Below are positions 1 to 64,000 of a stretch of DNA of 64,000 bases, piece by piece. Where the stretch lies: contig UQXW01000001.1 in the NCBI GenBank assembly GCA_900545215.1, positions 61,794 to 125,793 on the forward strand, in the 5' to 3' direction. Numbering within the stretch: position 1 is the stretch's first letter; every line of letters starts with the position of its first letter. The position numbers and the translations under genes are program-made. Source of the DNA: an uncultured Bacteroidota bacterium (GTDB taxonomy: Bacteria > Bacteroidota > Bacteroidia > Bacteroidales > P3). Below the pieces are notes generated by a model. That model did no database searches, was not told the DNA's origin, and was given only the letters and a program-made list of their open reading frames with translations.

Positions 1-1765
1 GGATTCTGTAAGCAGAGGCGAGAGTTCGGATACCTATCATTGGACGCTGAACAGGGAAATCCCAACTTATTTGGCAAGCATGGCTGTTGCGGATTTCGCC
101 GTTATGGAGCGTAATCTGCAATCCTTAAACGGTAATGTGCCATTGCAGGTGTTTTATTTCCCTTCCGACAGTGCGGCTGTGTATCGTAATTTCGAGAAGT
201 TCGATTCCGCTTTTGCGAATATGGAAAGGCTTTTCGGAGCTTTCCCTTTCGAGCGGGTGGGTTACTGCACCACTCCGCAGGGGAGCATGGAGCATGTAGA
301 TAATATTGCTTTCGTTCGTTCTCTTGCTTCTTCCTTCTCGCTTTCTTCGCAATCCGTGATGGTGCATGAGTTCGCTCATTCATGGTTCGGCAATCTGATT
401 ACTTGCGAAAGTGCGGGCGATATGTGGATAAACGAGGGTTGGACGACTTTCACGGAGAGATTGAGTCTTGAAGCCATGCACGGCAGCGAATATGCAAAGG
501 AACATTTTCGCCAAAAGGCGGAAGAGGTGATTGCGAAGTTGCCTTACCGAGAGGGTGTCTTCGCTTTGTCCGGTGTGGACAGCAGCAGAACGTATTCTTC
601 CACCGTTTACGACAAAGGAGCCTTGGTGGCGATGAGTTTGAAAGCCTATATGGGAGACAGCCTTTTCTATTCGAGTGTGAGAAAACTGTTGAACGATTTT
701 GCTTATTCCAATATAAATTCCCACACCTTGCGGGACAGTCTCTCTTCTTACTCCGGCATCGATTTGACGGACTTTTTCGATTATTACGTTTTTGATACCA
801 TCACTCATCATTTCGCAATATCGGAAGCCGTTTTCGGCAATAATTCCGCAGAGATAAGAATTCGCTCTCGCAGTGCAGTCGATGAGAATGCCGTTTGCGG
901 CAATGCACGTCTTCCGATTACTTTCATGTCTTCCGATTACAGGCTTTGCAAGCGTACCATCGAAGACGACGGTACGCAGAAGCGGCATACGTTTTCGCTT
1001 CCTTTCACTCCCGTTGCGGCATTCTTGGATATGGAGGAAGAGTTCTTCGATTTGACGACGGATTCCTACAAGAAAATCGGCGAAAGAGGTCTTTACGAGT
1101 TCAAGAACTCTTATAGTCGTGTTTTCGTTCACTCTTGCACCGATAGTTTGCTTGTAAGGAGTACTCTGCATTGGGTGGGAGAGAGTGCAAATGTCGGAAA
1201 GCATGGCGTGGACAGGTTCTCCGACAAGCATTATTGGACGATTGAGGGTGTGAATACGGAGAATGCGGAAGCGGAAGCAAGGTTCTATTATGAGGTGGCG
1301 GGTTCCGATATTCCCTTCGATGCCTCCCTGTTGACCTCGTATGCTTCCTTGGATTCCCTTATGTTGTTTTATCGTCCGGATATGGGCAGTGAATGGGAGT
1401 ATGTTGAGACAGCCGAACCTTCTTCCGGCAGGGGATATATCTCCACGCCTCTTCACAGGGGTGATTACATAATGGCGATTGGCGATAAGGCTGTCGTGGG
1501 GCTTGCTGAACCTGATTCAGGGGAGCAAAGCGGCATAAAGGTTTATCCTCAGCCCGCAACTGGTTGTTTGAATGTGGAGTTTCCGAAGGCGGAGCAGGAT
1601 TTCGTCATTTCTGTTTTCGATACTTTGGGAAGGAAACTCTTTTCCGAAAAAGGAAAGAAGGGTATGGACTGCATGAGGTTTAATTTCAGCCTTCCGAGTG
1701 GCGGTTATGTGCTTGATTTGAGGCTTGGCGAAAGGTCGATACGTCAAAATTTCGTGGTGAAATAG
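1..1765 (+). CDS. M1-family zinc metallopeptidase (aminopeptidase N-like) with T9SS C-terminal sorting domain; 5'-truncated at window edge
   Basis: The frame stays open from position 2 into the ATG at 71, so the gene starts upstream of the window. GSMEH (GAMEN-like) and HEFAHSWFGN followed by E match the M1 HExxH+E zinc site. The last ~80 aa (KVYPQPATGCLNVEF...YVLDLRLGE) look like a Por/T9SS type-A CTD. Confidence 0.8.
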   Translation, partial: DSVSRGESSDTYHWTLNREIPTYLASMAVADFAVMERNLQSLNGNVPLQVFYFPSDSAAVYRNFEKFDSAFANMERLFGAFPFERVGYCTTPQGSMEHVDNIAFVRSLASSFSLSSQSVMVHEFAHSWFGNLITCESAGDMWINEGWTTFTERLSLEAMHGSEYAKEHFRQKAEEVIAKLPYREGVFALSGVDSSRTYSSTVYDKGALVAMSLKAYMGDSLFYSSVRKLLNDFAYSNINSHTLRDSLSSYSGIDLTDFFDYYVFDTITHHFAISEAVFGNNSAEIRIRSRSAVDENAVCGNARLPITFMSSDYRLCKRTIEDDGTQKRHTFSLPFTPVAAFLDMEEEFFDLTTDSYKKIGERGLYEFKNSYSRVFVHSCTDSLLVRSTLHWVGESANVGKHGVDRFSDKHYWTIEGVNTENAEAEARFYYEVAGSDIPFDASLLTSYASLDSLMLFYRPDMGSEWEYVETAEPSSGRGYISTPLHRGDYIMAIGDKAVVGLAEPDSGEQSGIKVYPQPATGCLNVEFPKAEQDFVISVFDTLGRKLFSEKGKKGMDCMRFNFSLPSGGYVLDLRLGERSIRQNFVVK

Positions 1766-1805
1766 AAAAAAGTTTCTCCGGATTGTTTACTTTTTCCATT
1801 TTTCG

Positions 1806-2384
1806 TTGTCTTTCGAGCGAAAGTATATGGAAGAAAAGAAGGAAATCGTCGAATTGGTGGAACTCTGTCGCAGAAACGACAGGGTGGCTCAGCGTAAGAT
1901 TTTCGAGAGGTACAAAGGCGTTATGTTCTCGATTTGCAAACGCTACATGCGAAGTTCCGCCGATGCGGAAGATGCCTTGATTTCGGGCTTTACCAATGCG
2001 TTTCTGAAAATGGATTCGTACAACGGCAGCGGGACTTTCGGCAGTTGGCTGAAAGCCATAATTGTAAACAACTGCATAAACCTCTATAAGCAAGAGCTGA
2101 GACGCAATCAGGTGGAACGAGGGGAAGAAAGAGAGGAGTTCGTCGAAGAGCTTGAGATGGAGGACAGGTTTTCGACAGATGAGTTGTATGATGCGATAAA
2201 TTCCTTGGACGAAAGGTACAGAACGGTGTTCAACATGGTTGTCGTAGATGGTTACAAATATGCGGAGGTTGCCGAATGTTTGAATTCAAAGGTCGAAATC
2301 GTTAAGACGATTCTTTATAGAGCGAAGCAGAAATTGAAGATGTATTTAACTGAAACGGAGAAGAGAAAGGAGAGTAAGTCATGA
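1806..2384 (+). CDS. RNA polymerase sigma-70 factor, ECF subfamily
   Basis: Has a region 2-like stretch (RYMRSSADAEDALISGF) and a region 4 helix-turn-helix (YRTVFNMVVVDGYKYAEVAECLNSKVEIVKTILYRAKQKL). Length is 192 aa. Confidence 0.85.
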   Translation: MSFERKYMEEKKEIVELVELCRRNDRVAQRKIFERYKGVMFSICKRYMRSSADAEDALISGFTNAFLKMDSYNGSGTFGSWLKAIIVNNCINLYKQELRRNQVERGEEREEFVEELEMEDRFSTDELYDAINSLDERYRTVFNMVVVDGYKYAEVAECLNSKVEIVKTILYRAKQKLKMYLTETEKRKESKS

Positions 2385-3262
2385 AGTTGGACGAATTGTT
2401 CAGAAGCAGGTTGCATGATGCCGAAGCAGAGGTGCCGAATGGCGTTTGGGATAAGTTGGAAGCGGGATTGAACGAGGCAATGCCGCAATCGGCTGATGCT
2501 GCTCACTCTTCCGGAACATCGCTTGCCTCTTCGGCAAAGTTTTCGGCAGTGGTCGGAAAAACCATTGCGGGCATTGCATTGGCGGCTTTTGCCGGCGGAG
2601 GTGTTTATCTGTTGAACAGGAGCGAAGTAAAGGAGAAAAAGCCGATTGCAAAGCCGGAAACAAGGATTGTGGAAACCGTGCAGAACACGCCGGAAGCCGA
2701 GACGGAAAAAACGATTGAAGTTCCGAAAAAACGAAACGCCGTTTCAATTTCGCCGAACGCCGATTTATTTTTCTCAAACGCCGTTTCTGAAATCGGAAAC
2801 GAAGAGATGGTGAAAGGGGAGGAGAAAGAGGTTGACCATGTTGCCGAAACGGTGCTGTCTCCCGCAGCAACTGCGGTGCAGAGCGAAAGCATATCGCCGG
2901 CAAAGCCCGTGAAACAGCAACGGCATGAGCAGAGCGTGCCGCAAAAAGAGGTTTGTGAAGCGAAACCGCAGGAAAGACAACGGGCGGAGGCGGCTTTCGA
3001 GCCTGCAATCGGCATACCGAACCTTGTGTCTCCGAATAATGACGGCATAAACGACCGTTTCGAGATACGCAACATCGAGAAATATCCCGATAACGAACTT
3101 GTCATTTTCGACAGAAGGGGAAAGGTGGTTTTCCGAGCGGTTTCATACCCCAACGATTGGGCTGCGGAAGGGCTTGCGGACGGTGTATATTTCTATCGTT
3201 TTGCTGTGAGAGAAGGCTCGAAACAGAAAATATTCACGGGAAATATCAACGTGATGAGATAA
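2381..3262 (+). CDS. anti-sigma-like single-pass membrane protein with T9SS type-B (gliding-motility-associated) C-terminal domain
   Basis: Overlaps the sigma gene by 4 nt (ATGA). It has a conserved N-terminal segment (LFRSRLHDAEAEVPNGVWDKL), one TM helix (IAGIALAAFAGGGVYLL), a low-complexity linker, and a C-terminal IPNLVSPNNDGINDRFEI...YFYRF motif typical of T9SS type-B CTDs. Confidence 0.6.
   Translation: MKLDELFRSRLHDAEAEVPNGVWDKLEAGLNEAMPQSADAAHSSGTSLASSAKFSAVVGKTIAGIALAAFAGGGVYLLNRSEVKEKKPIAKPETRIVETVQNTPEAETEKTIEVPKKRNAVSISPNADLFFSNAVSEIGNEEMVKGEEKEVDHVAETVLSPAATAVQSESISPAKPVKQQRHEQSVPQKEVCEAKPQERQRAEAAFEPAIGIPNLVSPNNDGINDRFEIRNIEKYPDNELVIFDRRGKVVFRAVSYPNDWAAEGLADGVYFYRFAVREGSKQKIFTGNINVMR
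2735..2787. repeat. short dispersed repeat (AAACGCCGTTTC-module family), copy 1, lying in frame inside the CDS
   Basis: acgccgtttcaatttcgccgaacgccgatttatttttctcaaacgccgtttc. The 3' half is near-identical to the copies at 33902-33972 and 8762-8833. Confidence 0.45.
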
Positions 3263-3375
3263 AATCCGATTTTTATTTCGCTGGCAACCAAAAGGCTACG
3301 CCAAACGGGCGAAAAAAAGTGTATGAAACCCTCTTTCATTAGGTTCAATATCCGTAATATTGCAAAAAAATTGGA

Positions 3376-3771
3376 GTGGATATAATGAAAGCACAGACAA
3401 AGAAACATTTGATTAAGAGCTACCAGAATTTACCGCAGGAGGCAAGAGATATGTTCGATGCCCAATATGGCGAAGGTTACGCCGATGCTGCCCAAAAGAT
3501 AACCAAACCCGACGGTTCTTCTCTTTATGTCGTGCCTTTGGAAACAGAAGACGCGGTTTACATGGTTAAAGTCGATGTCGTTGTGGATTCCAAGTTCACG
3601 GAAGAGGAATTCGATAAGGAAATCCTCGGTTCATCGAAGAATGATGAGGAGATAGCAGGAGAAAGCGAGGAAGAGGAGGAAGAAACTCAGGGAAAAGAAA
3701 AATTCGTTCTCAATCACGGAGATTATTCCGAGGTTGAAGAAGCGGAAGAACCCAAGGAAGAATTGGAGTAG
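3376..3771 (+). CDS. hypothetical acidic protein
   Basis: 131-aa ORF with a Glu-rich C-terminus (ESEEEEEETQ) and no recognisable motif. A terminator hairpin follows it. Confidence 0.4.
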   Translation: MDIMKAQTKKHLIKSYQNLPQEARDMFDAQYGEGYADAAQKITKPDGSSLYVVPLETEDAVYMVKVDVVVDSKFTEEEFDKEILGSSKNDEEIAGESEEEEEETQGKEKFVLNHGDYSEVEEAEEPKEELE

Positions 3772-3797
3772 AGGAAAGATAGCCGACCATAATGAGG

Positions 3798-3836
3798 AAG
3801 AGGGAATCAGACTTGTTCGATTCCCTCTTTTTTCTT
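3798..3836. terminator. bidirectional rho-independent terminator shared by convergent genes
   Basis: An 11-bp stem (aagagggaatc / gattccctctt) with a 10-nt loop, followed by TTTTTTCTT. It overlaps the last codons of the minus-strand gene. Confidence 0.5.
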
Positions 3837-5021
3837 GTCCTTATGCGTGATTGCATATAACCAACAGAAAGCGAAGCTGCAGAAATGCACTCCTGCCTGA
3901 CGCTCCAAAGAAGATTCGGTCATCATCAGCAAGCCTATTATGGCAAGCCCTGCCAATAGAGCGAAATACTTTCTTTCCCATAGCCGCAAAGCGAAGCAGA
4001 CAAACACTGCAACCAAGCACGCCAAGCCCAAGACACCGATGGCAACCGTTGTTTGAAGAAACTGATTGTGAGCATTGAGGTAACGCTTAAAGCCTATTTG
4101 TTCATCTGAATGCATTTTCGTTAAAACATCTTTGGTATCTCCGGTACCATATCCCCAAACAGGAGAATTCATTATCGATTTGTTGAGGACATAATAGTAT
4201 ATCGTTAATCTTGATTCGGAGGAACTACTTGCGGATTTGGGTATCGACCGCTCGAAAGGCAGGCGGGACATTGCTCCCACAAAAGCCACGTTTCCGATAA
4301 CGTATGCTATGAACAGTAATGCGAGCAAAATGTTTCTCTTGCGGAACAAATGGAAAAGTATAATCAAGTCTGCAACTGCAATTCCTATTGAACCCACTCT
4401 GCTGTCCAAGAGTATAAGAAGTGTATTGAAGAAACATATCAGACAACTCTTTATGATGATTACGCCTTTGTCGCTTATGCGGAGAAAATGCAGAGGATTG
4501 AAAAAGGTAAGAATAGCTGCAATGCAGGTTTCTGTCGCCAAATAGTTCGGAGCATATTTTGCTGACAGATAAATGTACATAATGCGTCTGAAATTGAATG
4601 TTTCAGCATGCATGTTTCGCAGTATGGCTGAAATAAGAAGGCAAGAAAGCACTATCGTAATGCCGGTGATGAATGCCGAAGCGTAAATCCATAAGCGTTT
4701 TTTTGTCAGGTATTCCCGTGGAATGAAGCAGAAAAGGAAAGGTATCAGTATCAGAGGCAATTTGATTTGCAAATCCATCATACCGTATGCCGTATTGCTG
4801 CTCCAAAGCATGCCTATGCAATAGAGAATGTAAAGCGTAGCCAACCAAAACAGCGGATTGCGTAAATCGAATATTTGTTTGGCGGTATATTTGCAGCGGA
4901 ATAATTCACCGCTTGCCAACAAAATCAAAGCCAAAAGCATTATGGAAATGCTCTTGAAGAAAGGTGGCAAAGCGATGCAAAAACCGCAAAATACCAATGC
5001 GAGAAAAATAAGTCTGTGCAA
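3807..5021 (-). CDS. O-antigen ligase (Wzy_C/WaaL-like) family polytopic membrane protein
   Basis: About 10 hydrophobic segments and a large loop with the NAHNQFLQ motif characteristic of O-antigen ligase family loops. Confidence 0.55.
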   Translation of the reverse strand: MHRLIFLALVFCGFCIALPPFFKSISIMLLALILLASGELFRCKYTAKQIFDLRNPLFWLATLYILYCIGMLWSSNTAYGMMDLQIKLPLILIPFLFCFIPREYLTKKRLWIYASAFITGITIVLSCLLISAILRNMHAETFNFRRIMYIYLSAKYAPNYLATETCIAAILTFFNPLHFLRISDKGVIIIKSCLICFFNTLLILLDSRVGSIGIAVADLIILFHLFRKRNILLALLFIAYVIGNVAFVGAMSRLPFERSIPKSASSSSESRLTIYYYVLNKSIMNSPVWGYGTGDTKDVLTKMHSDEQIGFKRYLNAHNQFLQTTVAIGVLGLACLVAVFVCFALRLWERKYFALLAGLAIIGLLMMTESSLERQAGVHFCSFAFCWLYAITHKDKKKEGIEQV

Positions 5022-5144
5022 AAGTCGTCAATGTCTTCATATCGGATTGATGTATAATACTGGCGTTTTCTGAAAATATTGTTTCTATCTCTTCTTTCAT
5101 CACGAACTTCCATTCGTGTGAACGGAAGAAAGTATATGATTAAA

Positions 5145-5186
5145 ACAAAAAAAGATAGAGAAGAAACGTATTCTCTCTATCTTTTT
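5145..5186 (-). terminator. rho-independent terminator downstream of the OmpA-family gene (hairpin flanked by A-run and T-run, so usable on both strands)
   Basis: gatagagaa..ttctctatc stem spanning 5154-5181, with an A9 run on one side and TTTTT on the other. Confidence 0.5.
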
Positions 5187-5210
5187 GCCGAATTGCTTCG
5201 TTATCGTTGC

Positions 5211-6383
5211 TTACTTCTTGATGATGGCTGCACGGTTCATGTAAGCTTTACCGCTGAACGGTTGTTCTTTGCAGCCTTTGTAATCTATTTTCAAGCGATT
5301 CTTGTCAACGCCCAAGTTAACCAAGTAGTTGTAAACAGATTCCGCTCTTTCTTTACTCAAAGCGTCGTTACGCTCAGCACTACCTGTTTCCTTATCTGCG
5401 TATCCGGTGATGGTGAAAACGTCTTTTCCTTTATCTGCCTTGATGGCTTCAGCCAAGAACTTCAAGTTCTCTTGGTTCTTATCGGAGATTTTGCTCTCGC
5501 CCAAGCGGAAGAAGATTGACAAAGACTGATTTGTGGTAGGTGCATACGCTGCTTTCGCCTTGCGTTCTGCCTCCATGGCAGCCTCTTTCGCTTTTTTCTC
5601 CTTATCTACGGCTGCTTTCAATCTGTTGATTTCTGCTTCGTCTTCAGCTATTGTCTTGTTACCGTTTTCAACGTCTTTTTCCAATGCAGCAATCTTGTTC
5701 TTGTATTGGTCGTGGTCGATATAACCGAACGTTCTCTTCGTAGGGATTTTGTAAGTCGCTCCAATGCTTGCGTCCCATAGCAATCCGAACCTGCTATACT
5801 TTGGCAAATTATCGAAATCTTGGGTAACCAATGTTGTCTTTATCTCCAAATTCGCGTCCCATGCTTCGCATAGTCTGAATCTGTTTTGCAAACCGCCCGT
5901 GAAAGCGTATTCTCCGTTCCAGCCATCCTTGGCATCGGTCGTTGAACTTGCGTATCCGAAACCTCCAAACAAGACTGCGTTATAAAATCTGTCGCTTTTG
6001 TATCCGCAAATCCAGTTCGTGAGATTTGCCATAACGTCTGCATGAACGTAAAGATAGTTCCAATCGTTTTGAACTTCCGCATCGTCGAACGTTGTCATGG
6101 AATAACCTTGGAATTGTACTCTTCCTCCGAAGATAGGGGTAATCCATTTGCCCACAGCCACGTTAAAGCCGATGTTCATACGGTCTCCGAAACTTCCTTT
6201 GTTCAATTCCTTGTCCGTTCTTGTCAATTTCTGGAACAACTGTCCGCTTACGCCTGCGGAAATCTCCCAATTATCGATGAAACGGTTCGTTTCAAAACCT
6301 GCGTGTCTCAACACAGTCTTTTCTTGTGCATTTGCCGACAAAAACAGCATGAATGCCGAAATGCAAAATATTACTTTCTTCAT
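5211..6383 (-). CDS. OmpA-family outer-membrane protein with coiled-coil linker
   Basis: Signal peptide MKKVIFCISAFMLFLSANAQ; a Lys/Glu/Ala-rich coiled segment; a C-terminal OmpA_C-like domain (TITGYADKETGSAERNDALSKERAESVYNYL). Confidence 0.85.
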   Translation of the reverse strand: MKKVIFCISAFMLFLSANAQEKTVLRHAGFETNRFIDNWEISAGVSGQLFQKLTRTDKELNKGSFGDRMNIGFNVAVGKWITPIFGGRVQFQGYSMTTFDDAEVQNDWNYLYVHADVMANLTNWICGYKSDRFYNAVLFGGFGYASSTTDAKDGWNGEYAFTGGLQNRFRLCEAWDANLEIKTTLVTQDFDNLPKYSRFGLLWDASIGATYKIPTKRTFGYIDHDQYKNKIAALEKDVENGNKTIAEDEAEINRLKAAVDKEKKAKEAAMEAERKAKAAYAPTTNQSLSIFFRLGESKISDKNQENLKFLAEAIKADKGKDVFTITGYADKETGSAERNDALSKERAESVYNYLVNLGVDKNRLKIDYKGCKEQPFSGKAYMNRAAIIKK

Positions 6384-6470
6384 AACAATTTGATATATTT
6401 TCTCATTTTGTACTCATTTCCTTATTTCCTTATTCCTGATTACTCTAACGTCTCAACTCGAATAATGTTG

Positions 6471-6478
6471 CAAAGATA
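6471..6478 (-). promoter_or_regulatory. Bacteroidota -7 box (TAtcTTTG on the minus strand) upstream of the OmpA-family gene
   Basis: Plus-strand caaagata is TATCTTTG on the minus strand, ~80 nt upstream of the ATG. No clear -33 TTTG. Confidence 0.3.
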
Positions 6479-6565
6479 CAATCTTTTTTCAATCTACACA
6501 TATTTTTCATGTAATTTTTTCGCTCGGCGTACGTTCCCAAGTAAATCACATAAAAGTCAAGTACA

Positions 6566-8659
6566 ATGAGAAAATTCACATTTTTAGTTTACGTATGCTG
6601 TTTGGGTCTTGCGTTTGCAGGCTTCGGACAGACGGGTTTGCTGCAAAAACAGCAAAAGGCAGCCGAAATGAAAGGCAAGATGTCGCCCGAGGAGTTGAAT
6701 ACATATTATAGAGGTATTCATTCGAGAGTTCCTATGAAGAGAAGTCTTCCGCAAAACATCTTCAAAGCAAAATCGAACGATAACGGAGTGAAAACGCCTC
6801 TCGAAGTTCCAGAGGATATGATATTCCCTATCGAAAGTGATGAGGTGCAGGCTATTCTCATGACATGGATATACGATACCTACACGGTCTCCGGCAACGA
6901 ACCTGCGGAGGAATTGTTCGAGGGTCAGGGTATGTCGTATTATTCCGATTCATACGAGTTGGTGCCGGTCGTTTCAACGCCCGATGTTTCTGCCACAAGC
7001 AGCTATGCGAAGTTGTTTGCCAAGTTGGCTGACGGCATTCAGCGGCATGCTCAGGTTTGGATAAACATACGTTCCGCCGAAGACAGTATCGCAATCAAGG
7101 ATTTCATGACGCAAAGAGGCACTCCGTTGACCAATTATCGTTTCTTCATCAACCCGGGCAACTCTTTCTGGTACAGAGACTGCGGTCCTGTTGCTTTCTA
7201 CTACGGAGAGCAGGACAGCATAGGCTTCATGGATTTCGAATACTATGGTGGCAGACCGCTGGACGACCAAATCGCCAAACGCATAGGAGAACAAGCCGGC
7301 TTCCGTGTCTTTACCAATACCATAGAATATGAGGGCGGAAACATACTTCTCGATGGTGTGGGAAGTTTGTTCACTTCCGATGCGGTTTATGAGTTGAACC
7401 AAGACACCTACGGGCTTTACTATTTGGATTCTTCAAGCCCTTACGGTTACAATGTGCAGAGCAAGCCATCGTTAAGCAACAGTCAGGTGCGGGATTCCCT
7501 TATGCACTTGTTGAATCTTTCACGCTGCGTTGTCCTTCCGGCTTTGAAGTATGACGGAGGCACAGGGCATATAGACCTTTACTGCGACATGTGGGACGAA
7601 ACAAGTTTCGTATCGACCAAACACCCTTCCTCCATGGCGAACCTCTCGGATCCGAGAAGGGTGGAAAGCAACATGGACTTGCTTTGCAATTTGGAAACCA
7701 TTTTCGGTTCGAAGTACCACAACACGAGGATACCTCTTCCTGCCAAAAACAACGGTTCGTGGTACTCTTCGCAGAGCGAATACAACAGGAACTACACTCG
7801 TTCTTACTCGAACCACACTTTCGTCAACGATGCAATCATGCAGCCGGTCTTCTATGACGAATCCCTCAGCGGTTCGAGAAGAGGCGATGTCGATGGCAAC
7901 AAAGCGGCAATCGAGATAATGAAACAACGTTACCCGGGCTATGAATTCGAAGAAATAGACGTCAGGGAATTTGACGGCTTCGGCGGAGCAATCCACTGCA
8001 TCACCAAACAAATACCTGCGGAAAACCCTGTCAGAATATACCATGACCCTGTCAGATGGTGGAATACCGCAAGCAATGCGTCGGCTCCCACATACAGGGT
8101 TATAGCACAAAACCGCAGCGGCATAGCTTCCGCATCCGTTTTCTATCGCACGAGCGGCGAGACAGCATGGCAGGAAGCCGTACTCACGGCTGACGAAGGC
8201 AATATGTTCACTGCCCAAATCAATCTTCCGGAAACGACGAGAGATACCCTCGAATACTACATTTCCGCGACTTCAAACAACGGAAAAACCATCACCAAGC
8301 CCATGACCGCACCTAAAGGCTTCTATACGACAGTCTATGGCAGTGATGTGAACGGTATAAGCGAAGAAAGCGTTTATGCATCTTTGAACACACTTCCCGC
8401 AAGCGAATTGGAAGGTATAGGACAGGTTTATCCCAACCCTGCGAACGACATGGCACAAATCGCTTTCTCCGAAGAACTATCCGCAGATGTGAACATAAAA
8501 TTGGTGAACGCCAAAGGACAGGTTCTTTTGTTCGACAAGGTGAAGAGAGGAGACACAAATCTCAGAATAGACGTGTCGAAATTGAAATCCGGCATCTATT
8601 GGCTCATCTTTAATTCCGACAACGGCTCGGCAGCACGAAAAGTCGTGGTGAACAGATAG
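6566..8659 (+). CDS. secreted agmatine-deiminase/PPAD-family (Porphyromonas-type peptidylarginine deiminase-like) enzyme with Ig-like domain and T9SS C-terminal sorting domain
   Basis: Signal peptide; FWYRDCGPVAFYY; C-terminal catalytic-cysteine motif GFGGAIHCITKQIP; then a ~100-aa beta-rich segment; then a Por-secretion CTD (VYPNPANDMAQIAF...IYWLIFNSDNG). Confidence 0.75.
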   Translation: MRKFTFLVYVCCLGLAFAGFGQTGLLQKQQKAAEMKGKMSPEELNTYYRGIHSRVPMKRSLPQNIFKAKSNDNGVKTPLEVPEDMIFPIESDEVQAILMTWIYDTYTVSGNEPAEELFEGQGMSYYSDSYELVPVVSTPDVSATSSYAKLFAKLADGIQRHAQVWINIRSAEDSIAIKDFMTQRGTPLTNYRFFINPGNSFWYRDCGPVAFYYGEQDSIGFMDFEYYGGRPLDDQIAKRIGEQAGFRVFTNTIEYEGGNILLDGVGSLFTSDAVYELNQDTYGLYYLDSSSPYGYNVQSKPSLSNSQVRDSLMHLLNLSRCVVLPALKYDGGTGHIDLYCDMWDETSFVSTKHPSSMANLSDPRRVESNMDLLCNLETIFGSKYHNTRIPLPAKNNGSWYSSQSEYNRNYTRSYSNHTFVNDAIMQPVFYDESLSGSRRGDVDGNKAAIEIMKQRYPGYEFEEIDVREFDGFGGAIHCITKQIPAENPVRIYHDPVRWWNTASNASAPTYRVIAQNRSGIASASVFYRTSGETAWQEAVLTADEGNMFTAQINLPETTRDTLEYYISATSNNGKTITKPMTAPKGFYTTVYGSDVNGISEESVYASLNTLPASELEGIGQVYPNPANDMAQIAFSEELSADVNIKLVNAKGQVLLFDKVKRGDTNLRIDVSKLKSGIYWLIFNSDNGSAARKVVVNR

Positions 8660-8672
8660 CCTTACTCTCGAT

Positions 8673-8712
8673 GTAACGAAGTCCGCAGTTCTCGAACTGC
8701 GGGCTTCGTTAC
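8673..8712 (+). terminator. long perfect hairpin terminator
   Basis: gtaacgaagtccgcagttc-tcg-gaactgcgggcttcgttac, an 18-bp stem, followed by TTAT. Confidence 0.5.
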
Positions 8713-8761
8713 TTATATCGCCCAAGCCGCCGAAAATCTTTTTCCTATTTTGAAAAGCAAA

Positions 8762-8833
8762 CACCGTTTCATGAAATTGAAATGGCGGAAGAATTTTTTC
8801 TTTCGGCGATTTATTTTTGCGGAACGGCGTTTT
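8762..8833. repeat. short dispersed repeat (AAACGCCGTTTC-module family), copy 2, intergenic
   Basis: caccgtttcatgaaattgaaatggcggaagaattttttctttcggcgatttatttttgcggaacggcgtttt. About 75% identical to the copy at 33902-33972. Confidence 0.5.
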
Positions 8834-8898
8834 GGTCGAGGGGTGTTTTTATCGGTTGGCGGAATATGGTTTTGCGGCTTTTAAAATGGGTGCTTGAA

Positions 8899-8930
8899 TT
8901 TGGCTTGTTCGATAAAAAGTGCTATCTTTG
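8899..8930 (+). promoter_or_regulatory. Bacteroidota sigma-A-type promoter (TTTG-N20-TAtcTTTG)
   Basis: TTTG at 8899-8902 and TATCTTTG at 8923-8930, ~180 nt upstream of the aminotransferase ATG. Confidence 0.45.
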
Positions 8931-9109
8931 CAGCGTTGAAGCGTGTTGCTTCGACTTGCGGGGTGGGTTTATGTGCGTTCCGATGTGTTTGTGCGATTAA
9001 ATGTGGCGGTGGACGGAGGTCGGGCAGGGTTGCATTGATGTATATGTGCGTCGGAAGGGAAGAAAGAAAAGGCAAAACAGTATTTCAGTATTAACAAAAC
9101 AGTAATTTT

Positions 9110-10429
9110 ATGCAGAATATACCATTTGACAAGGCTTTGGTCGATGAAATCGTAGCCAAGAACAAAATCAAGAGCGTGGGAGCAGGCTCTATACGTGAGG
9201 TGAAAAAGGTGATAGATGATGTGGAAGCGGCAACGGGTGAGAAATTTGTGAGAATGGAGATGGGTATTCCCGGATTGCCTGCAGTGCAGATAGGTGTCGA
9301 GGCAGAAATCGAGGCTTTGAAGGGCGGTTGTGCGGCAATCTATCCGGATATTTACGGAACGAAGGAGTTGAAACACGAGACGGCAAGATTCGTGAAGAAC
9401 TTCCTTGATGTCGAAGTGCCGGAGGATTCATGCGTTCCCACTGTCGGAAGCATGCAGGCGAGCTTTGCGGCTTTCATGACGGTGGCTCGTTTGGACGCAA
9501 AGAAGAACAAGATTTTGTTCATCGACCCGGGTTTCCCCGTTCAAAAGCAACAGTGCAATATATTAGGTATAGAGACTTTGCATTTCGACGTTTACGATTA
9601 TCGTGGCGATAAGTTGAGAGCGAAATTGGAGGAATACCTTTCAACGGGAGAGGTGATTGCGATGATTTATTCCTCGCCTAACAATCCGGCTTGGTTCTCT
9701 TTCAACGAGAAAGAGTTGCAAATAATAGCCGAAGAGGCGAACAAGCACGATGTGATAGTGATTGAGGACTTGGCTTACTTCGGAATGGACTTCCGTAAGG
9801 ATTATTCCAAACCGGGAGTGCCTCCTTTCCAACCTACGGTTGCGAAATGGGCAGAGAAATACATATTGATGATTTCCGGCAGCAAGGCTTTCTCATACGC
9901 AGGTCAACGTATTGCAGTGATGATAATAAGCCCTGCTTTGTTCGAGCTTAAAACCGAGTACATGAAGAAGTTCTTCACTCAGGAGAGTTTCGGTCGTGCC
10001 ATAATATTCGGCTCACTCTATGCCTTGACTTCGGGAACGGCATTCTCGCCGCAGTATGCCTTGACAGCCATATTCAAGGCTTGCAACGATGGGACGTACA
10101 ACTTCGCCGAGCCTTTGAAGGATTACGGCAGGAAAGCCCATCAGATGAAAAAGGCATTGGTCGAAAACGGTTTCAAGATTGTTTATGACAAGGATTTGGA
10201 CATGGATGTGGCAGACGGATTTTACTTTACGTTCTCTTATCCGGGCTATAGCGGAGAGGAATTGTTGAGCGAGTTGGCGTATTACGGTATCAGTGCAATC
10301 TCTTTGAAGATTTGCAGAAGCACAAGAACCGAAGGCGTGAGAGCATGCGTGTCTTTGGTGCCTCATGAAATGATTCCTGTATTCGAAGAAAGGGTTAAAC
10401 AATTCCATAAAGACCACCCTGTGAAGTAA
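9110..10429 (+). CDS. PLP-dependent aminotransferase, class I/II fold
   Basis: SGSKAFSYAGQRIAV matches the fold-type-I SxSK...GxR PLP-lysine region. Length is 439 aa. Confidence 0.7.
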   Translation: MQNIPFDKALVDEIVAKNKIKSVGAGSIREVKKVIDDVEAATGEKFVRMEMGIPGLPAVQIGVEAEIEALKGGCAAIYPDIYGTKELKHETARFVKNFLDVEVPEDSCVPTVGSMQASFAAFMTVARLDAKKNKILFIDPGFPVQKQQCNILGIETLHFDVYDYRGDKLRAKLEEYLSTGEVIAMIYSSPNNPAWFSFNEKELQIIAEEANKHDVIVIEDLAYFGMDFRKDYSKPGVPPFQPTVAKWAEKYILMISGSKAFSYAGQRIAVMIISPALFELKTEYMKKFFTQESFGRAIIFGSLYALTSGTAFSPQYALTAIFKACNDGTYNFAEPLKDYGRKAHQMKKALVENGFKIVYDKDLDMDVADGFYFTFSYPGYSGEELLSELAYYGISAISLKICRSTRTEGVRACVSLVPHEMIPVFEERVKQFHKDHPVK

Positions 10430-10491
10430 ACCGTCGCAAAAAAGTGACGGGGAACTGTAATATTTTACGGCTTTAATTTAAGTATACACTC

Positions 10492-10550
10492 GGGACTGTT
10501 TTCCGCAAACTGCAAACAACGCAGGCGGGGAGCAGTCCCTCTTTTTTTTT
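10492..10550 (+). terminator. rho-independent terminator
   Basis: gggactg...cagtccc stem enclosing a GC-rich inner hairpin, followed by a T10 run. Confidence 0.7.
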
Positions 10551-10589
10551 GATACGATTAACCGATTTGGAAATAACGAAAGGAAGAAG

Positions 10590-11372
10590 ATGGATACGGA
10601 ATACATGGATTTGAATGCGGAAAGCATAGATGAGGAGCATATTTGCTGTGCTTTCTCAGATAAAAAGTGTGCAGAGGGTTATAAGGCGAAGAAAGAATGG
10701 TTGAAAAAGGAGTTCGGCGAGGGTTATGTGTTCAGAAGACTGAACGAAAGAGCCAAGGTGTTTATCGAATACGTACCTGCGGAAAAGGCATGGACTGCCG
10801 TGGAGGCTCCGAACTATATAATGATAAATTGTTTTTGGGTTTCGGGGCAATATAAAGGTAAAGGGCATGGCTATGCCTTGCTTCAATCCGTCATGGAGGA
10901 CGCAAAACGTCAGAGAAAAAGCGGCTTGGTATCCGTGGTAGGCACGAAGAAGCTGCCTTTCATGAGCGATACGAAATGGTTGTTGGCTCATGGTTTCACT
11001 ATCGTGGAAAAGTTGCCTTACGGTTTTGCTTTGATTGCCATGAAGTTCGATGTCGCCGCTCCGAATCCGTACTTTCTGCCGTGCGTTGCGGAAGGTGCTT
11101 GCGGCGAAAAGAAGGGTTTGACGGCTTATTACTCTTCCCGCTGTCCGTTTACGGAATATTATGTCGGCGGACAACTGAAAGAACTTGCCGAAAAGCATGG
11201 CGTGCCTTTGGAAATAATCAAACTGGAAACCCGTGAGCAGGCACGCAAAGCACCAAGCCCCGATACGATATTTTCATTATTCATGGACGGTAAATTCGTC
11301 GGCACAGATTTGAGCCTTTGCACCGAAAAGAAATTCGAGAAACTCATTTCCGAAAAGGTTAATGGCGAATAA
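10590..11372 (+). CDS. YoaP-like GNAT-family N-acetyltransferase
   Basis: The N-terminal half has a GNAT-like core (WVSGQYKGKGHGYALLQSVMEDA). The C-terminal Cys-containing domain is typical of YoaP-like proteins. Confidence 0.55.
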   Translation: MDTEYMDLNAESIDEEHICCAFSDKKCAEGYKAKKEWLKKEFGEGYVFRRLNERAKVFIEYVPAEKAWTAVEAPNYIMINCFWVSGQYKGKGHGYALLQSVMEDAKRQRKSGLVSVVGTKKLPFMSDTKWLLAHGFTIVEKLPYGFALIAMKFDVAAPNPYFLPCVAEGACGEKKGLTAYYSSRCPFTEYYVGGQLKELAEKHGVPLEIIKLETREQARKAPSPDTIFSLFMDGKFVGTDLSLCTEKKFEKLISEKVNGE

Positions 11373-11465
11373 GTAGTGGTGTTTCAGAGAAAATACAATG
11401 CACAAAGCCCTTAAAGTCAAATGTTTCGCAAGTTTGATAAATGTTTTTTTCTTAATACTTGTTTA

Positions 11466-11489
11466 TTTGAAGTGAAATGTGTATCTTTG
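11466..11489 (+). promoter_or_regulatory. candidate -33/-7 promoter (TTTG...TAtcTTTG) for the OMP gene
   Basis: TATCTTTG at 11482-11489, 38 nt upstream of the ATG. The spacing to TTTG is shorter than consensus. Confidence 0.3.
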
Positions 11490-11526
11490 TGGCATTAAAT
11501 GATTTTCAAATTAAGAGACAAAAACG

Positions 11527-12315
11527 ATGAAAAAGGTAATTATTACTTTGTTTGCGGTTTTGACCGCATTGGGTGGGCTTGATGCTCAAACGAAATCGGA
11601 AAAATCCGGTGGCTTAAAGAAACATAATTTCGGCTTTGGAGCAGCGACCGATATTTTCTCCACATGCAATTTGGTGAATAGCTTTGGCGGAGACCTGACT
11701 TTTGACCACAGGGTGTTTGATGTCGGAAGTAATTCATTCAAGAAGTTCCGCAGTGCGGCGAATGTTACGGCTATGTCTCGTTTTTCCTTGCATTTTGCAT
11801 ACGAATACAGGTTCAATAAGAATTTCTCCCTTTCGGCAGGCTTGAAGTATGCGTATATGAATATGGAAGTAAAGCTTGTGGTTGCCGATGATACAAGATT
11901 TTTGTCGGATTATCCCGATTTTTTTGCGGAGGATCGTTACAATGCGGTCTTTCACTCCGTGGAAGTGCCGATAATGGTGAATTACAGCACGCGAATTTGC
12001 GATAAAACGTTTTGGAATGTGTCTCTCGGCGGTGGTTTGAGGGAGATGATAACTGCGGATTTGTCTTCATTCAGGGGAACAAAGGGCGAGATGACTTACG
12101 GTGTGGAATCCATGGATGATTTTCAGCCTTTCCTTTCTTTCGGAACAGGATTGGAGTTCTCTATGTGCGGACATCGTTTGAAGACTTTTGTGAATTACAG
12201 TATTTATGATGTGGATTATGTTATTTCGTCGAGAGTAGATAACGGATTATCCACTTCCTCGAAGAAGAAGTTCGGAAGAAATCATTTGGAAGCAGGCTTT
12301 ACGCTGTTCTTTTAG
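11527..12315 (+). CDS. outer-membrane beta-barrel (porin-family) protein
   Basis: Signal peptide MKKVIITLFAVLTALGGLDAQ; alternating amphipathic strands; a C-terminal aromatic residue (…GFTLFF). Confidence 0.5.
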   Translation: MKKVIITLFAVLTALGGLDAQTKSEKSGGLKKHNFGFGAATDIFSTCNLVNSFGGDLTFDHRVFDVGSNSFKKFRSAANVTAMSRFSLHFAYEYRFNKNFSLSAGLKYAYMNMEVKLVVADDTRFLSDYPDFFAEDRYNAVFHSVEVPIMVNYSTRICDKTFWNVSLGGGLREMITADLSSFRGTKGEMTYGVESMDDFQPFLSFGTGLEFSMCGHRLKTFVNYSIYDVDYVISSRVDNGLSTSSKKKFGRNHLEAGFTLFF

Positions 12316-12440
12316 GTAAGGACGGTTCTACGGAACAGGCGATGAGGTTCGTGTCTGTCGGTTGACGGGGCGGATTTCATCGCTTTTGTTTTGAGCGGGA
12401 GCTGTTTGTATGATGCTTTTGCGGAATGCGGGCAGTGAAT

Positions 12441-12462
12441 TTTGATTTTTTTTGTACCTTTG
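12441..12462 (+). promoter_or_regulatory. candidate TAccTTTG -7 box upstream of alaS
   Basis: TACCTTTG at 12455-12462, with TTTG at 12441-12444 (short spacing). Confidence 0.3.
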
Positions 12463-12540
12463 CAGACTTGACGGAGTGGGGTGCGTGGTTTGCGGAACCG
12501 TTTCGCCTGTATGTGATTAAAGAAATAAAGGAACTCTGAT

Positions 12541-15159
12541 ATGATTGGTTCAAAGGAAGTAAGAAAGAAGTTTTTGGATTTTTTCGCCTCGAAAGGGCAT
12601 ACCGTGGTACCTTCTTCGGCGATAGTGGTGAAGAATGACCCTACGCTCTTGTTCACCAATGCCGGAATGAATCAGTTCAAGGATATTTTCCTCGGCAATT
12701 CGACCAAGCCTTATCTCAGGGCTGCCGATTCGCAGAAGTGTTTGAGGGTAAGCGGAAAGCATAACGATTTGGAGGAAGTGGGAAGGGATACGTACCATCA
12801 TACCATGTTTGAAATGTTAGGCAATTGGTCTTTCGGGGATTACTTCAAGAAGGAAGCGATTGCATACGCTTGGGAACTGTTGACGGAGGTCTATGGAATA
12901 GATAAGGATATTATATATGTAACAGTGTTCGGCGGCGATGAGAAAGAGGGCTTGAATGCGGATATGGAGGCGTTCGAATATTGGAAACAGTGGATTGCGG
13001 AGGACAGGATAATATTCGGAAGCAAGAAAGATAACTTCTGGGAAATGGGAGAGACGGGGCCTTGCGGCGGATGTTCGGAAATTCATGTCGATTTGCGAAA
13101 CAAGGAGGATAAAGCAAAGATTTGCGGCAGGGATTTGGTGAATAAGGATAATCCGTTGGTGATCGAGATTTGGAACTTGGTGTTCATGGAGTTCAATCGC
13201 TTGGCAGACGGAAGTCTTACGGCTTTGAAGGAGAAGAATATCGACACAGGAATGGGTTTCGAGAGACTTTGCATGGTTTTGCAGGACAAACAATCGAACT
13301 ACGATACCGATATATTCCAACCGATGATTAAACACCTTGCGGCGAAAGCCGGTGCGGAATACGGCAAGGGCGATGAGGAGAAGGATATTGCCATGAGGGT
13401 ATGTGCAGACCATATAAGAGCGGTTTGCTTCGCCATTGCGGACGGACAGTTGCCTTCAAACGCCAAGGCAGGTTACGTTATCCGAAGGATATTGCGAAGA
13501 GCTGTTCGCTACGGTTACACGTTCCTCGGCTTCAACGAGCCGTTCCTCTATGACATGGTGGGCATTCTTGTGGAGCAAATGGGTGAACAATATCCGGAAA
13601 TCAAGGAACAACGTCCGTTGATTGAAAAGATAATACGCGAGGAGGAACTTTCATTCCTCCGAACTCTCGCAAACGGTATTTTGAAGTTCGAGAAGTACAT
13701 CTCGCAAAGCAATGACAAAACGATAGACGGCGATTTCGCTTTCGAGTTGTTCGATACCTACGGTTTCCCTGTGGACTTGACGGAACTGATGGCACAGGAG
13801 AAAGGTTACAAAGTGGATATGAAGGGCTTCGAAAGCAACCTTGCCGCTCAGAAAGAGCGTTCCCGTAATGCCGCGAAGAGCCTTACGGACGATTGGGTGG
13901 AGGTTGTGCCTTTCGAAGGCTTGGGAGAATTTATCGGATACGACGTTTTGCAGACGGAGGCTCGGCTTTTGCGTTATCGGAAAGTAACGATGAAGAATTC
14001 GGTTTGCTATCAACTTGTTTTCGATCGCACACCTTTTTATGCCGAAATGGGCGGTCAGACGGGAGATAAGGGCGTTATGGAAAACTCCGGCGGCAGAACA
14101 AGGATAACGGATACTAAAAAGGAGAACAAACTCACCCTTCACATCGTGAAAGAACTGCCGAAGAATTTGGAGGAACCGTTCATGCTTACCGTCGATGCTG
14201 AATTGCGTAAATCGACAGAGGCGAATCATACGGCGACTCACCTTTTGCATTATGCTTTACGCAAGGTTCTCGGAAACCATGTGGAGCAGAAAGGTTCGTA
14301 TGTCGATGATATGCGTTTGCGATTCGACTTTTCGCACCCGTCGAAACTCACGGATGAGGAGATTAAAAAGGCGGAACAAATCGTCAATGCAATGATTCGG
14401 GAGGACTATTCGGCGGAAGATTTCCGCGATATACCGATAGACCAAGCGAAAGAAATGGGTGCGATGGCTTTATTCGGCGAAAAATACGGCGATAAGGTGC
14501 GTTGCATAAAATTCGGCGACAGTATAGAACTTTGCGGCGGTACTCACGTCAAATCGACAGGTCGAATCGGAATGGTGAAAATAGTGAATGAGACGGCTGT
14601 TGCGGCGGGTGTGAGGAGAATTGAGGCGGTAAGCGGAAAGGGATTCGAGAAATTTCTTTACGAAAGTCTCGATACGTTGAAAGAAATACATTCTTTGTTC
14701 GTTGCAAGCCCTAATGTCGTGCAATCTGTCAAGAAGTTAATCGAGGACGATGCGGCATTGAAAGCCGGTCTCGACAAGTTACAGAAAGAGAAAACGGCAC
14801 AACTGTTCGATGTTCTTCGCAAAGAAATCAAGCAAACGGGCGATGCGGACTTGTTGGAGTGGGATTGCAGCAAACTGAATGCCGATGTGGTGAAAGATTT
14901 GGCTTTCAGGTTCAAATCGGAAAGCAACAATATATGTTTCATTGCCTACGGAGAAAATGATGGAAAGGTGTCCTTGTCGCTTATGTTGGGCGAAGAGTTT
15001 GTCGCAAACGGCAAAGACGCTTCCAAAATCATACGTTCGGCAGCCAAACACATCAAAGGCGGCGGCGGCGGTCAGAAATACTTCGCCTCTGCCGGTGGAA
15101 AAGATGCTTCGGGCATAGAAAAGGCGGTGGAAGAGATAAAGAAAGAACTTTTCGGATAG
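12541..15159 (+). CDS. alaS: alanine--tRNA ligase
   Basis: 872 aa. N-terminus MIGSKEVRKKFLDFFASKGHTVVPSSAIVVKNDPTLLFTNAGMNQFKD; editing-domain HxxxH/CGGTH motifs (HTATHLLH...CGGTHV); C-terminal DHHA1-like GGGGG tail. Confidence 0.97.
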   Translation: MIGSKEVRKKFLDFFASKGHTVVPSSAIVVKNDPTLLFTNAGMNQFKDIFLGNSTKPYLRAADSQKCLRVSGKHNDLEEVGRDTYHHTMFEMLGNWSFGDYFKKEAIAYAWELLTEVYGIDKDIIYVTVFGGDEKEGLNADMEAFEYWKQWIAEDRIIFGSKKDNFWEMGETGPCGGCSEIHVDLRNKEDKAKICGRDLVNKDNPLVIEIWNLVFMEFNRLADGSLTALKEKNIDTGMGFERLCMVLQDKQSNYDTDIFQPMIKHLAAKAGAEYGKGDEEKDIAMRVCADHIRAVCFAIADGQLPSNAKAGYVIRRILRRAVRYGYTFLGFNEPFLYDMVGILVEQMGEQYPEIKEQRPLIEKIIREEELSFLRTLANGILKFEKYISQSNDKTIDGDFAFELFDTYGFPVDLTELMAQEKGYKVDMKGFESNLAAQKERSRNAAKSLTDDWVEVVPFEGLGEFIGYDVLQTEARLLRYRKVTMKNSVCYQLVFDRTPFYAEMGGQTGDKGVMENSGGRTRITDTKKENKLTLHIVKELPKNLEEPFMLTVDAELRKSTEANHTATHLLHYALRKVLGNHVEQKGSYVDDMRLRFDFSHPSKLTDEEIKKAEQIVNAMIREDYSAEDFRDIPIDQAKEMGAMALFGEKYGDKVRCIKFGDSIELCGGTHVKSTGRIGMVKIVNETAVAAGVRRIEAVSGKGFEKFLYESLDTLKEIHSLFVASPNVVQSVKKLIEDDAALKAGLDKLQKEKTAQLFDVLRKEIKQTGDADLLEWDCSKLNADVVKDLAFRFKSESNNICFIAYGENDGKVSLSLMLGEEFVANGKDASKIIRSAAKHIKGGGGGQKYFASAGGKDASGIEKAVEEIKKELFG

Positions 15160-15196
15160 GAACTTGATTTCCTGCGATAAAGGATTGTTTTGCCGA

Positions 15197-15267
15197 AACG
15201 CCGTTTCGGTGAAACGAAGAAAGAGAAGAATGGAACGGGGTTTCATTTTCGCGAAACGCCGTTCCAT
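15197..15267. repeat. short dispersed repeat (AAACGCCGTTTC-module family), copy 3, intergenic alaS-typA
   Basis: gaaacgccgtttcggtgaaacgaagaaagagaagaatggaacggggtttcattttcgcgaaacgccgttcc. Its ends are inverted-repeat-like. Confidence 0.45.
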
Positions 15268-15305
15268 CGAAATATAAACAGTCTTAATAATATTCGAAAC
15301 ACAGA

Positions 15306-17120
15306 ATGCAGAACATCAGAAACGTAGCCATAATAGCTCACGTAGATCACGGTAAAACGACCCTCGTGGACAGAATGCTGTATCAGGCAAAGCTTTTCCG
15401 CGACAATCAAGAGACGAAGGAACTTATACTGGATAACAACGATTTGGAGCGTGAACGCGGTATCACGATACTGTCCAAGAACGTTTCAATCAGATACAAG
15501 GGTTACAAAATAAACATTATCGATACTCCCGGCCACAGTGATTTCGGCGGAGAGGTGGAAAGAGTGTTGAATATGGCGGATGGCGTTCTGCTCGTGGTAG
15601 ATGCTTTTGAGGGTCCGATGCCGCAGACCCGTTTTGTGCTGCAAAAGGCAATCGAATTGAACCTCAAACCCATTGTGGTTATAAATAAGGTTGATAAACC
15701 TAATTGCAATCCTGTGGAAACGCAGGAAAAGGTTTTCGACCTTATGTTCTCTCTCGGTGCAACGGAGGAACAGTTGGATTTTCCGACCGTTTATGGCTCA
15801 TCGAAGCAGGGCTGGATGGGTGAAGATTGGGAACACCCTACGGAAGACGTTTCTTATCTTCTGGATATGATAATAAAGCATATTCCTGCTTACAATGTAA
15901 CGGATGGAAATACACAGTTGATGATTTCTTCCTTGGATTACTCCTCGTATGTCGGCAGAATAGCTGTGGGACGTCTTCACAGAGGAACGTTGGTTGCAGG
16001 ACAAGATGTAACGCTTGCAAAAACCAATGGAGAGATGGTGCGTTCCAAAATCAAGGAGCTCTATGTCTTTGAAGGCTTGGCAAAGGAAAAAATCAAGACA
16101 CCGGTGGAAGCGGGGGAGATTTGTGCCATTTTGGGATTGGAAGACTTTGAAATAGGGGACACTGTCTGCGATTTGGAAAATCCTGAACCGTTGAAGCCGA
16201 TAAAGGTCGATGATCCGACGATGAGCATGCTCTTTACGATAAATAATTCGCCTTTTTACGGCAAGGACGGCAAGTATGTGACCTCACGACATCTTCGTGA
16301 GAGATTGTTCGCAGAGTTGGAGAAGAATCTGGCTCTTCGTGTCGAGGAAACCGATTCGCCGGATTCTCTCATCGTTTACGGACGAGGCATTCTTCATCTT
16401 TCGATTCTGATAGAGACCATGCGTCGAGAGGGCTATGAATTGCAGGTCGGACAACCTAAAGTAATCATCAAGGAAATAGATGGTAAGAAATGCGAGCCTG
16501 TGGAGCAGTTGACCATAGTTGTTCCGGAGCAATTCGCCGGTAAGGTGATAGAATTGGTGACTATGAGGAAGGGAGAGATAGACAGCATAGAGGCTCAGGG
16601 GGACAGAAGCCACATCGAGTTCACCATTCCTTCGAGAGGTATCATAGGATTGAGAAACAACATACTTACAGTATCGGAAGGAGAGGCCATAATGGCGAGT
16701 CGTTTGAAAGGATACGAACCTTGGAAGGGCGAAATCACAGGAAGAAGAATGGGAGCTTTGATTGCAAAGGAGACAGGTACCGCAATAGAGTACTCGATAA
16801 ACAAATTGCAGGACAGAGGCACTTTCTTCGTCTCTCCGGGCGACGAGGTATATACCGGAATGGTCGTGGGAGAGGGATTGAGACCCGATGATATTGTGGT
16901 AAACCTGACAATCACCAAGAAATTATCAAACATGCGTTCGGCAGGTGCCGATGAAAAAGTCAATATAGCACCGGCAAAGAAGTTCTCTTTGGAAGAAGCA
17001 ATGGAATATATAGCCGAAGACGAATATCTTGAAATCACTCCGAACCATCTGAGAATACGAAAAATACTTCTTGACGAGGTCGCACGTAAGCGTGCTGCCA
17101 ATTCGACACCTAAGGAGTAA
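15306..17120 (+). CDS. typA: translational GTPase TypA/BipA
   Basis: [25 protein letters not shown]…[14 protein letters not shown]…NKVDK, an EF-G-like domain order. Confidence 0.95.
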
Positions 17121-17127
17121 GAAACAT

Positions 17128-17496
17128 AACGGTGCGACATCGTTCTATCGCTGCGAATTTCCATTCGGAGAGGAAAGTCCGGGCAACGCAGAGCATCATA
17201 CTACCTAACGGGTAGGCGGATTTGCAAAAGTCCGACAGAAAGTGCCGCAGAAAACAACCGCCTTTTCCAAGGTAAGGGTGAAAACGCGAGGTAAGAGCTC
17301 ACGCTACGGCTTAGTGATAAGTCGCAGGGGTAAACCTTATGAGTTGAAAGACCAAATATATCGGAGCATGGGGCTGCTCGTCCTTTTCCGAGGGGTAGGT
17401 CGTTAGAGGCTTGTCGCAAGGCAGGCAGTAGATTAATGATAGAACGGTTTGCAAATGCAAACCCGACAGAACCCGGCTTACAGATGTCGCACCGTT
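17128..17496 (+). ncRNA. rnpB: RNase P RNA, bacterial type A
   Basis: The P1 helix pairs cggtgcgacatc (17130-17141) with gatgtcgcaccg (17483-17494). It has the conserved P4 GAGGAAAGTCCGGGC, an AGGGTGAAA...GGTAAGAGC core and the 3' ACAGAACCCGGCTTA. Confidence 0.85.
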
Positions 17497-17557
17497 TCTT
17501 TTGAAGATTTCGTTGTTTTGCGGAAACAAATCGAGTGAAACGAGTGTCATAGCAGCG

Positions 17558-18112
17558 ATGAACCTTTCGGACGAAGAAATAATAAGAAGGTGTCTCAAAA
17601 AAGACGCAAAGGCTCAACGGGCTCTTTATGACAGGTATTCCCCTCTCATGCTCGGCTTGTGCATTCGCTATGCACGTTGCCGTCAGGACGCAGAGGATAT
17701 TTTCCAAGAGGCTTTCATTAAGGCATTTTCACAGCTTGACAAGTATTCTTTCAAGGGAGCGTTCGGCGGTTGGCTGAGACGTCTTTTCGTCAACTGTGCT
17801 TTGAATTACTATCGTTACGATAAATCGCATTTTTTTTGCGATGTACAGGATTGCCCCTCCCTTGTGGAAAAGCCTGTGCAACTCGACAATTTTTCGACCG
17901 CCGAGATACTCGATATGGTTGCGTCTTTGCCGGAGAATTGCAGGACGGTATTCAATCTTATCGAAATAGAGGGCTATTCTTACAAGGAATTATCGGAAAT
18001 GTTGCAGTTGAGCGAGAGTACGTTGAGAGGATTGAATTTCAAGGCAAAGCAATTACTGAGAGAAAAAATAAACAAGAAAAACATTCAAACCGAAATCCGA
18101 AACGCAGATTAA
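17558..18112 (+). CDS. RNA polymerase sigma-70 factor, ECF subfamily
   Basis: Region 2 (RYARCRQDAEDIFQEAFIKAF) and region 4 (CRTVFNLIEIEGYSYKELSEMLQLSESTLRGLNFKAKQLL). The ORF-track start at 17501 abuts the rnpB 3' end, so the internal Met (MNLSDEE) is preferred. Confidence 0.8.
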   Translation: MNLSDEEIIRRCLKKDAKAQRALYDRYSPLMLGLCIRYARCRQDAEDIFQEAFIKAFSQLDKYSFKGAFGGWLRRLFVNCALNYYRYDKSHFFCDVQDCPSLVEKPVQLDNFSTAEILDMVASLPENCRTVFNLIEIEGYSYKELSEMLQLSESTLRGLNFKAKQLLREKINKKNIQTEIRNAD

Positions 18113-18146
18113 AGGTTCGGGTGAAAACATAAAAAGGAGGAAGATT

Positions 18147-18986
18147 ATGGATAAGAATTACGAACAGTTCAGAGAGCGATTACATGATTACGAACAGCAA
18201 CCCGATGAACGCTTATGGAAAAACCTGTCCAAGGAATTGAACAAGCCGAAACACACCTACCTTACCGTCTCCGTCATCGTGGCAACGGTTTTGCTGGCAG
18301 GCTTCGTCGGCATGTTGGCATTGGCTCCGGAAAAAGCGGAAAAGGAGATTGCAAAGACAGAGACCTATCCTGAACCGACCGTTCAAAGACAGCTTGCAGA
18401 CGAAACGGCAATCGAGCAAAATGATACGCCGAAAAAAATTACCGGAACGATGATTCGCAAAAATGAAACGGCGAAAGAAAATACAGTTATTGCAGAGGTT
18501 GACAATCAGGTTGTTGAAACAATAAATCCTACGACCGTAACCAATCATCACGAGACAGCCGTCATGCCTCGCAATCAAGTCGCCGGAATACCGAAAGTCG
18601 TTTCGACAACTCTTCCCGCACAAAAGTCGGCGGCAAAGCCTGCAAACACCGAAATCATTGAGCCTGAGGCAGGCACGAAGACCTTTTCCGATATTCGTCC
18701 GGAGGACATCGTACGCACGCAACTCTTTATTCCTAATGCTTTCACGCCCGGAGAAAGCACCAACAACATATTCAAACCCGCATACGCCGAACTCTCCGCA
18801 TACAGAATGGACATTTACAACAGTCGCGGCGTACTTATATTCACCGCCAACGACATAAACCATGGTTGGGACGGCACATTCAACGGCGGAGATGCCATGC
18901 AGGGAGGATACTATTACATAGTGAAATTCACAGACACCAAAGGGAACACACATACTCAAAAGGGCAGCCTTATGCTTATACGATAA
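18147..18986 (+). CDS. anti-sigma-like single-pass membrane protein with T9SS type-B C-terminal domain (paralog of 2381-3262)
   Basis: The N-terminal motif (FRERLHDYEQQPDERLWKNL) is shared with the paralog; one TM helix (VSVIVATVLLAGFVGMLAL); a Thr/Pro-rich linker; a C-terminal IPNAFTPGESTNNIF...YYYIVKF domain. Confidence 0.6.
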   Translation: MDKNYEQFRERLHDYEQQPDERLWKNLSKELNKPKHTYLTVSVIVATVLLAGFVGMLALAPEKAEKEIAKTETYPEPTVQRQLADETAIEQNDTPKKITGTMIRKNETAKENTVIAEVDNQVVETINPTTVTNHHETAVMPRNQVAGIPKVVSTTLPAQKSAAKPANTEIIEPEAGTKTFSDIRPEDIVRTQLFIPNAFTPGESTNNIFKPAYAELSAYRMDIYNSRGVLIFTANDINHGWDGTFNGGDAMQGGYYYIVKFTDTKGNTHTQKGSLMLIR

Positions 18987-19014
18987 GACTTGCCCAGCCG
19001 CCATTCCGGTTCAT

Positions 19015-19045
19015 TTTGCCATTAGAAGAAAAAGTGCTACCTTTG
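19015..19045 (+). promoter_or_regulatory. Bacteroidota sigma-A-type promoter (TTTG-N19-TAccTTTG)
   Basis: TTTG at 19015-19018 and TACCTTTG at 19038-19045, 24 nt upstream of the transketolase ATG. Confidence 0.5.
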
Positions 19046-19068
19046 CAAACGAAAAATCAAAAGCAGTA

Positions 19069-19914
19069 ATGGCAGAAGTAAAACAGTTGCAGGACATTGC
19101 GACACAGGTAAGACGCGATATAATTCGCATGGTTAACTCGTGTCAAAGCGGACACCCGGGCGGCAGTTTGGGGTGTGCGGACTTTATGACAGCCTTGTAT
19201 TTCGAGGTTATGCACTTGGACGTTAACTCTTTCACCCGTCAGGGCAGGGGAGAGGATATGTTCTTTCTTTCCAACGGTCATATATCACCTGTTTTGTACA
19301 GCGTCTTGGCACGAAGGGGTTATTTCCCTGTCAAAGAATTGGCAACATTCCGTCGTTTGGGTACACGCTTGCAGGGACACCCGAGCATACACGACCGTTT
19401 GCCCGGCGTAAGACAAGCCTCAGGCTCTTTGGGACAGGGGTTGTCCGTTGCGATAGGAGCAGCCTTGGCAAAGAAAATGTACAACGATGACAAGACAGTC
19501 TATACCTTGCATGGCGACGGCGAGTTGCAAGAGGGACAAATCTGGGAGGCGGTAATGTTTGCCGGAGCCAACAAAGTGGATAATCTTATAGCGACGATAG
19601 ACGTGAACGGATTGCAAATCGATGGAACCACAACGGCGGTTTGTTCACTCGGCAACCTCAAAGCCAAGTTCGAAGCCTTTATGTGGAAGGTGGTGGAAGC
19701 CGAAGGCAATGACATGAATGCCGTTTGCGAGGGCTTGAAACGGGCAAAAGCCGAAACGGGACACGGACAACCCGTTGTAATGCTTATGCACACGCAGATG
19801 GGTTACGGTGTGGACTTCATGCAAAACGACAACAAATGGCATGGAACACCGCCGAACGATGAGCAGGCGGCGAAGGCACTTTCTCAGTTGAAGGAAACAC
19901 TCGGCGATTTTTAG
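19069..19914 (+). CDS. transketolase, N-terminal (TPP-binding) subunit
   Basis: SGHPGGSLGCADFMTALYF…GDGELQEG…N-terminal TPP motifs. Length (281 aa) fits a split transketolase. Confidence 0.9.
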   Translation: MAEVKQLQDIATQVRRDIIRMVNSCQSGHPGGSLGCADFMTALYFEVMHLDVNSFTRQGRGEDMFFLSNGHISPVLYSVLARRGYFPVKELATFRRLGTRLQGHPSIHDRLPGVRQASGSLGQGLSVAIGAALAKKMYNDDKTVYTLHGDGELQEGQIWEAVMFAGANKVDNLIATIDVNGLQIDGTTTAVCSLGNLKAKFEAFMWKVVEAEGNDMNAVCEGLKRAKAETGHGQPVVMLMHTQMGYGVDFMQNDNKWHGTPPNDEQAAKALSQLKETLGDF

Positions 19915-19933
19915 CAAAAGAATTGCAACGGCC

Positions 19934-21349
19934 ATGAGAAGAACGGGAATATTGAGAACCATAGCGATACTTGCGACTTTCATCGGACTGGGACTGGCAT
20001 CGACAGCCCAGCCCAAAGGAGTGAGAGTAACGAAAAAGGACGCTTTTCAAACCACCCGCATACTCTTCATTCTCGATTGCTCGAACAGCATGTACGGAAT
20101 GTGGCAGAGCAACACCAAAATAAAGATTGCACAAAATCTTGTCTCCAACATAGTCGATACACTCGGCGATTGCAAAGGCGTGGAAATAGCTTTGCGAGCC
20201 TACGGACACACAAAGGATTATCCGCCTCAGGATTGCGACGACACCAAATTGGAGGTCGGTTTCTCGGCGAACAACGGCGAGCAGATAAAAGCCAAGTTGA
20301 AAGCATTGGTTCCCAAAGGCACAACTCCCATAGCGGCGACATTGGAGAAATGTGTCGGCGATTTTCCGGATTGCGATAACTGTCGGAACATAATAGTTTT
20401 GATAACAGACGGAACGGATGAGTGTTCGGGCGATGTGTGTGCGGCATCGAAGGCACTGCAAAAGAAAGGAGCTTTCTTGAAACCCTTCATCATAGGCATA
20501 GGAAGGGGAATGAGAGAATACTTCGAGTGTGCCGGAACGTATTATGAGGCATCGAACGAAATCGAATTCTCGAAAGCATTGAATGATGTGGTCAATCAGG
20601 CGTTGAACAATACCACATCTCAGGTCAATCTCTTGGATAGTTACATGGAAGCGAGCGAAACGAATGTTCCCATGACCTTTTACGATTCGCAAAGCAAGAA
20701 ACTACGCTACACATTCATGCACACATTCAATTCCAAGGGCATGCCGGACACCTTGATACTCGATCCGCTGATAAATTACGACATTGTGGTTCACACCATT
20801 CCCCCTGTCAAGGTGGAGAAAGTGCAGTTGAATCCCGGAAGGCACACCATCATTCCCATCAAGACGCCGCAAGGCAGCATGATTATCACGCTTGCCGAGG
20901 ATAAGGGTAAGCATACCTCGAAGAATATGGCGGTCATAGTTCGTGAATCGGGCAAATCGGAAGCCGTGAACATACAGGAATTGAACAAAAGCGAGAAGTA
21001 TATCGTCGGAAAGTACGATTTGGAAATCCTGACCAAGCCTCGTTTGAAGATAGAGAACGTTGAAGTGGGTCAAAGTGCCACGACAACGATTGAAATTCCC
21101 CAAAGCGGCACGCTCCTCTTGAACAAGGGCAAAGGAAACATGCTTTGCAGCATATTCGTCAAGGACAGCGAAGAGACAAAATGGGTTTGTAATCTCGATG
21201 ATGGCAGACAAAACGAATCGATAGACCTTTTACCCGGGCAGTATATGGTGGTCGTAAGAGCCAAAACGGCAGACAAAACCACCAAGACGCAGGTGAAGGA
21301 CTTCAAGATTGAATCAAAGAAAACAACAACGATAAATTTAGCGAAATAA
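19934..21349 (+). CDS. von Willebrand factor A (VWA) domain-containing secreted protein/lipoprotein
   Basis: Signal peptide; DCSNSM...(T/S) MIDAS-like motif (ILFILDCSNSMYG…KGTTPIAATLEK…LITDGTDE); a C-terminal beta-rich region. Confidence 0.7.
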   Translation: MRRTGILRTIAILATFIGLGLASTAQPKGVRVTKKDAFQTTRILFILDCSNSMYGMWQSNTKIKIAQNLVSNIVDTLGDCKGVEIALRAYGHTKDYPPQDCDDTKLEVGFSANNGEQIKAKLKALVPKGTTPIAATLEKCVGDFPDCDNCRNIIVLITDGTDECSGDVCAASKALQKKGAFLKPFIIGIGRGMREYFECAGTYYEASNEIEFSKALNDVVNQALNNTTSQVNLLDSYMEASETNVPMTFYDSQSKKLRYTFMHTFNSKGMPDTLILDPLINYDIVVHTIPPVKVEKVQLNPGRHTIIPIKTPQGSMIITLAEDKGKHTSKNMAVIVRESGKSEAVNIQELNKSEKYIVGKYDLEILTKPRLKIENVEVGQSATTTIEIPQSGTLLLNKGKGNMLCSIFVKDSEETKWVCNLDDGRQNESIDLLPGQYMVVVRAKTADKTTKTQVKDFKIESKKTTTINLAK

Positions 21350-21354
21350 AACAA

Positions 21355-22314
21355 ATGAAAGAATATCCTATATTGGGCAACAAGGATACGCGTTCCGGAT
21401 TCGGAGCGGGATTGCTTGAAGCCGGCAAAAGAAACAGCGAAGTCGTGGCATTGTGTGCCGATTTGACTTCATCGGTAAAGATGGATGAATTTGCCAAAGC
21501 TTTTCCCGACAGAATGATACAGTGCGGTATAGCGGAGGCTGACATGATCGGTATAGCAGCAGGCTTGGCTCTTAGCGGAAAAACGGCTTTCGTAGGCAGT
21601 TTTGCAGCCTTTGCGACAGGCAGAGTTTATGACCAGATACGTCAATCGGTGGCTTATTCGGAAACGAACGTCAAGATAGCCGGTTCTCATGCCGGAATAA
21701 CTCTCGGAGAGGACGGAGCGACACACCAGATATTGGAAGACATAGGATTGATGAAGATGTTGCCGAACATGGTTGTGCTTAATCCTTGCGACTACAACCA
21801 AACCAAAGCGGCAACGATAGCGGCTGCGGAATACAAAGGCGGTGTCTATCTCCGTTTCGGCAGACCGAAGGTTCCTGTGTTCATTCCCGAGGACATGCCT
21901 TTCGAGATTGGCAAGGCTGTTGTGTTGAGCGAGGGCAGCGATGTGAGCATTTTCGCAACCGGACATTTGGTTTGGGAGGCTTTGGAGGCTGCAAAACTCT
22001 TGGAGAAGGAAGGAATAAGTGCGGAAATAGTGGATATACACACCATAAAACCATTGGACGAAGAAGCCATATTGCGTTCCGTCGCAAAGACGGGCTGTGC
22101 GGTGGGTTGCGAAGAGCATCAATACAGCGGCGGAATGAACGAAAGCATTGCCCAAGTTCTTGTTCGTAATAATCCTAAGCCTATGGAGTTCATAGGTGTG
22201 AACGATAAATTCGGCGAAAGCGGAAAGCCGGAGGAACTTATGGTGAAATACGGCTTGAAAGCGGCGAATATAGCAGAGGCTGCCAAGAAAGCCGTGGCAC
22301 GAAAGGCAAGATAA
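21355..22314 (+). CDS. transketolase, C-terminal (pyrimidine-binding) subunit
   Basis: FPDRMIQCGIAEADMIGIAAGLALSG…EDGATHQ… and a C-terminal domain. Length is 319 aa. Confidence 0.9.
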   Translation: MKEYPILGNKDTRSGFGAGLLEAGKRNSEVVALCADLTSSVKMDEFAKAFPDRMIQCGIAEADMIGIAAGLALSGKTAFVGSFAAFATGRVYDQIRQSVAYSETNVKIAGSHAGITLGEDGATHQILEDIGLMKMLPNMVVLNPCDYNQTKAATIAAAEYKGGVYLRFGRPKVPVFIPEDMPFEIGKAVVLSEGSDVSIFATGHLVWEALEAAKLLEKEGISAEIVDIHTIKPLDEEAILRSVAKTGCAVGCEEHQYSGGMNESIAQVLVRNNPKPMEFIGVNDKFGESGKPEELMVKYGLKAANIAEAAKKAVARKAR

Positions 22315-22424
22315 TAAGACGTCGCGGCAAAGAAGGAAGGTTTGCTTTCGGCTTTGTCGCCTTTCAATCAAATCTTATATATTTTCAGGCAGGTTCTGTT
22401 TCGACGGAATTTGCCTTTTTTGAT

Positions 22425-24602
22425 GTGAAGCGAATGGAAACCAATGTACAACTCGATTTGGCTCGCAGGTATGTGGAGCAGACCGACAGGAATATCTTTC
22501 TTACGGGAAAGGCAGGCACGGGTAAAACCACCTTTCTTAAAGGTCTGAAAGCAAGTCTGCATAAGCGTTTTGTCATTCTTGCTCCCACGGGCATAGCTGC
22601 CCTGAATGCCGAAGGGCAGACGATACATTCCTTCTTTCAACTCTCCTTTGCACCATACGTTCCGGGTTGCAGGACGGAGCAGAAACGTTTTCGCAAGGAG
22701 AAAATCAACATCATACGCAGTTTGGATTTGCTTGTGATAGACGAAATCTCCATGGTGAGGGCGGATGTTCTGGATCAGATGGACTTCGTTTTGCGAAAAA
22801 TACGTTACAGGCACAGAAACAAGGCTTTCGGTGGTGTACAGCTGTTGTTGATCGGGGATTTGAGTCAGTTGCCTCCCGTTGCGGTGGAGGAGGAATGGGA
22901 TTTGCTTTCGCAATACTATGCAACGCCTTATTTCTTTTCCTCTCACGCATGGCAGGCTTCCGAGTTTTATACCATAGAACTCCAACACATCTACCGCCAA
23001 TCGGACAAAACCTTCATCGATATATTGAACCGTATCAGGGACAACCGCATTTCGCATGACATCATAGAGAAACTCAACAGCCGATACGTTCCCGATATAT
23101 TGGATAAGAAGAACGAAGGCAGCGTGATACTCTGTACGCACAACCGAAAGACCAAGGCGATAAACGATAAAAGGCTTTCCGAAATAGAGAGCAGGAGTTA
23201 TTTCTACCAATGTGAAGTGGAGGGGGATTTCGACCCGAAAACATATCCAAATTCCGAAATTCTCGAACTCAAAGAAGGCTCGCAGGTCATGTTCATAAAG
23301 AACGATTACCAACACAAGGCAAATGAAAGGGACTATTACAACGGTTCCATAGGTAAGGTGGTGGAATTGGAGGATAAGAAAGTGGTTGTACGCTTGCAGG
23401 AAAACGGTAAGGAGGTAAGCGTCGAGCCTTACACATGGGAGAGATACCGTTACAGCATGGATAAGAGGACGATGGAAATAGTTCAAGAGGTCATCGGCTC
23501 TTTCAAACAGTACCCTTTGAAATTGGCATGGGCGATAACCATACACAAAAGTCAGGGCTTGACTTTCGAGAAAGCCGTGGTGGATGCGGATCGGTCCTTT
23601 ACGCACGGACAGTATTACGTTGCGTTGAGCCGTTGCAAGACTTTGGAAGGCTTGACTCTCGCTTCGCCATTTGTGCCGGAGGCAGTCATAACGGATGAAA
23701 AGGTGAATGATTTCAACCATTCGCAGAAGGATAATCGTGCAGACGAGGACACCTTCGAGCAAGACCGCTTTGAATATTATTTCCACAGTCTCGAAGAAAT
23801 CTTCGACTTTTCCGCCTTGCAGGCAGCCCTCGACGAACTCGACAAATTCAACATCGGACAAGTTGCACGAAAGGAAGCCGAAATCTCATCGGCATTTGCG
23901 AGTGTATCCGAGGCGGTAAAGGAAAACATAAGCGGGGTTTCCGAACGTTTTTCCGTGCAACTGCGTAGGATTTGCAGAGATAGCGAAATGTTGAAGGAGA
24001 GATGCGGTAAGGCAGGTGTTTATTTCTTGGAGCAAATGTCGCTTTGTCTGACTTTGTTGCAGGCATTGGACGGTTTGAATTGGGACGAATACGGCAACAG
24101 CGAGGAAACGGAAGAGCTCATCAAACGTTTCGGAAACGAGGTGGAACTCAAATACAGATTGCTTCGTTACTTTCGAGAAAACGACTTCGACATTGCAGCA
24201 TATACCGAGCTGAAAAACAAGACTATTGCGGAGGGAGACAGAATGCAGTGGACGGCTTACAAAGATTTCATCGGAAAAGGCAAAACCGAATCGGCTATTC
24301 GGGAAAATGAAACGCCGCAAGAAAATAATGAAACGTCGCAAAAATTTGCCGGAACGGCGAAAGAGAAAAACGAGGAGTTGGAGATGGACGATTTGTTCGC
24401 TGCATTGAAGCGATGGAGACGCAGTCGAGCCGAAGAGGAGGGCTTGCCTGCGTATTGCATCTTGTCCCAAAAAGCCATAGAGGGCATAGCGAAATCACGT
24501 CCTCGAACACAGGAGGAATTACTCGCCATAAAAGGCATAGGAAAGAAAACATTGGAGAAGTACGGAGATACTCTTCTCGAATTGATAGCCGAAAAAGGCT
24601 GA
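22425..24602 (+). CDS. PIF1/RecD-like ATP-dependent DNA helicase with C-terminal HRDC domain
   Basis: Walker A FLTGKAGTGKTT and Walker B LLVIDEISMV; a PIF1-like core (WAITIHKSQGLTF, YVALSRC); a C-terminal ~70-aa HRDC-like segment (LFAALKRWRRSRAEEEGLPAYCILSQKAIEGIAK…IKGIGKKTLEKYG). Confidence 0.8.
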   Translation: MKRMETNVQLDLARRYVEQTDRNIFLTGKAGTGKTTFLKGLKASLHKRFVILAPTGIAALNAEGQTIHSFFQLSFAPYVPGCRTEQKRFRKEKINIIRSLDLLVIDEISMVRADVLDQMDFVLRKIRYRHRNKAFGGVQLLLIGDLSQLPPVAVEEEWDLLSQYYATPYFFSSHAWQASEFYTIELQHIYRQSDKTFIDILNRIRDNRISHDIIEKLNSRYVPDILDKKNEGSVILCTHNRKTKAINDKRLSEIESRSYFYQCEVEGDFDPKTYPNSEILELKEGSQVMFIKNDYQHKANERDYYNGSIGKVVELEDKKVVVRLQENGKEVSVEPYTWERYRYSMDKRTMEIVQEVIGSFKQYPLKLAWAITIHKSQGLTFEKAVVDADRSFTHGQYYVALSRCKTLEGLTLASPFVPEAVITDEKVNDFNHSQKDNRADEDTFEQDRFEYYFHSLEEIFDFSALQAALDELDKFNIGQVARKEAEISSAFASVSEAVKENISGVSERFSVQLRRICRDSEMLKERCGKAGVYFLEQMSLCLTLLQALDGLNWDEYGNSEETEELIKRFGNEVELKYRLLRYFRENDFDIAAYTELKNKTIAEGDRMQWTAYKDFIGKGKTESAIRENETPQENNETSQKFAGTAKEKNEELEMDDLFAALKRWRRSRAEEEGLPAYCILSQKAIEGIAKSRPRTQEELLAIKGIGKKTLEKYGDTLLELIAEKG

Positions 24603-24657
24603 ACGAGATGCCGGATTTACAAATCCGATGAGTAGAGCGAAAAAATCATTAGATGGT

Positions 24658-25059
24658 TTATTCTCCCTTTTTGTATAGAACGACACCGCATCGTGAGACA
24701 TTCTCTTTCAGGTTTTCGTTTTTCAACGTGTCGAATACGAAGATGTCGAACATATACGGTATGGGCGATTTGTCCAATGCGGCGTGCAGACGGTCGATGT
24801 CAAGCCGGGTCAATCCTGCACCAACTATGGTTATATCGACATCGGAGAAAGGTTTGTACGTTCCTTTGGCACGCGAGCCGTAAAGAATGACCTGTTCGAT
24901 TTTTTCGTTTTCTGCAAACAGGTCATGCAATATCTGCATTTCGTTATCGGTCAATCCGTATGGCATGATTGGAAATGGTTTGGTTAAGTCGGGATTATAC
25001 TTTGTTATAAAGAACTTCCATCGAATGGTTTCTGCGACCGGCTTATTTCTCTTGGTCAT
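24658..25059 (-). CDS. MNT-type (Pol-beta superfamily) nucleotidyltransferase domain protein
   Basis: LYGSRAKGTYKPFSDVDITIV matches the GS-x9-13-DxD minimal nucleotidyltransferase motif. The true start may be the internal Met at 24966. No HEPN partner is adjacent. Confidence 0.65.
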   Translation of the reverse strand: MTKRNKPVAETIRWKFFITKYNPDLTKPFPIMPYGLTDNEMQILHDLFAENEKIEQVILYGSRAKGTYKPFSDVDITIVGAGLTRLDIDRLHAALDKSPIPYMFDIFVFDTLKNENLKENVSRCGVVLYKKGE

Positions 25060-26089
25060 AGAGAAATTTGTAATACTTCAAGCCCGTTTCCGGATCTTCT
25101 CCATGCTCCACTCTGTTGCGGGCTCCGTGGATGTAAACAGTGAAATTCTTATCCAGTTTGAGAATTGTCCGCAGGTAACGCTGCTCCCTTCGCAATGCCT
25201 CATCGCTTAGAGTGAAGTTATCGGCAAAGTCCATGTCGTAATCCTTCTCGTATTGTTCCCGATAGTTGCGAAAGGACTGCTTCATCTCGTCATCGCCGAA
25301 TACTTCGTCGCCGAAGCGTTCCAAATCGAACTGTTTGCAGTCTTTGAGATAGTCTGCCGTTTTGGAAAGCAAGGCAGCTTGGTCGGCTTTGTTTATTTCG
25401 TACTCTTCAGGCAGCTGTTCAGATACGAAGCCTTTGCAAAGGTTGATGGTATGTTGGGTATTGAAGTAAGCGTCCTGCCTTTGTCTGATATTGAGGAAGC
25501 TGTCCGTCCAAAAGGCTGCGGCTTCTCCGCTGCGGTTTGAAACATCTACCACCTGCACTACAAAACCCTCTTCAGCCTCTTTGTTGTATATGATGCAACC
25601 TTTGTCCAATTTGTTGATGTTTATGCCGCTGTCGCTCTCTATATCGAAGCCTTCGCCTTGCGGAAAGACCTTCAGATATGTCTCTTTGTTCTCCGACTTG
25701 AATATTCCGAGAGCTTCGACCGTCTCTCCCTCGACAAAACAACGACTGAGCAGTGCAATGTAAAGCTCGCCCGACTTAATGTTGGGGTGTTCCGAGACAT
25801 TGTAAAGAAATTCCGCTATTTCCACGCTCTGAGAGTAGAGTTCCATCGGGTCGTCGAAGACAGCTTTGGCACATCTCCATATTTTATTGTTTTCAGCCGA
25901 AACTTCACCTGACAATCTGTATGAAAGGGGAGATTTGAAACCGGTTGTGAAATACTTCATCAGCAGATTGCCTATTTCGCCGTGCAACATGAATTCGGAG
26001 GGAGAAAGTTTCAATGGTTCGTTGTTCACTTTGTTGCCGACCTTATGAACAACCATTTTCTCTATTATGGCATCATCGCAAGTAATCAT
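25043..26089 (-). CDS. nucleoid-associated protein, NdpA/YejK (NA37) family
   Basis: The N-terminal IEKMVVHKV resembles the YejK IALHQLI motif. Length, the internal FWTDSFL segment and the acidic C-terminal region fit NA37. The start is placed at the internal Met (MITCDD) because an rpsA terminator occupies 26138-26174. Confidence 0.65.
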   Translation of the reverse strand: MITCDDAIIEKMVVHKVGNKVNNEPLKLSPSEFMLHGEIGNLLMKYFTTGFKSPLSYRLSGEVSAENNKIWRCAKAVFDDPMELYSQSVEIAEFLYNVSEHPNIKSGELYIALLSRCFVEGETVEALGIFKSENKETYLKVFPQGEGFDIESDSGININKLDKGCIIYNKEAEEGFVVQVVDVSNRSGEAAAFWTDSFLNIRQRQDAYFNTQHTINLCKGFVSEQLPEEYEINKADQAALLSKTADYLKDCKQFDLERFGDEVFGDDEMKQSFRNYREQYEKDYDMDFADNFTLSDEALRREQRYLRTILKLDKNFTVYIHGARNRVEHGEDPETGLKYYKFLYDQEK

Positions 26090-26137
26090 CTGTTTGAATT
26101 TAGTGATTGCAAAGTTACGATAAATTTTTATGAGGAC

Positions 26138-26174
26138 ACAAAAAAACGAAGAGTGTACCGCTTTCGGCACACTC
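26138..26174 (-). terminator. rho-independent terminator of rpsA (minus strand)
   Basis: Minus-strand hairpin gagtgtgccgaaagcggtacactc followed by a T7 run (plus-strand A7 at 26140-26147). Confidence 0.6.
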
Positions 26175-26206
26175 CCCGCCAACATTAAATAACCATGAAA
26201 GAAATT

Positions 26207-27988
26207 CTATTTCTTCTCGTTCTTGTCCATTTCTTCTTTCAAAGAAGCCAAGATGTCGATGTCTCCGAGTGTTGTTTTCTCCAATCCCTCGTTGATTTTC
26301 TTCACAGCAGCAGCCTCATTGTTGGACTTTTTGTCGTCTTTTCTTGGTTCTTCTGCCTGCCATGTGCGAGTGTGGGAAACAACAATCTTTTTGTTTTCCT
26401 TGGAGAACTCTATAACCTTGAAAGGAAGCTTTTCGTCAACTTTGGCAGTCGTTTTGTCTTCTTTCAAAAGGTGAGACTTTGGAGCGAAACCTTCAACTCC
26501 GTAAGGCAATGCCACAACGGCTCCACCCTTGTCGCTGATGCTCAAAATAGTTCCTTCGTGAACGGAGTTGACAGTGAATATGCTTTCAAACACATCCCAA
26601 GGGTTTTCTTCAAGTTGCTTGTGTCCCAAACTCAAACGACGGTTCTCTGCATCGACTTCCAAAACAACCACATCCATCTTTTCACCGATTTTTGTAAATT
26701 CGGCAGGGTGTTTGATTTTCTTGCTCCAAGAAAGGTCGGAGATGTGTATCAATCCGTCGATTCCTTCTTCCAATTCAACGAATATTCCGAAGTTCGTGAA
26801 GTTTCTAACGATGGCTGTATGCTTGCTGCCGACAGGATATTTCTCTGCAATGTTTGTCCAAGGATCAGGGATAAGCTGTTTGATGCCCAAGGACATCTTT
26901 CTCTCTTCTCTGTCCAAAGTCAAAATCACAGCCTCGACTTCGTCGCCTATTTTCAAGAAGTCGTGAGCTGTTCTCAGGTGTTGGCTCCATGACATCTCGG
27001 TTACGTGAATCAAACCTTCGACACCGGGGATTATTTCAACGAAAGCACCGTAGTCTGCCAAGACAACGACTTTTCCTTTAACCTTATCGCCGACTTTCAA
27101 GTTAGGATCGAGGCTGTCCCATGGGTGAGGAGTAAGTTGTTTCAATCCCAAAGCAATTCTCTTCTTGCCTTCGTCGAAGTCAAGTATCACAACCTTTATC
27201 TTTTCGTCCAATTTGACGATTTCTTCAGGGTGTTGGATTCTGCCCCATGAAAGGTCGGTGATGTGAATCAAACCATCGACGCCTCCCAAGTCCACAAACA
27301 CACCGTAAGACGTGATGTTCTTAACCGTTCCTTCCAATACCTGACCTTTTTCCAGTTTGGCGATGATTTCAGCCTTTTGAGCCTCGATTTCATCCTCAAT
27401 CAAAGCCTTGTGAGATACGACAACGTTCTTGTATTCGTTGTTTATCTTAACGACTTTGAACTCCATAACCTTGTCAACGAACACATCATAGTCGCGGATA
27501 GGCTTTACGTCTATCTGACTGCCCGGAAGGAATGCTTCGATGCCGAAGACATCCACGATAAGTCCGCCCTTGGTTCTGCTCTTTACGTATCCGTTGATGA
27601 TTTCGTGAGACTCGTAAGCCTGATTAACTCTTTCCCAAGATTTCAATATACGAGCGTCCTTGTGAGAAAGTCTCAACTGACCGCCGGCATCCTCTTTCTG
27701 CACCACGAACACCTCAACCTTGTCGCCGACTTTCAAATCCGGATTGTAGCGGAACTCATTCAAAGGAATGATACCGTCGGATTTGAATCCTATATTAACT
27801 ATAACTTCGCGGTTGTCTTTTGCCACAACCACACCTTCAACCACTTGTTGATCGCCTATTTGGTTGAATGTTTTGTCATACGCTTCGGACATTTTTTCTT
27901 TTTCATCCGCTGCATACTTTGCATGTTCTTCTTCTGCCGCATTCCAATCAAAATCAGCCAAAGGTTGAACGTTTTTCAAATCTCTCAT
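26207..27988 (-). CDS. rpsA: 30S ribosomal protein S1
   Basis: 593 aa with six S1 repeats (…GYVKSRTKGGLIVDVFGIEAFLPGSQID…, GKVVVLADYGAFVEI…). Confidence 0.95.
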   Translation of the reverse strand: MRDLKNVQPLADFDWNAAEEEHAKYAADEKEKMSEAYDKTFNQIGDQQVVEGVVVAKDNREVIVNIGFKSDGIIPLNEFRYNPDLKVGDKVEVFVVQKEDAGGQLRLSHKDARILKSWERVNQAYESHEIINGYVKSRTKGGLIVDVFGIEAFLPGSQIDVKPIRDYDVFVDKVMEFKVVKINNEYKNVVVSHKALIEDEIEAQKAEIIAKLEKGQVLEGTVKNITSYGVFVDLGGVDGLIHITDLSWGRIQHPEEIVKLDEKIKVVILDFDEGKKRIALGLKQLTPHPWDSLDPNLKVGDKVKGKVVVLADYGAFVEIIPGVEGLIHVTEMSWSQHLRTAHDFLKIGDEVEAVILTLDREERKMSLGIKQLIPDPWTNIAEKYPVGSKHTAIVRNFTNFGIFVELEEGIDGLIHISDLSWSKKIKHPAEFTKIGEKMDVVVLEVDAENRRLSLGHKQLEENPWDVFESIFTVNSVHEGTILSISDKGGAVVALPYGVEGFAPKSHLLKEDKTTAKVDEKLPFKVIEFSKENKKIVVSHTRTWQAEEPRKDDKKSNNEAAAVKKINEGLEKTTLGDIDILASLKEEMDKNEKK

Positions 27989-28175
27989 TTGTAGAAAAAT
28001 GACTTTTTGATTTGTCCCTTACCGGACGGTTAAACATAAAATTAAACTTAAAACACAATGCTTTTCATCTGCTTTTCCCATCTGGTAAGCGATGTAAAGA
28101 GACGATAAGCGTTTGCAAAGATACGCTTTTTTCTCGATTTCGCTGCACAAACACCTGTAAAACGCCGAAAAGATG

Positions 28176-28183
28176 TAATTTTG
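28176..28183 (+). promoter_or_regulatory. candidate -7 box TAatTTTG upstream of the antiporter gene
   Basis: TAATTTTG lies 22 nt upstream of the ATG at 28205. No clear -33. Confidence 0.3.
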
Positions 28184-28204
28184 CGAACCTAAAACAGCGA
28201 AAAG

Positions 28205-30514
28205 ATGAACACTCTTCCCACCATCATAAGCGATTTGGCTTTGATATTGGTTCTCGGCTCGGCATTCGGGCTTTTGTGCAAGTTTTTGAAGCAGCCCGTT
28301 GTGCTGGGCTATATCGTCGCAGGCTTTTTGGCAGGACCTCATTTTGCATTTACGCCGACCGTTCAGCCGGAAAATATATCCACATGGGCAGACATAGGCG
28401 TCATCTTCCTTTTATTCGGAATGGGCTTGGAGTTCAGTTTCAAGAAAATGATTTCTGTCGGCAATGTCGGGGGAAAGGCTATGTTGTTCGAGGCAGTCTG
28501 TTTGTCGATTTTCGGTTTCTTCATAGGCAGGCTTATGGGCTGGAACGTCTTCGACAGTGTTCTTCTCGGCGGAATGCTTTGCATGAGTTCCACAGCCATT
28601 ATCGTCAAAGCCTTTAACGACATGGGCTTGCAGAAAGAGCATTTCGCAGGCATCGTTTTCGGCATATTGGTTTTTGAAGACCTGTTTGCCATTCTGCTCA
28701 TGGTGCTTTTATCCGGCTTTGCAGTCAGCCGCAGCTTTGAAGGCAGCGAGTTGGTATTCATGATTGCCCGTCTCGGTTTCTTCCTCGTCGTATGGTTCGT
28801 TGCAGGTATATATTTGATACCGACTTTGCTCAAAAAGATAAAGAAACACCTCAACTCCGAAATACTGCTTCTCGTTTCCATGGGACTTTGTTTCCTTATG
28901 GTGGTTTTGGCAACCCGTGCAGGCTTTTCTTCCGCCTTGGGAGCGTTCATAATGGGGTCGATACTTGCAGAAACCATGGAATTGGAAAACATAGAAAAGG
29001 TAATCTCGCCCATAAAGGACTTTTTTGGAGCGATATTCTTCGTATCCGTCGGAATGATGGTCGATCCTGCCATCTTGGTCGATAATTTCGGAACGGTGCT
29101 TGTCATAGCCGCTGCCTCTATAAGCGGTAAGATGATATTCACCACCATGGGTGTCAGGTTCGCCGGTCAAAGCATGCGAACCGCCGTTCAATCCGGTTTC
29201 TCACTTGCCCAAATGGGAGAGTTCTCCTTCATCATCGCTTCCGTCGGAATGACCCTCGGATTAACCTCACCGAGCATTTATCCGATTGTCATAGCGGTTT
29301 CGGTCATCACCACCTTTACCACGCCGTACACCATCAAACTTGCCTTACCTTTTTACCACGTTCTCGAATCCGTTCTGCCGGACTCGCTGACCAACCGTTT
29401 GAATAAAACCGAGGATAAAAAAGCCGGAGAGAAAGAATCCGAGTGGAAACAGTTGCTTGTGTCCTTTTTCGGAAATCTCTTGGTCTTTTCAGTCATCTGC
29501 CTTGCCATATATTTTCTTTCTGCCGCTTTTCTCAAACCTCTTTCCCTGCGTTTCGACAATCCGACATTCGGACTTGTCCTTTTCTCATGTCTCAGTATAG
29601 CAGTGATGTCCCCTTTTATAATAGGTATAATAAAGAACCGCGGCAAACAATCCTTTCTTGTACTTTCCCTTTGGGCAACCAACCATAACAATCGCTACTT
29701 TCTGACAGCCATGATAGCGATAAGGTACATGCTTGCACTCATCTTTCTATTCCTTATAATAAAACTCTACTGGAACATACCCGCTTTTGTCATTGCAATC
29801 CTCGCTTTGGTTGTTTTCGGCTTCATTTTCCAAAACAAAAGCCTCCAAAAACACTACTGGAAATTGGAAACACGTTTCGTGAAGAACTTCAACCAGCGAC
29901 AAATCGAGAGTCGCCAACAGAGCGGCGGCACTTCCGATGAACACTTGCAGGAATTGGATAATCTTCATTGGATTGACAAACATCTTTACGTAACAAGTTA
30001 TCTCGTGCAGAGCGGAGGCGTCGTGGCGAACAAGCCACTCAAAGAATTGAACTTGCGAAAGGTTTACGACATAATAGTGATTGCGGTCATGCGAGACGGC
30101 AAACGAACCGATTTTCCCGATGGAAACTTCAAACCGGAGGTAAACGACATGCTTATTGCCGTAGGACAAATACAAAATCTCAAAGATGCACAAATAGCAT
30201 ATAAAGGAATAGACCTCGATTACGACAAAGTGATGAACCTGCATGAGTTTTCCATTTCGCAGCAAAAGGATAAGAACAGCACAATCAAGTGCAGAACTTT
30301 CGTGATAGAGGAAAACTCTCCATGGATAGGCCACAGCCTGAACGAAGCACGCTTGAATAACAAAACCAACTGCATTGTTGTCGGAATGGAACGAGACGAC
30401 ATGCCGACAGCCAACCCTTCCTCCGATGTGAAATTCAAGAAAGACGATATGGTGTGGGTGTTGGGAGACGATAAATCGCTAAACGAACTGCTCAAAACAG
30501 ACTTTTTCGCATAA
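28205..30514 (+). CDS. CPA2-family cation:proton antiporter (Kef-like) with C-terminal tandem TrkA-C/RCK_C domains
   Basis: An N-terminal ~13-TM Na+/H+ exchanger domain (GYIVAGFLAGPH…) and two C-terminal RCK_C-like soluble domains. Confidence 0.85.
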   Translation: MNTLPTIISDLALILVLGSAFGLLCKFLKQPVVLGYIVAGFLAGPHFAFTPTVQPENISTWADIGVIFLLFGMGLEFSFKKMISVGNVGGKAMLFEAVCLSIFGFFIGRLMGWNVFDSVLLGGMLCMSSTAIIVKAFNDMGLQKEHFAGIVFGILVFEDLFAILLMVLLSGFAVSRSFEGSELVFMIARLGFFLVVWFVAGIYLIPTLLKKIKKHLNSEILLLVSMGLCFLMVVLATRAGFSSALGAFIMGSILAETMELENIEKVISPIKDFFGAIFFVSVGMMVDPAILVDNFGTVLVIAAASISGKMIFTTMGVRFAGQSMRTAVQSGFSLAQMGEFSFIIASVGMTLGLTSPSIYPIVIAVSVITTFTTPYTIKLALPFYHVLESVLPDSLTNRLNKTEDKKAGEKESEWKQLLVSFFGNLLVFSVICLAIYFLSAAFLKPLSLRFDNPTFGLVLFSCLSIAVMSPFIIGIIKNRGKQSFLVLSLWATNHNNRYFLTAMIAIRYMLALIFLFLIIKLYWNIPAFVIAILALVVFGFIFQNKSLQKHYWKLETRFVKNFNQRQIESRQQSGGTSDEHLQELDNLHWIDKHLYVTSYLVQSGGVVANKPLKELNLRKVYDIIVIAVMRDGKRTDFPDGNFKPEVNDMLIAVGQIQNLKDAQIAYKGIDLDYDKVMNLHEFSISQQKDKNSTIKCRTFVIEENSPWIGHSLNEARLNNKTNCIVVGMERDDMPTANPSSDVKFKKDDMVWVLGDDKSLNELLKTDFFA

Positions 30515-30515
30515 G

Positions 30516-31892
30516 ATGGCAGAAAACGACAAAACCGTTGAAGCAGTATTCCAAGCCCAAAGGCAATCCGTGCGACAGGAGCTTTCTTTACCGTATTCCA
30601 TACGGCGTGAGAATCTCGTCAAACTGCGACGACTGATAAAGCAAAGGGAGCGGGATATAAACCAAGCACTATTCGATGACCTGCATAAAAGCCCTGCGGA
30701 GTGTTATCTGACAGAAACAGGCATTGTTCTTTCGGAAATAAGTTTCGCATTGAAACATCTGCGGAAGTGGACACGCAAGAAGAGAGTGCCTACACCTCTC
30801 TGTCTTATGCCTTCCGCCTCTTACATACTGCCGCAGGCATTGGGAACGATACTTATAATCTCTCCATGGAATTATCCCTTTCAGTTGGCACTCTCGCCCT
30901 TGGTGGGAGCGGTTGCCGCAGGCAACAGAGTACTCCTGAATCCCTCTCCGCAAAGTCCTCATACCACCTCGCTTTTGCAAAGCCTGATAAACGACAACTT
31001 CCCCGAAGATGAGATGTATTGTTTCGGCGGAGATATTTCTATAACGGAAACTTTGCTGGATTTGAAGCCCGATTATCTCTTTTTCACCGGCTCTCCGGCC
31101 ACGGCGCGCAGGATAATGTCGCAGGCATCGTCCGAACTGATACCTGCAACTCTCGAACTCGGAGGCAAATCTCCCGTCATAGTGGATAAGGACGCCGATT
31201 GCGAGACTGCCGCCAAGCGTATAGCCTTCGGAAAGTTCATGAACTGCGGGCAAACCTGTGTGGCACCGGATTATCTCTTCATACACCGTTCGTTGAAAGA
31301 GACTTTCGTTGAACATTTCCGCCGGTTTGTCGAAACGGAATACGGAAAGAACCCTGTCTTATCGCCATTCTACGGCAAAATGATAAACGAATATCATTTC
31401 CGGAGAGTAGAAAAACTTTTGGAGGGTCAAAACATAATCTTCGGAGGTGAGATGAAAGCGGATGAAAACTACATTGCTCCGACTCTTGTGGAGTTACACA
31501 GCCTCGACAACAGCCTTATGCAGGAAGAAATCTTCGCTCCCGTTCTGCCGATGATTGTTTTCGACGACATAAGCGAGACTGTCGATTACATCCTTTTGCA
31601 GGAGAGGCCGCTTGCTCTCTATTACTTCGGAACGGAAAACCGCAACATCATTGACAGGCTACCATTCGGCGGAGGTTGTATCAACGATACTCTCATGCAC
31701 ATAGTCTCTCCGTATATGCCTTTCGGAGGCGTGGGGAACAGCGGCATGGGAGCATATCACGGAAAGGCTTCTTTCGATACCTTCACACATTATAAGTCCG
31801 TTCTTCAATCGCCTCGCCGTTTCGATTTTGCCTTCAAATACCCGCCTTATACCGATACCGTTCTCCGTATCTTCAAACGCCTGCTTCGATAA
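30516..31892 (+). CDS. aldehyde dehydrogenase family protein (ALDH3-like)
   Basis: ELGGKSP catalytic Glu motif and FMNCGQTCVAPDY catalytic Cys motif. Confidence 0.9.
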   Translation: MAENDKTVEAVFQAQRQSVRQELSLPYSIRRENLVKLRRLIKQRERDINQALFDDLHKSPAECYLTETGIVLSEISFALKHLRKWTRKKRVPTPLCLMPSASYILPQALGTILIISPWNYPFQLALSPLVGAVAAGNRVLLNPSPQSPHTTSLLQSLINDNFPEDEMYCFGGDISITETLLDLKPDYLFFTGSPATARRIMSQASSELIPATLELGGKSPVIVDKDADCETAAKRIAFGKFMNCGQTCVAPDYLFIHRSLKETFVEHFRRFVETEYGKNPVLSPFYGKMINEYHFRRVEKLLEGQNIIFGGEMKADENYIAPTLVELHSLDNSLMQEEIFAPVLPMIVFDDISETVDYILLQERPLALYYFGTENRNIIDRLPFGGGCINDTLMHIVSPYMPFGGVGNSGMGAYHGKASFDTFTHYKSVLQSPRRFDFAFKYPPYTDTVLRIFKRLLR

Positions 31893-32245
31893 AGCATTTT
31901 AAATTGCAACGTTTCTTATTACACAGAGCAGCCTCTGATGTCGGAGATGCCAAAAGAAAAAGGGGTCGCAAACCCAAGGAATTCGACCCCGAAAAGTACC
32001 GCAACATAAAGCAGTACGAACAATACAATATGCAGTAAATCTCTTTTCATTAACTCTTTCTTTTGTTTCGTTTTCCGTTTTGCAAAGTTCGGTTAAAACA
32101 AAGGTCTGCACAATACCCGAAAATGGGTATTTTACGGAATGCGTTCGACAATCCTCTTTTATATATGTATCGATACACGGTATGAAATAAAACTTGCGGG
32201 GAAACGTTCCATACAATGCCAAGAGCGTGAAAAAGAGAGAAACAG

Positions 32246-33472
32246 ATGGAAGAGCAGTTGCAGACCAAGAAACGGGTGATGGTGCTGACGCAACCCTTGT
32301 GGAACAATTACGGTTGCCTTTTGCAGGCGTATGCTTTGCAGAAAGTGATTGAGCGTTCGGGCTTTGAGGTGTGTACAGACCGTCATGAGAGGCATTTCGC
32401 TTCGTTTGCCGAGAATGCAAAGGACGATTTGAAACGCTTTGCGGCTCGTTTTGTTTTGCAAAGAAAGAGCGTGAAGGTATTCCCATATCGTTTCGATGCG
32501 GAGACTTGGCGGAAGGTGTCGGCGAATACGCAGAAGTTCGTCGATGAAAGGCTGTCAACCGTTGATTTTTTCGATGAAAAAGGAAAACCGAAAGAGGACA
32601 CGGGCAGGTGGGATTGCTTTGTGTTTGGTTCCGACCAGATTTGGCGGGATTCTTATGGCAGAGTGGAGACTTATTTCGGCGATTTCTTGGAGGGAAAAGG
32701 GGTGAAGAAGATTGCGTACGCTGCTTCTTTCGGTTTGGAAAGCTGGCAATTCACGCCCGAAAGGACGAAACGTTTGTTCGATTTGGCTCGTTCCTTCTCC
32801 GGAATAGGGGTTCGTGAGGAGGATATGGCGGATTTGATGCACAAGAACTTCTCTTCCGTTGCGGGCAAAGAGGCAGATAAGTTGGAAATCACTCATGTGG
32901 CAGACCCTACTTTGCTTTTGACAGCCGAGGATTACCGTTTGTTGGCAGAGGATTGGAGGAAAGAGTGCGATCAGGCAGCGGAAACGCTTTTTCAAAAGAA
33001 AGGAAAGGGTATTTTGGCTGTGTATGTGCTGGATTGGACGAATGAAAAGAGGCGTATGATGGAAAGGATTTGCGGTTACATGAACCTGCAAGCCGTATTT
33101 CTCAATCCCGAAAGGCGTTTGGGCGTGGAAACAAGGCATTTCGAGGGAGAAAAATCTGTGTTCCGAAGCGTGGAAAGTTGGCTTTCGTTAATGCAAAGTG
33201 CTGATTTCGTCCTGACTGACTCCTATCACGGAACGATATTTTCCCTTCTTTTCGATAGGAAGTTCGCTTTGGTAATGAACAACGGGCGGGGAATTTCCCG
33301 TTTTCGCACGTTGGACGAATTGTTCGACCTGTCTCCTTATACCGTTTCGCAGGAAGAGGATTTGGAAAAGGTATTTTCATTCACAGGAAGAGACGAAGCG
33401 GCTTTTCAAAACTCACTTGCAAGGATACGCAACCGTTCTTTCGACTTTTTGAAACAACATCTCGGCAAATGA
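32246..33472 (+). CDS. polysaccharide pyruvyl transferase family protein
   Basis: The N-terminal NYGCLLQAYALQ motif and the C-terminal DSYHGTIFSL motif are typical of the WcaK/CsaB-type pyruvyl transferase family. Confidence 0.75.
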   Translation: MEEQLQTKKRVMVLTQPLWNNYGCLLQAYALQKVIERSGFEVCTDRHERHFASFAENAKDDLKRFAARFVLQRKSVKVFPYRFDAETWRKVSANTQKFVDERLSTVDFFDEKGKPKEDTGRWDCFVFGSDQIWRDSYGRVETYFGDFLEGKGVKKIAYAASFGLESWQFTPERTKRLFDLARSFSGIGVREEDMADLMHKNFSSVAGKEADKLEITHVADPTLLLTAEDYRLLAEDWRKECDQAAETLFQKKGKGILAVYVLDWTNEKRRMMERICGYMNLQAVFLNPERRLGVETRHFEGEKSVFRSVESWLSLMQSADFVLTDSYHGTIFSLLFDRKFALVMNNGRGISRFRTLDELFDLSPYTVSQEEDLEKVFSFTGRDEAAFQNSLARIRNRSFDFLKQHLGK

Positions 33473-34452
33473 AAAAGAGTATGGATAAGACTGAAACCAT
33501 GGATATATCCGTTGTCATACCGTTGTATAACAAGGAAAGCAGCATTCGGACGGCTGTGGAGTGTGCTTTGAGGCAGACTTGTTCCGTCAGGGAGGTGATA
33601 ATAATCGATGACGGTTCGACGGACGAGAGTGCAAAGGTGGTGAAAGGGCTTATCAAAGAATGCTTTTGGCGTGGCGACGGAAGAATAAGGCTGGTTTCGC
33701 AGGCAAATTCGGGCGTTTCTGCAGCCAGAAACACCGGAATACGGGAGGCAAAGGGAGAATGGATAGCATTCTTGGACGCAGATGATATTTGGAAAAGCAA
33801 TCATATCGAACAAATCACCCGTTTGCATGAGGCTTTTCCGCAGGCTGCGGTTCTCTCTACGAACTATGAAATCGTTACTTCGGCGGAAGTGCAAAATCCG
33901 AACACCGTTTCGGAAAAACGGAACGGCGATTCGATTTTTTCTTTCGACGATTTATTTTCCTCAAACGCCGTTGCGTCGCAAGAGGGTTGCGAGGGCTTCA
34001 TCGTGAATGACTTTTACGGCAGATTGTTGTTCGGAAAGCATGTCGTCTGGTCATCGACCGCCGTGGTGAAAAGGTCGGCTCTCTCGGAGATAGGGGGCTT
34101 CGATACACGCATGACCAAGGGAGAGGATTTGGATTGTTGGGAACGATTGTACGAAAAGGAAATCTTTGCCCAAAGCAATGCCATGACTGCATTCTATATA
34201 TCCGATCCGCTTGATGGAAATGCCACAAGGAAAGCCGGCAATGTGCAGACATACGCCGTATATCTCAATAAGGCGGCTTTCAGATGGCGAAGTGATAAGG
34301 ATTTGTATCGTTTCAAAGTGGTATATGGCTATTTGAAAATGTTCATTTTGCAGCACCAATTCCGCAACTTGGCATTATTGCTCTTGAAACACAACGTTCT
34401 GTTTTTGAAAATCCCGATGTACATATTCAAAAAGCGGAAAAGAGGTTTTTGA
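33469..34452 (+). CDS. family-2 glycosyltransferase
   Basis: ISVVIPLYNKESSI…IIIDDGSTDES…AFLDADD (DxD) GT-A signature. Overlaps the upstream gene by 4 nt. Confidence 0.85.
   Translation: MKKSMDKTETMDISVVIPLYNKESSIRTAVECALRQTCSVREVIIIDDGSTDESAKVVKGLIKECFWRGDGRIRLVSQANSGVSAARNTGIREAKGEWIAFLDADDIWKSNHIEQITRLHEAFPQAAVLSTNYEIVTSAEVQNPNTVSEKRNGDSIFSFDDLFSSNAVASQEGCEGFIVNDFYGRLLFGKHVVWSSTAVVKRSALSEIGGFDTRMTKGEDLDCWERLYEKEIFAQSNAMTAFYISDPLDGNATRKAGNVQTYAVYLNKAAFRWRSDKDLYRFKVVYGYLKMFILQHQFRNLALLLLKHNVLFLKIPMYIFKKRKRGF
33902..33972. repeat. short dispersed repeat (AAACGCCGTTTC-module family), copy 4, lying in frame inside the GT2 CDS
   Basis: acaccgtttcggaaaaacggaacggcgattcgattttttctttcgacgatttattttcctcaaacgccgttgc. 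It encodes …SEKRNGDSIFSFDDLFSSNAVAS…. Confidence 0.5.
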
Positions 34453-34532
34453 TACGACCTTTGCAGACCGTGAATTTTATTCTTTGCAAATCAAAACGAT
34501 AAGAAAGCAAAAGTAAAATAGGCACTTGAAAG

Positions 34533-34564
34533 TTTGTTCATATCGGAAAAGTGTGTTACCTTTG
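34533..34564 (+). promoter_or_regulatory. Bacteroidota sigma-A-type promoter (TTTG-N20-TAccTTTG)
   Basis: TTTG at 34533-34536 and TACCTTTG at 34557-34564, ~55 nt upstream of the dehydrogenase start. Confidence 0.5.
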
Positions 34565-34619
34565 CACAATGTAAAAACTCCGTCGGTGTTGTATATTTTA
34601 CAATGTAACTGACGGGGCT

Positions 34620-35933
34620 TTGCCGTACCCGAAAGAGTGTAAGAAGGTAATGAAAGAGATGGAAAATCACAAGATTGCGGTGATAGGATTGGGATATGTG
34701 GGCTTGCCGTTGGCGAGATTGTTCTCCACGAAATATGAAACAATCGGCTATGATTTGAACAAGGACAGAGTTGCAGCCTTGATGAAAGGACATGATGCCA
34801 CTTTGGAGGTGAGCGACGAACTCTTGCAGGAAGCGATAAGCAGATACGGATTCAGGTGTACGGCGGAATTGAACGAGATAAAGGACTGCAATATTTATAT
34901 AGTGGCGGTTCCGACGCCTGTCGATTGCAACAATCGTCCGGATTTGCGACCCTTGATAGGTGCAAGCAAGACAGTCGGCAAGGTAATCTCGAAAGGCGAC
35001 ATCGTTATTTACGAATCGACGGTCTATCCCGGCGTGACGGAGGAGGAATGCGTCCCTGTCGTGGAGCGTGTAAGCGGCATGAGGCTCAACAAGGACTTCT
35101 TTGCAGGTTATTCGCCAGAAAGAATAAATCCGGGAGACAAGGAACACACGGTGGAGAAGATAAAGAAAGTAACATCCGGCTCGACGCCAGAAGTGGCAGA
35201 GGCGGTGGATAAACTCTACGGCTCCGTTCTTATCAATGGAACGCATAAGGCTCCATCGATTAAGGTGGCGGAAGCCTCGAAGATAATAGAAAATTCACAG
35301 AGAGACGTCAACATAGCATTCATGAACGAGTTGGCTAAAATATTCAATGCTATGGGAATAGATACTCACGATGTCATTGAAGCCGCTGCGTCGAAATGGA
35401 ATTTCATCAAGTTATCCCCCGGATTGGTTGGAGGACACTGCATAAGCGTTGACCCTTATTACCTTATTCAAAAAGCACAGGTCTATGGCGTATTACCGAG
35501 AGTGATGTTCGCAGCAAGGCGGTTGAACGACGGAATGGGCAATTACGTGGCGGAGCAGACCATAAAGTGCATGAACAAGAAAGGCATACTCGTGAAGAAT
35601 GCCGAAATACTCATCTTGGGAGTTACATTCAAGGAGAATTGTCCCGATATAAGGAACACCAAAGTGGTGGATATTTACCACACATTGGCGGAATACACCG
35701 GTAACATAACCATATACGACCCGTACGCCGACGAAAAGGAAGTGATGAAAGAGTATGCGATACATTCGACACGCGATAAAGCCGTGCTGAACAAGCAATA
35801 CGATGCAATCATACTCGCCGTTTCGCATGCCGAATTCCTGAAACTCGACATCGAAAAGATGTTGAAAACCAACGGCGTGGTCTATGACGTCAAAAGTATC
35901 CTCCCAAGAGAAATCATCGACGGCAGGTTATAG
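34620..35933 (+). CDS. nucleotide-sugar dehydrogenase, UDP-N-acetyl-D-hexosamine 6-dehydrogenase type (TviB/WbpA/WecC family)
   Basis: Rossmann KIAVIGLGYVGLPLA and catalytic-Cys region GGHCISVDPYYL; ~430 aa. The start may be the internal MKEMENH. Confidence 0.85.
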   Translation: MPYPKECKKVMKEMENHKIAVIGLGYVGLPLARLFSTKYETIGYDLNKDRVAALMKGHDATLEVSDELLQEAISRYGFRCTAELNEIKDCNIYIVAVPTPVDCNNRPDLRPLIGASKTVGKVISKGDIVIYESTVYPGVTEEECVPVVERVSGMRLNKDFFAGYSPERINPGDKEHTVEKIKKVTSGSTPEVAEAVDKLYGSVLINGTHKAPSIKVAEASKIIENSQRDVNIAFMNELAKIFNAMGIDTHDVIEAAASKWNFIKLSPGLVGGHCISVDPYYLIQKAQVYGVLPRVMFAARRLNDGMGNYVAEQTIKCMNKKGILVKNAEILILGVTFKENCPDIRNTKVVDIYHTLAEYTGNITIYDPYADEKEVMKEYAIHSTRDKAVLNKQYDAIILAVSHAEFLKLDIEKMLKTNGVVYDVKSILPREIIDGRL

Positions 35934-35992
35934 AGTTGGAAGCAGTGAGGTTATTTGTTGGGATACGAACACCAATAGATTAAACAAGCATA

Positions 35993-37303
35993 ATGAATAT
36001 TGCAATCGTCGGTACAGGTTATGTAGGCTTGGTTTCGGGGGCTTGTTTCGCCGAAATGGGTATAAATGTTACGTGTATAGACACGAATAAGAGCAAAATA
36101 GATTCTTTACGCGATGGTGTCGTGCCTATTTATGAGCCGGGCTTGGAAGAGATAGTTCGCAAGAATAGTAAAGCAGGACGCTTGCATTTTACGACACGCC
36201 TTGAAAGCGTGTTGGATACAACGGAGGTAATATTCAGTGCTGTCGGTACGCCTTCCGATGAAGACGGCAGTGCGGATTTGAGCTATGTGCTTGAAGTCGC
36301 AAGGACAGTAGGTAAGAATATGAACCGCTATCTTGTGTTTGTTACTAAAAGTACGGTGCCTGTCGGAACTTCAAAGAAGATAAAATCAGCAATAGAAGAG
36401 GAGTTGAGCAGAAGAGGATTGGACATAGAGTTTGATGTGGCAAGCAATCCTGAGTTTCTGAAAGAAGGTGCGGCGATAGAAGACTTTATGAAGCCTGAAA
36501 GGGTAGTTATAGGGGTTGAAAGTTCTCGTGCAAAGTCAATAATGACCAAACTTTATAAGCCTTTTACTCTCATTGGAGACAGACTGATATTTACAGATGT
36601 GGCTTCGGCTGAAATGATAAAGTATGCAGCCAATTCCATGCTTGCAACCCGTATAAGTTTTATGAATGATATTGCAAACTTATGTGAGTTGGTCGGTGCG
36701 GATGTCGATCAGGTCAGAAAGGGGATAGGCAGTGATAGTCGTATAGGTGCCAAGTTTCTTTATCCGGGTTGCGGATATGGCGGTTCTTGCTTCCCGAAAG
36801 ATGTCAAAGCATTGATAAAAACAGCAGAGGAGCATGATTATAATATGCAGGTCTTGAAAGCTGTTGAAGCGGTAAATGAACGACAGAAAGCAGTGCTGTT
36901 CGATAAACTGAATACTTACTTCAAAGGTGAACTTAAAGGCAAAGTGGTAAGTTTGTTGGGTTTGGCGTTCAAACCGGAAACAGATGACATGCGTGAAGCT
37001 CCATCTTTGGTTTTGATAAATAAATTATTGCAGAGCGGTTGTGAAGTTCAGGTGTATGATCCTGTTGCAATGAATGAATGCCGTCGCCGAATAGGAAACA
37101 GCGTAAGCTATCATAAGGATTTGTATCAGGCAGTAGCAAATTCAGATGCAATGTTGTTGGTAACGGAATGGAAAGAGTTTCGAGTGCCTGATTGGAATAA
37201 GATAAAGCAACTGATGAGTACACCCTTGGTTATTGACGGTAGAAATATATTTGAGGCCGAGGAGTTAAGAAATAAAGGCTTTGATTATTATAGAATAGGA
37301 TAA
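35993..37303 (+). CDS. ugd: UDP-glucose 6-dehydrogenase
   Basis: [23 protein letters not shown]… and GGSCFPKDV catalytic-Cys motif. Confidence 0.9.
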
Positions 37304-37323
37304 TAGAAAAAGATAACATTGAT

Positions 37324-38202
37324 ATGAAAGGAATAGTACTTGCAGGAGGTTCGGGAACACGTTTGTATCCTATAACGAAAGGGGTAAGCAAACAGTTGTT
37401 GCCGATTTACGATAAGCCGATGATATATTATCCGATATCGGTTCTTATGTTGGCAGGCATAAGAGACATATTGATTATTTCCACACCTCAGGATTTGCCG
37501 GGATTTCAAAGGTTACTCGGAAGCGGGGAGGATTACGGCGTAAGATTTGAATATGCCGAGCAACCATCTCCCGATGGCTTGGCTCAGGCTTTTATAATAG
37601 GTGATAGCTTTATAGGAAAAGATGCCGCTTGTTTGGTGTTGGGAGATAATATTTTCTACGGACAGGGCTTTCGTCCTATGTTGGAGCAAGCCGTAAGAGA
37701 TGCAGAGGAAAATAATAAGGCGACCGTTTTCGGTTATCATGTGGCAGATCCCGAGAGGTACGGAGTTGCCGAATTTGATAAGAGCGGTAATTGTATTTCT
37801 TTGGAAGAAAAACCTAAGAATCCGAAGAGTAATTATGCTGTTACAGGCTTGTACTTCTATCCGAATAAGGTTGTAGAAGTAGCCAAAAACATAAAGCCGT
37901 CGGCAAGAGGCGAATTGGAAATCACCACTGTCAATCAGAGATTTTTGGAAGATAAACAACTGAAAATCCAACTTCTTGGCAGGGGATTTGCTTGGTTGGA
38001 TACAGGAACGCATGACTCTTTGTCGGAAGCCTCAACCTTTGTTGAAGTGATAGAAAAAAGGCAGGGGTTAAAGGTTGCTTGTTTGGAGATGATTGCATAC
38101 AGAAGAGGTTGGATAAATAAGGAAAAGCTCAATCAGTTGGCTCAACCTATGGCAAAAAATCAGTACGGACAATATTTATTACAAGCTGTCAATCAAGAAT
38201 AA
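37324..38202 (+). CDS. rfbA: glucose-1-phosphate thymidylyltransferase
   Basis: [37 protein letters not shown]. Confidence 0.95.
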
Positions 38203-38204
38203 TC

Positions 38205-39341
38205 ATGAAGAGAAACATAATAATAACAGGAGGAGCAGGCTTTATAGGTAGCCATGTGGTTCGTTTGTTTGTAAACAAATACCCTGACTACAATATATAT
38301 AATGTAGATAAGTTGACCTATGCCGGTAACCTTGCAAACTTGAAAGATATAGAGGATAAGCCGAACTATCATTTCGTAAAGGCGGATATTTGCGACTTTG
38401 AAACGATATACGGGCTTATGCAGGAAAAACAAATAGACGGAGTAATTCATCTTGCAGCCGAAAGCCATGTAGATAGAAGCATAAAAGACCCCTTTACTTT
38501 CGCTAAGACAAATGTGATAGGTACTTTGTCCATGCTTCAAGCAGCCAAATTGTATTGGGAGAGGACAGAGGAAGGATATAAGGGAAAGATGTTCTATCAT
38601 ATCAGCACGGATGAAGTGTATGGAGCTTTGGAAATGACAAATCCTGAGGGAATAGAACCGCCATTTACGACAAAGGCGTCTTCCAATTACCGGCATTTGG
38701 CGTACGGAGATAAATTCTTTACGGAGGATTTGAAGTATCAGCCTCATAGTCCTTACTCTGCAAGCAAGGCAAGCAGCGACCATTTTGTCAGAGCATTCCA
38801 TGATACCTACGGAATGCCTGTTATAGTAACCAATTGTTCCAATAATTACGGTCCGTACCAATTTCCGGAGAAGTTGATACCTTTGTTCATCAACAATATA
38901 AGACATAAAAAGCCTTTACCTGTCTATGGCAAGGGAGAAAACGTCAGAGATTGGCTGTATGTTGAAGATCATGCGAGAGCGATAGACCTTATATTCCATA
39001 AAGGTAAGGTGGCAGAGACGTATAATATCGGAGGTTTCAACGAATGGAAGAATATAGACATAGTGAAACTCCTGATAAAAACGATAGACAGACTGCTTGG
39101 TAGAGCTGAAAATGAAGATATAAATCTTATAACATACGTAACAGACCGTGCCGGTCATGATTTGAGATATGCGATAGACAGCACCAAACTCCAAAAGGAA
39201 CTTGGCTGGGAACCAAACCTTCAATTTGAGGAGGGAATAGAAAAGACCGTAAGGTGGTATTTGGATAATCAGGACTGGATGGACAATATCACAAGCGGAG
39301 AGTACGAGAAGTATTACGAAGAGATGTATAAAGGCAGATAG
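38205..39341 (+). CDS. rfbB: dTDP-glucose 4,6-dehydratase
   Basis: IIITGGAGFIGSH… and YSASKASSDH (YxxxK) short-chain dehydrogenase motifs. Confidence 0.95.
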   Translation: MKRNIIITGGAGFIGSHVVRLFVNKYPDYNIYNVDKLTYAGNLANLKDIEDKPNYHFVKADICDFETIYGLMQEKQIDGVIHLAAESHVDRSIKDPFTFAKTNVIGTLSMLQAAKLYWERTEEGYKGKMFYHISTDEVYGALEMTNPEGIEPPFTTKASSNYRHLAYGDKFFTEDLKYQPHSPYSASKASSDHFVRAFHDTYGMPVIVTNCSNNYGPYQFPEKLIPLFINNIRHKKPLPVYGKGENVRDWLYVEDHARAIDLIFHKGKVAETYNIGGFNEWKNIDIVKLLIKTIDRLLGRAENEDINLITYVTDRAGHDLRYAIDSTKLQKELGWEPNLQFEEGIEKTVRWYLDNQDWMDNITSGEYEKYYEEMYKGR

Positions 39342-40784
39342 ATGTCTGAATCATTAAAAAATAAGACCGTTAAAGGTACTGTTTGGAGTTCCTTGGATGC
39401 CTTTTTAGGGCAGGGGATAACCTTTCTTGTCGGACTTGTACTTGCTCGTCTCTTATCTCCGGAAGAATACGGTCTTATAGCGATAATAACCATATTTATC
39501 TCCGTATTCAACAGCATTGTCGACAGTGGGTTCAGTAATGCCTTGATAAGAAAACAAGATGCAACGGAGGTAGATTATAATACGGTTTTCTATACCAATC
39601 TCGTCATAAGCGCAGTTCTATCGACAGCACTCTTCTTCGGAGCTCCGTTGATAGCGGATTTTTTTGCAAGACCGCAACTGACACCTTTGACACAGGCGAT
39701 GTCATCTATTGTGGTGATAAATGCTTTCTCGATAGTTCAGAACATACGTCTTACAAAAAACATAGACTTTAAGACAAAAACCAAAGTATCACTGATTGCG
39801 TCCGTCGCCAGTGGCATTATCGGTATAGCAATGGCGTTTAGCGGCTTTGGCGTTTGGTCTTTGGTCGCTCAACAAATATCAAGGCAATTACTTAATTCTG
39901 TTTTTCTTTGGGTCTTCAACAAGTGGCTTCCGAAGTTGATTTTTTCTTGGAAGAGTTTCAAAGAGATGTTTGACTTTGGTTGGAAACTGCTTGTATCGGG
40001 ATTGATAAACACAATTTGGACGGAAATATACCAAGTAGTAATAGGTAAATTCTATCAGCCGCAAACATTGGGACAGTATACAAGGGCTCAGCAGTTCTCT
40101 TCAATATTTTCCAGCAATCTTACATCGATTATTCAAAGGGTAAGCTACCCTGTGTTGAGTCAGTTGCAAGATGATAAAGAAAGATTGAAATCAGGCTACA
40201 AGCGAATTATAAAAATAACAATGCTGGTGAGCTTCGTACTTATGCTCGGACTTGCAGCAATAGCCAAACCGATGATATTGGTTCTTATAGGAGCCAAGTG
40301 GTTACCGGCAGTTCCTTTTCTGCAAATATTGTGCTTTAACATGATGTTATACCCTCTGCATTCCATAAACTTGAATATGTTGCAAGTGCAAGGACGTAGC
40401 GATTTGTTCCTGAAACTTGAAATAGTGAAAAAAATGATCGGCGTATTGCCTTTGTGTTTGGGAATATTCGTGAATATATATTACATGTTGATAAGTAGCG
40501 TATTTGTAGGCTTTTTCTCCTATTACCTGAATGCTCGATATTCCGGACCATTCCTTAATTACAGCATAAAGGAACAAGTCAAAGATATAATCCCGGGCTT
40601 TTCAATAGCACTGTTAATGGCATTACCGGTGTACGCAATATCATACCTTCCGCTTAATCCGTTTGTTCTTTTGCCCATACAACTATTGGCAGGTTTGTTG
40701 ATAGTTCTTGCATTGTGTGAGAAAATCGGATTGGAAGAATATAAAGAAATCAAATCGATAGTATTAGGTTTGTTAAAGAAATAG
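39342..40784 (+). CDS. wzx: Wzx-type oligosaccharide flippase (MOP superfamily)
   Basis: 480 aa with ~12-14 TM segments and an N-terminal VWSSLDAFLGQGITFLVGLVLARLL typical of polysaccharide biosynthesis (Wzx) proteins. Confidence 0.8.
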   Translation: MSESLKNKTVKGTVWSSLDAFLGQGITFLVGLVLARLLSPEEYGLIAIITIFISVFNSIVDSGFSNALIRKQDATEVDYNTVFYTNLVISAVLSTALFFGAPLIADFFARPQLTPLTQAMSSIVVINAFSIVQNIRLTKNIDFKTKTKVSLIASVASGIIGIAMAFSGFGVWSLVAQQISRQLLNSVFLWVFNKWLPKLIFSWKSFKEMFDFGWKLLVSGLINTIWTEIYQVVIGKFYQPQTLGQYTRAQQFSSIFSSNLTSIIQRVSYPVLSQLQDDKERLKSGYKRIIKITMLVSFVLMLGLAAIAKPMILVLIGAKWLPAVPFLQILCFNMMLYPLHSINLNMLQVQGRSDLFLKLEIVKKMIGVLPLCLGIFVNIYYMLISSVFVGFFSYYLNARYSGPFLNYSIKEQVKDIIPGFSIALLMALPVYAISYLPLNPFVLLPIQLLAGLLIVLALCEKIGLEEYKEIKSIVLGLLKK

Positions 40785-40826
40785 CAAGTGTTACATGTGT
40801 AAAGAATTGACAAATGTAAATAAAAT

Positions 40827-40834
40827 GGGGGGGG
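40827..40834 (+). repeat. poly-G (G8) homopolymeric tract fused to an ATG, a candidate slipped-strand phase switch for the acyltransferase gene
   Basis: ATG at 40825 followed by G8. In the current state it reads atg ggg ggg gag aaa ctc caa cct TGA. With G7 it reads MGGRNSNLELYRIVAMF…, in frame with the acyltransferase ORF. Confidence 0.85.
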
Positions 40835-40852
40835 AGAAACTCCAACCTTGAA

Positions 40853-41893
40853 TTGTATCGCATTGTTGCAATGTTTTTGATAGTGTGCCATCACTATGTC
40901 GTAAATTCAGGTTTGACCTTAGGTTGTTTGAGTTCGGATTTCTCGAATGCTAATAATGTTTTTGCACAGCTATTTGGAGCGTGGGGCAAAACAGGAATAA
41001 ACTGCTTTATGCTTATTACAGGGTATTTTATGTGCAAATCGCATATCACCTTGCAAAAATTCCTGAAGTTGATGGGGCAGATTTATTTTTGGCGATTTGT
41101 CATTTTCTTTGTATTCTGCTTGTTCGGCGTAGAACAAGTATCTTCTACCGGATTGGTAAAATTGATAATTCCCATTCCTATGGTGGAAACAAACTTTACA
41201 AGTTGCTTTATACTCTTTTGGCTGTTTATTCCTTTCTTGAATATTTTGATAGAAAACTTGAACAGGAAAATGCACTTACGTTTGTTGGCATTGTGCTTAT
41301 TCATTTATTCGTTCCTATACTTTTTACCCAAAGTGCATGTGGTCTATAACTACGTCTCATGGTTTATTGTTCTTTATTTCATAGCATCGTATTTGCGATT
41401 GTACCCCATAAGAAAAGACTCAGATGCCAAATTTTGGTTTTTCGCAACAATGGTGAGTATCATCGCATCACTTTCAATGAGTATTGGGTACATGATATTA
41501 TCAGGAAAAGGATTATTATGGAGTTTCCTTGTTGATTCCAATGCACCTATGGCTGTTGTAGTGTCGATTTGTTCGTTTATGTGGTTCAAGAACATTAAAA
41601 TCAAGCAGAGTAAATGGATTAACCTCGTTGGAGCAAGTACGTTCGGAGTCTTATTGATACATGCTAACAGCGATGCAATGCGACAATGGCTTTGGGTTGA
41701 CACACTTCAAAACGTTAAATGGTTTTCTTCCGATTATTTCTTTCTCCACATGCTTATTTCAACGGTATCCATCTTTGTTATATGTATATTGTTGGACAGA
41801 TTGAGGATAATTTTTGTTGAGAGACCTATAATGAAAAGATATTCTAAATTGATAGAGAGGTGTTCAACAAGGATTGTTACCTCAAAATATTAG
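40853..41893 (+). CDS. acyltransferase-3 (OatA/WecH-like) family membrane O-acyltransferase; N-terminus currently out of frame with the upstream ATG
   Basis: LYRIVAMFLIVCHHY matches the family's N-terminal R/H motif; ~10 TM segments. The ORF as it stands starts at TTG 40853 or ATG 40871, and the natural ATG at 40825 is one nucleotide out of frame. Confidence 0.7.
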   Translation: MYRIVAMFLIVCHHYVVNSGLTLGCLSSDFSNANNVFAQLFGAWGKTGINCFMLITGYFMCKSHITLQKFLKLMGQIYFWRFVIFFVFCLFGVEQVSSTGLVKLIIPIPMVETNFTSCFILFWLFIPFLNILIENLNRKMHLRLLALCLFIYSFLYFLPKVHVVYNYVSWFIVLYFIASYLRLYPIRKDSDAKFWFFATMVSIIASLSMSIGYMILSGKGLLWSFLVDSNAPMAVVVSICSFMWFKNIKIKQSKWINLVGASTFGVLLIHANSDAMRQWLWVDTLQNVKWFSSDYFFLHMLISTVSIFVICILLDRLRIIFVERPIMKRYSKLIERCSTRIVTSKY

Positions 41894-41920
41894 CCCTTTC
41901 AACCGAAAAGCAAAACGCTT

Positions 41921-43036
41921 ATGGAAAAGCAAAAACAAATAACAGTAACCTCACCTTTGCTTCCCGATTTATCGGAACTTCATGTAATGATGCAGGAAAT
42001 TTGGGCAAGTAAATGGGTTACCAATAACGGACATTTTCATCACGAACTCGAAAAAGCACTTGCCGAGTACTTGAAAGTCCCGTACATAAGTCTTTTTACC
42101 AATGGCACATTACCCCTGATAACCGCATTGCAAGCCTTGCGGATAACAGGCGAAGTCATAACAAGCCCGTACAGTTTTGTTGCAACGACTCATGCCTTGT
42201 GGTGGAACGGAATAAAACCCGTTTTTGTTGATATAGACCCTGCAACATGCGGTTTGGATCCTGCAAAAATTGAAGCGGCAATCACTCCCAAAACCACCGC
42301 AATCATGCCGGTGCATTGTTACGGGAAACCATGCGATACCGAAGCCATTCAGCAGATAGCCGACAAATACGGATTGAGAGTAATCTATGATGCAGCTCAC
42401 GCTTTCGGCGTAGAATGCAATGGCGAAAGCATTTTGAAAGCTGGAGACATGAGTACCCTGAGTTTTCATGCCACCAAAGTGTATAACACACTTGAAGGAG
42501 GAGCCTTGGTTGTTCATGATGAAAAAACGAAACAACGTATAGACTATTTGAAAAACTTCGGATTCGCAGGAGAAACCGAGGTTGTCGCACCCGGAATAAA
42601 CTCCAAAGTAGATGAAGTCCGAGCAGCCTACGGATTATTGAACCTTAAACAAGTAGATAAAGCCATAGAAGCAAGGCGTAAAGTCGCACAACAATACAGA
42701 GAAGCCTTACGAAATATCGAAGGTATAAGCTTTTTCGATGACATGCAGGGAGTAAAACACAATTACAGTTACTTTCCTATATTCATAGACGCAGCAAAAT
42801 ATGGTAAAACACGAGATGAACTCTATTTCGAAATGAAAGAAAAAGGAGTCCTCGGTCGTCGTTACTTCTATCCGCTTATTTCAGACTTCTCGACATACAG
42901 AGGTTTGGAGTCTGCCGCCGCTGAAAACCTTCCTGTCGCCACAAAGATAGCCAAACAAGTAATCTGCCTGCCAATGCACCACGAACTGAAAGAAGAAGAT
43001 GTGGAGAGAGTGTTGGACTGTGTGAAGAGTGATTGA
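41921..43036 (+). CDS. DegT/DnrJ/EryC1/StrS-family sugar aminotransferase
   Basis: DAAHAFG and SFHATKVYNTLEGGALV (PLP-Lys) motifs; 371 aa. Confidence 0.9.
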   Translation: MEKQKQITVTSPLLPDLSELHVMMQEIWASKWVTNNGHFHHELEKALAEYLKVPYISLFTNGTLPLITALQALRITGEVITSPYSFVATTHALWWNGIKPVFVDIDPATCGLDPAKIEAAITPKTTAIMPVHCYGKPCDTEAIQQIADKYGLRVIYDAAHAFGVECNGESILKAGDMSTLSFHATKVYNTLEGGALVVHDEKTKQRIDYLKNFGFAGETEVVAPGINSKVDEVRAAYGLLNLKQVDKAIEARRKVAQQYREALRNIEGISFFDDMQGVKHNYSYFPIFIDAAKYGKTRDELYFEMKEKGVLGRRYFYPLISDFSTYRGLESAAAENLPVATKIAKQVICLPMHHELKEEDVERVLDCVKSD

Positions 43037-43054
43037 AATTATTATTGATTATCT

Positions 43055-44134
43055 ATGAAACAATTAGAAATACATGGTTACAAATCGATTAAGGATTTGG
43101 TTCTTCCGCTGAGAGAAATCAATATTCTGATTGGCGCAAACGGAAGCGGTAAGAGCAACTTGCTGTCATTCTTTGTATTTTTGAAAACTTTCTATAATAG
43201 AAATCTTCAAGAGTCTGTGGCTTTATCAGGAGGCATGGATAAGTTTTTGTATATGGGGCGTAAGATTACCTCTGAGATAAGTATAAAATTATTATTCCCG
43301 AATAATGCCTATTCTTTTACACTTGTTGCCGGTGAAGACGCTTTTGTGATAACCAAAGAGGGACTATGGTATGAGGCTAATCCGCACATGCCTAATCCTA
43401 TTGATATAGCATCTTTTTCCAAAGAGTCGGGATTACAATATGCCACGGTACCCCGCGCAGATTATATCCGTAATTATTTAAGTGAACTAAAGAAATATCA
43501 CTTTCATGATACGAGTAAGAACTCACCCTTTACAAAGGTGTCAAATGTAAAAACAGGAGGTCATTATTTGCTTCCGCAAGGAGAAAATTTGGCTGCTTTT
43601 CTATACACTGTTAGTCGGCAGACTCCAAAGAATTACAATTTGATTGTTCAGACTATACAAACCGTTGCCCCTTATTTCAGAGATTTTTATTTGAAACCTG
43701 ATGAGAATGGGAATTTGTCATTAAAATGGCAGGATAAATACAGCGAGAACATTTATGGAGCAACCGATTTATCAGATGGAACAATTCGTTTTATTGCCTT
43801 GACAACCTTATTTATGCAACCCCAATTACCGCAGACCATCATTTTGGATGAGCCGGAATTGGGACTTCACCCTGTAGCCATTGCCAAATTGAGCGGCATG
43901 ATAAAATCGGTTGCAGCCAAGGAGTGTCAAATCATTGTAGCAACGCAATCTACCGATTTGATCAGTTACTTTGATGCAGAGGATATTATTACAGTGGATC
44001 AAATTAATGGCGAAAGTATCTATAAGCGACTTTCTTCTGACGAGTTAGAAGATTGGTTGGAAGAATACACGATAGATGAACTGTGGAAACGGAATATGCT
44101 TCATAATGGGCAGCCGAATAATCAAGAGTTATGA
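43055..44134 (+). CDS. AAA_21/ABC-type (OLD/AbiLi/RloA-like) ATPase
   Basis: Walker A GANGSGKSN; signature-like LSDGTIRFIALTTLF; Walker B IILDEPELGLHP; H-loop ATQS. Confidence 0.8.
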   Translation: MKQLEIHGYKSIKDLVLPLREINILIGANGSGKSNLLSFFVFLKTFYNRNLQESVALSGGMDKFLYMGRKITSEISIKLLFPNNAYSFTLVAGEDAFVITKEGLWYEANPHMPNPIDIASFSKESGLQYATVPRADYIRNYLSELKKYHFHDTSKNSPFTKVSNVKTGGHYLLPQGENLAAFLYTVSRQTPKNYNLIVQTIQTVAPYFRDFYLKPDENGNLSLKWQDKYSENIYGATDLSDGTIRFIALTTLFMQPQLPQTIILDEPELGLHPVAIAKLSGMIKSVAAKECQIIVATQSTDLISYFDAEDIITVDQINGESIYKRLSSDELEDWLEEYTIDELWKRNMLHNGQPNNQEL

Positions 44135-44787
44135 GCAGAGTAATTGTTATTTGCGAAGGCGAAACCGAACGAGAATTTTGCCAAACGCTCCTTTTCGGAT
44201 ATTTTGCGAGCATTGGTAAATATATAGAAGCACCATTGATAAAGCGCTCGCATGGCGGAATCGTTCGTTGGGAAATATTGAAAAAGCAAATTGAAACAAC
44301 TCTACGCAAAGAACAAGATGCAATAGTAACACTGCTTATTGATTATTATGGGTTGCATGAAAAGCACTATTTTCCGGGGTGGGACGAAGCTGAAAAAATT
44401 ATAGATAAAATAAAACGTGTATCCTATCTGGAAGATACTATGAGGCAGGATATAGATGATAGTATTCGTTATCGTTTTATTCCTTACTTGCAGTTACATG
44501 AGTTTGAAGCTCTGCTTTTTTGTGATGCGGAGATATTTAAAAATATGATTCCCGAAAAAGAATTGATAGGTCTTCAGGAATTGCAGACCGTGATTGATAG
44601 TAATCCCAATCCCGAGTTAATTAACACAAGGAAAGAAAACACGCCCTCTCATAGATTGTCGCGTATAATAAAAGGTTATAATAAAATCGTTTACGGAAAT
44701 CTGATAGCTGAACGTATTGGTTTGTCAACCATGCGTTCAAAATGTCTTCGATTTAATAATTGGTTGAATGAATTGGAAAAAGCATAA
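44131..44787 (+). CDS. DUF4276/RloB-like protein (TOPRIM-like N-terminal CEGETE motif), partner of the upstream ATPase
   Basis: The start overlaps the ATPase stop (ATGA). N-terminal RVIVICEGETEREF and a later acidic LLIDYYG motif. Length is 218 aa. Confidence 0.65.
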   Translation: MSRVIVICEGETEREFCQTLLFGYFASIGKYIEAPLIKRSHGGIVRWEILKKQIETTLRKEQDAIVTLLIDYYGLHEKHYFPGWDEAEKIIDKIKRVSYLEDTMRQDIDDSIRYRFIPYLQLHEFEALLFCDAEIFKNMIPEKELIGLQELQTVIDSNPNPELINTRKENTPSHRLSRIIKGYNKIVYGNLIAERIGLSTMRSKCLRFNNWLNELEKA

Positions 44788-44909
44788 TTAACTTCAAAAC
44801 CATATTCCATAATCATTCTCTTTCCAACTATTTTTTTGTTCTGTTTTTGAGGTGCAGTTCAACTTGAAATAGAGAGAAACATAAATGCACTGCTAACCAT
44901 TGCTACTAT

Positions 44910-45030
44910 ATACCGTTCGGTGAAACGCCGTTCTGTTGAAAATAAAACGCCGATTGGCGACAGCGAAATGGCGAAACAGAAAATTAAAACGCCGATTTGG
45001 ATAGAATTTTTTCTCATCGTTGAGTTTGAG
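44910..45030. repeat. composite copy of the AAACGCCGTT-module dispersed repeat (copy 5), intergenic
   Basis: gtgaaacgccgttc…aaaacgccgattgg…aatggcgaaacagaaaatt…aaaacgccgatttgg…gaattttttctcatcg. The modules match copies 2 and 3 but are rearranged. Confidence 0.4.
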
Positions 45031-45100
45031 GATAGTAAATACAGACATTTGATGAGTGTATATAGTGCAACTTAATATGTGAAAATATGAAGAATTCGTT

Positions 45101-45126
45101 TTTGAGAACATTATATCATACATTTG
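45101..45126 (+). promoter_or_regulatory. candidate promoter TTTG-N14-TAcaTTTG
   Basis: TACATTTG at 45119-45126, 40 nt upstream of the ATP-grasp gene. The spacing is shorter than consensus. Confidence 0.3.
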
Positions 45127-45165
45127 TAGTCAAGAAGTATAATATAAAAACTTTTAGGGGGGTGG

Positions 45166-46185
45166 ATGCTTACCTCCATTTATGTAAATGATTATAAACA
45201 GAAAAAAGCATCATATCTCGCTATTGCCAAGGCTCACTTGGCAGGGTGGAGCTACTCGGATGAACGCATTTTGGGAGTAACAAATGCAAACAGAAAGCAT
45301 AATCTCTCGACAAGAGATTATTGTTCTCTTCATCCATTTAATGGTTCGTATAGTTTCTGGATTGATGATAAGTTGACCTTAAAATATATTCTGAGTGGGA
45401 CGAAAGCAGGTAAATATATGCCTGAATACTATTTTCAAATATCTGATAATGGCAGTATAATTCCACTGATGGACTTGGATGCGTGTTATGCTATGCAAGG
45501 TCTGGATGGTATTGTCTCTTTATTGGAAAGCAAAGGTACGCTTGCATTCAAATTGATAAAGAGTAGTTTAGGTGTAGGCTTCTACCGAGTGGAATACAAT
45601 GATGGGGTTTATTACATGAATGGCGAAAAAATGAATCGAGAGCAATTCATGTCAAAGATATGTTCACTTAGAAACTATATAGTTACGGAGTTTTTATTCC
45701 CACATCCCGAAATAGCGAAATTATGTGATAAGTCGGTCGGATGTTTACGTTATATAGTCGGTCGGAATAAAAAAGGTGAAATTCAAGACATATACTCTTT
45801 CATGCGTTTTGGAACAAGTAAATCTAAGTATGTGGAGAACTACAATTCAGGAGGAGTTTTGTCAATTATCCATGATGGGAAATATATAGGCGGAAATGTC
45901 TTGGATTTTGAAACCAATACAAATTGTAAGATAGAAAGACATCCTGATAACGACGTTGTGCTGAAAAGTGAAATTCCTCATTGGGATATAATAGTTCAGG
46001 CGGCACATGAGATTGCGGACGTTATGCCACAGTTGTCATATATGGGAATTGATTTTTGTATAACGAATACAGATAAGGTAAAAGTAATAGAGATAAATTC
46101 TCTTACCAGTTTGGATTCTTTGCAGACGGATATGTCTATTTTTGATACTTCTGCCGGTGTTTTCTTTCGTGAAAGATTAAGATGA
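45166..46185 (+). CDS. sugar-transfer-associated ATP-grasp (ATPgrasp_ST-like) protein
   Basis: 339 aa. The layout and motifs (…GVGFYRVEY…, C-terminal IEINSLTSLDSLQ) resemble ATP-grasp enzymes found in polysaccharide loci. Confidence 0.6.
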   Translation: MLTSIYVNDYKQKKASYLAIAKAHLAGWSYSDERILGVTNANRKHNLSTRDYCSLHPFNGSYSFWIDDKLTLKYILSGTKAGKYMPEYYFQISDNGSIIPLMDLDACYAMQGLDGIVSLLESKGTLAFKLIKSSLGVGFYRVEYNDGVYYMNGEKMNREQFMSKICSLRNYIVTEFLFPHPEIAKLCDKSVGCLRYIVGRNKKGEIQDIYSFMRFGTSKSKYVENYNSGGVLSIIHDGKYIGGNVLDFETNTNCKIERHPDNDVVLKSEIPHWDIIVQAAHEIADVMPQLSYMGIDFCITNTDKVKVIEINSLTSLDSLQTDMSIFDTSAGVFFRERLR

Positions 46186-46191
46186 TTTTGA

Positions 46192-47415
46192 ATGAAGCAA
46201 AAAACGATTTTACTGCTTGGCGGCTCTGCACAGCAGGTTGTGGCTATACAGGCAGCTAAAGAACTTGGGTATCGCACCGTATTGTGCGATTATCTCTCGG
46301 ATAATCCGGGGCAATATACTGCCGACAAATATTACAATAAGAGTACTACCGATGTTGAGGCAGTTTATGAGATAGCAAAGAGTGAGAAGGCAGATGGTAT
46401 TCTTGCATATGCCTCCGACCCTGCTGCGTTTCCTGCTGCCATTGTGGCAGAAAGGCTTGGTTTGCCGACCAATCCGGCGAAAAGTGTGGAAATACTTGGC
46501 TTGAAATACCCTTGGCGTCGTTTTTTGCATGATAACGGCTTTGCTTGCCCCAAGGTTTATTCGTTTAATCCGACTACCTCTATTGCGGAAATCCAAGAAA
46601 ATACAAAAGACTTTACGTTTCCTTTGGTTGTTAAGCCTACGGATTCCTCCGGTAGCAAGGGAGTAACCATGCTTGAGGATTGGAGAGGCATTGAAAGGGC
46701 TGTGGCATGGGCAGATACCTATTCAAGGAATAAAGTTTTACTTGTCGAGGAGTATATACAAAGAGGATTTCCTGCAGTAATCGGTGGAGATATTTTTGTT
46801 TGGAACGGGAAAATTGTATTGTACGGCATTATGGAATGCCTCAGAGACGTGCTCAGAAGCCCGTTAATCCCTATAGGGGAAAAAAAACCCTTAGAGATTA
46901 ATAAAATACAACAGGAACGAATATATGCGGAATTACAGAGGATTGTAACTGCACTTGACATTAACTGCGGAGAGTTAAATGTTGAAATAATTCTTGATAA
47001 GGAAGACAACGTACACTTTTTGGAATTGGGACCGCGTGCGGGAGGAAACATGATACCTATTCAGCTTGGTGATGCATTCGGAATAGATTTGGTGAAAGCT
47101 AATGTACAGGCGGCAATGGGTGAAAAGCCTGATTTTATAAATAAAGAGATAAAGGCTCTTCCCGGTTGTTACATGCACTATGTATTGCATAGCTATGAAG
47201 CAGGAATGTTTAAGGGTATTGAAATAGATGATAGCATTGCTTCGAATGTGTATAGACAGGTGATTTATAAGAAATACGGTGATAAAATTGAAGTATTTGA
47301 TGGAGCAGGAAAGGCTTTGGGCATAATCTTTTTGCATTTTGATAAAGTGGAACAAATGAATGCTTTCTGCGATAAGCACGATGAATTAGTCAGAGTGTTA
47401 TTGGAGAGTAAATAA
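46192..47415 (+). CDS. ATP-grasp domain enzyme (carboxylate-amine ligase type)
   Basis: An N-terminal pre-ATP-grasp domain (ILLLGGSAQQVVAIQAAKELGY); central FPLVVKPTDSSGSKGV; C-terminal FLELGPRAGGNMIP. Confidence 0.8.
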   Translation: MKQKTILLLGGSAQQVVAIQAAKELGYRTVLCDYLSDNPGQYTADKYYNKSTTDVEAVYEIAKSEKADGILAYASDPAAFPAAIVAERLGLPTNPAKSVEILGLKYPWRRFLHDNGFACPKVYSFNPTTSIAEIQENTKDFTFPLVVKPTDSSGSKGVTMLEDWRGIERAVAWADTYSRNKVLLVEEYIQRGFPAVIGGDIFVWNGKIVLYGIMECLRDVLRSPLIPIGEKKPLEINKIQQERIYAELQRIVTALDINCGELNVEIILDKEDNVHFLELGPRAGGNMIPIQLGDAFGIDLVKANVQAAMGEKPDFINKEIKALPGCYMHYVLHSYEAGMFKGIEIDDSIASNVYRQVIYKKYGDKIEVFDGAGKALGIIFLHFDKVEQMNAFCDKHDELVRVLLESK

Positions 47416-47422
47416 AAAACTT

Positions 47423-47869
47423 ATGGAAGAAATAAAACTTGAAAATGGCAAACTCTCATATATCTCGGTGATAGAGATTTTGAGGAAGTATTCGCCATTA
47501 TTTACCCCCCCCCTATCACAATCGCTTGATTTAGAGGAGTATTCTGCAAAGTTATTCAATAAGGCAAACTTTGTAATATACCGAGACCGAGGGGAGATTA
47601 AGGGGCTTATTGCATATTATAATAATAAGCAAAAGAACCAAGTGTATATTACGTTGATTTGTGTTGATGGGATATGCCAATCACACGGTATCGGCAGTAA
47701 AATGCTTGACCATCTTGTCGGACTTATCAATAGAACGAGAGGAGAGTTCGGCACCATAGCCTTGGAAGTAAACAAAAAGAACTATAAAGCTCTGCGTTTC
47801 TATACTAAACACGGCTTTATAAGGATAGAAGATCGTGGTGAGAAAGTCTTGATGGAGAAAATGTTGTAA
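47423..47869 (+). CDS. GNAT-family N-acetyltransferase (contains an in-frame C9 tract)
   Basis: GNAT motif A region QSHGIGSKMLDHLV and motif B NKKNYKALRFYTKHGF. Confidence 0.8.
   Translation: MEEIKLENGKLSYISVIEILRKYSPLFTPPLSQSLDLEEYSAKLFNKANFVIYRDRGEIKGLIAYYNNKQKNQVYITLICVDGICQSHGIGSKMLDHLVGLINRTRGEFGTIALEVNKKNYKALRFYTKHGFIRIEDRGEKVLMEKML
47505..47513 (+). repeat. poly-C (C9) homopolymeric tract inside the GNAT CDS (codons ~28-30, T-P-P)
   Basis: tttaCCCCCCCCCtatcac. It is in frame in this sequence, and a ±1 slip would truncate the enzyme. Confidence 0.85.
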
Positions 47870-47906
47870 AGACTTGTTTCTTGCTTCGATTTTGAAAAGA
47901 AGAAAT

Positions 47907-48866
47907 ATGAAGCAAGAAATAAAGATACAACCCATAGGCGGCTATTTTGAATTGGAGTTACCAACGTTTCCGGAGTATCATTCGCAGGCAATAGCACTTA
48001 ATAGCGGACGTTTTTGTTTGGAATATATACTGAGATGTAAGCAGTATAAGAAAATATATATACCGTATTATACCTGCGATTCCGTTTTGGAACCGATAGT
48101 AAAACTCGGTTTACCGTATGAGTTCTACCATATAACAGAAGAATACAAAATATCGGAAACGATTTCTCTTTCAAAAGGTGAAGTATTGTTATACACCAAC
48201 TATTGGAGATTACAGAATGATTACTGCGAGGAATTGGCAAAGCAATACGGAAAGCAGTTGATTTTTGACTGCACACAAGCCTTTTATTCCAAACCGATAA
48301 GAGGGATAGACGCTTTCTACAGTTGTAGAAAATTTTTCGGAGTTCCTGATGGAGGTTATCTTTATACCGATGTCAAGGCGAATTTTGAGATAGAACAAGA
48401 TGAATCATATACCAGAATGGATTCATTGATAAAGCGTATCGACCTTTCACCCGAAGCCGGTTACCAAGACTTTCACAAGGCAAGTGCAATGTTCCATGAT
48501 ATGCCTGTTCGGAAGATGTCCGAATTTACCAAGCGAATGATGCAAAGCATAGACTATGAACAAGCCGCCAAGCAACGTATATCAAATTACAACGCACTGC
48601 AACAAGCCCTTGGTGGCAGAGAATTATGCAGAGGAGAAGTCCCGATGATATTCCCCTACATATCGGAACAAGGGGCAATTCTTCGTAACCATCTGATACA
48701 ACACAAAATCTTTGTAGCCAAATATTGGCAAAACGTATTGGAATGGACAAAAGAAGATGCAGTGGAAACAACAATGGTAAATAATATACTCCCCCTCCCA
48801 ATCGATCAACGATATGGTAAGGAGGATATGGAAAGAATAATAGATTTGATAAAGATATGGAAGTAG
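47907..48866 (+). CDS. divergent DegT-like (aminotransferase-fold) protein, function unknown
   Basis: Weak DegT-family landmarks in the right order: DCTQAF (matching EDaAqA), SCRKFFGVPDGGYLYTD (matching SFHxxKxxxxGEGG), and a C-terminal ILPLPID. The start was chosen at the internal Met. Confidence 0.35.
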   Translation: MKQEIKIQPIGGYFELELPTFPEYHSQAIALNSGRFCLEYILRCKQYKKIYIPYYTCDSVLEPIVKLGLPYEFYHITEEYKISETISLSKGEVLLYTNYWRLQNDYCEELAKQYGKQLIFDCTQAFYSKPIRGIDAFYSCRKFFGVPDGGYLYTDVKANFEIEQDESYTRMDSLIKRIDLSPEAGYQDFHKASAMFHDMPVRKMSEFTKRMMQSIDYEQAAKQRISNYNALQQALGGRELCRGEVPMIFPYISEQGAILRNHLIQHKIFVAKYWQNVLEWTKEDAVETTMVNNILPLPIDQRYGKEDMERIIDLIKIWK

Positions 48867-49345
48867 CAATTAGACCATTGAGAGAAGAAGATGCATATAC
48901 TTCCGTCAAGTGGAGAAATGATCCGGAAGTGTTCAAATTTACGGGCAACACCTACAAAAATGAAATCAAGATTGAGAATGAGTTGGAATGGATTCATAAA
49001 GTGGTTGCCAATTCAAATGATTACCGTTGTGCAATTCTTGCTGATGGCGTTTATGTGGGAAATATTTATTTGACAGACATTGATGGTAAAGCAGCTAATT
49101 ATCATATCTTCATCGGCAACAAAGAATATTGGGGTAAGGGCGTTGCAAAGAAGGCATCGCTTTTGATACTTGATTACGCTTTCAACACCTTGAAACTCGA
49201 AACAGTCAAACTCAAAGTCCGCAAGGAAAACACATCAGCTTTTATGCTCTACAAGAAATTAGGCTTTGAAGTAGAGAACGAAGAAAACGTTTGGATATCG
49301 ATGGAGATAAAAGCATATAAACGGCAGCCTACGTGTATAAGTTGA
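48857..49345 (+). CDS. GNAT-family N-acetyltransferase
   Basis: IFIGNKEYWGKGVAKKASLLILDYAF and YKKLGF motifs. Confidence 0.85.
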   Translation: MEVAIRPLREEDAYTSVKWRNDPEVFKFTGNTYKNEIKIENELEWIHKVVANSNDYRCAILADGVYVGNIYLTDIDGKAANYHIFIGNKEYWGKGVAKKASLLILDYAFNTLKLETVKLKVRKENTSAFMLYKKLGFEVENEENVWISMEIKAYKRQPTCIS

Positions 49346-49526
49346 TATTCAACATCAAGGCAATAGGTGAAACATTGCAAGCAATGCAACAAAACGAGTA
49401 AACCGCCGTTTAATTGAATAGTCAGCATAGATTGAAATCATGGATTTATTACAAGTTATGCATATTTTGAGAGTTCTGTGTTTTAGAGAATTGTTTGCTT
49501 GTGAGTAAAGTAAATTGTAAAGAGCC

Positions 49527-49940
49527 ATGGTAAGCAAGTTGAAGAATAAATCAGAGATATTGTATGATACGGCGAAACTATTGCACGATAAAAGTTTGTA
49601 TGTAGGTGTTGCACATGCTGCTTATTATAGTTGTTATCAGCTGTTGAAACATATTTGGCTTCATTCCATGCTTAAGTCTGAGGAAGAACTCACTAAAAAT
49701 ATCAGCACAGGGAAAATAGGTTCTCATGAATATTTGCTGAATGAAATTGTGAGTTATATAGAAAAATATCCATCTAAAACCGGTGGGAAAGGCGACTATA
49801 GAATAGTGAGGGATAATATGTTACAGTTAAAACGCCTTCGAGTGAAGGCTGACTATAAAGATGATGATTTTTGCTGTAAGGATAGCAACAGTTCTATTAC
49901 ATTGTCGGATAAAATATTGCCGATACTAAGACGTTATTGA
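49527..49940 (+). CDS. HEPN-fold protein (classic PF05168-like helical pattern), putative RNase/toxin
   Basis: An N-terminal helix (LYDTAKLLHDKSLYVGVAHAAYYSCYQLLKHIWL) resembling the HEPN hydrophobic core, and a C-terminal KRLRVKADYKDDD resembling the HEPN R…(R/A)(D/Y) motif. Confidence 0.45.
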   Translation: MVSKLKNKSEILYDTAKLLHDKSLYVGVAHAAYYSCYQLLKHIWLHSMLKSEEELTKNISTGKIGSHEYLLNEIVSYIEKYPSKTGGKGDYRIVRDNMLQLKRLRVKADYKDDDFCCKDSNSSITLSDKILPILRRY

Positions 49941-49943
49941 TGT

Positions 49944-50408
49944 ATGAGAGCAAAAGAGTTTGTTATTGAAGCTTTGAAAGAACTTCTTGGAAAAGTTACT
50001 ACAGTGAAAGTGCGATATGAATTTGATGCAAATGCACTTGTTCATGTTGTGGAAGTTCTGCCCGAAGAGGTGTATTCTTCAAATAAAGAATACCTTGGAT
50101 GGGAAGAACAACTATATCACGACTTTGTGAAACAATTTCCAAGAGAGAATATATGTTTCATTACCGATGATGCACTTGTCGGAATTAAGAATGCCGAGTT
50201 TGAGCAACAAGGAGAGAATTATAGCATTATATGTATTCCTACATATAAATACTGCGAGAATGGCAGACCATGCTCTTTACTTTCGATAGACAGTAGTATT
50301 AGTAATTTTCAGCCGTTGAATTATTGCAATATGGAGAAGAATGGGCAACATGCTTCATTTGACGCAGTGGTATTGCCAACGTGTTCGGATTTATTACAAG
50401 CAGCATAA
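49944..50408 (+). CDS. hypothetical protein (no recognisable domain) between the HEPN and SecB-like genes
   Basis: 154-aa ORF, 4 nt after the HEPN stop and 7 nt before the SecB-like start. Confidence 0.4.
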   Translation: MRAKEFVIEALKELLGKVTTVKVRYEFDANALVHVVEVLPEEVYSSNKEYLGWEEQLYHDFVKQFPRENICFITDDALVGIKNAEFEQQGENYSIICIPTYKYCENGRPCSLLSIDSSISNFQPLNYCNMEKNGQHASFDAVVLPTCSDLLQAA

Positions 50409-50414
50409 AGTATT

Positions 50415-50825
50415 ATGGAAGACAAAACAAAATCGGGATTTGCAATAACAGGATTGATATTGTTGGAAAGCAATTTCAAACGAGAGAATAATGTGCAGTT
50501 CGTTGAAACTGTGCAAAACAATATGCATATAGAGACAGAGGTTCAGACGAAAGATGCTTCCATCATGGTGCTTGAAACAGTAACAATAAGCCAGAAATAT
50601 GAAAAGATGGAACAAGTATCTATCATGGTAAAGATGGCAGGGGTTTTTGAACGTGTCGGAGAAAGCAAATTGGAAGACTTGGAACAGTTCGGAAAGATAA
50701 ATGGAGCTGCCATTATTTTTCCCTATATTAGGGAACATATCACTAATTTATCTCTCAAAGCAGGAATTCCACCCATAATACTTCCACCTGTTAACTTTAC
50801 CAAGATGCAGGGAAATAACCGTTGA
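50415..50825 (+). CDS. SecB-like chaperone
   Basis: Aligns along its length with E. coli SecB, especially GAAIIFPYIREHITNLSLKAGIPPIILPPVNF against [29 protein letters not shown]. Confidence 0.8.
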   Translation: MEDKTKSGFAITGLILLESNFKRENNVQFVETVQNNMHIETEVQTKDASIMVLETVTISQKYEKMEQVSIMVKMAGVFERVGESKLEDLEQFGKINGAAIIFPYIREHITNLSLKAGIPPIILPPVNFTKMQGNNR

Positions 50826-50841
50826 CTACAAAAAATACTGA

Positions 50842-51153
50842 ATGAATATGGGAGCAAGTTATAATAACATTATTGAAAGAATAGATGAACACCTAAAAAA
50901 TAGTGGACGAAGATACTATTCGGATTTTTACATCGGGATAACAAACGACCCTGAGCGTAGGCTTTTCGATGAACATAACGTTAAGAAAGATTATATGTGG
51001 TGGATTTATTCCAAAGCTGATAATATTGAAATCGCAAGAAAGGTTGAGAAACACTATTTGGATAAAGGAATGCGAGGTGGAGACGGAGGTGGAGATGATA
51101 CATCAGTGTATGTATATTGTTATACCGTATCTCCAACAACGATAGAGTATTGA
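50842..51153 (+). CDS. small GIY-YIG nuclease-domain protein
   Basis: RRYYSDFYIGITNDPERRLFDEHN (YIG-T-…R-…H-N) and the downstream WWIY…ARKVEKHYLDKG (catalytic Glu and Lys). Confidence 0.55.
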   Translation: MNMGASYNNIIERIDEHLKNSGRRYYSDFYIGITNDPERRLFDEHNVKKDYMWWIYSKADNIEIARKVEKHYLDKGMRGGDGGGDDTSVYVYCYTVSPTTIEY

Positions 51154-51154
51154 C

Positions 51155-51883
51155 ATGGATAAGGATAATTTGTTGACTAGAGCTTCAGAAGTAGCTCTAA
51201 CAGGTGAAAATAGTGAAATATCTCAAGATGATAATGAGACAAGAGAACGGTTTGTTGTTTTCTTGGATATTATGGGGTTTAAGGATATCGTGAGAAGTAA
51301 TCCGAAACATGATGAATTAAAAAAGCGTTTAGGAGAATTAAATGACAGTATAAACGAACTCATTAAAGAAGAAGAGGCTACCTCAATAATAGAGCTTGTT
51401 CAGTTTTCTGATAGTATCATTCTTTTCACAAAGAACAATACAAATGAACAACTTGTGAAATTAGTATCTATCGTTTGTTTGATTATGCAGGAAGCTATTG
51501 AACTTAAATTTGCAATGAAAGGAGCAATAGCAAAGGGTGTACTCACTTGTGATTCTAACAAGAAAGTTTATTTCGGACAAGCACAGATAGATGCCTATCT
51601 TCTTGAAGAAAATGTATGGTATTACGGTATAGTCGTTCACCATTCTGCACAGAATGATGTGGAAAAAATAAATAAGAATTATATTTCTACCTTAGAACTT
51701 CCCATGAAGACTGGGTGGATTAAACATTGCGAGTTATCTTGGTATGCTTATAGTAGCGATAAGGCTAATGATATAAAAGAGCGTATTTCAAATATAAGAT
51801 ACACCGTTTCCGATGCACCTCGAAGATACATAGACAATACCGAAGCTGTGATGAAAGCCTTTGAGGAAAAGAATGGTAGGTAG
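51155..51883 (+). CDS. class-III nucleotidyl-cyclase-like (CHD/GGDEF palm-fold) protein with degenerate catalytic residues
   Basis: FVVFLDIMGFKD (cf. FADIVGFT, metal Asp 1); FSDSIILF (cf. iGDaYM, Asp 2); KGAIAKGVLTCDS (cf. RiGIHtGpvvaG); YFGQAQIDAYLLE (cf. GdtVNlAsRmE, with N replaced by D and R by L). Confidence 0.5.
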   Translation: MDKDNLLTRASEVALTGENSEISQDDNETRERFVVFLDIMGFKDIVRSNPKHDELKKRLGELNDSINELIKEEEATSIIELVQFSDSIILFTKNNTNEQLVKLVSIVCLIMQEAIELKFAMKGAIAKGVLTCDSNKKVYFGQAQIDAYLLEENVWYYGIVVHHSAQNDVEKINKNYISTLELPMKTGWIKHCELSWYAYSSDKANDIKERISNIRYTVSDAPRRYIDNTEAVMKAFEEKNGR

Positions 51884-52002
51884 AGCAAAAGAAAAATAAG
51901 AATAAAAGCAAGAAACACTTGGCGTAAACAGAGTGCAGTTAATTCAAACCATTAACAAGTAGCGAGTAAAGTCTTTTCTCGTTTTCATACATAAACATTA
52001 AG

Positions 52003-53541
52003 ATGCAGAAAAAAAATGGTGATACTATAAATAAAAAGAAGATAGCTATTAATACAATTATTGTCTATGTTAGACTTTTTATAACTACAATAATAGGGCT
52101 TATATCTACACGGCTTGTTTTAAGAATATTGGGTGTTGCTGATTATGGTCTGTACAATGTTGTAGGTGGTATCATTGTTGTCTTGAATGTGTTTTGTGTG
52201 GCTATGCATACAACCACTAGACGTTTCATAAATGTTGAAATGGGCAAGTTGGACGGAAATGTCAATAAGGTATTCAATATATGCATGAAGTTACATATAC
52301 GAATTGCTGTAATCTTTTTTTTGTTGGCAGAACTGATAGGACTTTTGTATATATATAATTATCTGAATGTAGAGGAATGTAGACTTTCTGATTGCGTGTT
52401 TATATATAATATTTCTTTAATCACTTCTTGTTTAGGATTGATTAATGTTCCTTATCAAAGTACACTTGTTGCTCGTGAGCGATTTATTGATATTGCTCTT
52501 ATAGATATAATTACAAAAATAATTCTATTCGGAATGATAATCCTACTCTATATTCGTGGAGGGTATGCATTACGTCTTTATGCAATATCAATGTGTGTTT
52601 CTGTTCTCTTGTCGTTGATATTGTATACTCTTGGTTGTTATAGGAGATATTCTTCGGATGTATGCTTGAAAAGATATGTAGATAAAGATTTGACAAAAGA
52701 AATGCTAAGATTTAACGCTTACACAACAATTGGAGCATCTTCATATATGATAAGAGCACAGGGAGCGAATATTATAATCAATTTATTCTTTAATACTATT
52801 GTGAATGGAGCCTATGCAATAGCATATCAAATCGAAAGCTATTTAATTTTATTTATTAGTAATCTAACAACAGCTTCTGCTCCTCAAATTACAAAGAGTT
52901 ATGCTAATGGGGATATTGATGCGTCAATGAATTTGGTAATGCGAATGAATAGATTGTGTATACTAGTAATGATGTTTATTTGCTTTGCGGCTATTGTAGA
53001 ATTGCCTTTTTTGTTGAAATTATGGTTGGGAGTAGTTCCAGAATATGCAGTATTATTCGTCTCTTTGACGATAATTAGTGCATTTATTCGCTCTTTGGGA
53101 GAAGGTATTCCCCCATTGGTACAAGCGTCAGGAAGGATAAAGTGGTTTCAGATTTTTGGCTCTATATTTACTTTCTTAGATATACCATTTGTAATTATAT
53201 TCTTTGTTTTGGGATTTCCTCCACAAACTATGATAATCGTGTTTTGTGTTTCTTCTATTTGTGGACGTATAGTTAATATCTATTTGTTGTATCGGATATT
53301 GAAGTATGATGTATTATTGTTTTTGCGAGTATCCTATTTTCCAATTATTAAAATTCTCCCATTTTTAGTAGCGTACTATGTTTTGTATTCACGATTTGAA
53401 CTTACAACAAATTTATCTCATGTTATTGGCTTATTGAGTTCTGTTATTCTTGCTGGAATTATAATCTTTTTCTTGGGCTTTGATGAGAAAGAACGTCTTT
53501 CTATATTCAATACACTTAAAACAAAATTAAAAACAAGATAA
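52003..53541 (+). CDS. second Wzx-type oligosaccharide flippase (MOP superfamily)
   Basis: 512 aa with ~14 TM segments and an N-terminal ININTIIVYVRLFITTIIGLISTRLVLRILG typical of Wzx proteins. An A8 tract directly follows the ATG. Confidence 0.75.
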   Translation: MQKKNGDTINKKKIAINTIIVYVRLFITTIIGLISTRLVLRILGVADYGLYNVVGGIIVVLNVFCVAMHTTTRRFINVEMGKLDGNVNKVFNICMKLHIRIAVIFFLLAELIGLLYIYNYLNVEECRLSDCVFIYNISLITSCLGLINVPYQSTLVARERFIDIALIDIITKIILFGMIILLYIRGGYALRLYAISMCVSVLLSLILYTLGCYRRYSSDVCLKRYVDKDLTKEMLRFNAYTTIGASSYMIRAQGANIIINLFFNTIVNGAYAIAYQIESYLILFISNLTTASAPQITKSYANGDIDASMNLVMRMNRLCILVMMFICFAAIVELPFLLKLWLGVVPEYAVLFVSLTIISAFIRSLGEGIPPLVQASGRIKWFQIFGSIFTFLDIPFVIIFFVLGFPPQTMIIVFCVSSICGRIVNIYLLYRILKYDVLLFLRVSYFPIIKILPFLVAYYVLYSRFELTTNLSHVIGLLSSVILAGIIIFFLGFDEKERLSIFNTLKTKLKTR

Positions 53542-53544
53542 ACG

Positions 53545-54486
53545 ATGACTATATATCCCATTGTTATTCCTACGTTGTGTCGTTATGAATTGTTTGTGAA
53601 ATGTGTTGACTCTTTGTCGAAGTGTACCTTGGCAGAGCAAACAGAGTTGGTTATAGGTTTGGATTTTCCTCTGAATAAATCACATGAAGAGGGATGGAAA
53701 AAGATAAAAACATATATTGGAGCTATTACAGGTTTTAGAAAGTTGACGGTTTTTACTTCTGACGTTAATTTGGGGGCAAGTAAAAACCTGCATCGTTTGA
53801 TAGACTATGTGTATGCATCTTATGATGCTGTAATTCTAACGGAAGATGATAATTTCTTTTCCCCATGTTTTCTGGAATTTATGAACAATGGATTGAATGA
53901 ATTTCGTGATAACCCAAAGATTATTTCTGTTTGTGGTTATACAGCGATGCAATATTACGGAGTAACAGATAATTCTTTAATACTGACACATGATTTTTCG
54001 GCATGGGGAGTAGGTAGATGGAAAGAAAAGCATAAAGGTAGAGAGGTAGAGTATTATTATAATATATGTCATTCTTTGAAAAAATCATATCGTATATTTA
54101 AGGAGTATCCGTCTCTTCTGATGATGCTTATGGTAATGCTTAAAAGAAAAGAAAGGTATGGTGATACTATGCGTTCTATTGATAATATGATGAATGATAC
54201 TTATCAGTTGCGTCCCGCTTTATCTATGGTGCGTAATTTAGGTCAAGATGGCAGTGGATTGCACAGTGGGATAAATCCCGAATATTTGACTCAGCAAATA
54301 AGTATAGAAAAACATTTTAACTTCTCTTTGAATGCAATAGCTATTGCATTCAAAGAATCTCGAAAAGTGAATAAGTGTACTTTTGGTATAGGTTTATCAC
54401 GTAATTCATTCAAGGCAGTCTCTCAATTGCTTTATTACGTTGTTAAATGGTGTATATTTAGAACCTCTAAAAAGAAATTATCATGA
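53545..54486 (+). CDS. putative GT-A-fold glycosyltransferase
   Basis: IYPIVIPTLCRYE…VIGLDFP…ILTEDDNFF (DD acidic motif). No confident family call. Confidence 0.45.
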   Translation: MTIYPIVIPTLCRYELFVKCVDSLSKCTLAEQTELVIGLDFPLNKSHEEGWKKIKTYIGAITGFRKLTVFTSDVNLGASKNLHRLIDYVYASYDAVILTEDDNFFSPCFLEFMNNGLNEFRDNPKIISVCGYTAMQYYGVTDNSLILTHDFSAWGVGRWKEKHKGREVEYYYNICHSLKKSYRIFKEYPSLLMMLMVMLKRKERYGDTMRSIDNMMNDTYQLRPALSMVRNLGQDGSGLHSGINPEYLTQQISIEKHFNFSLNAIAIAFKESRKVNKCTFGIGLSRNSFKAVSQLLYYVVKWCIFRTSKKKLS

Positions 54487-55733
54487 AAGTTTTGTGGATT
54501 ACTAATATATTGTTCCCCGAAGCGGAGCAACTTCTTACTGGGACTGGTGAATTGAAATCGTCAGGTGGTTGGATGCTTGGAGCGGCAAATGCATTGCTTC
54601 AGAATTGCAAAATTGAACTCGCGGTTGCATCTGTTTCTGATAAAGTAAAAAAACTCACAAGAATAAAAGGGAAAAAGATAACATATTATATACTTCCTAA
54701 ATGTAAGGGTAATGAAAAGATTAATATGAACTATTGTCCATGTTGGCAACAAGTAAGCAAAGAACTAAAACCTGATATCGTTCATATTCATGGCACGGAA
54801 TATTCTCATGGATATGCCTATATGGTAGCCTGTGGATGCGACAATATTGTCATATCTATTCAAGGATTGACTTCTGCCTACTACTACTACTACTACGGCA
54901 TGACCAAAAAGGATATATACAGAAATATGACATTTAGAGACGTGCTTAGAGGAAGTATTTTGAAAGGTCAGAAGTTGTTTAAAGAACGTGCTGTTCATGA
55001 AGTGGCAATGCTCAAAATGGCAAAGCATGTTATAGGGCGTACATCTTGGGATAAGGCAAGGGTGTGGGCGATAAATCCAAATGCAAAATACCATTTTTGC
55101 AATGAGACTCTGCGTGCGGAATTTTATGATGGGGCTGAGTGGAAATACGATAAATGTAATAAACATTCAATATTTCTAAGTCAAGCTGGGTATCCTATAA
55201 AAGGGCTGCATCAAGTTTTGAAAGCAATGCCGTTAATACTGCAACATTATCCAGATGCCCAAATACGTGTTGCGGGAACGGATATAACAAAATCTGAGTC
55301 AATCGTTGAAAAAGTCCGACTGTCTGGGTATGGAAAATATATCAAGTCACTCATAAGTAAATATGATCTTAAAGGAAAAGTCATGTTTACAGGCAATCTT
55401 AATGCAGAACAAATGAAATCAGAGTATTTGAATGCCAACGTATTTGTTTGTCCATCGTCTATAGAGAATAGCCCCAATTCCTTGGGAGAAGCACAAATAT
55501 TAGGAACCCCTTGCATTGCAAGTTATGTAGGTGGCGTTATGGATATGATGAAAGGAAATGAAAGGAACTTATACCGCTTTGAAGAAGTAAGTATGCTTGC
55601 AGCAAAGATTTGTAGAATTTTTGCCAATGCGGATAAACAGATAGATATGAAAACTGCCGCTATTCAGAGGCATGATCCAAAGATGAATAGTATGCAGTTG
55701 CTTGAGACTTATCGAATGATATCAAAAGTGTAA
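54483..55733 (+). CDS. family-4 (group 1) glycosyltransferase
   Basis: C-terminal FVCPSSIENSPNSLGEAQILGTPCIASYVGG (the E-x7-E region). Confidence 0.85.
   Translation: MKVLWITNILFPEAEQLLTGTGELKSSGGWMLGAANALLQNCKIELAVASVSDKVKKLTRIKGKKITYYILPKCKGNEKINMNYCPCWQQVSKELKPDIVHIHGTEYSHGYAYMVACGCDNIVISIQGLTSAYYYYYYGMTKKDIYRNMTFRDVLRGSILKGQKLFKERAVHEVAMLKMAKHVIGRTSWDKARVWAINPNAKYHFCNETLRAEFYDGAEWKYDKCNKHSIFLSQAGYPIKGLHQVLKAMPLILQHYPDAQIRVAGTDITKSESIVEKVRLSGYGKYIKSLISKYDLKGKVMFTGNLNAEQMKSEYLNANVFVCPSSIENSPNSLGEAQILGTPCIASYVGGVMDMMKGNERNLYRFEEVSMLAAKICRIFANADKQIDMKTAAIQRHDPKMNSMQLLETYRMISKV
54889..54906 (+). repeat. (TAC)6 trinucleotide repeat encoding a Tyr6 run inside the GT4 gene
   Basis: gcc tac tac tac tac tac tac ggc, translating to AYYYYYYG. 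Confidence 0.9.
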
Positions 55734-56827
55734 TGTATATAGTAATTTTTTGTTCTCTTATAGCGGTATTATTGACTTACTTTGAAGTTAATGGTACTAT
55801 GAGAGGTGGGATGAAGTGGGGATTCTTTTTTGTAACTTTTCTCGGTGCTATTCATTATGACTATGGTAATGATTATATGGGATATTTTGAAATGTACGAA
55901 TATTTTACAAGAGGTAGTCTTAATGTAAAAGCTATTTTTGAAGGAGGATATAAAGAACCTGGGTGGAAGTTGCTTTGCTGGTTATTTAAGCCAATAGGAG
56001 GTTTTTTTACAATGGTTGCGGTTTTGAATATTGTTCAGAATTATATCGTGTATAATTTTATTAAGCAATATGTACATCGGCCGTGGTGGCCATTGGGGAT
56101 ATTTATTTATCTTTTTTCTACAAATTTGTATTTGTTATCATTTTCTATGATGCGTCAAGAATTTGTTATTATTGTATTTCTTGGACTTTGGCCTCTTATT
56201 AAAGAACGAAAATGGTGGTTTTCGTTGATTATAACATACTTGTGTTCTTTTATTCATACGTCTGCATTGATGCTTCTTCCATTTGTATTTTGGGGATTTG
56301 TTCCTCAAAGATACAAAATCGTGGGAATTGTATATATGGTGATAGTTTTGCTTTTATGGCTGAGTAAAGATATGCTATTTCTACTAGTTAACAATGTTAT
56401 CAGTTTAAACGAGCAAGCTAATAATTATATTCTTATTTATAAGAATGGTGATGCTATTTCTAAAGTAGGGATTGGTTTTGCTATGAATATGATCATATTT
56501 ATTTTATTTGTTCTCTATATGTTGAAGGAAGATACGCGTGTTTCTGTTTCAGATAAATGTTTGGTCTCTTTGGCTGCAATTTATTATTTAATTCAGCCGT
56601 TAGGTCAATTCCTTCAATTATTTGGGAGAGTTGGTATGTATTTTTCTGTCTATAACATTGGTGCTATGCCTCTTATTTTTGGAAGTATCAAAAATAAAGA
56701 ATGGCGAATTGGATTATTGTTTATGTATATTTTTATGACGATATATGATTATTTAATGTTTTTTCAGAGTGAAATTTTTGTGGCTAAGTACTCTGAATTC
56801 CATACTATATTTCCGTATATTTTTTGA
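55733..56827 (+). CDS. EpsG-family (Wzy-like) polysaccharide polymerase
   Basis: ~11 TM segments; aromatic/Tyr-rich loop (HYDYGNDYMGYFEMYEYF) typical of EpsG-family putative polymerases. Confidence 0.65.
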   Translation: MYIVIFCSLIAVLLTYFEVNGTMRGGMKWGFFFVTFLGAIHYDYGNDYMGYFEMYEYFTRGSLNVKAIFEGGYKEPGWKLLCWLFKPIGGFFTMVAVLNIVQNYIVYNFIKQYVHRPWWPLGIFIYLFSTNLYLLSFSMMRQEFVIIVFLGLWPLIKERKWWFSLIITYLCSFIHTSALMLLPFVFWGFVPQRYKIVGIVYMVIVLLLWLSKDMLFLLVNNVISLNEQANNYILIYKNGDAISKVGIGFAMNMIIFILFVLYMLKEDTRVSVSDKCLVSLAAIYYLIQPLGQFLQLFGRVGMYFSVYNIGAMPLIFGSIKNKEWRIGLLFMYIFMTIYDYLMFFQSEIFVAKYSEFHTIFPYIF

Positions 56828-56836
56828 TCTATAATA

Positions 56837-58027
56837 ATGGTGAGAAAGCGAATTCTTTATATCTCTGTTCTTGCTTCGGAAGCGAGGGTAAATCAGGAAC
56901 ATAAACGTACAGGAAATAATCCTGGATTTGCAGTGCAAAAATTTAGTCGTCTGTTAGTAAAAGGACTTATAGCTAATGGTGCAGATGTGTGTACACTTTC
57001 CAACCCGCCGTATGTTAATGGTAAAAGGAAATATGTTTCCTCTGTAAAAGAGGAAGAAAATGGTGTAAAATATCAATATATACCTTATTTCAATTTCCCG
57101 TTATTGAAGCATTTCTGTTTATTCTTATATGCTTTTTGTTATGTTCTCTTTTGGGGTTGTTGTAGAAGAAATGATAAAGCAATAGTCTGTGACGTGTTGC
57201 ATGTAAGTATCTGTATGGGTGCGTTGCTTGCATCAAAAATCAATCGTGTTACGAGTGTAGCTGTGGTCACGGATTGTTATGGTATGATGGTTTCTATGGG
57301 AGAACATTCTTTTGGGGAAGGAATGGGTAGAAGATTACATTCATTGTATCGCAATTCATTTAATAAATACGTTCTTCTTACTGAGCTGATGAATGAAGTG
57401 GAAAATACCAGAAATCGTCCTCATATTGTGATGGAAGCTCTTTGCGACTCCTCTATGGGAAATAACGTTGAACATGTTGAAAAGGAGTCGCCACGTACTG
57501 TTGTTTATGCAGGAGGAATTCATGAGCGATATGGTTTGAAAATGTTAGCAGAAGGTTTTTTGAAAGCCGATATTGAAGATGCAAAACTTGTTTACTATGG
57601 GAACGGACCATATGTTGAGGAATTCAAAAAACTCTCTGAACAGCATTCTAACCTTGAGTATCGTGGAGTAGTACCAAACGAAGTTATTGTAACTGAGGAA
57701 TTGAAGGCTTCACTTCTAGTGAATCCACGCTTCACTGCCGAGGAATTCACAAAGTATTCTTTTCCATCAAAGAATATGGAGTATATGGTTTCAGGAACTC
57801 CATTGCTTACTACAAAACTTCCGGGAATGCCAAAAGAATACTATAATTATGTTTTTCTTTTTGAGGAAGAAACTGTTGATGGATATGCATATGCAATTCG
57901 TTATGCGCTCTCTCATTCAGAGGAAGAGTTACGAGAATTTGGTCAAAAAGCAAAGCGGTTTGTATTGACGAACAAGAATAATATAAAGCAAGGAGAACGG
58001 ATATTGAACCTTATAGCAGAACATTGA
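56837..58027 (+). CDS. family-4 (group 1) glycosyltransferase
   Basis: C-terminal NPRFTAEEFTKYSFPSKNMEYMVSGTPLLTT (GT4 E-x7-E region). Confidence 0.8.
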   Translation: MVRKRILYISVLASEARVNQEHKRTGNNPGFAVQKFSRLLVKGLIANGADVCTLSNPPYVNGKRKYVSSVKEEENGVKYQYIPYFNFPLLKHFCLFLYAFCYVLFWGCCRRNDKAIVCDVLHVSICMGALLASKINRVTSVAVVTDCYGMMVSMGEHSFGEGMGRRLHSLYRNSFNKYVLLTELMNEVENTRNRPHIVMEALCDSSMGNNVEHVEKESPRTVVYAGGIHERYGLKMLAEGFLKADIEDAKLVYYGNGPYVEEFKKLSEQHSNLEYRGVVPNEVIVTEELKASLLVNPRFTAEEFTKYSFPSKNMEYMVSGTPLLTTKLPGMPKEYYNYVFLFEEETVDGYAYAIRYALSHSEEELREFGQKAKRFVLTNKNNIKQGERILNLIAEH

Positions 58028-58090
58028 GTATGGTTTTGATGGTGATAACACGTATGAGGTTGAAAAACAATGCGATAAATATTTATTAAT

Positions 58091-58867
58091 ATGTTGATGC
58101 AAATAATAGTTGCGCTTATTGGTGCATTGATAGGTACTTATTTTGGTGCATTCTTTTTGATTAAGACGGGTGAGAGAAAACAGAAGAAGTTGCGAAATAT
58201 TGCTATTCGAGCTTTGAAAATCGTAAAAGGGTATGCAAGAGATAACGGCACTTATGATATGGCGGATAATGAATTTAATTTAAAGTTAAATATAGTAGAA
58301 AAAAGAACTATAATAGTGGCATTACATAAGGTGGGGTTACCGATTTTGGTTCAAATGGAAACTTTGTTTGATGTAAAGCATGTTCAGTTGGGTAAGGTGC
58401 TAATTGATAAAGATTTTTTGGATGATGCAATCGTTCAGATTAAACAAGGCAAATGTGATCATTTGTTTTATGAGGATCCGGATAAGTACTTCAATGAGAA
58501 TATAAGAACTTATACCTTGCGGAGTTTGGCAAAACGTTTTGTTGATGAGGTTTTGCATAATAGCATTTATGATGCGAAAGAACTTCGGGTTTCTTACCCG
58601 GAAGATTGGAATACCAAATATTCTTGGGGTGAGAAAAAATCTATTTATGTCTTTTCATTGCAGATAATAAATGATACTTATTATAAGCAGAATGGAAAGC
58701 CTGATGATAGTAAGTTGAAGAAATTAAAATCGGAAATAGATACAGGTATATGGGATTTATATTTAAACTGGACGGTAGAGGCGTATGTGAACTTATCCAC
58801 AGGTACAAACTTAGGTGCTAAATTTTTGCAGATGGTGAATGTTGGTGGTGGTCAAAGTGTGGAATAG
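58091..58867 (+). CDS. hypothetical protein with N-terminal TM helix
   Basis: MLMQIIVALIGALIGTYFGAFFLI TM helix followed by a soluble domain with no recognised motif. The ORF is AT-rich. Confidence 0.4.
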   Translation: MLMQIIVALIGALIGTYFGAFFLIKTGERKQKKLRNIAIRALKIVKGYARDNGTYDMADNEFNLKLNIVEKRTIIVALHKVGLPILVQMETLFDVKHVQLGKVLIDKDFLDDAIVQIKQGKCDHLFYEDPDKYFNENIRTYTLRSLAKRFVDEVLHNSIYDAKELRVSYPEDWNTKYSWGEKKSIYVFSLQIINDTYYKQNGKPDDSKLKKLKSEIDTGIWDLYLNWTVEAYVNLSTGTNLGAKFLQMVNVGGGQSVE

Positions 58868-59037
58868 TGATAAAAGTACATGGGAAGAGAGTATGTAATA
58901 GTACAATGATAGTGGAAGATGAAATACGATGGGAATTACTTGCTCTATTTTTCAAGCAAGGCTTCGTTACGTATTTTCCGCAAATTGTGTAACTTTATTG
59001 TCGCTCGCCATTGGATGATGTTAAGTAGTTTGTAAAG

Positions 59038-59883
59038 TTGTTGGAAACGGTGAGTAATAGTACGAATAACAGGATGAAATTCGTGTGCAATTCAGTACAT
59101 TTGAAGAATAAATGGAGGGCGATAGATGATCATTTCCCTTTTTTTAAGGCAAAGAGATTAAACCTGACTAGGTCATATTATCGTTTTATGTCTGAGAAAG
59201 CATTTGATTTCATTATGAAGGGGCAATTTCGATTTAGAAATCCTGCTTTATGGTTTGATCCTTTCGAGAAGCTAATGGTTGAGGGTGATTATACACAATT
59301 ATCGTATGAACGGCCTGCAACTTATGCGGCGTGTTTTACTCGATTATCAAATGGTGATGCTCATTGGAAGATGTATAATGACAATGAAGATTTGTGTATC
59401 AGAGTAGAATTTGATATGAATAATTTCATCGGTGTATTAGCTTTGTCTTGTGTATTATATATAGACATTAATCTCTATATTGGAAATGTTTCATATTTAG
59501 AAGAAGGTGATATAGCAGGGATTGGTTCAAAGAGTGGAAAGTATCATGGCATCGCTGTTCCTGATAAGTTTTCTCAAGAGGATTATGTTGATTTGTTATT
59601 GCTTAAAAGGCATCCATTCAAGTGGGAAGAAGAAACCAGAGTTATTGTATTGACTGATGGAGAGCAAGGTGAATATATGAATTTGTGTTTTTCGCCAGAA
59701 ATTGCCAAAACGTTTATCAAATCAATTGAAATCAACCCTAAGGCGAGTGAAAAAGAGATGGAAAGATTGGAAAGCAAATATAGATCATGGTGGGAAGATT
59801 ATCCAAAGGACAATGTCTATGACTTCAAATGTACTAAGTCAAATTTGTACTCTCCAATGGAACGAATTGTTTTTGAGAAATAA
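59038..59883 (+). CDS. DUF2971-like protein
   Basis: FRNPALWFDPFE resembles the DUF2971 F(N/D)DPFE signature. Length is 281 aa. Confidence 0.45.
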   Translation: MLETVSNSTNNRMKFVCNSVHLKNKWRAIDDHFPFFKAKRLNLTRSYYRFMSEKAFDFIMKGQFRFRNPALWFDPFEKLMVEGDYTQLSYERPATYAACFTRLSNGDAHWKMYNDNEDLCIRVEFDMNNFIGVLALSCVLYIDINLYIGNVSYLEEGDIAGIGSKSGKYHGIAVPDKFSQEDYVDLLLLKRHPFKWEEETRVIVLTDGEQGEYMNLCFSPEIAKTFIKSIEINPKASEKEMERLESKYRSWWEDYPKDNVYDFKCTKSNLYSPMERIVFEK

Positions 59884-59987
59884 TATGTGAATTGTAGCAA
59901 GGCCTATGATAATAATATTCTGGATTGTATCATTTGTGGCTTGGGCTTATGATTGTGGAACTTGATGCTATTGTTTGTTTCCTTGAT

Positions 59988-60054
59988 GGCAGTATGGAAA
60001 AAGTGCCACTTTTAGGGGTGAAAAGTGGCACTTTTTAGGGCAATAAGTGGCACT
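59988..60054 (+). repeat. three direct repeats of a palindromic ~16-bp motif (AAAAGTGsCACTTTT) with a 22-23-bp period, upstream of the HU-like genes
   Basis: Cores at 59990-60004 (perfect palindrome AAAAGTGCCACTTTT), 60012-60027 and 60035-60050, each followed by AGGG/GAGG. Confidence 0.7.
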
Positions 60055-60107
60055 TTTTTGAGGCAAAGCCAAGGTTTTACAATCAATACATAAAGACTTT
60101 CAATGAT

Positions 60108-60491
60108 ATGATACAGCTTATTCCTACAAAACGCGTACTAAATTGTAATGGTGTCAATAAAGAGGTGTATCTTTTGAAGCTCAATCCTGTTCACCCGATG
60201 GATTTTGATGTTTTGGCAAAGCTGATTGCCGAAAGGACGACTTTGACCGAGTATGAGGTGGAGTTCGTTTTGAGCGAGTTGCAGACGGTTATGGTTGAGA
60301 ATTTGGAGTTGGGTCGCGGGGTGAAGTTCGGAAAACTCGGCACGTTTGAGCCCTCGCTTAAAGCCGAGGCGGTGGAAAATGAACAGGAACTCAATCTTTC
60401 AACCGTGAAGAAAGTGAACATCATATACAAACCGTCGCTTGAAATAAAAAAGGCTTTGAAGAAGTTGAGAATGAGAATAAACAGGAAGTAG
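60108..60491 (+). CDS. Bacteroidota HU-related DNA-binding protein (HU_rel family)
   Basis: Size and the …LAKLIAERTTLTEYEVEFVLSELQ…LGTFEPS… pattern match the histone-like HU_rel family. First of three tandem paralogs. Confidence 0.7.
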   Translation: MIQLIPTKRVLNCNGVNKEVYLLKLNPVHPMDFDVLAKLIAERTTLTEYEVEFVLSELQTVMVENLELGRGVKFGKLGTFEPSLKAEAVENEQELNLSTVKKVNIIYKPSLEIKKALKKLRMRINRK

Positions 60492-60557
60492 CTGTTGGCA
60501 AAAAGCCAATAGTCAAAAGTATAAAGAATAATAAATCAATAAAAAAAGGAGGTAAGT

Positions 60558-60962
60558 ATGGCATTTGTGTACAAAAAGAAAAAGCAACTTGTTACTTTGG
60601 GGCAAAATCCCGGTGAGAAGTATGTTGTTGCAACGGCCAATCAGGGCAGAGTTACGGATGCAGAGCTGAAGGAGTTTATACGGCGTAATTCCACTCTTTC
60701 GGAGCAGGATGTCAATCTGCTTTATCATTCATTTGCGGAGGTAATAGAGGAAAATATGAGCCTCGGAATGGGTGTGAATCTTAAAGATTTGGGTGTGTTC
60801 ACGCCCAATTTCCGAACAAAAGGGAGTGCTTCTTTGGAGGAGGTCGGTGTGGAAAACATTGAAAAGGTTGTGGTAAATTTCCGTCCGGCAACCAAGCTCA
60901 GAGAGAAAATAGACAACGCTCCTGTAAAAGAAACTCGTAAGTTTGACCTTAAACACGTGTAG
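60558..60962 (+). CDS. Bacteroidota HU-related DNA-binding protein (paralog 2)
   Basis: LGQNPGEKYVVATANQGRVTDAELKEFIRRNSTLSEQDVNLLYHSFAEVIEENMSLG…LGVFTP. Confidence 0.7.
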   Translation: MAFVYKKKKQLVTLGQNPGEKYVVATANQGRVTDAELKEFIRRNSTLSEQDVNLLYHSFAEVIEENMSLGMGVNLKDLGVFTPNFRTKGSASLEEVGVENIEKVVVNFRPATKLREKIDNAPVKETRKFDLKHV

Positions 60963-60966
60963 CCTT

Positions 60967-61368
60967 ATGATACAGTATACAGTTGAAAAGAAAAAAGTTC
61001 TGAACGGTAGAAATCCGGGTGAGGTAAAGTATTATCCGAAGATAGTGAGAGCGACTACCATGACTACCGAAAAGGTGGCTGCTTTGTTGGAAGAGAGAAC
61101 GACAATCAGCAGGGGCGAAGCATATGCGTTTTTGCAGGCTTTTTCAAAAGCTGTAACGTTTTATGTGACCGAGGCGTTTGTTGTGGAGGCGGAGGGTTTG
61201 GGAATTTTCACGCCGTATATCAATGCCGAAGCCGTGGACACTTTGGAGAAAGCGACCGAAAAAACTATTAAAAAGAAAGGTGTGCGTTACCGTCCGACCA
61301 AAGCGATGGAAGCAAAGTTGAATCAAGTGAAATTCCAGAAAGCAAATTTGGACGTAGATCATATTTGA
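60967..61368 (+). CDS. Bacteroidota HU-related DNA-binding protein (paralog 3)
   Basis: VLNGRNPGEVKYYPKIVRATTMTTEKVAALLEERTTISRGEAYAFLQAF…LGIFTP. The start was moved to the internal Met to avoid overlapping paralog 2. Confidence 0.7.
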   Translation: MIQYTVEKKKVLNGRNPGEVKYYPKIVRATTMTTEKVAALLEERTTISRGEAYAFLQAFSKAVTFYVTEAFVVEAEGLGIFTPYINAEAVDTLEKATEKTIKKKGVRYRPTKAMEAKLNQVKFQKANLDVDHI

Positions 61369-61447
61369 CGACTCAATCCTATGGCAGTGGAATATTCTGC
61401 CATAGGGGTGCTAAAAATGAGGATATAAAATTCATCAATTTGATTAT

Positions 61448-62623
61448 ATGAAAAAAATAATGATGGTTTTCGGCACACGTCCCGAAGCTATAAAGATGTG
61501 TCCGCTTGTGAAAGAATTCCAAAAGCGGGCGGAAGAGTTCAAGACCATCGTGTGTGTCACGGGGCAGCATCGTGAAATGCTCGACCAAGTGCTTGGGATA
61601 TTTGATGTTCAGCCGGATATCGACCTCAATATCATGAAGCAAGGACAGGATTTAACGGATGTAACAGTACGCATTCTTAACGGTATGCGAGATGTGTTTA
61701 AAGAATGTCGTCCTGATGTGGTGCTTGTGCATGGCGATACTACAACATCTACCGCTGCTGCTCTTGCAGCATTCTATGCCCAGATTCCTGTAGGCCATGT
61801 AGAGGCAGGACTTCGTACACATAATATTTATAGCCCATGGCCGGAAGAGATGAACCGCCAAGTAACAGGACGTATTGCAACATACAATTTTGCACCTACC
61901 GTTCTTTCCGAGAAGAACTTGATAGAAGAAAAAGCAATGGGGCAAATTTTCATAACTGGCAATACCGTTATCGATGCGTTGCATATTGTGGTTGATAAGT
62001 TGAAAAACAATGAATCTCTTGCCAAAGAGCAAGACGACATTCTTCTAAAAGCCGGCTATGATATAACTCGTTTGGCTGATAGAAAAAAGTTGGTTCTTAT
62101 CACAGGACATAGACGTGAAAATTTTGGCGATGGTTTTATTCGCATGGTAACAGCGATGAAGGACCTTTCGGAGAAATACCCGAATGTGGACTTTGTTTAC
62201 CCTATGCATTTGAATCCTAATGTGCGTAAACCTATTCACGAAGTGTTCGGTGAAGACCTTACACGTCCAAACTTCTTCTTTATCGAACCGCTCCAATATC
62301 TGGAGTTTGTACATTTGATGTCGAAAGCAACAATAGTACTTACCGACAGTGGTGGAATACAAGAAGAAGCACCAGGATTAGGCAAACCGGTACTTGTGAT
62401 GCGTGATACTACAGAACGCCCAGAGGCATTGGAAGCAGGCACTGTAAAATTAGTAGGCACAGACTACGATAAAATAGTATCTGAAGTGTCAATGCTATTA
62501 AAAAATAAAGAATATTACGATACTATGAGTAAAGCTGTTAATCCTTACGGTGATGGCTTGGCTTGCTGTCGTATTGCCGATGTGCTTGCCGGCAAAGAGA
62601 TGGATAGATACGGAGTTAGGTAA
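61448..62623 (+). CDS. wecB: UDP-N-acetylglucosamine 2-epimerase (non-hydrolysing)
   Basis: MKKIMMVFGTRPEAIKMCPLV…HVEAGLRT…TDSGGIQEEAP. Confidence 0.95.
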   Translation: MKKIMMVFGTRPEAIKMCPLVKEFQKRAEEFKTIVCVTGQHREMLDQVLGIFDVQPDIDLNIMKQGQDLTDVTVRILNGMRDVFKECRPDVVLVHGDTTTSTAAALAAFYAQIPVGHVEAGLRTHNIYSPWPEEMNRQVTGRIATYNFAPTVLSEKNLIEEKAMGQIFITGNTVIDALHIVVDKLKNNESLAKEQDDILLKAGYDITRLADRKKLVLITGHRRENFGDGFIRMVTAMKDLSEKYPNVDFVYPMHLNPNVRKPIHEVFGEDLTRPNFFFIEPLQYLEFVHLMSKATIVLTDSGGIQEEAPGLGKPVLVMRDTTERPEALEAGTVKLVGTDYDKIVSEVSMLLKNKEYYDTMSKAVNPYGDGLACCRIADVLAGKEMDRYGVR

Positions 62624-62662
62624 TATAGTACCGTGGTAATCATTAAGTAAATGGTATGATTT

Positions 62663-63730
62663 ATGGCAACTCATAAAGTAGCGTTAGTTGTTTCAAATAA
62701 TGTTTGGTTCTGTCCGTATGTATATATTTATACTGATCTTTTAAAGACGCGTCATGTAGATTACGACATCATCTCATGGAATCGCAATGGCAAGAAGGAA
62801 GATGCTATTCAGTACAATTATACTCCCACAAGCAGGAGTCCCTTGATGCTGCTATGGGCATACCGGAAGTTTGCAAGCTTTGTAAAAAAGACGATAAAAA
62901 AGGATGGGTATGATAGGTTGATTGTGTTCACTTCTCAATTGGGTATTTTCCTTTGTGATTTCCTGAAACAAGAATTCGAGGGTAGGTATATCTTTGATTT
63001 CAGGGATTTGTCACTTGAGCAAAAAGTCTACTTCAAAAGACCTTTTTTGATGGTTCTTCGGAATAGTTTCGCCAATGTAATTTCGTCACCAGGCTTCAAG
63101 AAGTACCTCCCTTCAGGCTTTAGCTATATTCTTTCGCATAATTTTAATGTGGAAACCGTTCGTAAGGCATTTGACGAACAAGAAGAGATGGAATTGAACA
63201 GAAATTCTATTGATGTGTTGACGATTGGAGGAATCCGAGATTATGAGACGAATGTACAGGTGATGGAGCATCTGTTAAATGTGGAAGGTTTTACGGTGCG
63301 TTTCGTAGGGGAAGGTCCATCGGCTGCCGATCTTCAGAAGAGAGCAGAGGAACTGAATGCATCCAATGTTTACTTTGAAGGCTATTACCCCAAAGAGAAA
63401 GAAAAGGTGTATGTGTCCGAAGCTTCTTTCTTAAATATTTTTTATCCTCGCAAACCATCGCACGATACGGCTATTTCAAATCGTTTTTACAACTCTTTGA
63501 TTTATCGCAAACCGATGATAACGACAAAGCATACCACACAAGGTGATTATGCAGAGTTGTATAAGGTAGGTTTGGCTTTAGAGAGTTGCGAGAATCTACC
63601 ATATATTCTAAAGTCGTATTTGGAGACAATGGATATGCAACAATTCTGTCAAAACAGTAATCAACTTCTTGCCGACTTTCTGAAAGATTATGAAGTTTGG
63701 GAGAAGATGGTTCTGAAGTTTATTAAATAG
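62663..63730 (+). CDS. putative glycosyltransferase (GT4-like C-terminal domain)
   Basis: C-terminal VRFVGEGPSAADLQKRAEELNASNVYFEGYYPKE resembles the GT1/GT4 linker and donor-binding half. The N-terminal half is unassigned. Confidence 0.5.
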   Translation: MATHKVALVVSNNVWFCPYVYIYTDLLKTRHVDYDIISWNRNGKKEDAIQYNYTPTSRSPLMLLWAYRKFASFVKKTIKKDGYDRLIVFTSQLGIFLCDFLKQEFEGRYIFDFRDLSLEQKVYFKRPFLMVLRNSFANVISSPGFKKYLPSGFSYILSHNFNVETVRKAFDEQEEMELNRNSIDVLTIGGIRDYETNVQVMEHLLNVEGFTVRFVGEGPSAADLQKRAEELNASNVYFEGYYPKEKEKVYVSEASFLNIFYPRKPSHDTAISNRFYNSLIYRKPMITTKHTTQGDYAELYKVGLALESCENLPYILKSYLETMDMQQFCQNSNQLLADFLKDYEVWEKMVLKFIK

Positions 63731-63747
63731 CACAATATGGATAGCTA

Positions 63748-64000
63748 GTCAATACGACTCCATTCAGAAAATAAGCAAAAGAAAATATTTTATAGAAGAC
63801 AGATAATCAACTCTACGTATGCTGACACTTTCCCTACTGTCAATCTTGAAGTTTTGGCGTGTGGTACACTGGTACTTACGTATCGTACGGGAGGTTTACC
63901 GGAAGCTATTGATGAAAATACAGGTATTGTGATAGAACAAGGAAATGTGAATGCTCTTGCGGATGCAATTCGACAGATGAGGGAGCAGCCTCTGTCCGGG
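63748..64000 (+). pseudogene. 5'-truncated remnant of a GT4 glycosyltransferase (C-terminal donor-binding segment only); runs off the window end
   Basis: The open frame encodes …YADTFPTVNLEVLACGTLVLTYRTGGLPEAIDENTGIVIEQGNVNALADAIRQM…, matching the GT4 E-x7-E/'EAmA-G-PVV' region. No start codon or N-terminal domain lies upstream, and an in-frame TAG sits at ~63745. Confidence 0.45.

What the first reader, a model, noticed from the sequence alone, without database searches (positions are those of the whole stretch)
8762..8833. Family of short (~55–110 bp) dispersed repeats built from AAACGCCGTTTC-like imperfect palindromic modules (≥5 copies in 64 kb)
Related copies occur at 2735-2787, 8762-8833, 15197-15267, 33902-33972 and 44910-45030. 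Copies 2 and 4 are ~75% identical over 72 bp (acaccgtttc…ttttttctttcgRcgatttatttty…aacgScgtt). Copies 3 and 5 share the terminal gaaacgccgtt(c/t)c modules but have different or rearranged cores. The termini are inverted-repeat-like (aaacgccgttt versus aaacggcgttt), which suggests a MITE/REP-like element family. This density in one window implies many copies genome-wide.
Basis: seen in the sequence. Interest (0 to 1): 0.6.

Follow-up and report, generated by a model that had tools for sequence, protein, structure and literature searches.

The report
Phased palindromic-box repeat arrays, gut Bacteroidales
The five sites are real copies of a small dispersed DNA repeat, found only in a narrow group of uncultured gut Bacteroidales, in which three or four copies of a 13-base palindromic box sit exactly 21 bases (two DNA turns) apart; it looks like a new family of the REP/MITE kind, and two copies are read as protein inside genes.

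Summary
All five loci are related, and a box-plus-phasing scan finds exactly those five above controls.

Each copy is an array of 3-4 boxes (rAAACGsCGTTTy, a dyad with one central base) spaced 21 nt start to start. Two copies (c1, c4) lie in frame inside genes: an anti-sigma-like CHU_C protein and a GT2 glycosyltransferase.

Related uncultured Bacteroidales MAGs carry many copies, mostly four boxes (74 nt), with near-invariant boxes and variable spacers. Eighty other Bacteroidota loci (1.13 Mb) have none.

Arrays are mostly intergenic, lie close behind stop codons, and keep their position between genera. They change by whole 21-nt units: a 42-nt deletion in one strain, +21 nt in a relative.

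I found no target-site duplication, no GTAG/CGTC tag, no transposase, no insertion polymorphism, no hairpin covariation, no coherent regulon, no Rfam family and no literature match.

Best reading: a new REP/BIME-like repeat family whose boxes are recognition sites for an unidentified dimeric DNA-binding protein. Copies in this window are old and fixed. A host chromatin or regulatory role is not excluded.

The parts
2734..2786 (.). Array c1: three boxes (AAACGCCGTTT / GAACGCCGATT / AAACGCCGTTT) at 2734, 2755 and 2776. It lies in frame inside ORF 2381-3262 (CHU_C protein downstream of an ECF sigma gene) and encodes ...NAVSISPNADLFFSNAVS...
   Evidence: Box positions. TRF reports period 21, 2.6 copies. 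ORF and Pfam CHU_C. Strain L210 lacks exactly 42 nt (2 units); relative L209 has 4 boxes (+21 nt).
8759..8832 (.). Array c2: four units at 8759/8780/8801/8822. The outer boxes are AAACACCGTTT and GAACGGCGTTT; the inner pair AAATGGCGGAA / TTTCGGCGATT forms a central hairpin. It is intergenic, 99 nt after the PAD_porph gene stop and 277 nt before the aminotransferase start.
   Evidence: The whole element folds as one hairpin at -30.5 kcal/mol, z -3.5. It is fixed in 10 strains.
15196..15264 (.). Array c3: box at 15196-15206, then boxes at 15233-15243 and 15254-15264. It lies between the alaS stop (15159) and the typA start (15306). The first gap is 37 nt here but 42 nt (2 x 21) in 9 other strains.
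   Evidence: Two strong hairpins at -39.7 kcal/mol, z -5.6. A degenerate last box sits at the same place in relative L209.
33900..33973 (.). Array c4: four units at 33900/33921/33942/33963, in frame inside GT2 glycosyltransferase ORF 33469-34452, encoding ...NTVSEKRNGDSIFSFDDLFSSNAV...
   Evidence: It coincides with a 21-aa insertion that is absent from 291-aa homologues. Orthologues in L212 and L211 keep four CGsCG-cored boxes at 21 nt while the peptide changes.
44923..44997 (.). Array c5: four boxes at 44923/44945/44966/44987 (AAACGCCGTTC, AAACGCCGATT, AAATGGCGAAA, AAACGCCGATT). It is intergenic, 135 nt after the DUF4276 gene and 168 nt before the low-GC polysaccharide-type locus.
   Evidence: An orthologous 4-box array lies after DUF4276 in L211, with diverged spacers.
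59998..60058 (.). It is intergenic.
   Evidence: TRF period 22, 3.1 copies, score 82. Sequence; motif search. Hybrid boxes AAAGTGGCGTTT occur in related MAG SO_2017_CLC_2.

Best explanation
These are copies of a lineage-specific family of small non-coding repeats of the REP/BIME (REPIN-like) kind.

**Unit and element.** The unit is 21 bp (22 bp in the variant). Its core is a 13-bp dyad-symmetric box, rAAACGsCGTTTy or AAWCGsCGWTT, flanked by A/T-rich half-spacers. The usual element is four units, about 74 bp.

**How it most likely works (inferred).**
- Each box is a double-stranded DNA recognition site for a symmetric (dimeric) protein. A box with a single central base cannot form a hairpin on its own.
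- The 21-bp register puts successive boxes on one face of the helix.
- The unidentified protein, or a recombination process it drives, placed arrays at about one per 10-15 kb in an ancestor of a narrow clade of uncultured gut Bacteroidales.

**What is shown.** Once in place, arrays stay at the same site for long periods. They change by whole-unit gain and loss and by clustered multi-base changes that turn one box variant into another. The source of those clustered changes (gene conversion or template switching) is inferred.

**Tolerated positions.** They sit just behind stop codons, in the middle of divergent intergenic regions, and in protein linkers. In linkers, multiples of 21 nt preserve the reading frame.

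**In this window.** The five arrays (plus one variant array) are old, partly degenerate copies; the three checked across strains (c1-c3) are fixed apart from unit-length changes. c1 and c4 are translated as 7-aa-periodic insertions.
For: **Real and phased.**

**Abundance in relatives.** Of 115 genome hits, about 42 fall in a handful of Bacteroidales MAGs.
- Box spacing there is strictly 21/42/63 nt.
- 27 of 38 arrays have exactly four boxes.
- Information content is high in boxes and low in spacers.

**Restricted to a clade.** 0 arrays in 1.13 Mb from 80 Bacteroidota with TypA 68-83% identical to the window's.

**Location.** About 37 of 46 arrays are intergenic. 21 of 29 lie within about 36 nt (from a 1-nt overlap) of a stop codon, but 40-300 nt before starts.

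**Neighbours.** Flanking genes are unrelated housekeeping genes.

**Insertion into a gene.** A GT2 insertion of 21 aa.

**Unit-length dynamics.**
- 42-nt deletion in strain L210, and +21 nt in L209.
- 7 versus 5 boxes in L016/L022.
- 3 versus 4 boxes in the L211 duplicates.
- 5-nt indel restoring 42-nt spacing at c3.

**Position retained across genera, with boxes kept and spacers diverged.**

**Clustered multi-base changes between box variants.** TGC->CAG and TTT<->AAA.

**Hairpin potential.** Adjacent boxes form hairpins, like REP doublets.

**No known family.** Nothing in Rfam and no literature match to the sequence.
Against: - No cognate protein or transposase was identified.
- No GTAG/CGTC tag and no target-site duplication.
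- No site-level presence/absence polymorphism for c1-c3 among 10 strains, so mobility is inferred only from dispersal and from the GT2 insertion.
- Classic REPs are self-folding imperfect palindromes, whereas these boxes cannot fold alone.
- No compensatory covariation supports any hairpin.
- Boxes conserved with diverged spacers at orthologous sites would also fit purifying selection for a host function.
- Genome-wide copy number in the window's species was not measured.
- The relatives' loci were selected by the motif itself. This biases the density figures and the apparent C-C-G-G order of central bases.
Confidence: 0.5

Rival explanations
1. Host-function arrays. The boxes are phased operator-like sites for a clade-specific oligomeric DNA-binding protein, such as a nucleoid-associated protein or global regulator with four dimers per array. 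They are kept by purifying selection, and their dispersal is secondary.
For: - The box is dyad-symmetric with a free central base, the spacing is exactly two helical turns, and four boxes are preferred.
- Boxes are conserved while spacers and flanks diverge at orthologous sites, between genomes whose flanking genes are 69-76% identical in nucleotides, and at the c4 and c5 orthologues in L211 and L212.
- Arrays are over-represented in divergent promoter regions, 15 of 32 oriented cases.
- In GT2, the boxes persist while the encoded peptide changes.
Against: - Adjacent genes have no functional coherence.
- Many arrays sit 0-36 nt after stop codons or in convergent regions, and some lie inside ORFs.
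- Window copies are partly degenerate.
- Within-species polymorphism is not visibly lower in boxes than elsewhere.
- Clustered multi-base changes suggest conversion rather than selection.
- No candidate protein was found.
Confidence: 0.25
2. RNA-level elements. The arrays are bidirectional intrinsic terminators or 3'-end mRNA-stabilising hairpins, built from pairs of complementary boxes followed by U tracts.
For: - Arrays lie within about 36 nt (from a 1-nt overlap) of stop codons in 21 of 29 cases.
- Box pairs rank at or near the top of the terminator-like hits in L027 and L038.
- A phage uses the same two-box hairpin as a plain terminator.
- c2 and c3 fold well, with z -3.5 and -5.6.
Against: - No compensatory covariation in any pairing scheme: 0-5 of 37-66 deviating positions stay complementary.
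- Spacer complementarity within an array is no better than between arrays.
- 10-nt loops, a strict 21-nt register and four boxes are not needed for termination.
- 15 arrays lie in divergent promoter regions with no 3' end nearby.
- c2 follows a separate canonical terminator, and the window arrays are not flagged as terminators apart from one weak central hit.
- Some copies lie inside ORFs.
Confidence: 0.12
3. Classical cut-and-paste MITE derived from an insertion sequence. The outer boxes are the terminal inverted repeats, bound by that element's transposase.
For: - Size about 74 bp, inverted outer boxes and no coding capacity.
- Sub-families share outer boxes but differ in the centre.
- An insertion into GT2.
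Against: - No target-site duplication.
- No insertion polymorphism.
- No transposase nearby.
- Inner boxes equal outer boxes in the main sub-family.
- Array ends are not sharp: the flanks continue the spacer pattern.
Confidence: 0.08
4. Not a DNA element: chance similarity, codon or low-complexity bias, or a protein-level repeat motif (N-A/G-D-S-F-S-S) in linker regions.
For: - c1 and c4 are coding, in the same frame, and give 7-aa repeats.
- Box-like words also occur in other coding linkers (family D1).
Against: - Three of the five arrays are non-coding.
- Shuffled, reversed and locally shuffled controls never reach the observed scores.
- Relatives carry dozens of non-coding arrays.
- The frame-independent 21-nt register also holds in intergenic DNA.
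Confidence: 0.03

Closest known systems
REP / BIME elements of enterobacteria and REPINs of Pseudomonas (described in PMC2817692 and PMC3733652)
   Same: - Short palindromic repeats, many copies, mostly extragenic, often just behind genes or between cistrons.
- Arranged in regularly spaced clusters.
- Lineage-specific, with occasional intragenic units.
- Dimers can form long hairpins.
- Position is often retained while the sequence is homogenised.
   Different: - The box is a 13-bp perfect dyad with one central base, so it cannot fold alone. REPs are self-folding imperfect stem-loops with 2-20-nt loops.
- Strict 21-bp register and a preferred number of four boxes.
- No GTAG or CGTC tag.
- No RAYT transposase seen.
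- The host is an uncultured Bacteroidales clade.
Rickettsia palindromic elements (RPE) and enterobacterial RU small mobile sequences found inside genes (PMC2759123; RPE as cited in PMC3733652)
   Same: Small palindromic repeats that occur both between genes and in frame inside protein-coding genes, where they add a peptide segment to the protein (c4 in GT2, c1 in the CHU_C protein).
   Different: - RPE and RU elements are 100-170 bp with no internal 21-bp periodic box structure.
- Here the frame is preserved automatically, because the unit is 7 codons.
- No sequence relation was tested or is expected.
BrickBuilt MITE/minisatellite of Porphyromonas gingivalis (PMC4596501)
   Same: - A Bacteroidales intergenic repeat built from about two-helical-turn tandem units (23 nt).
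- Whole-unit expansion and contraction between strains.
- Limited host range.
   Different: - The brick consensus is AGAYCATARTATCCTCTCRTRTG, unrelated to these boxes and not palindromic.
- BrickBuilt has leader and tail segments with terminal inverted repeats resembling ISPg elements, up to 22.8 units, 19 copies, and is always intergenic.
Phased operator arrays of oligomeric regulators (own knowledge: tandem ARG boxes of ArgR at 21 bp centre to centre; four 13-bp sites wrapped on Lrp/FFRP octamers)
   Same: Dyad-symmetric boxes repeated at an integral number of helical turns, and a preferred number of four boxes.
   Different: - Those arrays sit in promoters of a defined regulon.
- These arrays are scattered next to unrelated housekeeping genes, behind stop codons and inside ORFs.
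- The box sequence differs.
Paired DNA uptake sequences acting as terminators in Neisseria and Haemophilus (own knowledge)
   Same: An over-represented short word that, as an inverted pair behind genes, forms terminator-like hairpins.
   Different: - Uptake sequences occur about once per kb as single words, largely inside genes.
- Here single boxes are rare (0.17 per kb), and nearly all are in 21-nt phased arrays.

Membership tests
REP / BIME (REPIN) | The unit is a short imperfect palindrome that folds into a stem-loop on its own | tested here: not met
   The box AAACG-s-CGTTT has a single central base. Only pairs of boxes 21 nt apart form stems of 11-13 bp with 8-10-nt loops. Deviating positions are not compensated.
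REP / BIME (REPIN) | Many dispersed copies, predominantly extragenic | tested here: inconclusive
   5 arrays in 64 kb here. About 37 of 46 arrays are intergenic. No whole-genome count was possible.
REP / BIME (REPIN) | Conserved GTAG or CGTC tag at one end (PMC3733652) | tested here: not met
   Among 39 arrays with 12-nt flanks: GTAG 0, CTAC 2, CGTC 5, GACG 4, with no fixed position.
REP / BIME (REPIN) | Cognate RAYT (Y1/HUH transposase) gene flanked by the repeats | tested here: inconclusive
   No Y1_Tnp or any other transposase among 40 + 10 + 10 proteins next to arrays. Complete genomes could not be searched.
REP / BIME (REPIN) | Clusters with regular spacing | tested here: met
   Spacing 21/42/63 nt in all related genomes, 3-10 units, mode 4.
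MITE | Terminal inverted repeats, small size, no coding capacity | tested here: met
   The outer boxes are mutual inverted repeats, and the element is 53-75 bp.
MITE | Target-site duplication of fixed length | tested here: not met
   The longest flanking direct repeat is 0-2 nt in 30 of 39 arrays, with no common length.
MITE | Presence/absence polymorphism at orthologous sites (recent mobility) | tested here: not met
   c1-c3 are present in all 10 strains. Only the number of units varies. The one insertion seen is old: GT2 against homologues of 46% identity.
Intragenic in-frame palindromic elements (RPE-like behaviour) | The element lies inside an intact ORF, in frame, and adds residues relative to homologues | tested here: met
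   c4 equals a 21-aa insertion in GT2. c1 has 1, 3 or 4 units in strains and relatives with the ORF intact.
Intrinsic terminator | Stable stem directly followed by a U tract at a gene's 3' end | tested here: inconclusive
   Met by some arrays in relatives. Window arrays are not flagged, apart from a weak central hit in c2. 15 arrays lie in divergent regions.
Regulon operator array | Sites lie in promoters of functionally related genes | tested here: not met
   Flanking genes include alaS, pgk, ruvA, ruvC, secDF, thiG, smpB, prs, murB and others. Arrays also lie behind stop codons and inside ORFs.
DNA uptake sequence | A single short word about once per kb, on both strands, and common in coding DNA | tested here: not met
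   11 boxes in 64 kb, 10 of them inside phased arrays.

The most novel reading that the evidence does not exclude
The arrays are the chromosomal binding sites of a so far unknown, clade-specific DNA-binding protein. It assembles as four dimers on four boxes spaced two helical turns apart, with about 74 bp of DNA held or wrapped on one face. This would form a sequence-specific nucleoid-organising or global regulatory system, with sister specificities (AAACG versus AAGTG half-sites). Its sites spread through the genome like a mobile element and are tolerated even inside genes.
Probability: 0.2. Interest if true: 0.75.

Novelty: new variant of a known kind. Interest (0 to 1): 0.5.

Why it matters
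- **A new repeat family in an unstudied group.** Small dispersed repeats of the REP/MITE kind are poorly known outside Proteobacteria and essentially undescribed in uncultured gut Bacteroidales.
- **An unusually regular, testable architecture.** 13-bp dyad boxes, an exact 21-bp register and a preferred four boxes together predict a specific protein partner.
- **Effects on proteins.** Because the unit is seven codons, the arrays supply in-frame peptide insertions and length polymorphism to proteins, seen here in a glycosyltransferase and an anti-sigma-like protein.
- **Practical uses.** The arrays are a marker for a narrow clade, a likely cause of assembly and annotation errors, and possibly a source of terminators or binding sites next to housekeeping genes.

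Tried and rejected
- **Rfam.** The whole window at gathering thresholds gave only RNase P. Four relatives' loci at E<=0.1 gave only sub-threshold miRNA-like hairpin hits.
- **Literature.** A full-text search for the box sequence found only unrelated primers. REP/RAYT/Bacteroidetes and MITE/Bacteroidales searches found no description of this family.
- **Phages.** A viral-contig scan for two phased boxes found one phage, present as two contigs, with a plain terminator. A phage origin was dropped.
- **RNA or ssDNA hairpin selection.** No covariation in any box pairing. No array-specific spacer complementarity.
- **Tags and duplications.** No target-site duplication and no GTAG/CGTC tag.
- **Regulon idea.** Flanking genes are functionally unrelated.
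- **Shared flanking gene.** Two 193-aa flanking ORFs are not homologous to each other.
- **Extra arrays in the window.** The candidates at 18399-18483 and 24285-24327 (family D1) do not pass the phased-matrix threshold.
- **Orthologous typA loci.** A metagenome scan for typA loci, meant to test c3, returned only more distant Bacteroidota without arrays. These served as a negative control.
- **c2 orthologues.** Synteny is broken in L208, and no array is present in L209.

Full report
**Setting.** The window comes from an uncultured gut member of the Bacteroidota.
- It carries type IX secretion tails, CHU_C domains and a Porphyromonas-type PAD enzyme.
- G+C is about 46%, with a low-G+C polysaccharide-type locus from about 40 kb.
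- The same species is common in human gut metagenomes. L010 is 99.99% identical to window 1-20429, and nine other strains are 96-98.7% identical. No source names it.

- AAACGSCGTTT with at most one mismatch occurs 11 times against 1.65 expected, and ten of those hits are in the five reported loci.
- A two-module pattern hits four loci against 0.00 expected. A 25-nt pattern hits c1, c2 and c4 exactly against 0.03 expected.
- c4 is 72% identical to c2 over 79 nt, and shares 24/25-nt blocks with c1 and c2.

Each copy is an array of 11-13-nt dyad-symmetric boxes spaced 21 nt start to start.
- c1: 2734/2755/2776.
- c2: 8759/8780/8801/8822.
- c4: 33900/33921/33942/33963.
- c5: 44923/44945/44966/44987.
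- c3: 15196, then 15233/15254. The odd 37-nt gap in c3 is 42 nt in nine other strains.

c1 lies inside ORF 2381-3262, a CHU_C protein following an ECF sigma gene. c4 lies inside the GT2 ORF 33469-34452. Both are in the same frame. c2, c3 and c5 are intergenic.

**A sixth array.** A variant box, AAAGTGsCACTTT, with a 22-nt period, lies at 59998-60058.

- About 42 of these come from a few uncultured Bacteroidales MAGs: MAG187, W3P37.035, RGIG9295, UMGS879, SO_2017_CLC_2, an Onthomorpha, a Scybalousia and others.
- W3P37.035 alaS is 79% identical in nucleotides to the window.
- In these genomes the spacing is strictly 21/42/63 nt, and 27 of 38 arrays have exactly four boxes, about 74 nt.
- Boxes are near-invariant, while spacers vary among a few types (..CAAAATA, TATTTTG.., TGTCCGACTG).
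- Hits in other phyla are chance matches or unrelated repeats.
- As a control, 80 loci (1.13 Mb) from Bacteroidota with TypA 68-83% identical hold no phased array, and only 0.02 single boxes per kb against 0.17 per kb here. The family therefore belongs to a narrow clade.
- Non-ascertained sequence suggests about one array per 10-16 kb. This rests on extra arrays in the relatives' loci, the window itself, and L208-L212. It implies a few hundred per genome, which is an extrapolation, not a count.

**Context.** These figures use crude ORF calls.
- About 37 of 46 arrays in relatives are intergenic: 15 in divergent regions, 6 in convergent regions and 11 between tandem genes.
- Where an array faces a gene's 3' end, it lies within about 36 nt (from a 1-nt overlap) of the stop codon in 21 of 29 cases. 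Where it faces a 5' end, it lies mostly 40-300 nt upstream.
- Flanking genes are unrelated housekeeping genes such as alaS, pgk, ruvA, ruvC, secDF, thiG and smpB. No transposase was found.

**Evolution: position.** Arrays keep their position.
- UMGS879 and W3P37.035 share an array 41-45 nt upstream of the same gene (a gene 75.6% identical in nucleotides). The boxes are conserved while spacers and flanks are scrambled.
- UMGS879 and RGIG9295, with flanking genes 69% identical, share one between divergent promoters.
- MAG187 and W3P37.035, 91% identical over this region, share both arrays of a 6.5-kb region. Substitutions there concentrate in the spacers.
- c5 has a four-box orthologue behind DUF4276 in L211.
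- c4 has four-box orthologues inside the GT2 genes of L212 and L211, although the encoded peptide differs.

**Evolution: whole units.** Change is by whole units.
- 7 versus 5 boxes in L016/L022.
- 3 versus 4 boxes in the two L211 duplicates.
- A strain with an exact 42-nt deletion in c1, and a relative with +21 nt.
- Several differences are clustered multi-base switches between box variants, such as TGC->CAG and TTT<->AAA. I read these as gene conversion or template switching; this is an inference.

**Evolution: movement and loss.**
- c4 coincides with a 21-aa (63-nt) insertion relative to 291-aa GT2 homologues, so arrays have reached new sites.
- No presence/absence polymorphism was seen for c1-c3 in ten strains.
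- c2 is absent downstream of PAD_porph in L208 and L209.

**Tests of mechanism.**
- A single box cannot fold, because it has a one-base centre.
- Pairs of boxes can fold: c2 folds as one long hairpin (z -3.5) and c3 as two (z -5.6). Box pairs rank among the best terminator-like hits in two relatives, but not in the window.
- Deviating box positions are almost never compensated in any pairing scheme. Spacers of one array are no more complementary to each other than to those of other arrays. Selection for an RNA or single-stranded DNA stem is therefore not supported.
- There is no target-site duplication and no GTAG/CGTC tag.
- There is no Rfam family, no phage association, and no published description that I could find.

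**Interpretation.**
- The dyad boxes with a free central base, the exact two-turn register, the preferred four boxes and the conserved-box/variable-spacer pattern are the signature of recognition by a symmetric DNA-binding protein on double-stranded DNA.
- The dispersal next to unrelated genes, the lineage restriction, the positions behind stop codons and in linkers, the sub-families and the concerted unit-wise evolution are the signature of a REP/BIME-like repeat family.
- I therefore rank first a new REP/BIME-like family whose boxes are protein recognition sites (0.5).
- The rivals are a purely host-functional binding array (0.25), an RNA-level terminator or stabiliser (0.12), a classical MITE (0.08), and chance or a protein motif (0.03).
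- It is not a member of the GTAG/CGTC REP super-families, because the tag and the self-folding unit were both tested and not met. It behaves like them in distribution.

**Comparison with known elements.**
- Closest in behaviour are enterobacterial REP/BIMEs and Pseudomonas REPINs (PMC2817692, PMC3733652).
- Rickettsia RPEs and enterobacterial RU elements match for in-frame intragenic copies (PMC2759123).
- P. gingivalis BrickBuilt is a Bacteroidales repeat made of about two-turn units with unit-number polymorphism, but its 23-nt brick is unrelated in sequence (PMC4596501).

**Verdict.** This is a real feature. I class it as a new variant of a known kind, of moderate interest.

Noticed in passing
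window 59998-60067: Three boxes AAAGTG(C/G)CACTTT at 60000/60022/60044 (22-nt period, TRF score 82), in the intergenic region before ORF 60108-60491. This is a sister box type with the same architecture. Hybrid boxes AAAGTGGCGTTT occur in MAG SO_2017_CLC_2 (L054, L066, L125).
   Followed up: partly
window 15207-15212 versus L001-L009: The window strain and L010 lack 5 nt (GAAAC) in c3 that nine other strains have. The deletion breaks the 42-nt (2 x 21) box register.
   Followed up: yes
L211 17375-17600 and 19420-19645: In a relative, the two-gene cassette AAA-ATPase + DUF4276 (the counterpart of window 43055-44787) is flanked by nearly identical direct repeats of about 200 bp. Each contains an array (3 versus 4 boxes) and a promoter-like TTCTTTTGCAGG. 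The window has only the downstream copy (c5). This may mark cassette insertion or duplication.
   Followed up: partly
window 18399-18483 and 24285-24327; L209 13022/13064; L212 803/845: Degenerate box-like 21/42-nt repeats lie inside the second CHU_C ORF (18147-18986) and in the linker before the HRDC domain of the PIF1-type helicase ORF (22425-24602). Better boxes occur at the same places in relatives. They fall below the phased-matrix threshold in the window. They may be further decayed coding arrays.
   Followed up: partly
window 17132-17496: Bacterial RNase P RNA class A (248 bits), between typA and the second ECF sigma gene.
   Followed up: no
window about 8840-9110: In some assemblies the aminotransferase (439 aa here) is called as a 520-529-aa protein. 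That would mean an N-terminal extension running up to just after c2, which is likely an annotation artefact of the open frame behind the array.
   Followed up: no
L004 12381-13568; L007 11517-12860; L208 3403-6164: Strain- and species-level gene-content differences close to the arrays: an extra 395-aa gene in strain L004, a replaced segment in L007, and a type II restriction-modification pair (N6_Mtase/Eco57I + RE_AccI) in relative L208.
   Followed up: no
L023, L040, L076, L108, L121 (Anaerolineae MAG SJ719); L025, L060 (Saprospiraceae); L116 (Verrucomicrobiaceae): Other phyla have their own repeats containing AACGCCGTTTC. Anaerolineae have dispersed and tandem palindromes GGAACGAACGCCGTTTCGTTCC. 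Saprospiraceae have 29-nt tandem repeats. A Verrucomicrobiaceae MAG has a 21-nt tandem GAAACGCCGTTTCATCATYGT. There is no evidence that they are related to this family.
   Followed up: no
L016 5787-5925, L090 3950-4149, L033 5260-5396: Longer arrays (7, 10 and 7 units) exist in relatives. The L033 array lies in an open frame joining two ABC-ATPase domains, so gene calls across arrays may fuse neighbouring genes.
   Followed up: partly

What the first reader, a model, noticed from the sequence alone, without database searches (positions are those of the whole stretch)
33902..33972. The dispersed repeat is inserted IN FRAME in two unrelated genes (GT2 glycosyltransferase and an anti-sigma-like protein), adding a similar peptide
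Within the GT2 CDS the element encodes …NTVSEKRNGDSIFSFDDLFSSNAVASQEG…. Within the anti-sigma-like CDS (copy at 2735-2787) it encodes …KKRNAVSISPNADLFFSNAVSEIGNEE…. Both reading frames stay open through the element, and both peptides share a (D)LF(F/S)SNAV core. This mirrors Rickettsia-palindromic-element-type behaviour, where mobile repeats create new peptide segments inside proteins. As far as I know it is not a described phenomenon in Bacteroidota.
Basis: seen in the sequence. Interest (0 to 1): 0.7.

Follow-up and report, generated by a model that had tools for sequence, protein, structure and literature searches.

The report
Palindromic repeat inserted in-frame in genes
A short palindromic repeat that is scattered through the genomes of a few uncultured gut-type Bacteroidales also sits in frame inside at least four genes of this window. 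There it adds 14-25 disordered amino acids, much as the Rickettsia palindromic elements do, but it is an unrelated family built from 21-base modules.

Summary
The GT2 gene (33469-34452) and the ECF-sigma-linked CHU_C membrane-protein gene (2381-3262) each carry an in-frame copy of a real dispersed repeat.

- **The repeat.** It is a nested-palindromic array of up to four 21-nt modules, each a 13-nt palindrome (AAACGSCGTTT or GAATCGSCGATTC) plus an 8-nt AT-rich spacer. Most of the 116+ stretches matching a 25-nt core pattern across 185,579 genomes came from four related Bacteroidales MAGs. About 69 kb from more distant relatives gave no hit.
- **Match to the family.** A profile built only from intergenic copies of another genome hits the GT2 copy at E=6e-13 and the CHU_C copy at E=9e-12.
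- **Indels.** Syntenic GT2 orthologs in contigs without the repeat lack 21 aa there (63 nt, three modules). A 98%-identical strain lacks exactly 14 aa (42 nt, two modules) in the CHU_C protein.
- **Structure.** Both inserts are predicted disordered: a loop in the GT-A fold and an inter-domain linker.
- **More copies.** Two further in-frame copies lie in the window, in a PIF1-HRDC helicase and in a second CHU_C protein.
- **Limits.** The behaviour is RPE-like, but the family is new and the way it spreads is unknown. I found no terminal inverted repeats, target-site duplications or filled/empty sites.

This is a new variant of a known phenomenon, of moderate interest.

The parts
33894..33981 (+). 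Repeat copy inside the GT2 CDS, read as AAC GSC GWT (N-[AG]-[VD]). It holds about 3 modules plus a terminal half-palindrome and encodes residues about 143-171 (PNTVSEKRNGDSIFSFDDLFSSNAVAS).
   Evidence: Repeat family D1, 72% identity to the copy at 8753. nhmmer 33906-33974, E=6.4e-13, with a profile of foreign intergenic copies. 21-aa gap in insert-less orthologs. pLDDT<50 for residues 146-173. Hairpin potential is lost, z=-0.95.
33469..34452 (+). GT2-family glycosyltransferase gene (327 aa) in a polysaccharide locus, downstream of a pyruvyl transferase gene (32246-33472). It is the host of the repeat copy above.
   Evidence: PF00535, 6e-33. AlphaFold2 (AF2) model with mean pLDDT 81 and a GT-A fold matching TarP, SpsA and K4CP. 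Fifteen ortholog clusters, fourteen of 327 aa and P0015 of 317 aa with a shorter N-terminus.
2714..2801 (+). Repeat copy inside the CHU_C protein CDS, in the same codon phase as the GT2 copy. Three modules start at 2735, 2756 and 2777. It encodes about NAVSISPNADLFFSNAVSEIG (residues about 119-140).
   Evidence: nhmmer 2720-2787, E=9.1e-12. Tandem Repeats Finder (TRF) period 21, 2.6 copies at 2734-2787. Exact 42-nt deletion in strain L004. It lies in the coil region 73-213 of the model.
2381..3262 (+). Gene for a 293-aa membrane protein: N-terminal cytoplasmic segment, TM helix at about residues 48-72, a long disordered linker, and a C-terminal CHU_C (T9SS type B) domain. Its start overlaps the stop of ECF sigma gene 1806-2384, so it is a putative anti-sigma factor by position only.
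   Evidence: Pfam CHU_C, 2.5e-22, and sigma-70 r2/r4 for the upstream ORF. Synteny conserved in L004-L007, L128 and L129. AF2 model.
24286..24357 (+). Additional in-frame repeat copy inside the PIF1/AAA_30-HRDC helicase gene (22425-24602). It is read in the other usable phase (GAA ACG SCG = E-[TS]-[AP]) and gives ...TESAIRENETPQENNETSQKFAGTAKEKNEE... in the linker before the HRDC domain.
   Evidence: nhmmer E=2.1e-5. The ortholog in L003 has three perfect 21-nt units encoding NESAKEE x3. Orthologs without the repeat peptide have a linker about 20 aa shorter. Domain limits from Pfam.
18394..18485 (+). Degenerate in-frame repeat copy inside a second ECF-sigma-linked CHU_C protein gene (18147-18986; sigma gene 17501-18112).
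   Evidence: Weak nhmmer hit 18401-18456, E=6e-3, but the orthologous site in L005 (13019-13093) scores E=2e-16. Codon view; Pfam.
8753..8840 (+). Intergenic copy downstream of the PAD_porph gene. It is collinear with the GT2 copy and forms a nested palindrome.
   Evidence: nhmmer E=2.8e-13. Fold -29.3 kcal/mol, z=-3.7.
15186..15273 (+). Intergenic copy just upstream of the BipA/TypA-like GTPase gene (15306-17120), with two strong hairpins.
   Evidence: nhmmer E=8e-5. Fold -38.4 kcal/mol, z=-5.5.
44917..45010 (+). Intergenic copy in the polysaccharide/defence region, between 44131-44787 and 45166-46185.
   Evidence: nhmmer E=1.2e-4. Fold z=-2.8.

Best explanation
The window comes from an uncultured Bacteroidales bacterium whose lineage carries a family of short, non-coding, nested-palindromic dispersed repeats. 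The canonical element is about 65-90 nt long and consists of up to four 21-nt modules. Each module is a 13-nt palindrome (AAACGSCGTTT, or GAATCGSCGATTC in the sister species) followed by an 8-nt A/T-rich spacer. Most copies are intergenic and can form long hairpins, so the family behaves like a REP- or MITE-type selfish repeat.

In an ancestor of the window species and its sister species, copies entered tolerant parts of several genes. These were a surface loop of a GT2 glycosyltransferase, the linkers of two ECF-sigma-linked CHU_C membrane proteins, and the linker before the HRDC domain of a PIF1-type helicase. In the sister species a glycogen synthase was also hit.

A module is 21 nt, which is 7 codons, so a whole number of modules never shifts the reading frame. 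Copies appear to survive only in codon phases that lack stop codons and encode polar, disorder-compatible peptides (N-A-D-S-F-S-S or N-E-S-A-K-E-x). Once inside a gene, the copy evolves as a fast-changing disordered segment. The palindrome decays, and module number changes by recombination or slippage between the direct repeats.

**Shown here:** family membership of the CDS copies, the indels, the predicted disorder, the periodicity, and the loss of hairpin potential.

**Inferred:** the direction of the event (an insertion), the peptide-level filter, and above all the copying mechanism, which is unknown.
For: **A real, lineage-restricted family**
About 70 came from four related Bacteroidales MAGs; the rest were single hits in unrelated taxa.
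- The repeat profile found nothing in about 69 kb from more distant syntenic relatives.

**Architecture**
- Palindrome cores are 21 nt apart in 66/78 and 56/64 neighbouring pairs, and arrays usually stop at 4 units.

**CDS copies belong to the family**
- A profile built from foreign intergenic copies only scores E=6e-13 (GT2), 9e-12 (CHU_C), 2e-5 (helicase) and, for the second CHU_C site in L005, 2e-16.

**Evidence for insertion**
- Syntenic insert-less GT2 orthologs are 21 aa shorter at the site.
- The helicase linker is about 20 aa shorter in orthologs without the repeat peptide.

**Whole-module changes**
- A 42-nt deletion in L004, a 42-nt indel between MAG187 and W3P37.035, 3.5 tandem units in L005 and 3 perfect units in L003.

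**Tolerated location**
- GT2 residues 146-173 have pLDDT<50 within an otherwise confident GT-A fold.
- The CHU_C insert lies in a 140-residue coil.

**Relaxed constraint and decay**
- Amino-acid identity of the GT2 insert between species is 43%, against 69-75% in the flanks.
- The CHU_C copy has degraded beyond detection in L129.
- CDS copies in the window fold no better than shuffles (z=-0.95, -0.72, +0.08), against -2.8 to -5.5 for the intergenic copies.

**No sign of constraint on the DNA motif**
- Arrays are 84% identical between two close species (about 89% if the 42-nt gap is excluded), against 89% for other intergenic DNA and 93.5% for coding DNA.

**Codon-phase filter**
- Six CDS copies use only two phases and never the Arg-Arg-Phe phase. 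That unused phase is the one most often free of stops: 55/70 copies on the T-rich strand and 51/70 on the A-rich strand.
Against: - No terminal inverted repeats, target-site duplication or partner transposase was identified.
- No filled/empty polymorphism was found. All arrays in about 48 kb aligned between MAG187 and W3P37.035 (90-98% identical) are at the same positions. Recent mobility is therefore not shown.
- The phase used in GT2 and CHU_C#1 contains stops in more than 90% of intergenic copies (open in 4 of 70). The inserted copies must have been of the stop-free CTTTCG subtype or were edited afterwards.
- For the CHU_C protein, the 36%-identity orthologs have a linker of similar length with a vaguely similar peptide (ISPIIDSFIAE), so insertion versus replacement cannot be resolved there.
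- The GT2 copy in the sister species is still a near-perfect hairpin (-40 kcal/mol, z=-7.1). Simple decay does not predict this.
- All sequences are metagenome assemblies.
Confidence: 0.8

Rival explanations
1. The coding copies are heptad tandem repeats that grew in place. A short seed motif inside each linker or loop expanded by replication slippage into 21-nt (7-aa) repeats, and no complete element was ever inserted.
For: Module number changes in place: 3 perfect units in the L003 helicase, 3.5 units in the L005 CHU_C gene, and 42-nt indels. TRF reports a 21-nt period at 2734-2787.
Against: The GT2 copy is not a simple tandem. Its four different modules are collinear with the intergenic element at 8753-8840 and with CAZSFV intergenic copies, including the GGCGAAAGAA-TTTT-TTCTTTCGCC hairpin module. 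The same unit and order at more than 100 intergenic loci needs a copying process. Slippage explains the later variation but not the origin.
Confidence: 0.09
2. The motif is a functional DNA or RNA site, for example phased binding sites for a dimeric DNA-binding protein, or a structured RNA or terminator. On this view it is selected wherever it occurs, including inside genes, in the way DNA uptake sequences are.
For: Each module is a palindrome with half-sites, and the 21-nt spacing equals two helical turns. Within the fast-evolving CHU_C linker the repeat part is better conserved (61%) than the flanking linker (46-47%). The L003 GT2 copy keeps a perfect hairpin.
Against: Arrays are no better conserved than other intergenic DNA between close species. 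CDS copies in the window have lost their hairpins, and the L129 CHU_C copy has decayed. The family is absent from the relatives sampled that keep the same genes. No Rfam family matches.
Confidence: 0.07
3. The peptide similarity is ancestral or convergent low-complexity protein sequence, and the DNA resemblance is incidental. This is the refutation scenario the first reader proposed.
For: Distant CHU_C orthologs show ISPIIDSFIAE aligned to ISPNADLFFSN.
Against: Those orthologs have no repeat motif at the DNA level. GT2 orthologs from repeat-free contigs lack the segment entirely. The match to intergenic copies is at the DNA level, with E about 1e-12.
Confidence: 0.03

Closest known systems
Rickettsia palindromic elements (RPE-1 to RPE-10; Ogata et al. 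2000, as summarised in PMC10969869)
   Same: Both are short palindromic dispersed repeats found in intergenic DNA and, unusually often, in frame inside unrelated housekeeping genes. Both add a short extra peptide at positions compatible with the fold. Here 4 of 7 copies in the window are in CDS, and about half of RPEs from some families are.
   Different: The phylum differs, and no relationship to RPEs was found, though RPE sequences were not compared here. RPEs are single units of about 100-150 bp. This element is 65-90 nt and is made of 21-nt modules, so unit number can change in frame. The peptides are 7-aa periodic and predicted disordered. The host is not a reduced intracellular genome.
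BrickBuilt MITE of Porphyromonas gingivalis (PMC4596501)
   Same: It is the only described Bacteroidota element with similar anatomy: a dispersed element containing a short-period tandem array, present in about 19 copies.
   Different: BrickBuilt has 23-nt units (not a multiple of 3), up to 22.8 units, conserved leader and tail segments with IS-like terminal inverted repeats, and is reported as strictly intergenic. The present family has 21-nt palindromic units, usually 4 at most, no recognisable leader, tail or terminal inverted repeats, and it occurs in genes.
REP/BIME elements and REPINs (with RAYT transposases) of Proteobacteria (PMC3733652)
   Same: Both are 20-40-nt imperfect palindromes, clustered in either orientation, with positions stable between close relatives, mostly extragenic, and with lineage-specific sequence flavours.
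   Different: There is no GTAG/CGTC head. The spacing is a strict 21 nt. No RAYT gene could be looked for. REPs are by definition extragenic.
Intragenic ERIC/RU elements of enterobacteria and QMITE1 of Coxiella (PMC2759123, PMC5896051)
   Same: These are small mobile repeats with open frames that are occasionally found fused in frame to host ORFs.
   Different: They are longer MITE-like units with terminal inverted repeats. They lack 7-codon periodicity and belong to other phyla.

Membership tests
Rickettsia palindromic elements (RPE) | Sequence homology to one of the RPE families; restricted to Rickettsia | not tested
   No RPE sequences were available to compare. The host is Bacteroidales, and unit length and organisation differ. 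It is therefore treated as an analogue, not a member.
Rickettsia palindromic elements (RPE) | Palindromic element able to form a stable hairpin | tested here: met
   Intergenic copies have z=-2.8 to -5.5. The L003 GT2 copy folds at -40.4 kcal/mol, z=-7.1.
Rickettsia palindromic elements (RPE) | In-frame insertion in unrelated protein genes, absent from orthologs, at structurally tolerant sites | tested here: met
   GT2 has a 21-aa indel against syntenic orthologs, and the helicase has an indel of about 20 aa. Disordered loop and linker. Translation of the inserts is not shown.
MITE (miniature inverted-repeat transposable element) | Terminal inverted repeats matching an IS, and target-site duplications | tested here: inconclusive
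   Inspection of 15 full-length MAG187 copies and about 28 CAZSFV/window copies with flanks showed no conserved termini or duplications. The element is internally palindromic, which hides any terminal inverted repeats. No empty site was available.
MITE (miniature inverted-repeat transposable element) | Insertion polymorphism between close relatives (evidence of mobility) | tested here: not met
   All arrays in about 48 kb aligned between MAG187 and W3P37.035 are positionally conserved; the only difference is one 42-nt module indel.
REP/RAYT system | A cognate RAYT (Y1 transposase) gene flanked by REPs; a GTAG/CGTC tetranucleotide head | not tested
No GTAG/CGTC head is visible in the consensus.
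BrickBuilt MITE (P. gingivalis) | 23-nt tandem units with leader and tail segments carrying terminal inverted repeats; strictly intergenic | tested here: not met
   The unit is 21 nt, no leader or tail is present, and copies occur in CDS. BrickBuilt features are from PMC4596501.
Glycosyltransferase family 2 (host gene) | GT-A fold with DXD motif; Pfam PF00535 | tested here: met
   PF00535, 6e-33. D103, D105 and D106 are invariant. The AF2 model matches TarP, SpsA and K4CP.
Anti-sigma factor (host gene 2381-3262) | A recognisable anti-sigma N-terminal domain binding the cognate ECF sigma | tested here: inconclusive
   Only CHU_C is detected by Pfam. The gene overlaps the stop of the ECF sigma gene and has one TM helix. 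Two such sigma/CHU_C pairs exist in the window.

The most novel reading that the evidence does not exclude
The 7-codon periodicity is not an accident. The family may be adapted to persist inside genes, with its coding copies kept 'fresh' by gene conversion or re-insertion from the dispersed pool. Support for this is thin but real: the sister species' GT2 copy is still a perfect 60-nt hairpin, and its helicase copy has three identical units. If so, the element would generate heptapeptide linkers of variable unit number in envelope, capsule and DNA-repair proteins of gut Bacteroidales, making it a repeat-driven source of protein length variation.
Probability: 0.12. Interest if true: 0.75.

Novelty: new variant of a known kind. 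Interest (0 to 1): 0.5.

Why it matters
In-frame colonisation of genes by selfish palindromic repeats is best documented in Rickettsia and a few other Proteobacteria. My limited literature searches found no report of it in Bacteroidota, whose one comparable described element, BrickBuilt, is reported as strictly intergenic.

This family shows the same behaviour in free-living, gut-type Bacteroidales. It also has a simple built-in reason for staying in frame: its modules are 21 nt long. That offers a tractable case for asking how non-coding repeats become protein segments, which reading phases are tolerated, and how fast such segments decay.

There is also a practical point. These repeats cause length variants and possible frameshifts in MAG gene calls, so annotators should be aware of them.

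Tried and rejected
- **Empty versus filled sites for intergenic copies.** The spacer downstream of the PAD gene in L128, L129 and L005 is rearranged and does not align with the window. The L128/L129 difference near a tRNA and restriction-modification island was not a clean indel. The spacer between the S1-protein and Na/H-exchanger genes showed only a chance AACGCCGTT in L003.
- **ORF context of about 75 exact-pattern copies.** Nearly all long spanning ORFs were artefacts: non-ATG upstream extensions or junk frames. Only L116, L097 and L070 looked genuine.
- **Concerted evolution.** I considered whether the CGTTTC versus CGATTC 'flavour' follows the genome rather than the locus. I dropped this as evidence because allele L127, from the window's own clade, carries the CGATTC flavour.
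- **Promoter idea.** Some units contain TAnnTTTG-like strings, but the 21-nt spacing does not fit the known -33/-7 geometry (from my own knowledge). I did not pursue it.
- **Other checks.** Rfam has no family for the repeat. Organism names could not be recovered from cluster look-ups. Literature searches for REP or MITE elements in genes of Bacteroidales found nothing specific.

Full report
**1. The observation**

ORF 33469-34452(+) encodes a 327-aa protein containing ...NTVSEKRNGDSIFSFDDLFSSNAVASQEG.... ORF 2381-3262(+) encodes a 293-aa protein containing ...KKRNAVSISPNADLFFSNAVSEIGNEE.... At the DNA level the two sites share GATTTATTTTYCTCAAACGCCGTT in the same codon phase. This string matches only at these two sites in the window and in none of 100 shuffles. 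Pfam identifies the first protein as a family-2 glycosyltransferase (PF00535, 6e-33). The second has a C-terminal CHU_C/T9SS domain, and its start codon overlaps the stop of an ECF sigma gene at 1806-2384. 'Anti-sigma-like' is a positional inference only.

**2. The repeat is a real family with a modular anatomy**

The repeat finder links the two coding sites to intergenic copies at 8753-8840, 15188-15272 and 44915-45010. AACGSCGTT occurs 7 times in the window against 0.55 expected. Within each copy the palindrome cores lie 21 nt apart, and Tandem Repeats Finder reports a 21-nt period at 2734-2787.

I scanned one genome from each of 185,579 species with the 25-nt degenerate core CGATTYWTTTTNNNNNAACGSCGWT. 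About 70 came from four related Bacteroidales MAGs:
- MAG187 (JAEDJL01)
- W3P37.035 (SFPR01)
- SRP350583_co2_555 (CAZSFV01)
- UMGS879 (URCX01)

The remainder were single hits in unrelated phyla, as expected by chance.

In those MAGs the cores are 21 nt apart in 66/78 and 56/64 neighbouring pairs, and arrays usually contain no more than four units. Each unit is a 13-nt palindrome, AAAACGSCGTTTT in MAG187 and GAATCGSCGATTC in CAZSFV, followed by an 8-nt A/T-rich spacer that occurs in either orientation. Longer nested palindromes therefore arise. The intergenic copies in the window fold far better than shuffled controls (z=-3.7, -5.5, -2.8). No Rfam family matches.

**3. The coding copies belong to this family**

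I built a profile from 23 intergenic CAZSFV copies only, excluding all window sequence and all CDS copies. Its matches were:

| Site | Coordinates | E-value |
|---|---|---|
| GT2 copy | 33906-33974 | 6.4e-13 |
| CHU_C copy | 2720-2787 | 9.1e-12 |
| Intergenic copy | 8764-8832 | 2.8e-13 |

It found nothing in about 69 kb from more distant relatives that keep the same genes (L006, L007, L124-L126).

The same search revealed two more in-frame copies in the window:
- **24286-24357**, inside a PIF1-HRDC helicase gene (E=2e-5).
- **18394-18485**, inside a second ECF-sigma-linked CHU_C gene. This hit is weak here (E=6e-3), but the orthologous site in L005 scores E=2e-16.

So four of the seven copies in this window are inside genes.

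**4. Insertion test**

*GT2.* Fifteen ortholog clusters at 69-96% identity all carry the segment, at identical length and register. Homologs at 47-51% identity are 291 aa long and have a 21-aa gap exactly at the repeat. These homologs are orthologs by context: pyruvyl transferase, GT2, and in L124 a following UDP-glucose dehydrogenase, as in the window. Twenty-one amino acids is 63 nt, which is three modules.

*Helicase.* Orthologs without the repeat peptide have a linker about 20 residues shorter before the HRDC domain.

*First CHU_C protein.* The linker does not align with the 36%-identity orthologs, and total length is similar (290 vs 293 aa). Their DNA has no repeat motif, so insertion cannot be separated from replacement. 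Three other observations still bear on it:
- Strain L004 (98% identical) lacks exactly 42 nt between the direct repeats AACGCCGTTTC at 2735 and 2777.
- The sister species (L005/L116) has 3.5 tandem units encoding N[AG]DSFSS.
- Lineage L129 keeps the length but has lost the motif.

**5. Where the inserts sit**

AlphaFold2 gives a confident GT-A fold for the GT2 protein (mean pLDDT 81), matching TarP, SpsA and K4CP. Residues 146-173 (nt 33904-33987) have pLDDT<50 and no secondary structure, and they lie between strand 128-137/helix 138-142 and strand 177-179. In the CHU_C protein, residues 73-213 are coil between the TM helix and the β-domain, and the repeat encodes residues about 119-140. The helicase copy lies between the helicase core and the HRDC domain, which starts at residue 656.

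**6. Evolution after insertion**

- Between the window and the sister species, the GT2 insert is 64% identical in DNA and 43% in protein, against 70-74% and 69-75% for the flanks.
- The window's CDS copies no longer fold better than shuffles (z=-0.95, -0.72, +0.08).
- Between MAG187 and W3P37.035, arrays are 84% identical (about 89% without one 42-nt gap). Other intergenic DNA is 89% identical and coding DNA 93.5%. The motif therefore shows no sign of purifying selection.

These results fit a selfish or neutral repeat that decays.

Two observations do not fit simple decay. The sister species' GT2 copy is still a near-perfect hairpin (-40.4 kcal/mol, z=-7.1). Its helicase copy has three identical units. 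Recent slippage or gene conversion is possible but untested.

**7. Reading phases**

Six coding copies are considered: GT2, CHU_C#1, L070 glycogen synthase, helicase, CHU_C#2, and the unverified L097 ORF. Three are read as AAC GSC GWT (N-A-D/V...) and three as GAA ACG SCG (E-T/S-P/A...). None uses the CGS CGW phase (Arg-Arg-Phe).

Among 70 intergenic copies, the Arg-Arg-Phe phase is the one most often free of stops, at 55/70 on the T-rich strand and 51/70 on the A-rich strand. The N-A-D phase is open in only 4/70. By my own rough arithmetic, weighting phases by how often they are open, three of six copies in the N-A-D phase has a probability of about 2e-4. Avoiding Arg-Arg-Phe six times has a probability of about 0.007. 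The sample is small and the ascertainment is uneven. Still, the pattern suggests a filter acting on the encoded peptide, not only on the absence of stops.

**8. What is not shown**

- I found no terminal inverted repeats, target duplications or partner transposase.
- I found no filled/empty site. All arrays in about 48 kb aligned between two 90-98%-identical MAGs are at conserved positions.
- The copying mechanism is therefore unknown, and the family may be old and inactive.
- Translation of the inserts is not shown.
- All sequences are metagenome assemblies.

**9. Comparison with known elements**

A 2024 review states that in-frame fusions by intragenic MITEs occur (ERIC, BOX, QMITE1, Anabaena MITEs) and that RPEs do this at unusually high frequency. 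It also states that the BrickBuilt element of Porphyromonas gingivalis is strictly intergenic (PMC10969869). BrickBuilt has 23-nt units with leader and tail segments carrying terminal inverted repeats (PMC4596501).

The present element behaves like an RPE, but it is not a member of that family and is not BrickBuilt. It fails the MITE mobility test applied here, and the terminal-repeat/target-duplication test was inconclusive. My literature searches found no description of such elements inside genes of Bacteroidota, though these searches were limited.

**Verdict**

It is a new, modular variant of a known phenomenon and is moderately interesting.

Noticed in passing
window 24286-24357 (in ORF 22425-24602): A third in-frame copy of the repeat lies in the linker of a PIF1/AAA_30-HRDC helicase. 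The ortholog in L003 (about 455-540) has three perfect 21-nt units encoding NESAKEE x3.
   Followed up: yes
window 18394-18485 (in ORF 18147-18986): A fourth, degenerate in-frame copy lies in a second ECF-sigma/CHU_C gene pair (sigma gene 17501-18112). The ortholog L005:13018-13093 carries a strong copy.
   Followed up: partly
L070 5819-5930 (CAZSFV010000004.1): In the sister species the repeat lies inside a glycogen-synthase/phosphorylase fusion gene. Pfam Glycogen_syn positions 1-322 and 403-588 fall in two ORFs that overlap within the repeat and differ in frame. This is either a real frameshift or an assembly error in an A8 run.
   Followed up: partly
L097 2470-2494 (CAZSFV010000043.1): An ORF running off the contig end reads through a repeat copy as ...ETPFGENESAKEKNETPKEKNESA.... 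It has no Pfam match, so it is only a candidate for a further in-frame copy.
   Followed up: partly
window 59998-60067: A different intergenic array has the same design: three 13-nt palindromes AAAGTGSCACTTT spaced 22 nt apart (TRF period 22, 3.1 copies). It occurs only at this place in the window.
   Followed up: partly
window 17132-17496: Bacterial RNase P RNA class A (Rfam RF00010, 248 bits), between the BipA-like GTPase gene and the second ECF sigma gene.
   Followed up: no
L003 10391-10478: The GT2 coding sequence of the sister species contains an almost perfect hairpin of about 60 nt (-40.4 kcal/mol, z=-7.1) at the orthologous insert. The window's copy has lost its hairpin. Gene conversion or recent homogenisation is possible.
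   Followed up: partly
L128 714-6635 vs L129 3403-6164: Strains of the window's clade carry different restriction-modification systems (type I versus an AccI-like type II) at the same site, next to a tRNA gene upstream of the M1 peptidase/ECF sigma/CHU_C cluster.
   Followed up: no
window 33469-34452 and orthologs P0008-P0014: GT2 alleles within the clade are mosaic. The N-terminal and C-terminal halves show different relationships, and there are two distinct insert haplotypes. This suggests recombination in the polysaccharide locus.
   Followed up: no

What the first reader, a model, noticed from the sequence alone, without database searches (positions are those of the whole stretch)
40817..40873. 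G8 homopolymer fused to the start codon of the O-acyltransferase gene: predicted ON/OFF phase-variation switch (currently OFF)
ATG(40825)-G8 translates M-G-G-E-K-L-Q-P-stop in the present sequence. Removing one G (G7), or adding two, fuses this ATG in frame to the acyltransferase-3 ORF and gives MGGRNSNLELYRIVAMFLIVCHHY…. That restores exactly the kind of N-terminal segment such acyltransferases normally carry upstream of the R/H motif. As it stands, the long ORF can only start at a TTG (40853) or at ATG 40871 inside the conserved motif. This is the classic architecture of slipped-strand-mispairing phase variation of glycan O-acetylation.
Basis: seen in the sequence. Interest (0 to 1): 0.7.

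Follow-up and report, generated by a model that had tools for sequence, protein, structure and literature searches.

The report
Poly-G on/off switch in acyltransferase gene
A run of eight G's near the start of a sugar-acylating membrane enzyme gene in an uncultured gut Bacteroidales bacterium changes length (6 to 10 G's) between otherwise identical strains, switching the gene on or off; it is one of three such switches in a single surface-polysaccharide gene cluster.

Summary
ATG 40825 is followed by a G run at 40827-40834 (8 G's). The present frame stops after 8 codons. One G fewer gives an intact 355/365-aa acyltransferase-3 (AT3) protein.

In 45 public gut-metagenome or MAG contigs with identical flanks the tract is G6 (1), G7 (7), G8 (25), G9 (9) or G10 (2). 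G7 and G10 give full-length proteins. Contigs identical over 3-14 kb differ only at this tract. Two diverged alleles (79% and 71% aa identity, dS saturated, dN/dS 0.055) keep a G tract at the same place, with both ON and OFF lengths.

Two corrections:
- The start codon is most likely ATG 40795, so the tract lies in codons 11-13, in a disordered leader.
- It is not alone. A G6 at 45157-45162 (ATP-grasp gene) and a C9 at 47505-47513 (GNAT gene) also vary in length.

Among 76 species-level homologues from Bacteroidales and Clostridia, 18 carry G>=7 at the same position (0.17 expected), and 11 of these are out of frame.

The mechanism is classical slipped-strand phase variation, as in H. influenzae oafA, N. 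meningitidis pglI and C. jejuni. It is new for gut commensals, where invertible promoters are the paradigm. Switching rate and phenotype are untested.

The parts
40795..40797 (+). Probable true start codon of the AT3 gene, 10 nt after the flippase stop codon
   Evidence: It is in frame with ATG 40825 (30 nt apart). The 365/366-aa gene calls P0001, P0125 and P0126 start here (MCKELTNVNKMGG...). Allele 2 has ACG at the 40825 position and starts at the equivalent upstream ATG.
40825..40827 (+).
   Evidence: One 355-aa gene call, P0131, starts here. This ATG is not conserved in alleles 2 and 3.
40827..40834 (+). Poly-G tract (G8 in the window, OFF); hypermutable switch in codons 11-13
   Evidence: Length is G6-G10 in 45 contigs with identical flanks. 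G7 and G10 are in frame. In near-identical contigs it is the only difference, or one of very few. Control tracts A7 at 40428 and T7 at 39659 do not vary in the same contigs.
40849..40851 (+). Premature TGA reached in the G8 frame; ends an 18-codon peptide MCKELTNVNKMGGEKLQP
   Evidence: Translation.
40853..41893 (+). Body of the AT3 (acyltransferase-3) ORF as it stands, open from TTG 40853 (next ATG at 40871)
   Evidence: 346-aa ORF; PF01757. A TTG start would lose the invariant residues R14, S16, N17 and E19. An ATG 40871 start would also lose R22 of the R-X10-H motif (alignment A1; motif as given in PMC9558356).
39342..40784 (+). Wzx-type flippase gene immediately upstream, in the same operon orientation
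   Evidence: Pfam Polysacc_synt_3, E 2e-96.
41921..43036 (+). DegT-family sugar aminotransferase gene immediately downstream
   Evidence: Pfam PF01041, E 3e-99. In strains that lack the AT3 gene it directly follows the flippase gene (L131, L132).
45157..45162 (+). Second variable tract (G6 in the window), 4 nt before ATG 45166 of the ATPgrasp_ST gene (45166-46185); G8 fuses an upstream ATG at 45087 to give a 366-aa form
   Evidence: G7 in 3 related loci, G8 in 5, G9 in 2. It is one of only two differences between L130 and L137 over 14,225 nt.
47505..47513 (+). Third variable tract (C9, in frame, ON in the window) at codons 28-31 of the GNAT acetyltransferase gene 47423-47869
   Evidence: C9 in 6 loci, C8 in 2, C7 in 2. 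The protein cluster holds 148-aa forms and 75-aa truncated forms; the 75-aa form P0217 was seen on 74 contigs.

Best explanation
The G tract at 40827-40834 is a hypermutable homopolymer inside the first 13 codons of a stand-alone acyltransferase-3 (AT3) gene. The gene belongs to a Wzx-type surface-polysaccharide locus of an uncultured gut Bacteroidales bacterium. Slipped-strand mispairing during replication adds or removes G's. G7 and G10 keep ATG 40795 (and ATG 40825) in frame and give a 365/366-aa ten-helix membrane acyltransferase that most likely O-acylates the polysaccharide. G6, G8 and G9 end translation after 18-30 codons, so the enzyme is not made; at best an N-terminally truncated form lacking invariant residues is produced. 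The window carries G8 and is OFF. The tract encodes Gly-Gly in a disordered cytoplasmic leader just before the first structured, invariant residue (R14), so gaining or losing a Gly does no harm. Two more tracts in the same locus (G6-G9 before an ATP-grasp gene, C7-C9 inside a GNAT gene) switch independently and give combinatorial variants of the glycan decoration. Shown here: the tract, its length polymorphism between otherwise identical contigs, the frame consequences, conservation of the tract across diverged alleles under purifying selection, and its recurrence in the family. Inferred: the slippage mechanism, reversibility within a lineage, the switching rate, the O-acyl product and the selective agent (phage, antibody or competition).
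For: - Frame logic.
- Protein-length classes within one 90%-identity cluster: 365, 366, 355, 340, 294, 273 and 237 aa.
- DNA census for allele 1 (identical flanks): G6 x1, G7 x7, G8 x25, G9 x9, G10 x2, plus one ATA+G7.
- Allele 2 (79% aa identity): G7 x9 and G8 x4, plus a G10-type 366-aa protein, P0137.
- Allele 3 (71% aa identity): G9/G10, out of frame.
- Near-isogenic pairs: L130 vs L137, 14,225 nt with 0 substitutions, differing only at two G tracts. L037 (G7) vs L044 (G8), 4,023 nt with 1 substitution. Nine contigs 100% identical over 3-4 kb carry G8 (6) or G9 (3).
- Controls: A7, T7, A6 and T6 runs in the same contigs never vary.
- Selection: dN/dS = 0.055 with dS ~2.2 between two alleles that are both OFF, with no secondary stops. 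GGG is only 7.8% of Gly codons in this genome, yet GGG-GGG persists in all three alleles.
- Structure: residues 1-13 have pLDDT below 50; helix 1 starts at residue 16.
- Family survey: 18 of 76 species-level homologues have G>=7 within the 120 nt before the LELYR motif, against 0.17 expected from the rest of the same loci. The run is always G on the coding strand. 11 of the 18 are out of frame, and each is restored by a change of 1-2 nt. At least 10 gains or losses are needed on a neighbour-joining tree. A relative encodes the same Gly-Gly as GGA-GGT (L096 vs L100).
Against: - No read-level data, so heterogeneity within one population and the switching rate were not seen.
- Every contig is an assembly consensus, and some are low coverage (about 2x for L005 and L006).
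- OFF lengths dominate. About 70% of listed contigs are OFF, and one clone shows only G8/G9. This also fits relaxed selection or one-way loss in those lineages.
- Sampling was through protein look-ups, so frequencies are biased.
- Leaky expression from TTG 40853, or through transcriptional slippage on G8, cannot be excluded.
- The acyl donor, acceptor sugar and phenotype are unknown.
- A G8 by itself is not statistically unusual in 64 kb.
Confidence: 0.8

Rival explanations
1. Homopolymer sequencing or assembly error: the real gene is intact (G7) and the G8 is an artefact of the source assembly.
For: Homopolymers are error-prone on some platforms. The window's platform is unknown. A few supporting contigs have about 2x coverage (L005, L006).
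Against: The exact window allele with G8 recurs in independent assemblies from different studies (L001, L002, L003, L005, L025, L135, L139). Long contigs of 50-350 kb from many Illumina studies carry G7, G8, G9 or G10. A7, T7, A6 and T6 runs in the same contigs never vary. An 8-nt run is far shorter than any assembly k-mer.
Confidence: 0.04
2. Decaying pseudogene or neutral mutational hotspot: the tract mutates easily, but the frameshift is a one-way loss with no adaptive switching.
For: OFF lengths are the majority. One widespread clone shows only G8 and G9, both OFF. Some strains lack the gene altogether (L131, L132). One variant has a 4-nt deletion beside the tract (L138), and one has ATG changed to ATA (L029).
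Against: No secondary stops or frameshifts occur in the 349 codons downstream in any OFF contig. dN/dS is 0.055 between two OFF alleles although dS is saturated. The tract is kept at the same place in three diverged alleles despite rare GGG codon usage. Both ON lengths (G7 and G10) occur in each of two alleles. The same position is enriched about 100-fold for G>=7 across the family, with at least 10 independent gains or losses.
Confidence: 0.12
3. The G8 genotype is not really OFF. Enzyme is still made, either by transcriptional slippage or ribosomal frameshifting on the G run, or by reinitiation at TTG 40853, which lies 1 nt after the TGA. On this reading the tract tunes the expression level rather than switching it.
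For: TTG 40853 lies directly after the premature stop and keeps R22-X10-H33. Long homopolymers are known slippage sites for RNA polymerase (general knowledge).
Against: A TTG start removes R14, S16, N17 and E19, which are invariant in 22 homologues, and the first turn of helix 1. No homologue among 120 starts that close to the motif unless its own tract is out of frame. The abundant DNA-level length variation makes an RNA-level mechanism unnecessary.
Confidence: 0.1

Closest known systems
Haemophilus influenzae oafA (AT3 O-acetyltransferase of LOS heptose III)
   Same: An AT3-family glycan O-acetyltransferase whose expression is switched by length changes of a simple repeat in the 5' part of the ORF. 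The reference genome carried it frameshifted (PMC9558356).
   Different: The repeat there is a tetranucleotide rather than a homopolymer. The organism is a pathogen of the airways, not a gut anaerobe. The function was proven experimentally there and not here.
Neisseria meningitidis pglI (O-acetyltransferase of the protein-linked glycan)
   Same: An AT3-domain acetyltransferase under simple-sequence-repeat phase variation, one of several phase-variable glycan genes that combine to give many glycoforms. Non-variable (locked) alleles exist in relatives (PMC11130364), like GGA-GGT in L096 here.
   Different: PglI is an AT3-SGNH fusion, whereas the protein here is AT3-only (365 aa, no SGNH domain). 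The target there is a protein glycan.
Campylobacter jejuni poly-G tracts in capsule and LOS modification genes
   Same: Several intragenic G/C homopolymers of about 8-11 nt sit in decoration genes of one surface-polysaccharide locus and give combinatorial phasotypes (PMC8437040 and PMC8355987, listed; tract lengths from general knowledge).
   Different: A different phylum and different enzymes. In C. jejuni the switching rates and the phage and immune phenotypes have been measured.
Bacteroides capsular polysaccharide phase variation by invertible promoters
   Same: The same biological purpose in the same order of bacteria: stochastic variation of surface polysaccharides in the gut (PMC11868660 and PMC12118408).
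   Different: That mechanism is recombinase-driven promoter inversion that switches whole loci. Here a homopolymer frameshift switches single decoration enzymes within a locus. No paper describing the latter for Bacteroidales was found. Patrick et al. 2010 only speculated about it from a C4-to-C5 frameshift.
Salmonella OafB/GtrC-type and Shigella phage Oac AT3 O-antigen acetyltransferases
   Same: AT3 membrane acyltransferases that modify O-antigen or capsule. The R/K-X10-H motif in TM1 is present here as R22...H33. Oac is AT3-only, like this protein (PMC9558356). The best PHROG match is an O-acetyltransferase family.
   Different: Phase variation of oafB is epigenetic (Dam/OxyR type), not repeat-mediated. 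Sequence identity to this protein is low; only the Pfam-level relationship was tested.

Membership tests
Acyltransferase-3 (AT3, PF01757) membrane acyltransferases | Significant match to the PF01757 profile over its full length | tested here: met
   56.5 bits against a gathering cut-off of 31; residues 6-323 match profile positions 2-324 of 326. PHROG O-acetyltransferase family, E 8.5e-12. No NCBIfam model matched.
Acyltransferase-3 (AT3, PF01757) membrane acyltransferases | About ten transmembrane helices; stand-alone domain or fused to SGNH | tested here: met
   The AlphaFold model (pLDDT 84, pTM 0.84) is all-helical, with about 10 long helices between residues 16 and 362. The hydropathy profile agrees. 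There is no SGNH domain (365 aa).
Acyltransferase-3 (AT3, PF01757) membrane acyltransferases | R/K-X10-H motif in TM1 (PMC9558356) | tested here: met
   The sequence LELYR22-IVAMFLIVCH-H33 fits. R22, H32 and H33 are invariant in 22 homologues.
Acyltransferase-3 (AT3, PF01757) membrane acyltransferases | Fold similar to a solved AT3-family structure | tested here: inconclusive
   The top nine PDB matches are HGSNAT entries or entries labelled only 'membrane proteins', but they are weak (Foldseek E 0.2, probability 0.94, TM 0.41). No PDB relative was found by sequence.
Acyltransferase-3 (AT3, PF01757) membrane acyltransferases | Transfers an acyl group to an extracytoplasmic glycan | not testable with these tools
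   Inferred only from family membership and from the position between the Wzx flippase and sugar-nucleotide genes.
Simple-sequence-repeat (slipped-strand) phase-variable contingency locus | A repeat tract inside the ORF or promoter whose length sets the reading frame or expression | tested here: met
   G8 lies at codons 11-13. G7 and G10 are in frame; G6, G8 and G9 are out of frame.
Simple-sequence-repeat (slipped-strand) phase-variable contingency locus | Tract length differs between otherwise identical or near-identical genomes, far more often than point changes | tested here: met
   0-1 substitutions over 3-14 kb, yet the tract differs. Five length classes occur with identical flanks. Control homopolymers are invariant.
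Simple-sequence-repeat (slipped-strand) phase-variable contingency locus | The tract is maintained by selection (conserved across diverged alleles, gene under purifying selection) | tested here: met
   Three alleles (98%, 79%, 71% aa identity) keep the tract. dN/dS is 0.055 with saturated dS. Family-wide enrichment is 18 observed against 0.17 expected.
Simple-sequence-repeat (slipped-strand) phase-variable contingency locus | Reversible ON-OFF-ON switching within a clonal lineage, at a high rate | not testable with these tools
   This needs read-level or culture data. The only indirect hints are that both ON lengths (G7, G10) and the OFF lengths occur within each of two alleles.
Simple-sequence-repeat (slipped-strand) phase-variable contingency locus | The switch changes a phenotype (surface antigen, phage receptor) | not testable with these tools
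   No phenotype data exist. The organism is uncultured. Segatella copri isolates with a homologous tract (L073) could be used instead.

The most novel reading that the evidence does not exclude
One AT3 subfamily of gut anaerobes has repeatedly (at least 10 gains or losses) evolved a poly-G switch in its disordered N-terminal leader, in both Bacteroidota and Bacillota, including cultured Segatella copri. In this Bacteroidales lineage the AT3 switch works together with two further homopolymer switches (ATP-grasp and GNAT genes) as a combinatorial, repeat-based 'phasome' for capsule decoration. This would be a layer of surface variation in gut commensals that has been overlooked beside invertible promoters, and it can be read directly from metagenomes.
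Probability: 0.55. Interest if true: 0.7.

Novelty: new member of a known kind. Interest (0 to 1): 0.55.

Why it matters
Phase variation of surface glycans in gut Bacteroidales is attributed almost entirely to invertible promoters. Repeat-mediated multi-gene switching is regarded as a trait of mucosal pathogens; the 2025 review PMC11868660 raises this as an open question.

Here a commensal lineage known only from metagenomes carries three homopolymer switches in one polysaccharide locus, and the same device recurs in homologous acyltransferases of many gut Bacteroidales and Clostridia.

If the switches work as inferred:
- O-acylation and other decorations of capsules vary stochastically within strains. 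That bears on phage host range, antibody recognition and strain tracking.
- Gene callers and MAG pipelines will systematically mis-annotate these genes as truncated. The 294- and 340-aa calls seen here are an example.
- ON/OFF states could be read from existing metagenomes and correlated with phage load or host state.

Tried and rejected
- Organism naming. Exact look-ups of housekeeping proteins returned no names. The best named relatives of the AlaRS are only 'Bacteroidales bacterium' at 75% identity. A T9SS-domain protein confirms Bacteroidota.
- The genome-contig scan did not return the window's own allele. The best match was allele 2 at 81% (L050).
- The run series SRR11450244-252 looked like ON/OFF switching within one study, but its contigs differ by 5-88 substitutions, so several strains are present. 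It was not used as evidence.
- The A8 run at 46880 inside the ATP-grasp gene was invariant. I rejected it as a control because those loci were selected by exact identity of that very protein. Unselected A7, T7, A6 and T6 runs were used instead.
- No solved structure was found by sequence, and the fold match to HGSNAT is weak.
- Literature searches found no description of repeat-mediated phase variation of an AT3 gene in Bacteroidales or Segatella. This is absence from the searched library only.
- The A8 at 52009-52016, just after the ATG of the second flippase-like gene, could not be compared because that region is not shared by the fetched loci.
- The metagenome-contig scan was not spent because the other sources gave enough.

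Full report
**1. The observation**

The sequence is as described.
- ATG lies at 40825-40827, and the G run at 40827-40834 is 8 G's counting the G of the ATG.
- The present reading is M-G-G-E-K-L-Q-P-stop, with TGA at 40849-40851.
- Removing one G gives an open frame to 41893: MGGRNSNLELYRIVAMFLIVCHHY..., 355 aa.
- That protein matches Pfam Acyl_transf_3 over the whole profile (56.5 bits against a cut-off of 31).
- As it stands, the long ORF starts at TTG 40853 or ATG 40871.

A G8 by itself is not statistically unusual. Shuffles give 0.54 such 8-mers per window. However, the window holds only three G/C runs of 6 or more: 40827-40834, 45157-45162 and 47505-47513. All three lie in one polysaccharide locus.

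**2. Context**

The gene sits in a Wzx-type surface-polysaccharide cluster.
- Upstream are two UDP-glucose dehydrogenases, RmlA- and RmlB-like genes, and a flippase at 39342-40784.
- The AT3 gene comes next.
- Downstream are a DegT aminotransferase, an AAA_21 + DUF4276 pair, two ATP-grasp genes and two GNAT genes.

The organism is an uncultured gut Bacteroidales bacterium. A T9SS-sorted protein is present. The AlaRS has no named relative above 75% identity. The locus occurs in human, macaque and other gut metagenomes and in MAGs.

**3. The start codon**

An in-frame ATG at 40795, 10 nt after the flippase stop, begins the 365-aa proteins called in relatives (MCKELTNVNKMGGRNSN...). In the 79%-identical allele the codon at the 40825 position is ACG, and the ORF starts at the upstream ATG. 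So the tract is best described as lying in codons 11-13 rather than fused to the start codon. The ON/OFF logic is the same for either ATG.

**4. Tract length varies in nature**

The 90%-identity cluster around this protein has members of 365, 366, 355, 340, 294, 273 and 237 aa. The 366-aa form has MGGGR in place of MGGR.

I fetched the DNA for these members and for neighbours found through the flippase and ATP-grasp genes. This gave 45 distinct contigs with identical flanks:

| Tract | Contigs | Frame |
|---|---|---|
| G6 | 1 | OFF |
| G7 | 7 | ON |
| G8 | 25 | OFF |
| G9 | 9 | OFF |
| G10 | 2 | ON |
| ATA+G7 | 1 | OFF |

The counts are biased by how the contigs were retrieved. The exact window allele with G8 recurs in independent assemblies (L001-L003, L005, L025, L135, L139), so the G8 is not a one-off error. 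In the same contigs the A7 at 40428, the T7 at 39659 and several A6/T6 runs never vary.

**5. Near-isogenic comparisons**

- L130 (macaque run ERR2136670) and L137 align over 14,225 nt with no substitution. Their only differences are G8 vs G7 in the AT3 tract and G8 vs G9 in a second tract.
- L037 (G7) and L044 (G8), from two macaque samples of PRJEB22765, differ by one substitution in 4,023 nt.
- Nine contigs from two projects are 100% identical over 3-4 kb except for G8 (6 contigs) or G9 (3 contigs).

The tract therefore changes much faster than the surrounding sequence.

**6. Selection**

- Allele 2 (79% aa identity) has AAAAC-Gn-AGAAGC, with G7 (9 contigs), G8 (4) and a G10-type protein.
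- Allele 3 (71% aa identity, chicken-gut samples) has GCAC-G9/G10-CAGAGA. It is out of frame, and G8 would be in frame.
- Between the window allele and an allele-2 contig, both OFF, dN/dS is 0.055 with dS about 2.2. There are no stops in the 349 codons downstream.
- GGG makes up only 7.8% of Gly codons in this genome, yet GGG-GGG persists in all three alleles.

This argues against a decaying pseudogene and for maintenance of the tract itself.

**7. Why the OFF state is probably a true OFF**

Alignment of 22 homologues shows R14, S16, N17, E19, R22, H32 and H33 to be invariant. R22-X10-H33 is the AT3 R/K-X10-H motif of TM1 (PMC9558356).
- A TTG 40853 start loses R14 through E19.
- An ATG 40871 start loses R22 as well.

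Every full-length homologue has a leader of at least 8 residues before LELYR. In the AlphaFold model (pLDDT 84) residues 1-13 are disordered and helix 1 begins at residue 16. So the Gly-Gly encoded by the tract sits in a tolerant tail, which explains why both G7 and G10 are viable ON states. Leaky expression through reinitiation or slippage is not excluded.

**8. The feature recurs in the family**

I examined 76 species-representative homologues from the genome collection (Bacteroidales, Clostridia and others).
- 18 carry G>=7 in the 120 nt before the LELYR motif. Nine such runs occur in the remaining 479 kb of the same loci, which gives an expectation of 0.17.
- The run is always G on the coding strand.
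- 11 of the 18 are out of frame, and each is restored to an ATG-led leader of 11-29 aa by a change of 1-2 nt.
- Carriers include Segatella copri (L068 G9 OFF; isolate AF10-17 L073 G7 ON) and S. sinensis (L070 G7 ON).
- The distance to the motif varies from 12 to 43 nt, and the leaders cannot be aligned.
- A neighbour-joining tree needs at least 10 gains or losses.
- L096 encodes the same Gly-Gly as GGA-GGT where its relative L100 has G7. This is a natural locked form.

**9. Two further switches in the locus**

The C9 at 47505-47513 lies in codons 28-31 of the GNAT gene 47423-47869.
- In ten loci picked through the neighbouring ATP-grasp gene it is C9 (6), C8 (2) or C7 (2).
- Its protein cluster has 148-aa and 75-aa forms, and the 75-aa form P0217 occurs on 74 contigs.

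The G6 at 45157-45162 lies 4 nt before ATG 45166 of the ATPgrasp_ST gene.
- In those ten loci it is G7 (3), G8 (5) or G9 (2).
- G8 fuses an upstream ATG at 45087 to give a 366-aa form.
- Whether this changes activity or only the N-terminus is unknown.

All four ON/OFF combinations of the AT3 and GNAT genes were seen. Some strains lack the AT3 gene altogether (L131, L132).

**10. Comparison with what is known**

The mechanism matches classical repeat-mediated phase variation of glycan-modifying genes:
- H. influenzae oafA, an AT3 gene with a 5' tetranucleotide repeat;
- N. meningitidis pglI, an AT3-SGNH gene;
- the poly-G tracts of C. jejuni capsule and LOS genes.

In Bacteroides the established mechanism is promoter inversion. 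I found no report of homopolymer switching of an AT3 gene in Bacteroidales or Segatella. Patrick et al. 2010 only speculated about it. The finding is therefore a new member of a known kind, with a wider family-level pattern that deserves a systematic survey.

**11. Verdict**

Two corrections apply: the start codon is probably ATG 40795, and this is one of three switches. Reversibility, switching rate, enzyme product and phenotype remain inferred.

Noticed in passing
window 47505-47513 (GNAT gene 47423-47869): C9 tract in codons 28-31 of a GNAT acetyltransferase gene, in frame in the window. It is C7, C8 or C9 in related contigs, and the protein cluster splits into 148-aa and 75-aa forms. It looks like a second phase-variable gene in the same locus.
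   Followed up: yes
window 45157-45162 (upstream ATG 45087; ATPgrasp_ST gene 45166-46185): G6 tract 4 nt before the annotated start codon. It is G7-G9 in related contigs. G8 fuses an upstream ATG to give a 366-aa form with 27 extra N-terminal residues. In the window the upstream ORF stops shortly after overlapping ATG 45166. The functional consequence is unknown.
   Followed up: partly
L050-L129 (species-representative homologues); e.g. L068, L070, L073 (Segatella), L066, L078, L112, L114, L120, L121 (Clostridia MAGs): Poly-G (G7-G10) in the N-terminal leader recurs in 18 of 76 homologous AT3 genes across two phyla, and 11 of these are out of frame. At least 10 gains or losses are needed on a neighbour-joining tree. 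Cultured Segatella strains carry it, so it can be tested experimentally.
   Followed up: yes
window 43055-44134 and 44131-44787: An AAA_21 ATPase + DUF4276 gene pair is embedded in the polysaccharide locus. It matches the candidate anti-phage defence system HEC-01 in PADLOC (E 4e-133 and 1e-75). Other strains carry a different AAA_15 ATPase (380 aa) plus a 212-aa gene at the same spot.
   Followed up: partly
L131, L132 (loci): In some strains the flippase gene (481 aa) is followed directly by the DegT gene, so the AT3 gene is absent. The gene is an accessory insertion as well as being phase-variable.
   Followed up: partly
L138 (protein P0128) and L029: Two non-length variants occur at the switch. 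L138 has G6 plus loss of 4 nt (AAAAC-GGGGGG-AGCTCC) in a gene whose 5' part resembles allele 2 and whose 3' part resembles allele 1, so it looks recombinant. L029 has ATG changed to ATA, which shortens the run to G7 while keeping the OFF frame.
   Followed up: no
window 52009-52016: A8 run starting 6 nt after ATG 52003 of a second flippase-like gene (52003-53541). It could not be compared because this part of the locus is not shared by the fetched contigs.
   Followed up: no
L130 vs L134, about position 9796 of L130: An 81-82-nt insertion/deletion is the only large difference between two otherwise identical 14-kb loci. It changes an enoyl-CoA hydratase-like gene call from 179 to 246 aa.
   Followed up: no
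window 40853-41893; contigs L001-L034: Gene callers annotate the OFF forms inconsistently: 340 aa from ATG 40871, or 294 aa from a Met further downstream, for the same DNA. Protein databases therefore hold many artificial 'truncated acyltransferases' from this locus.
   Followed up: partly
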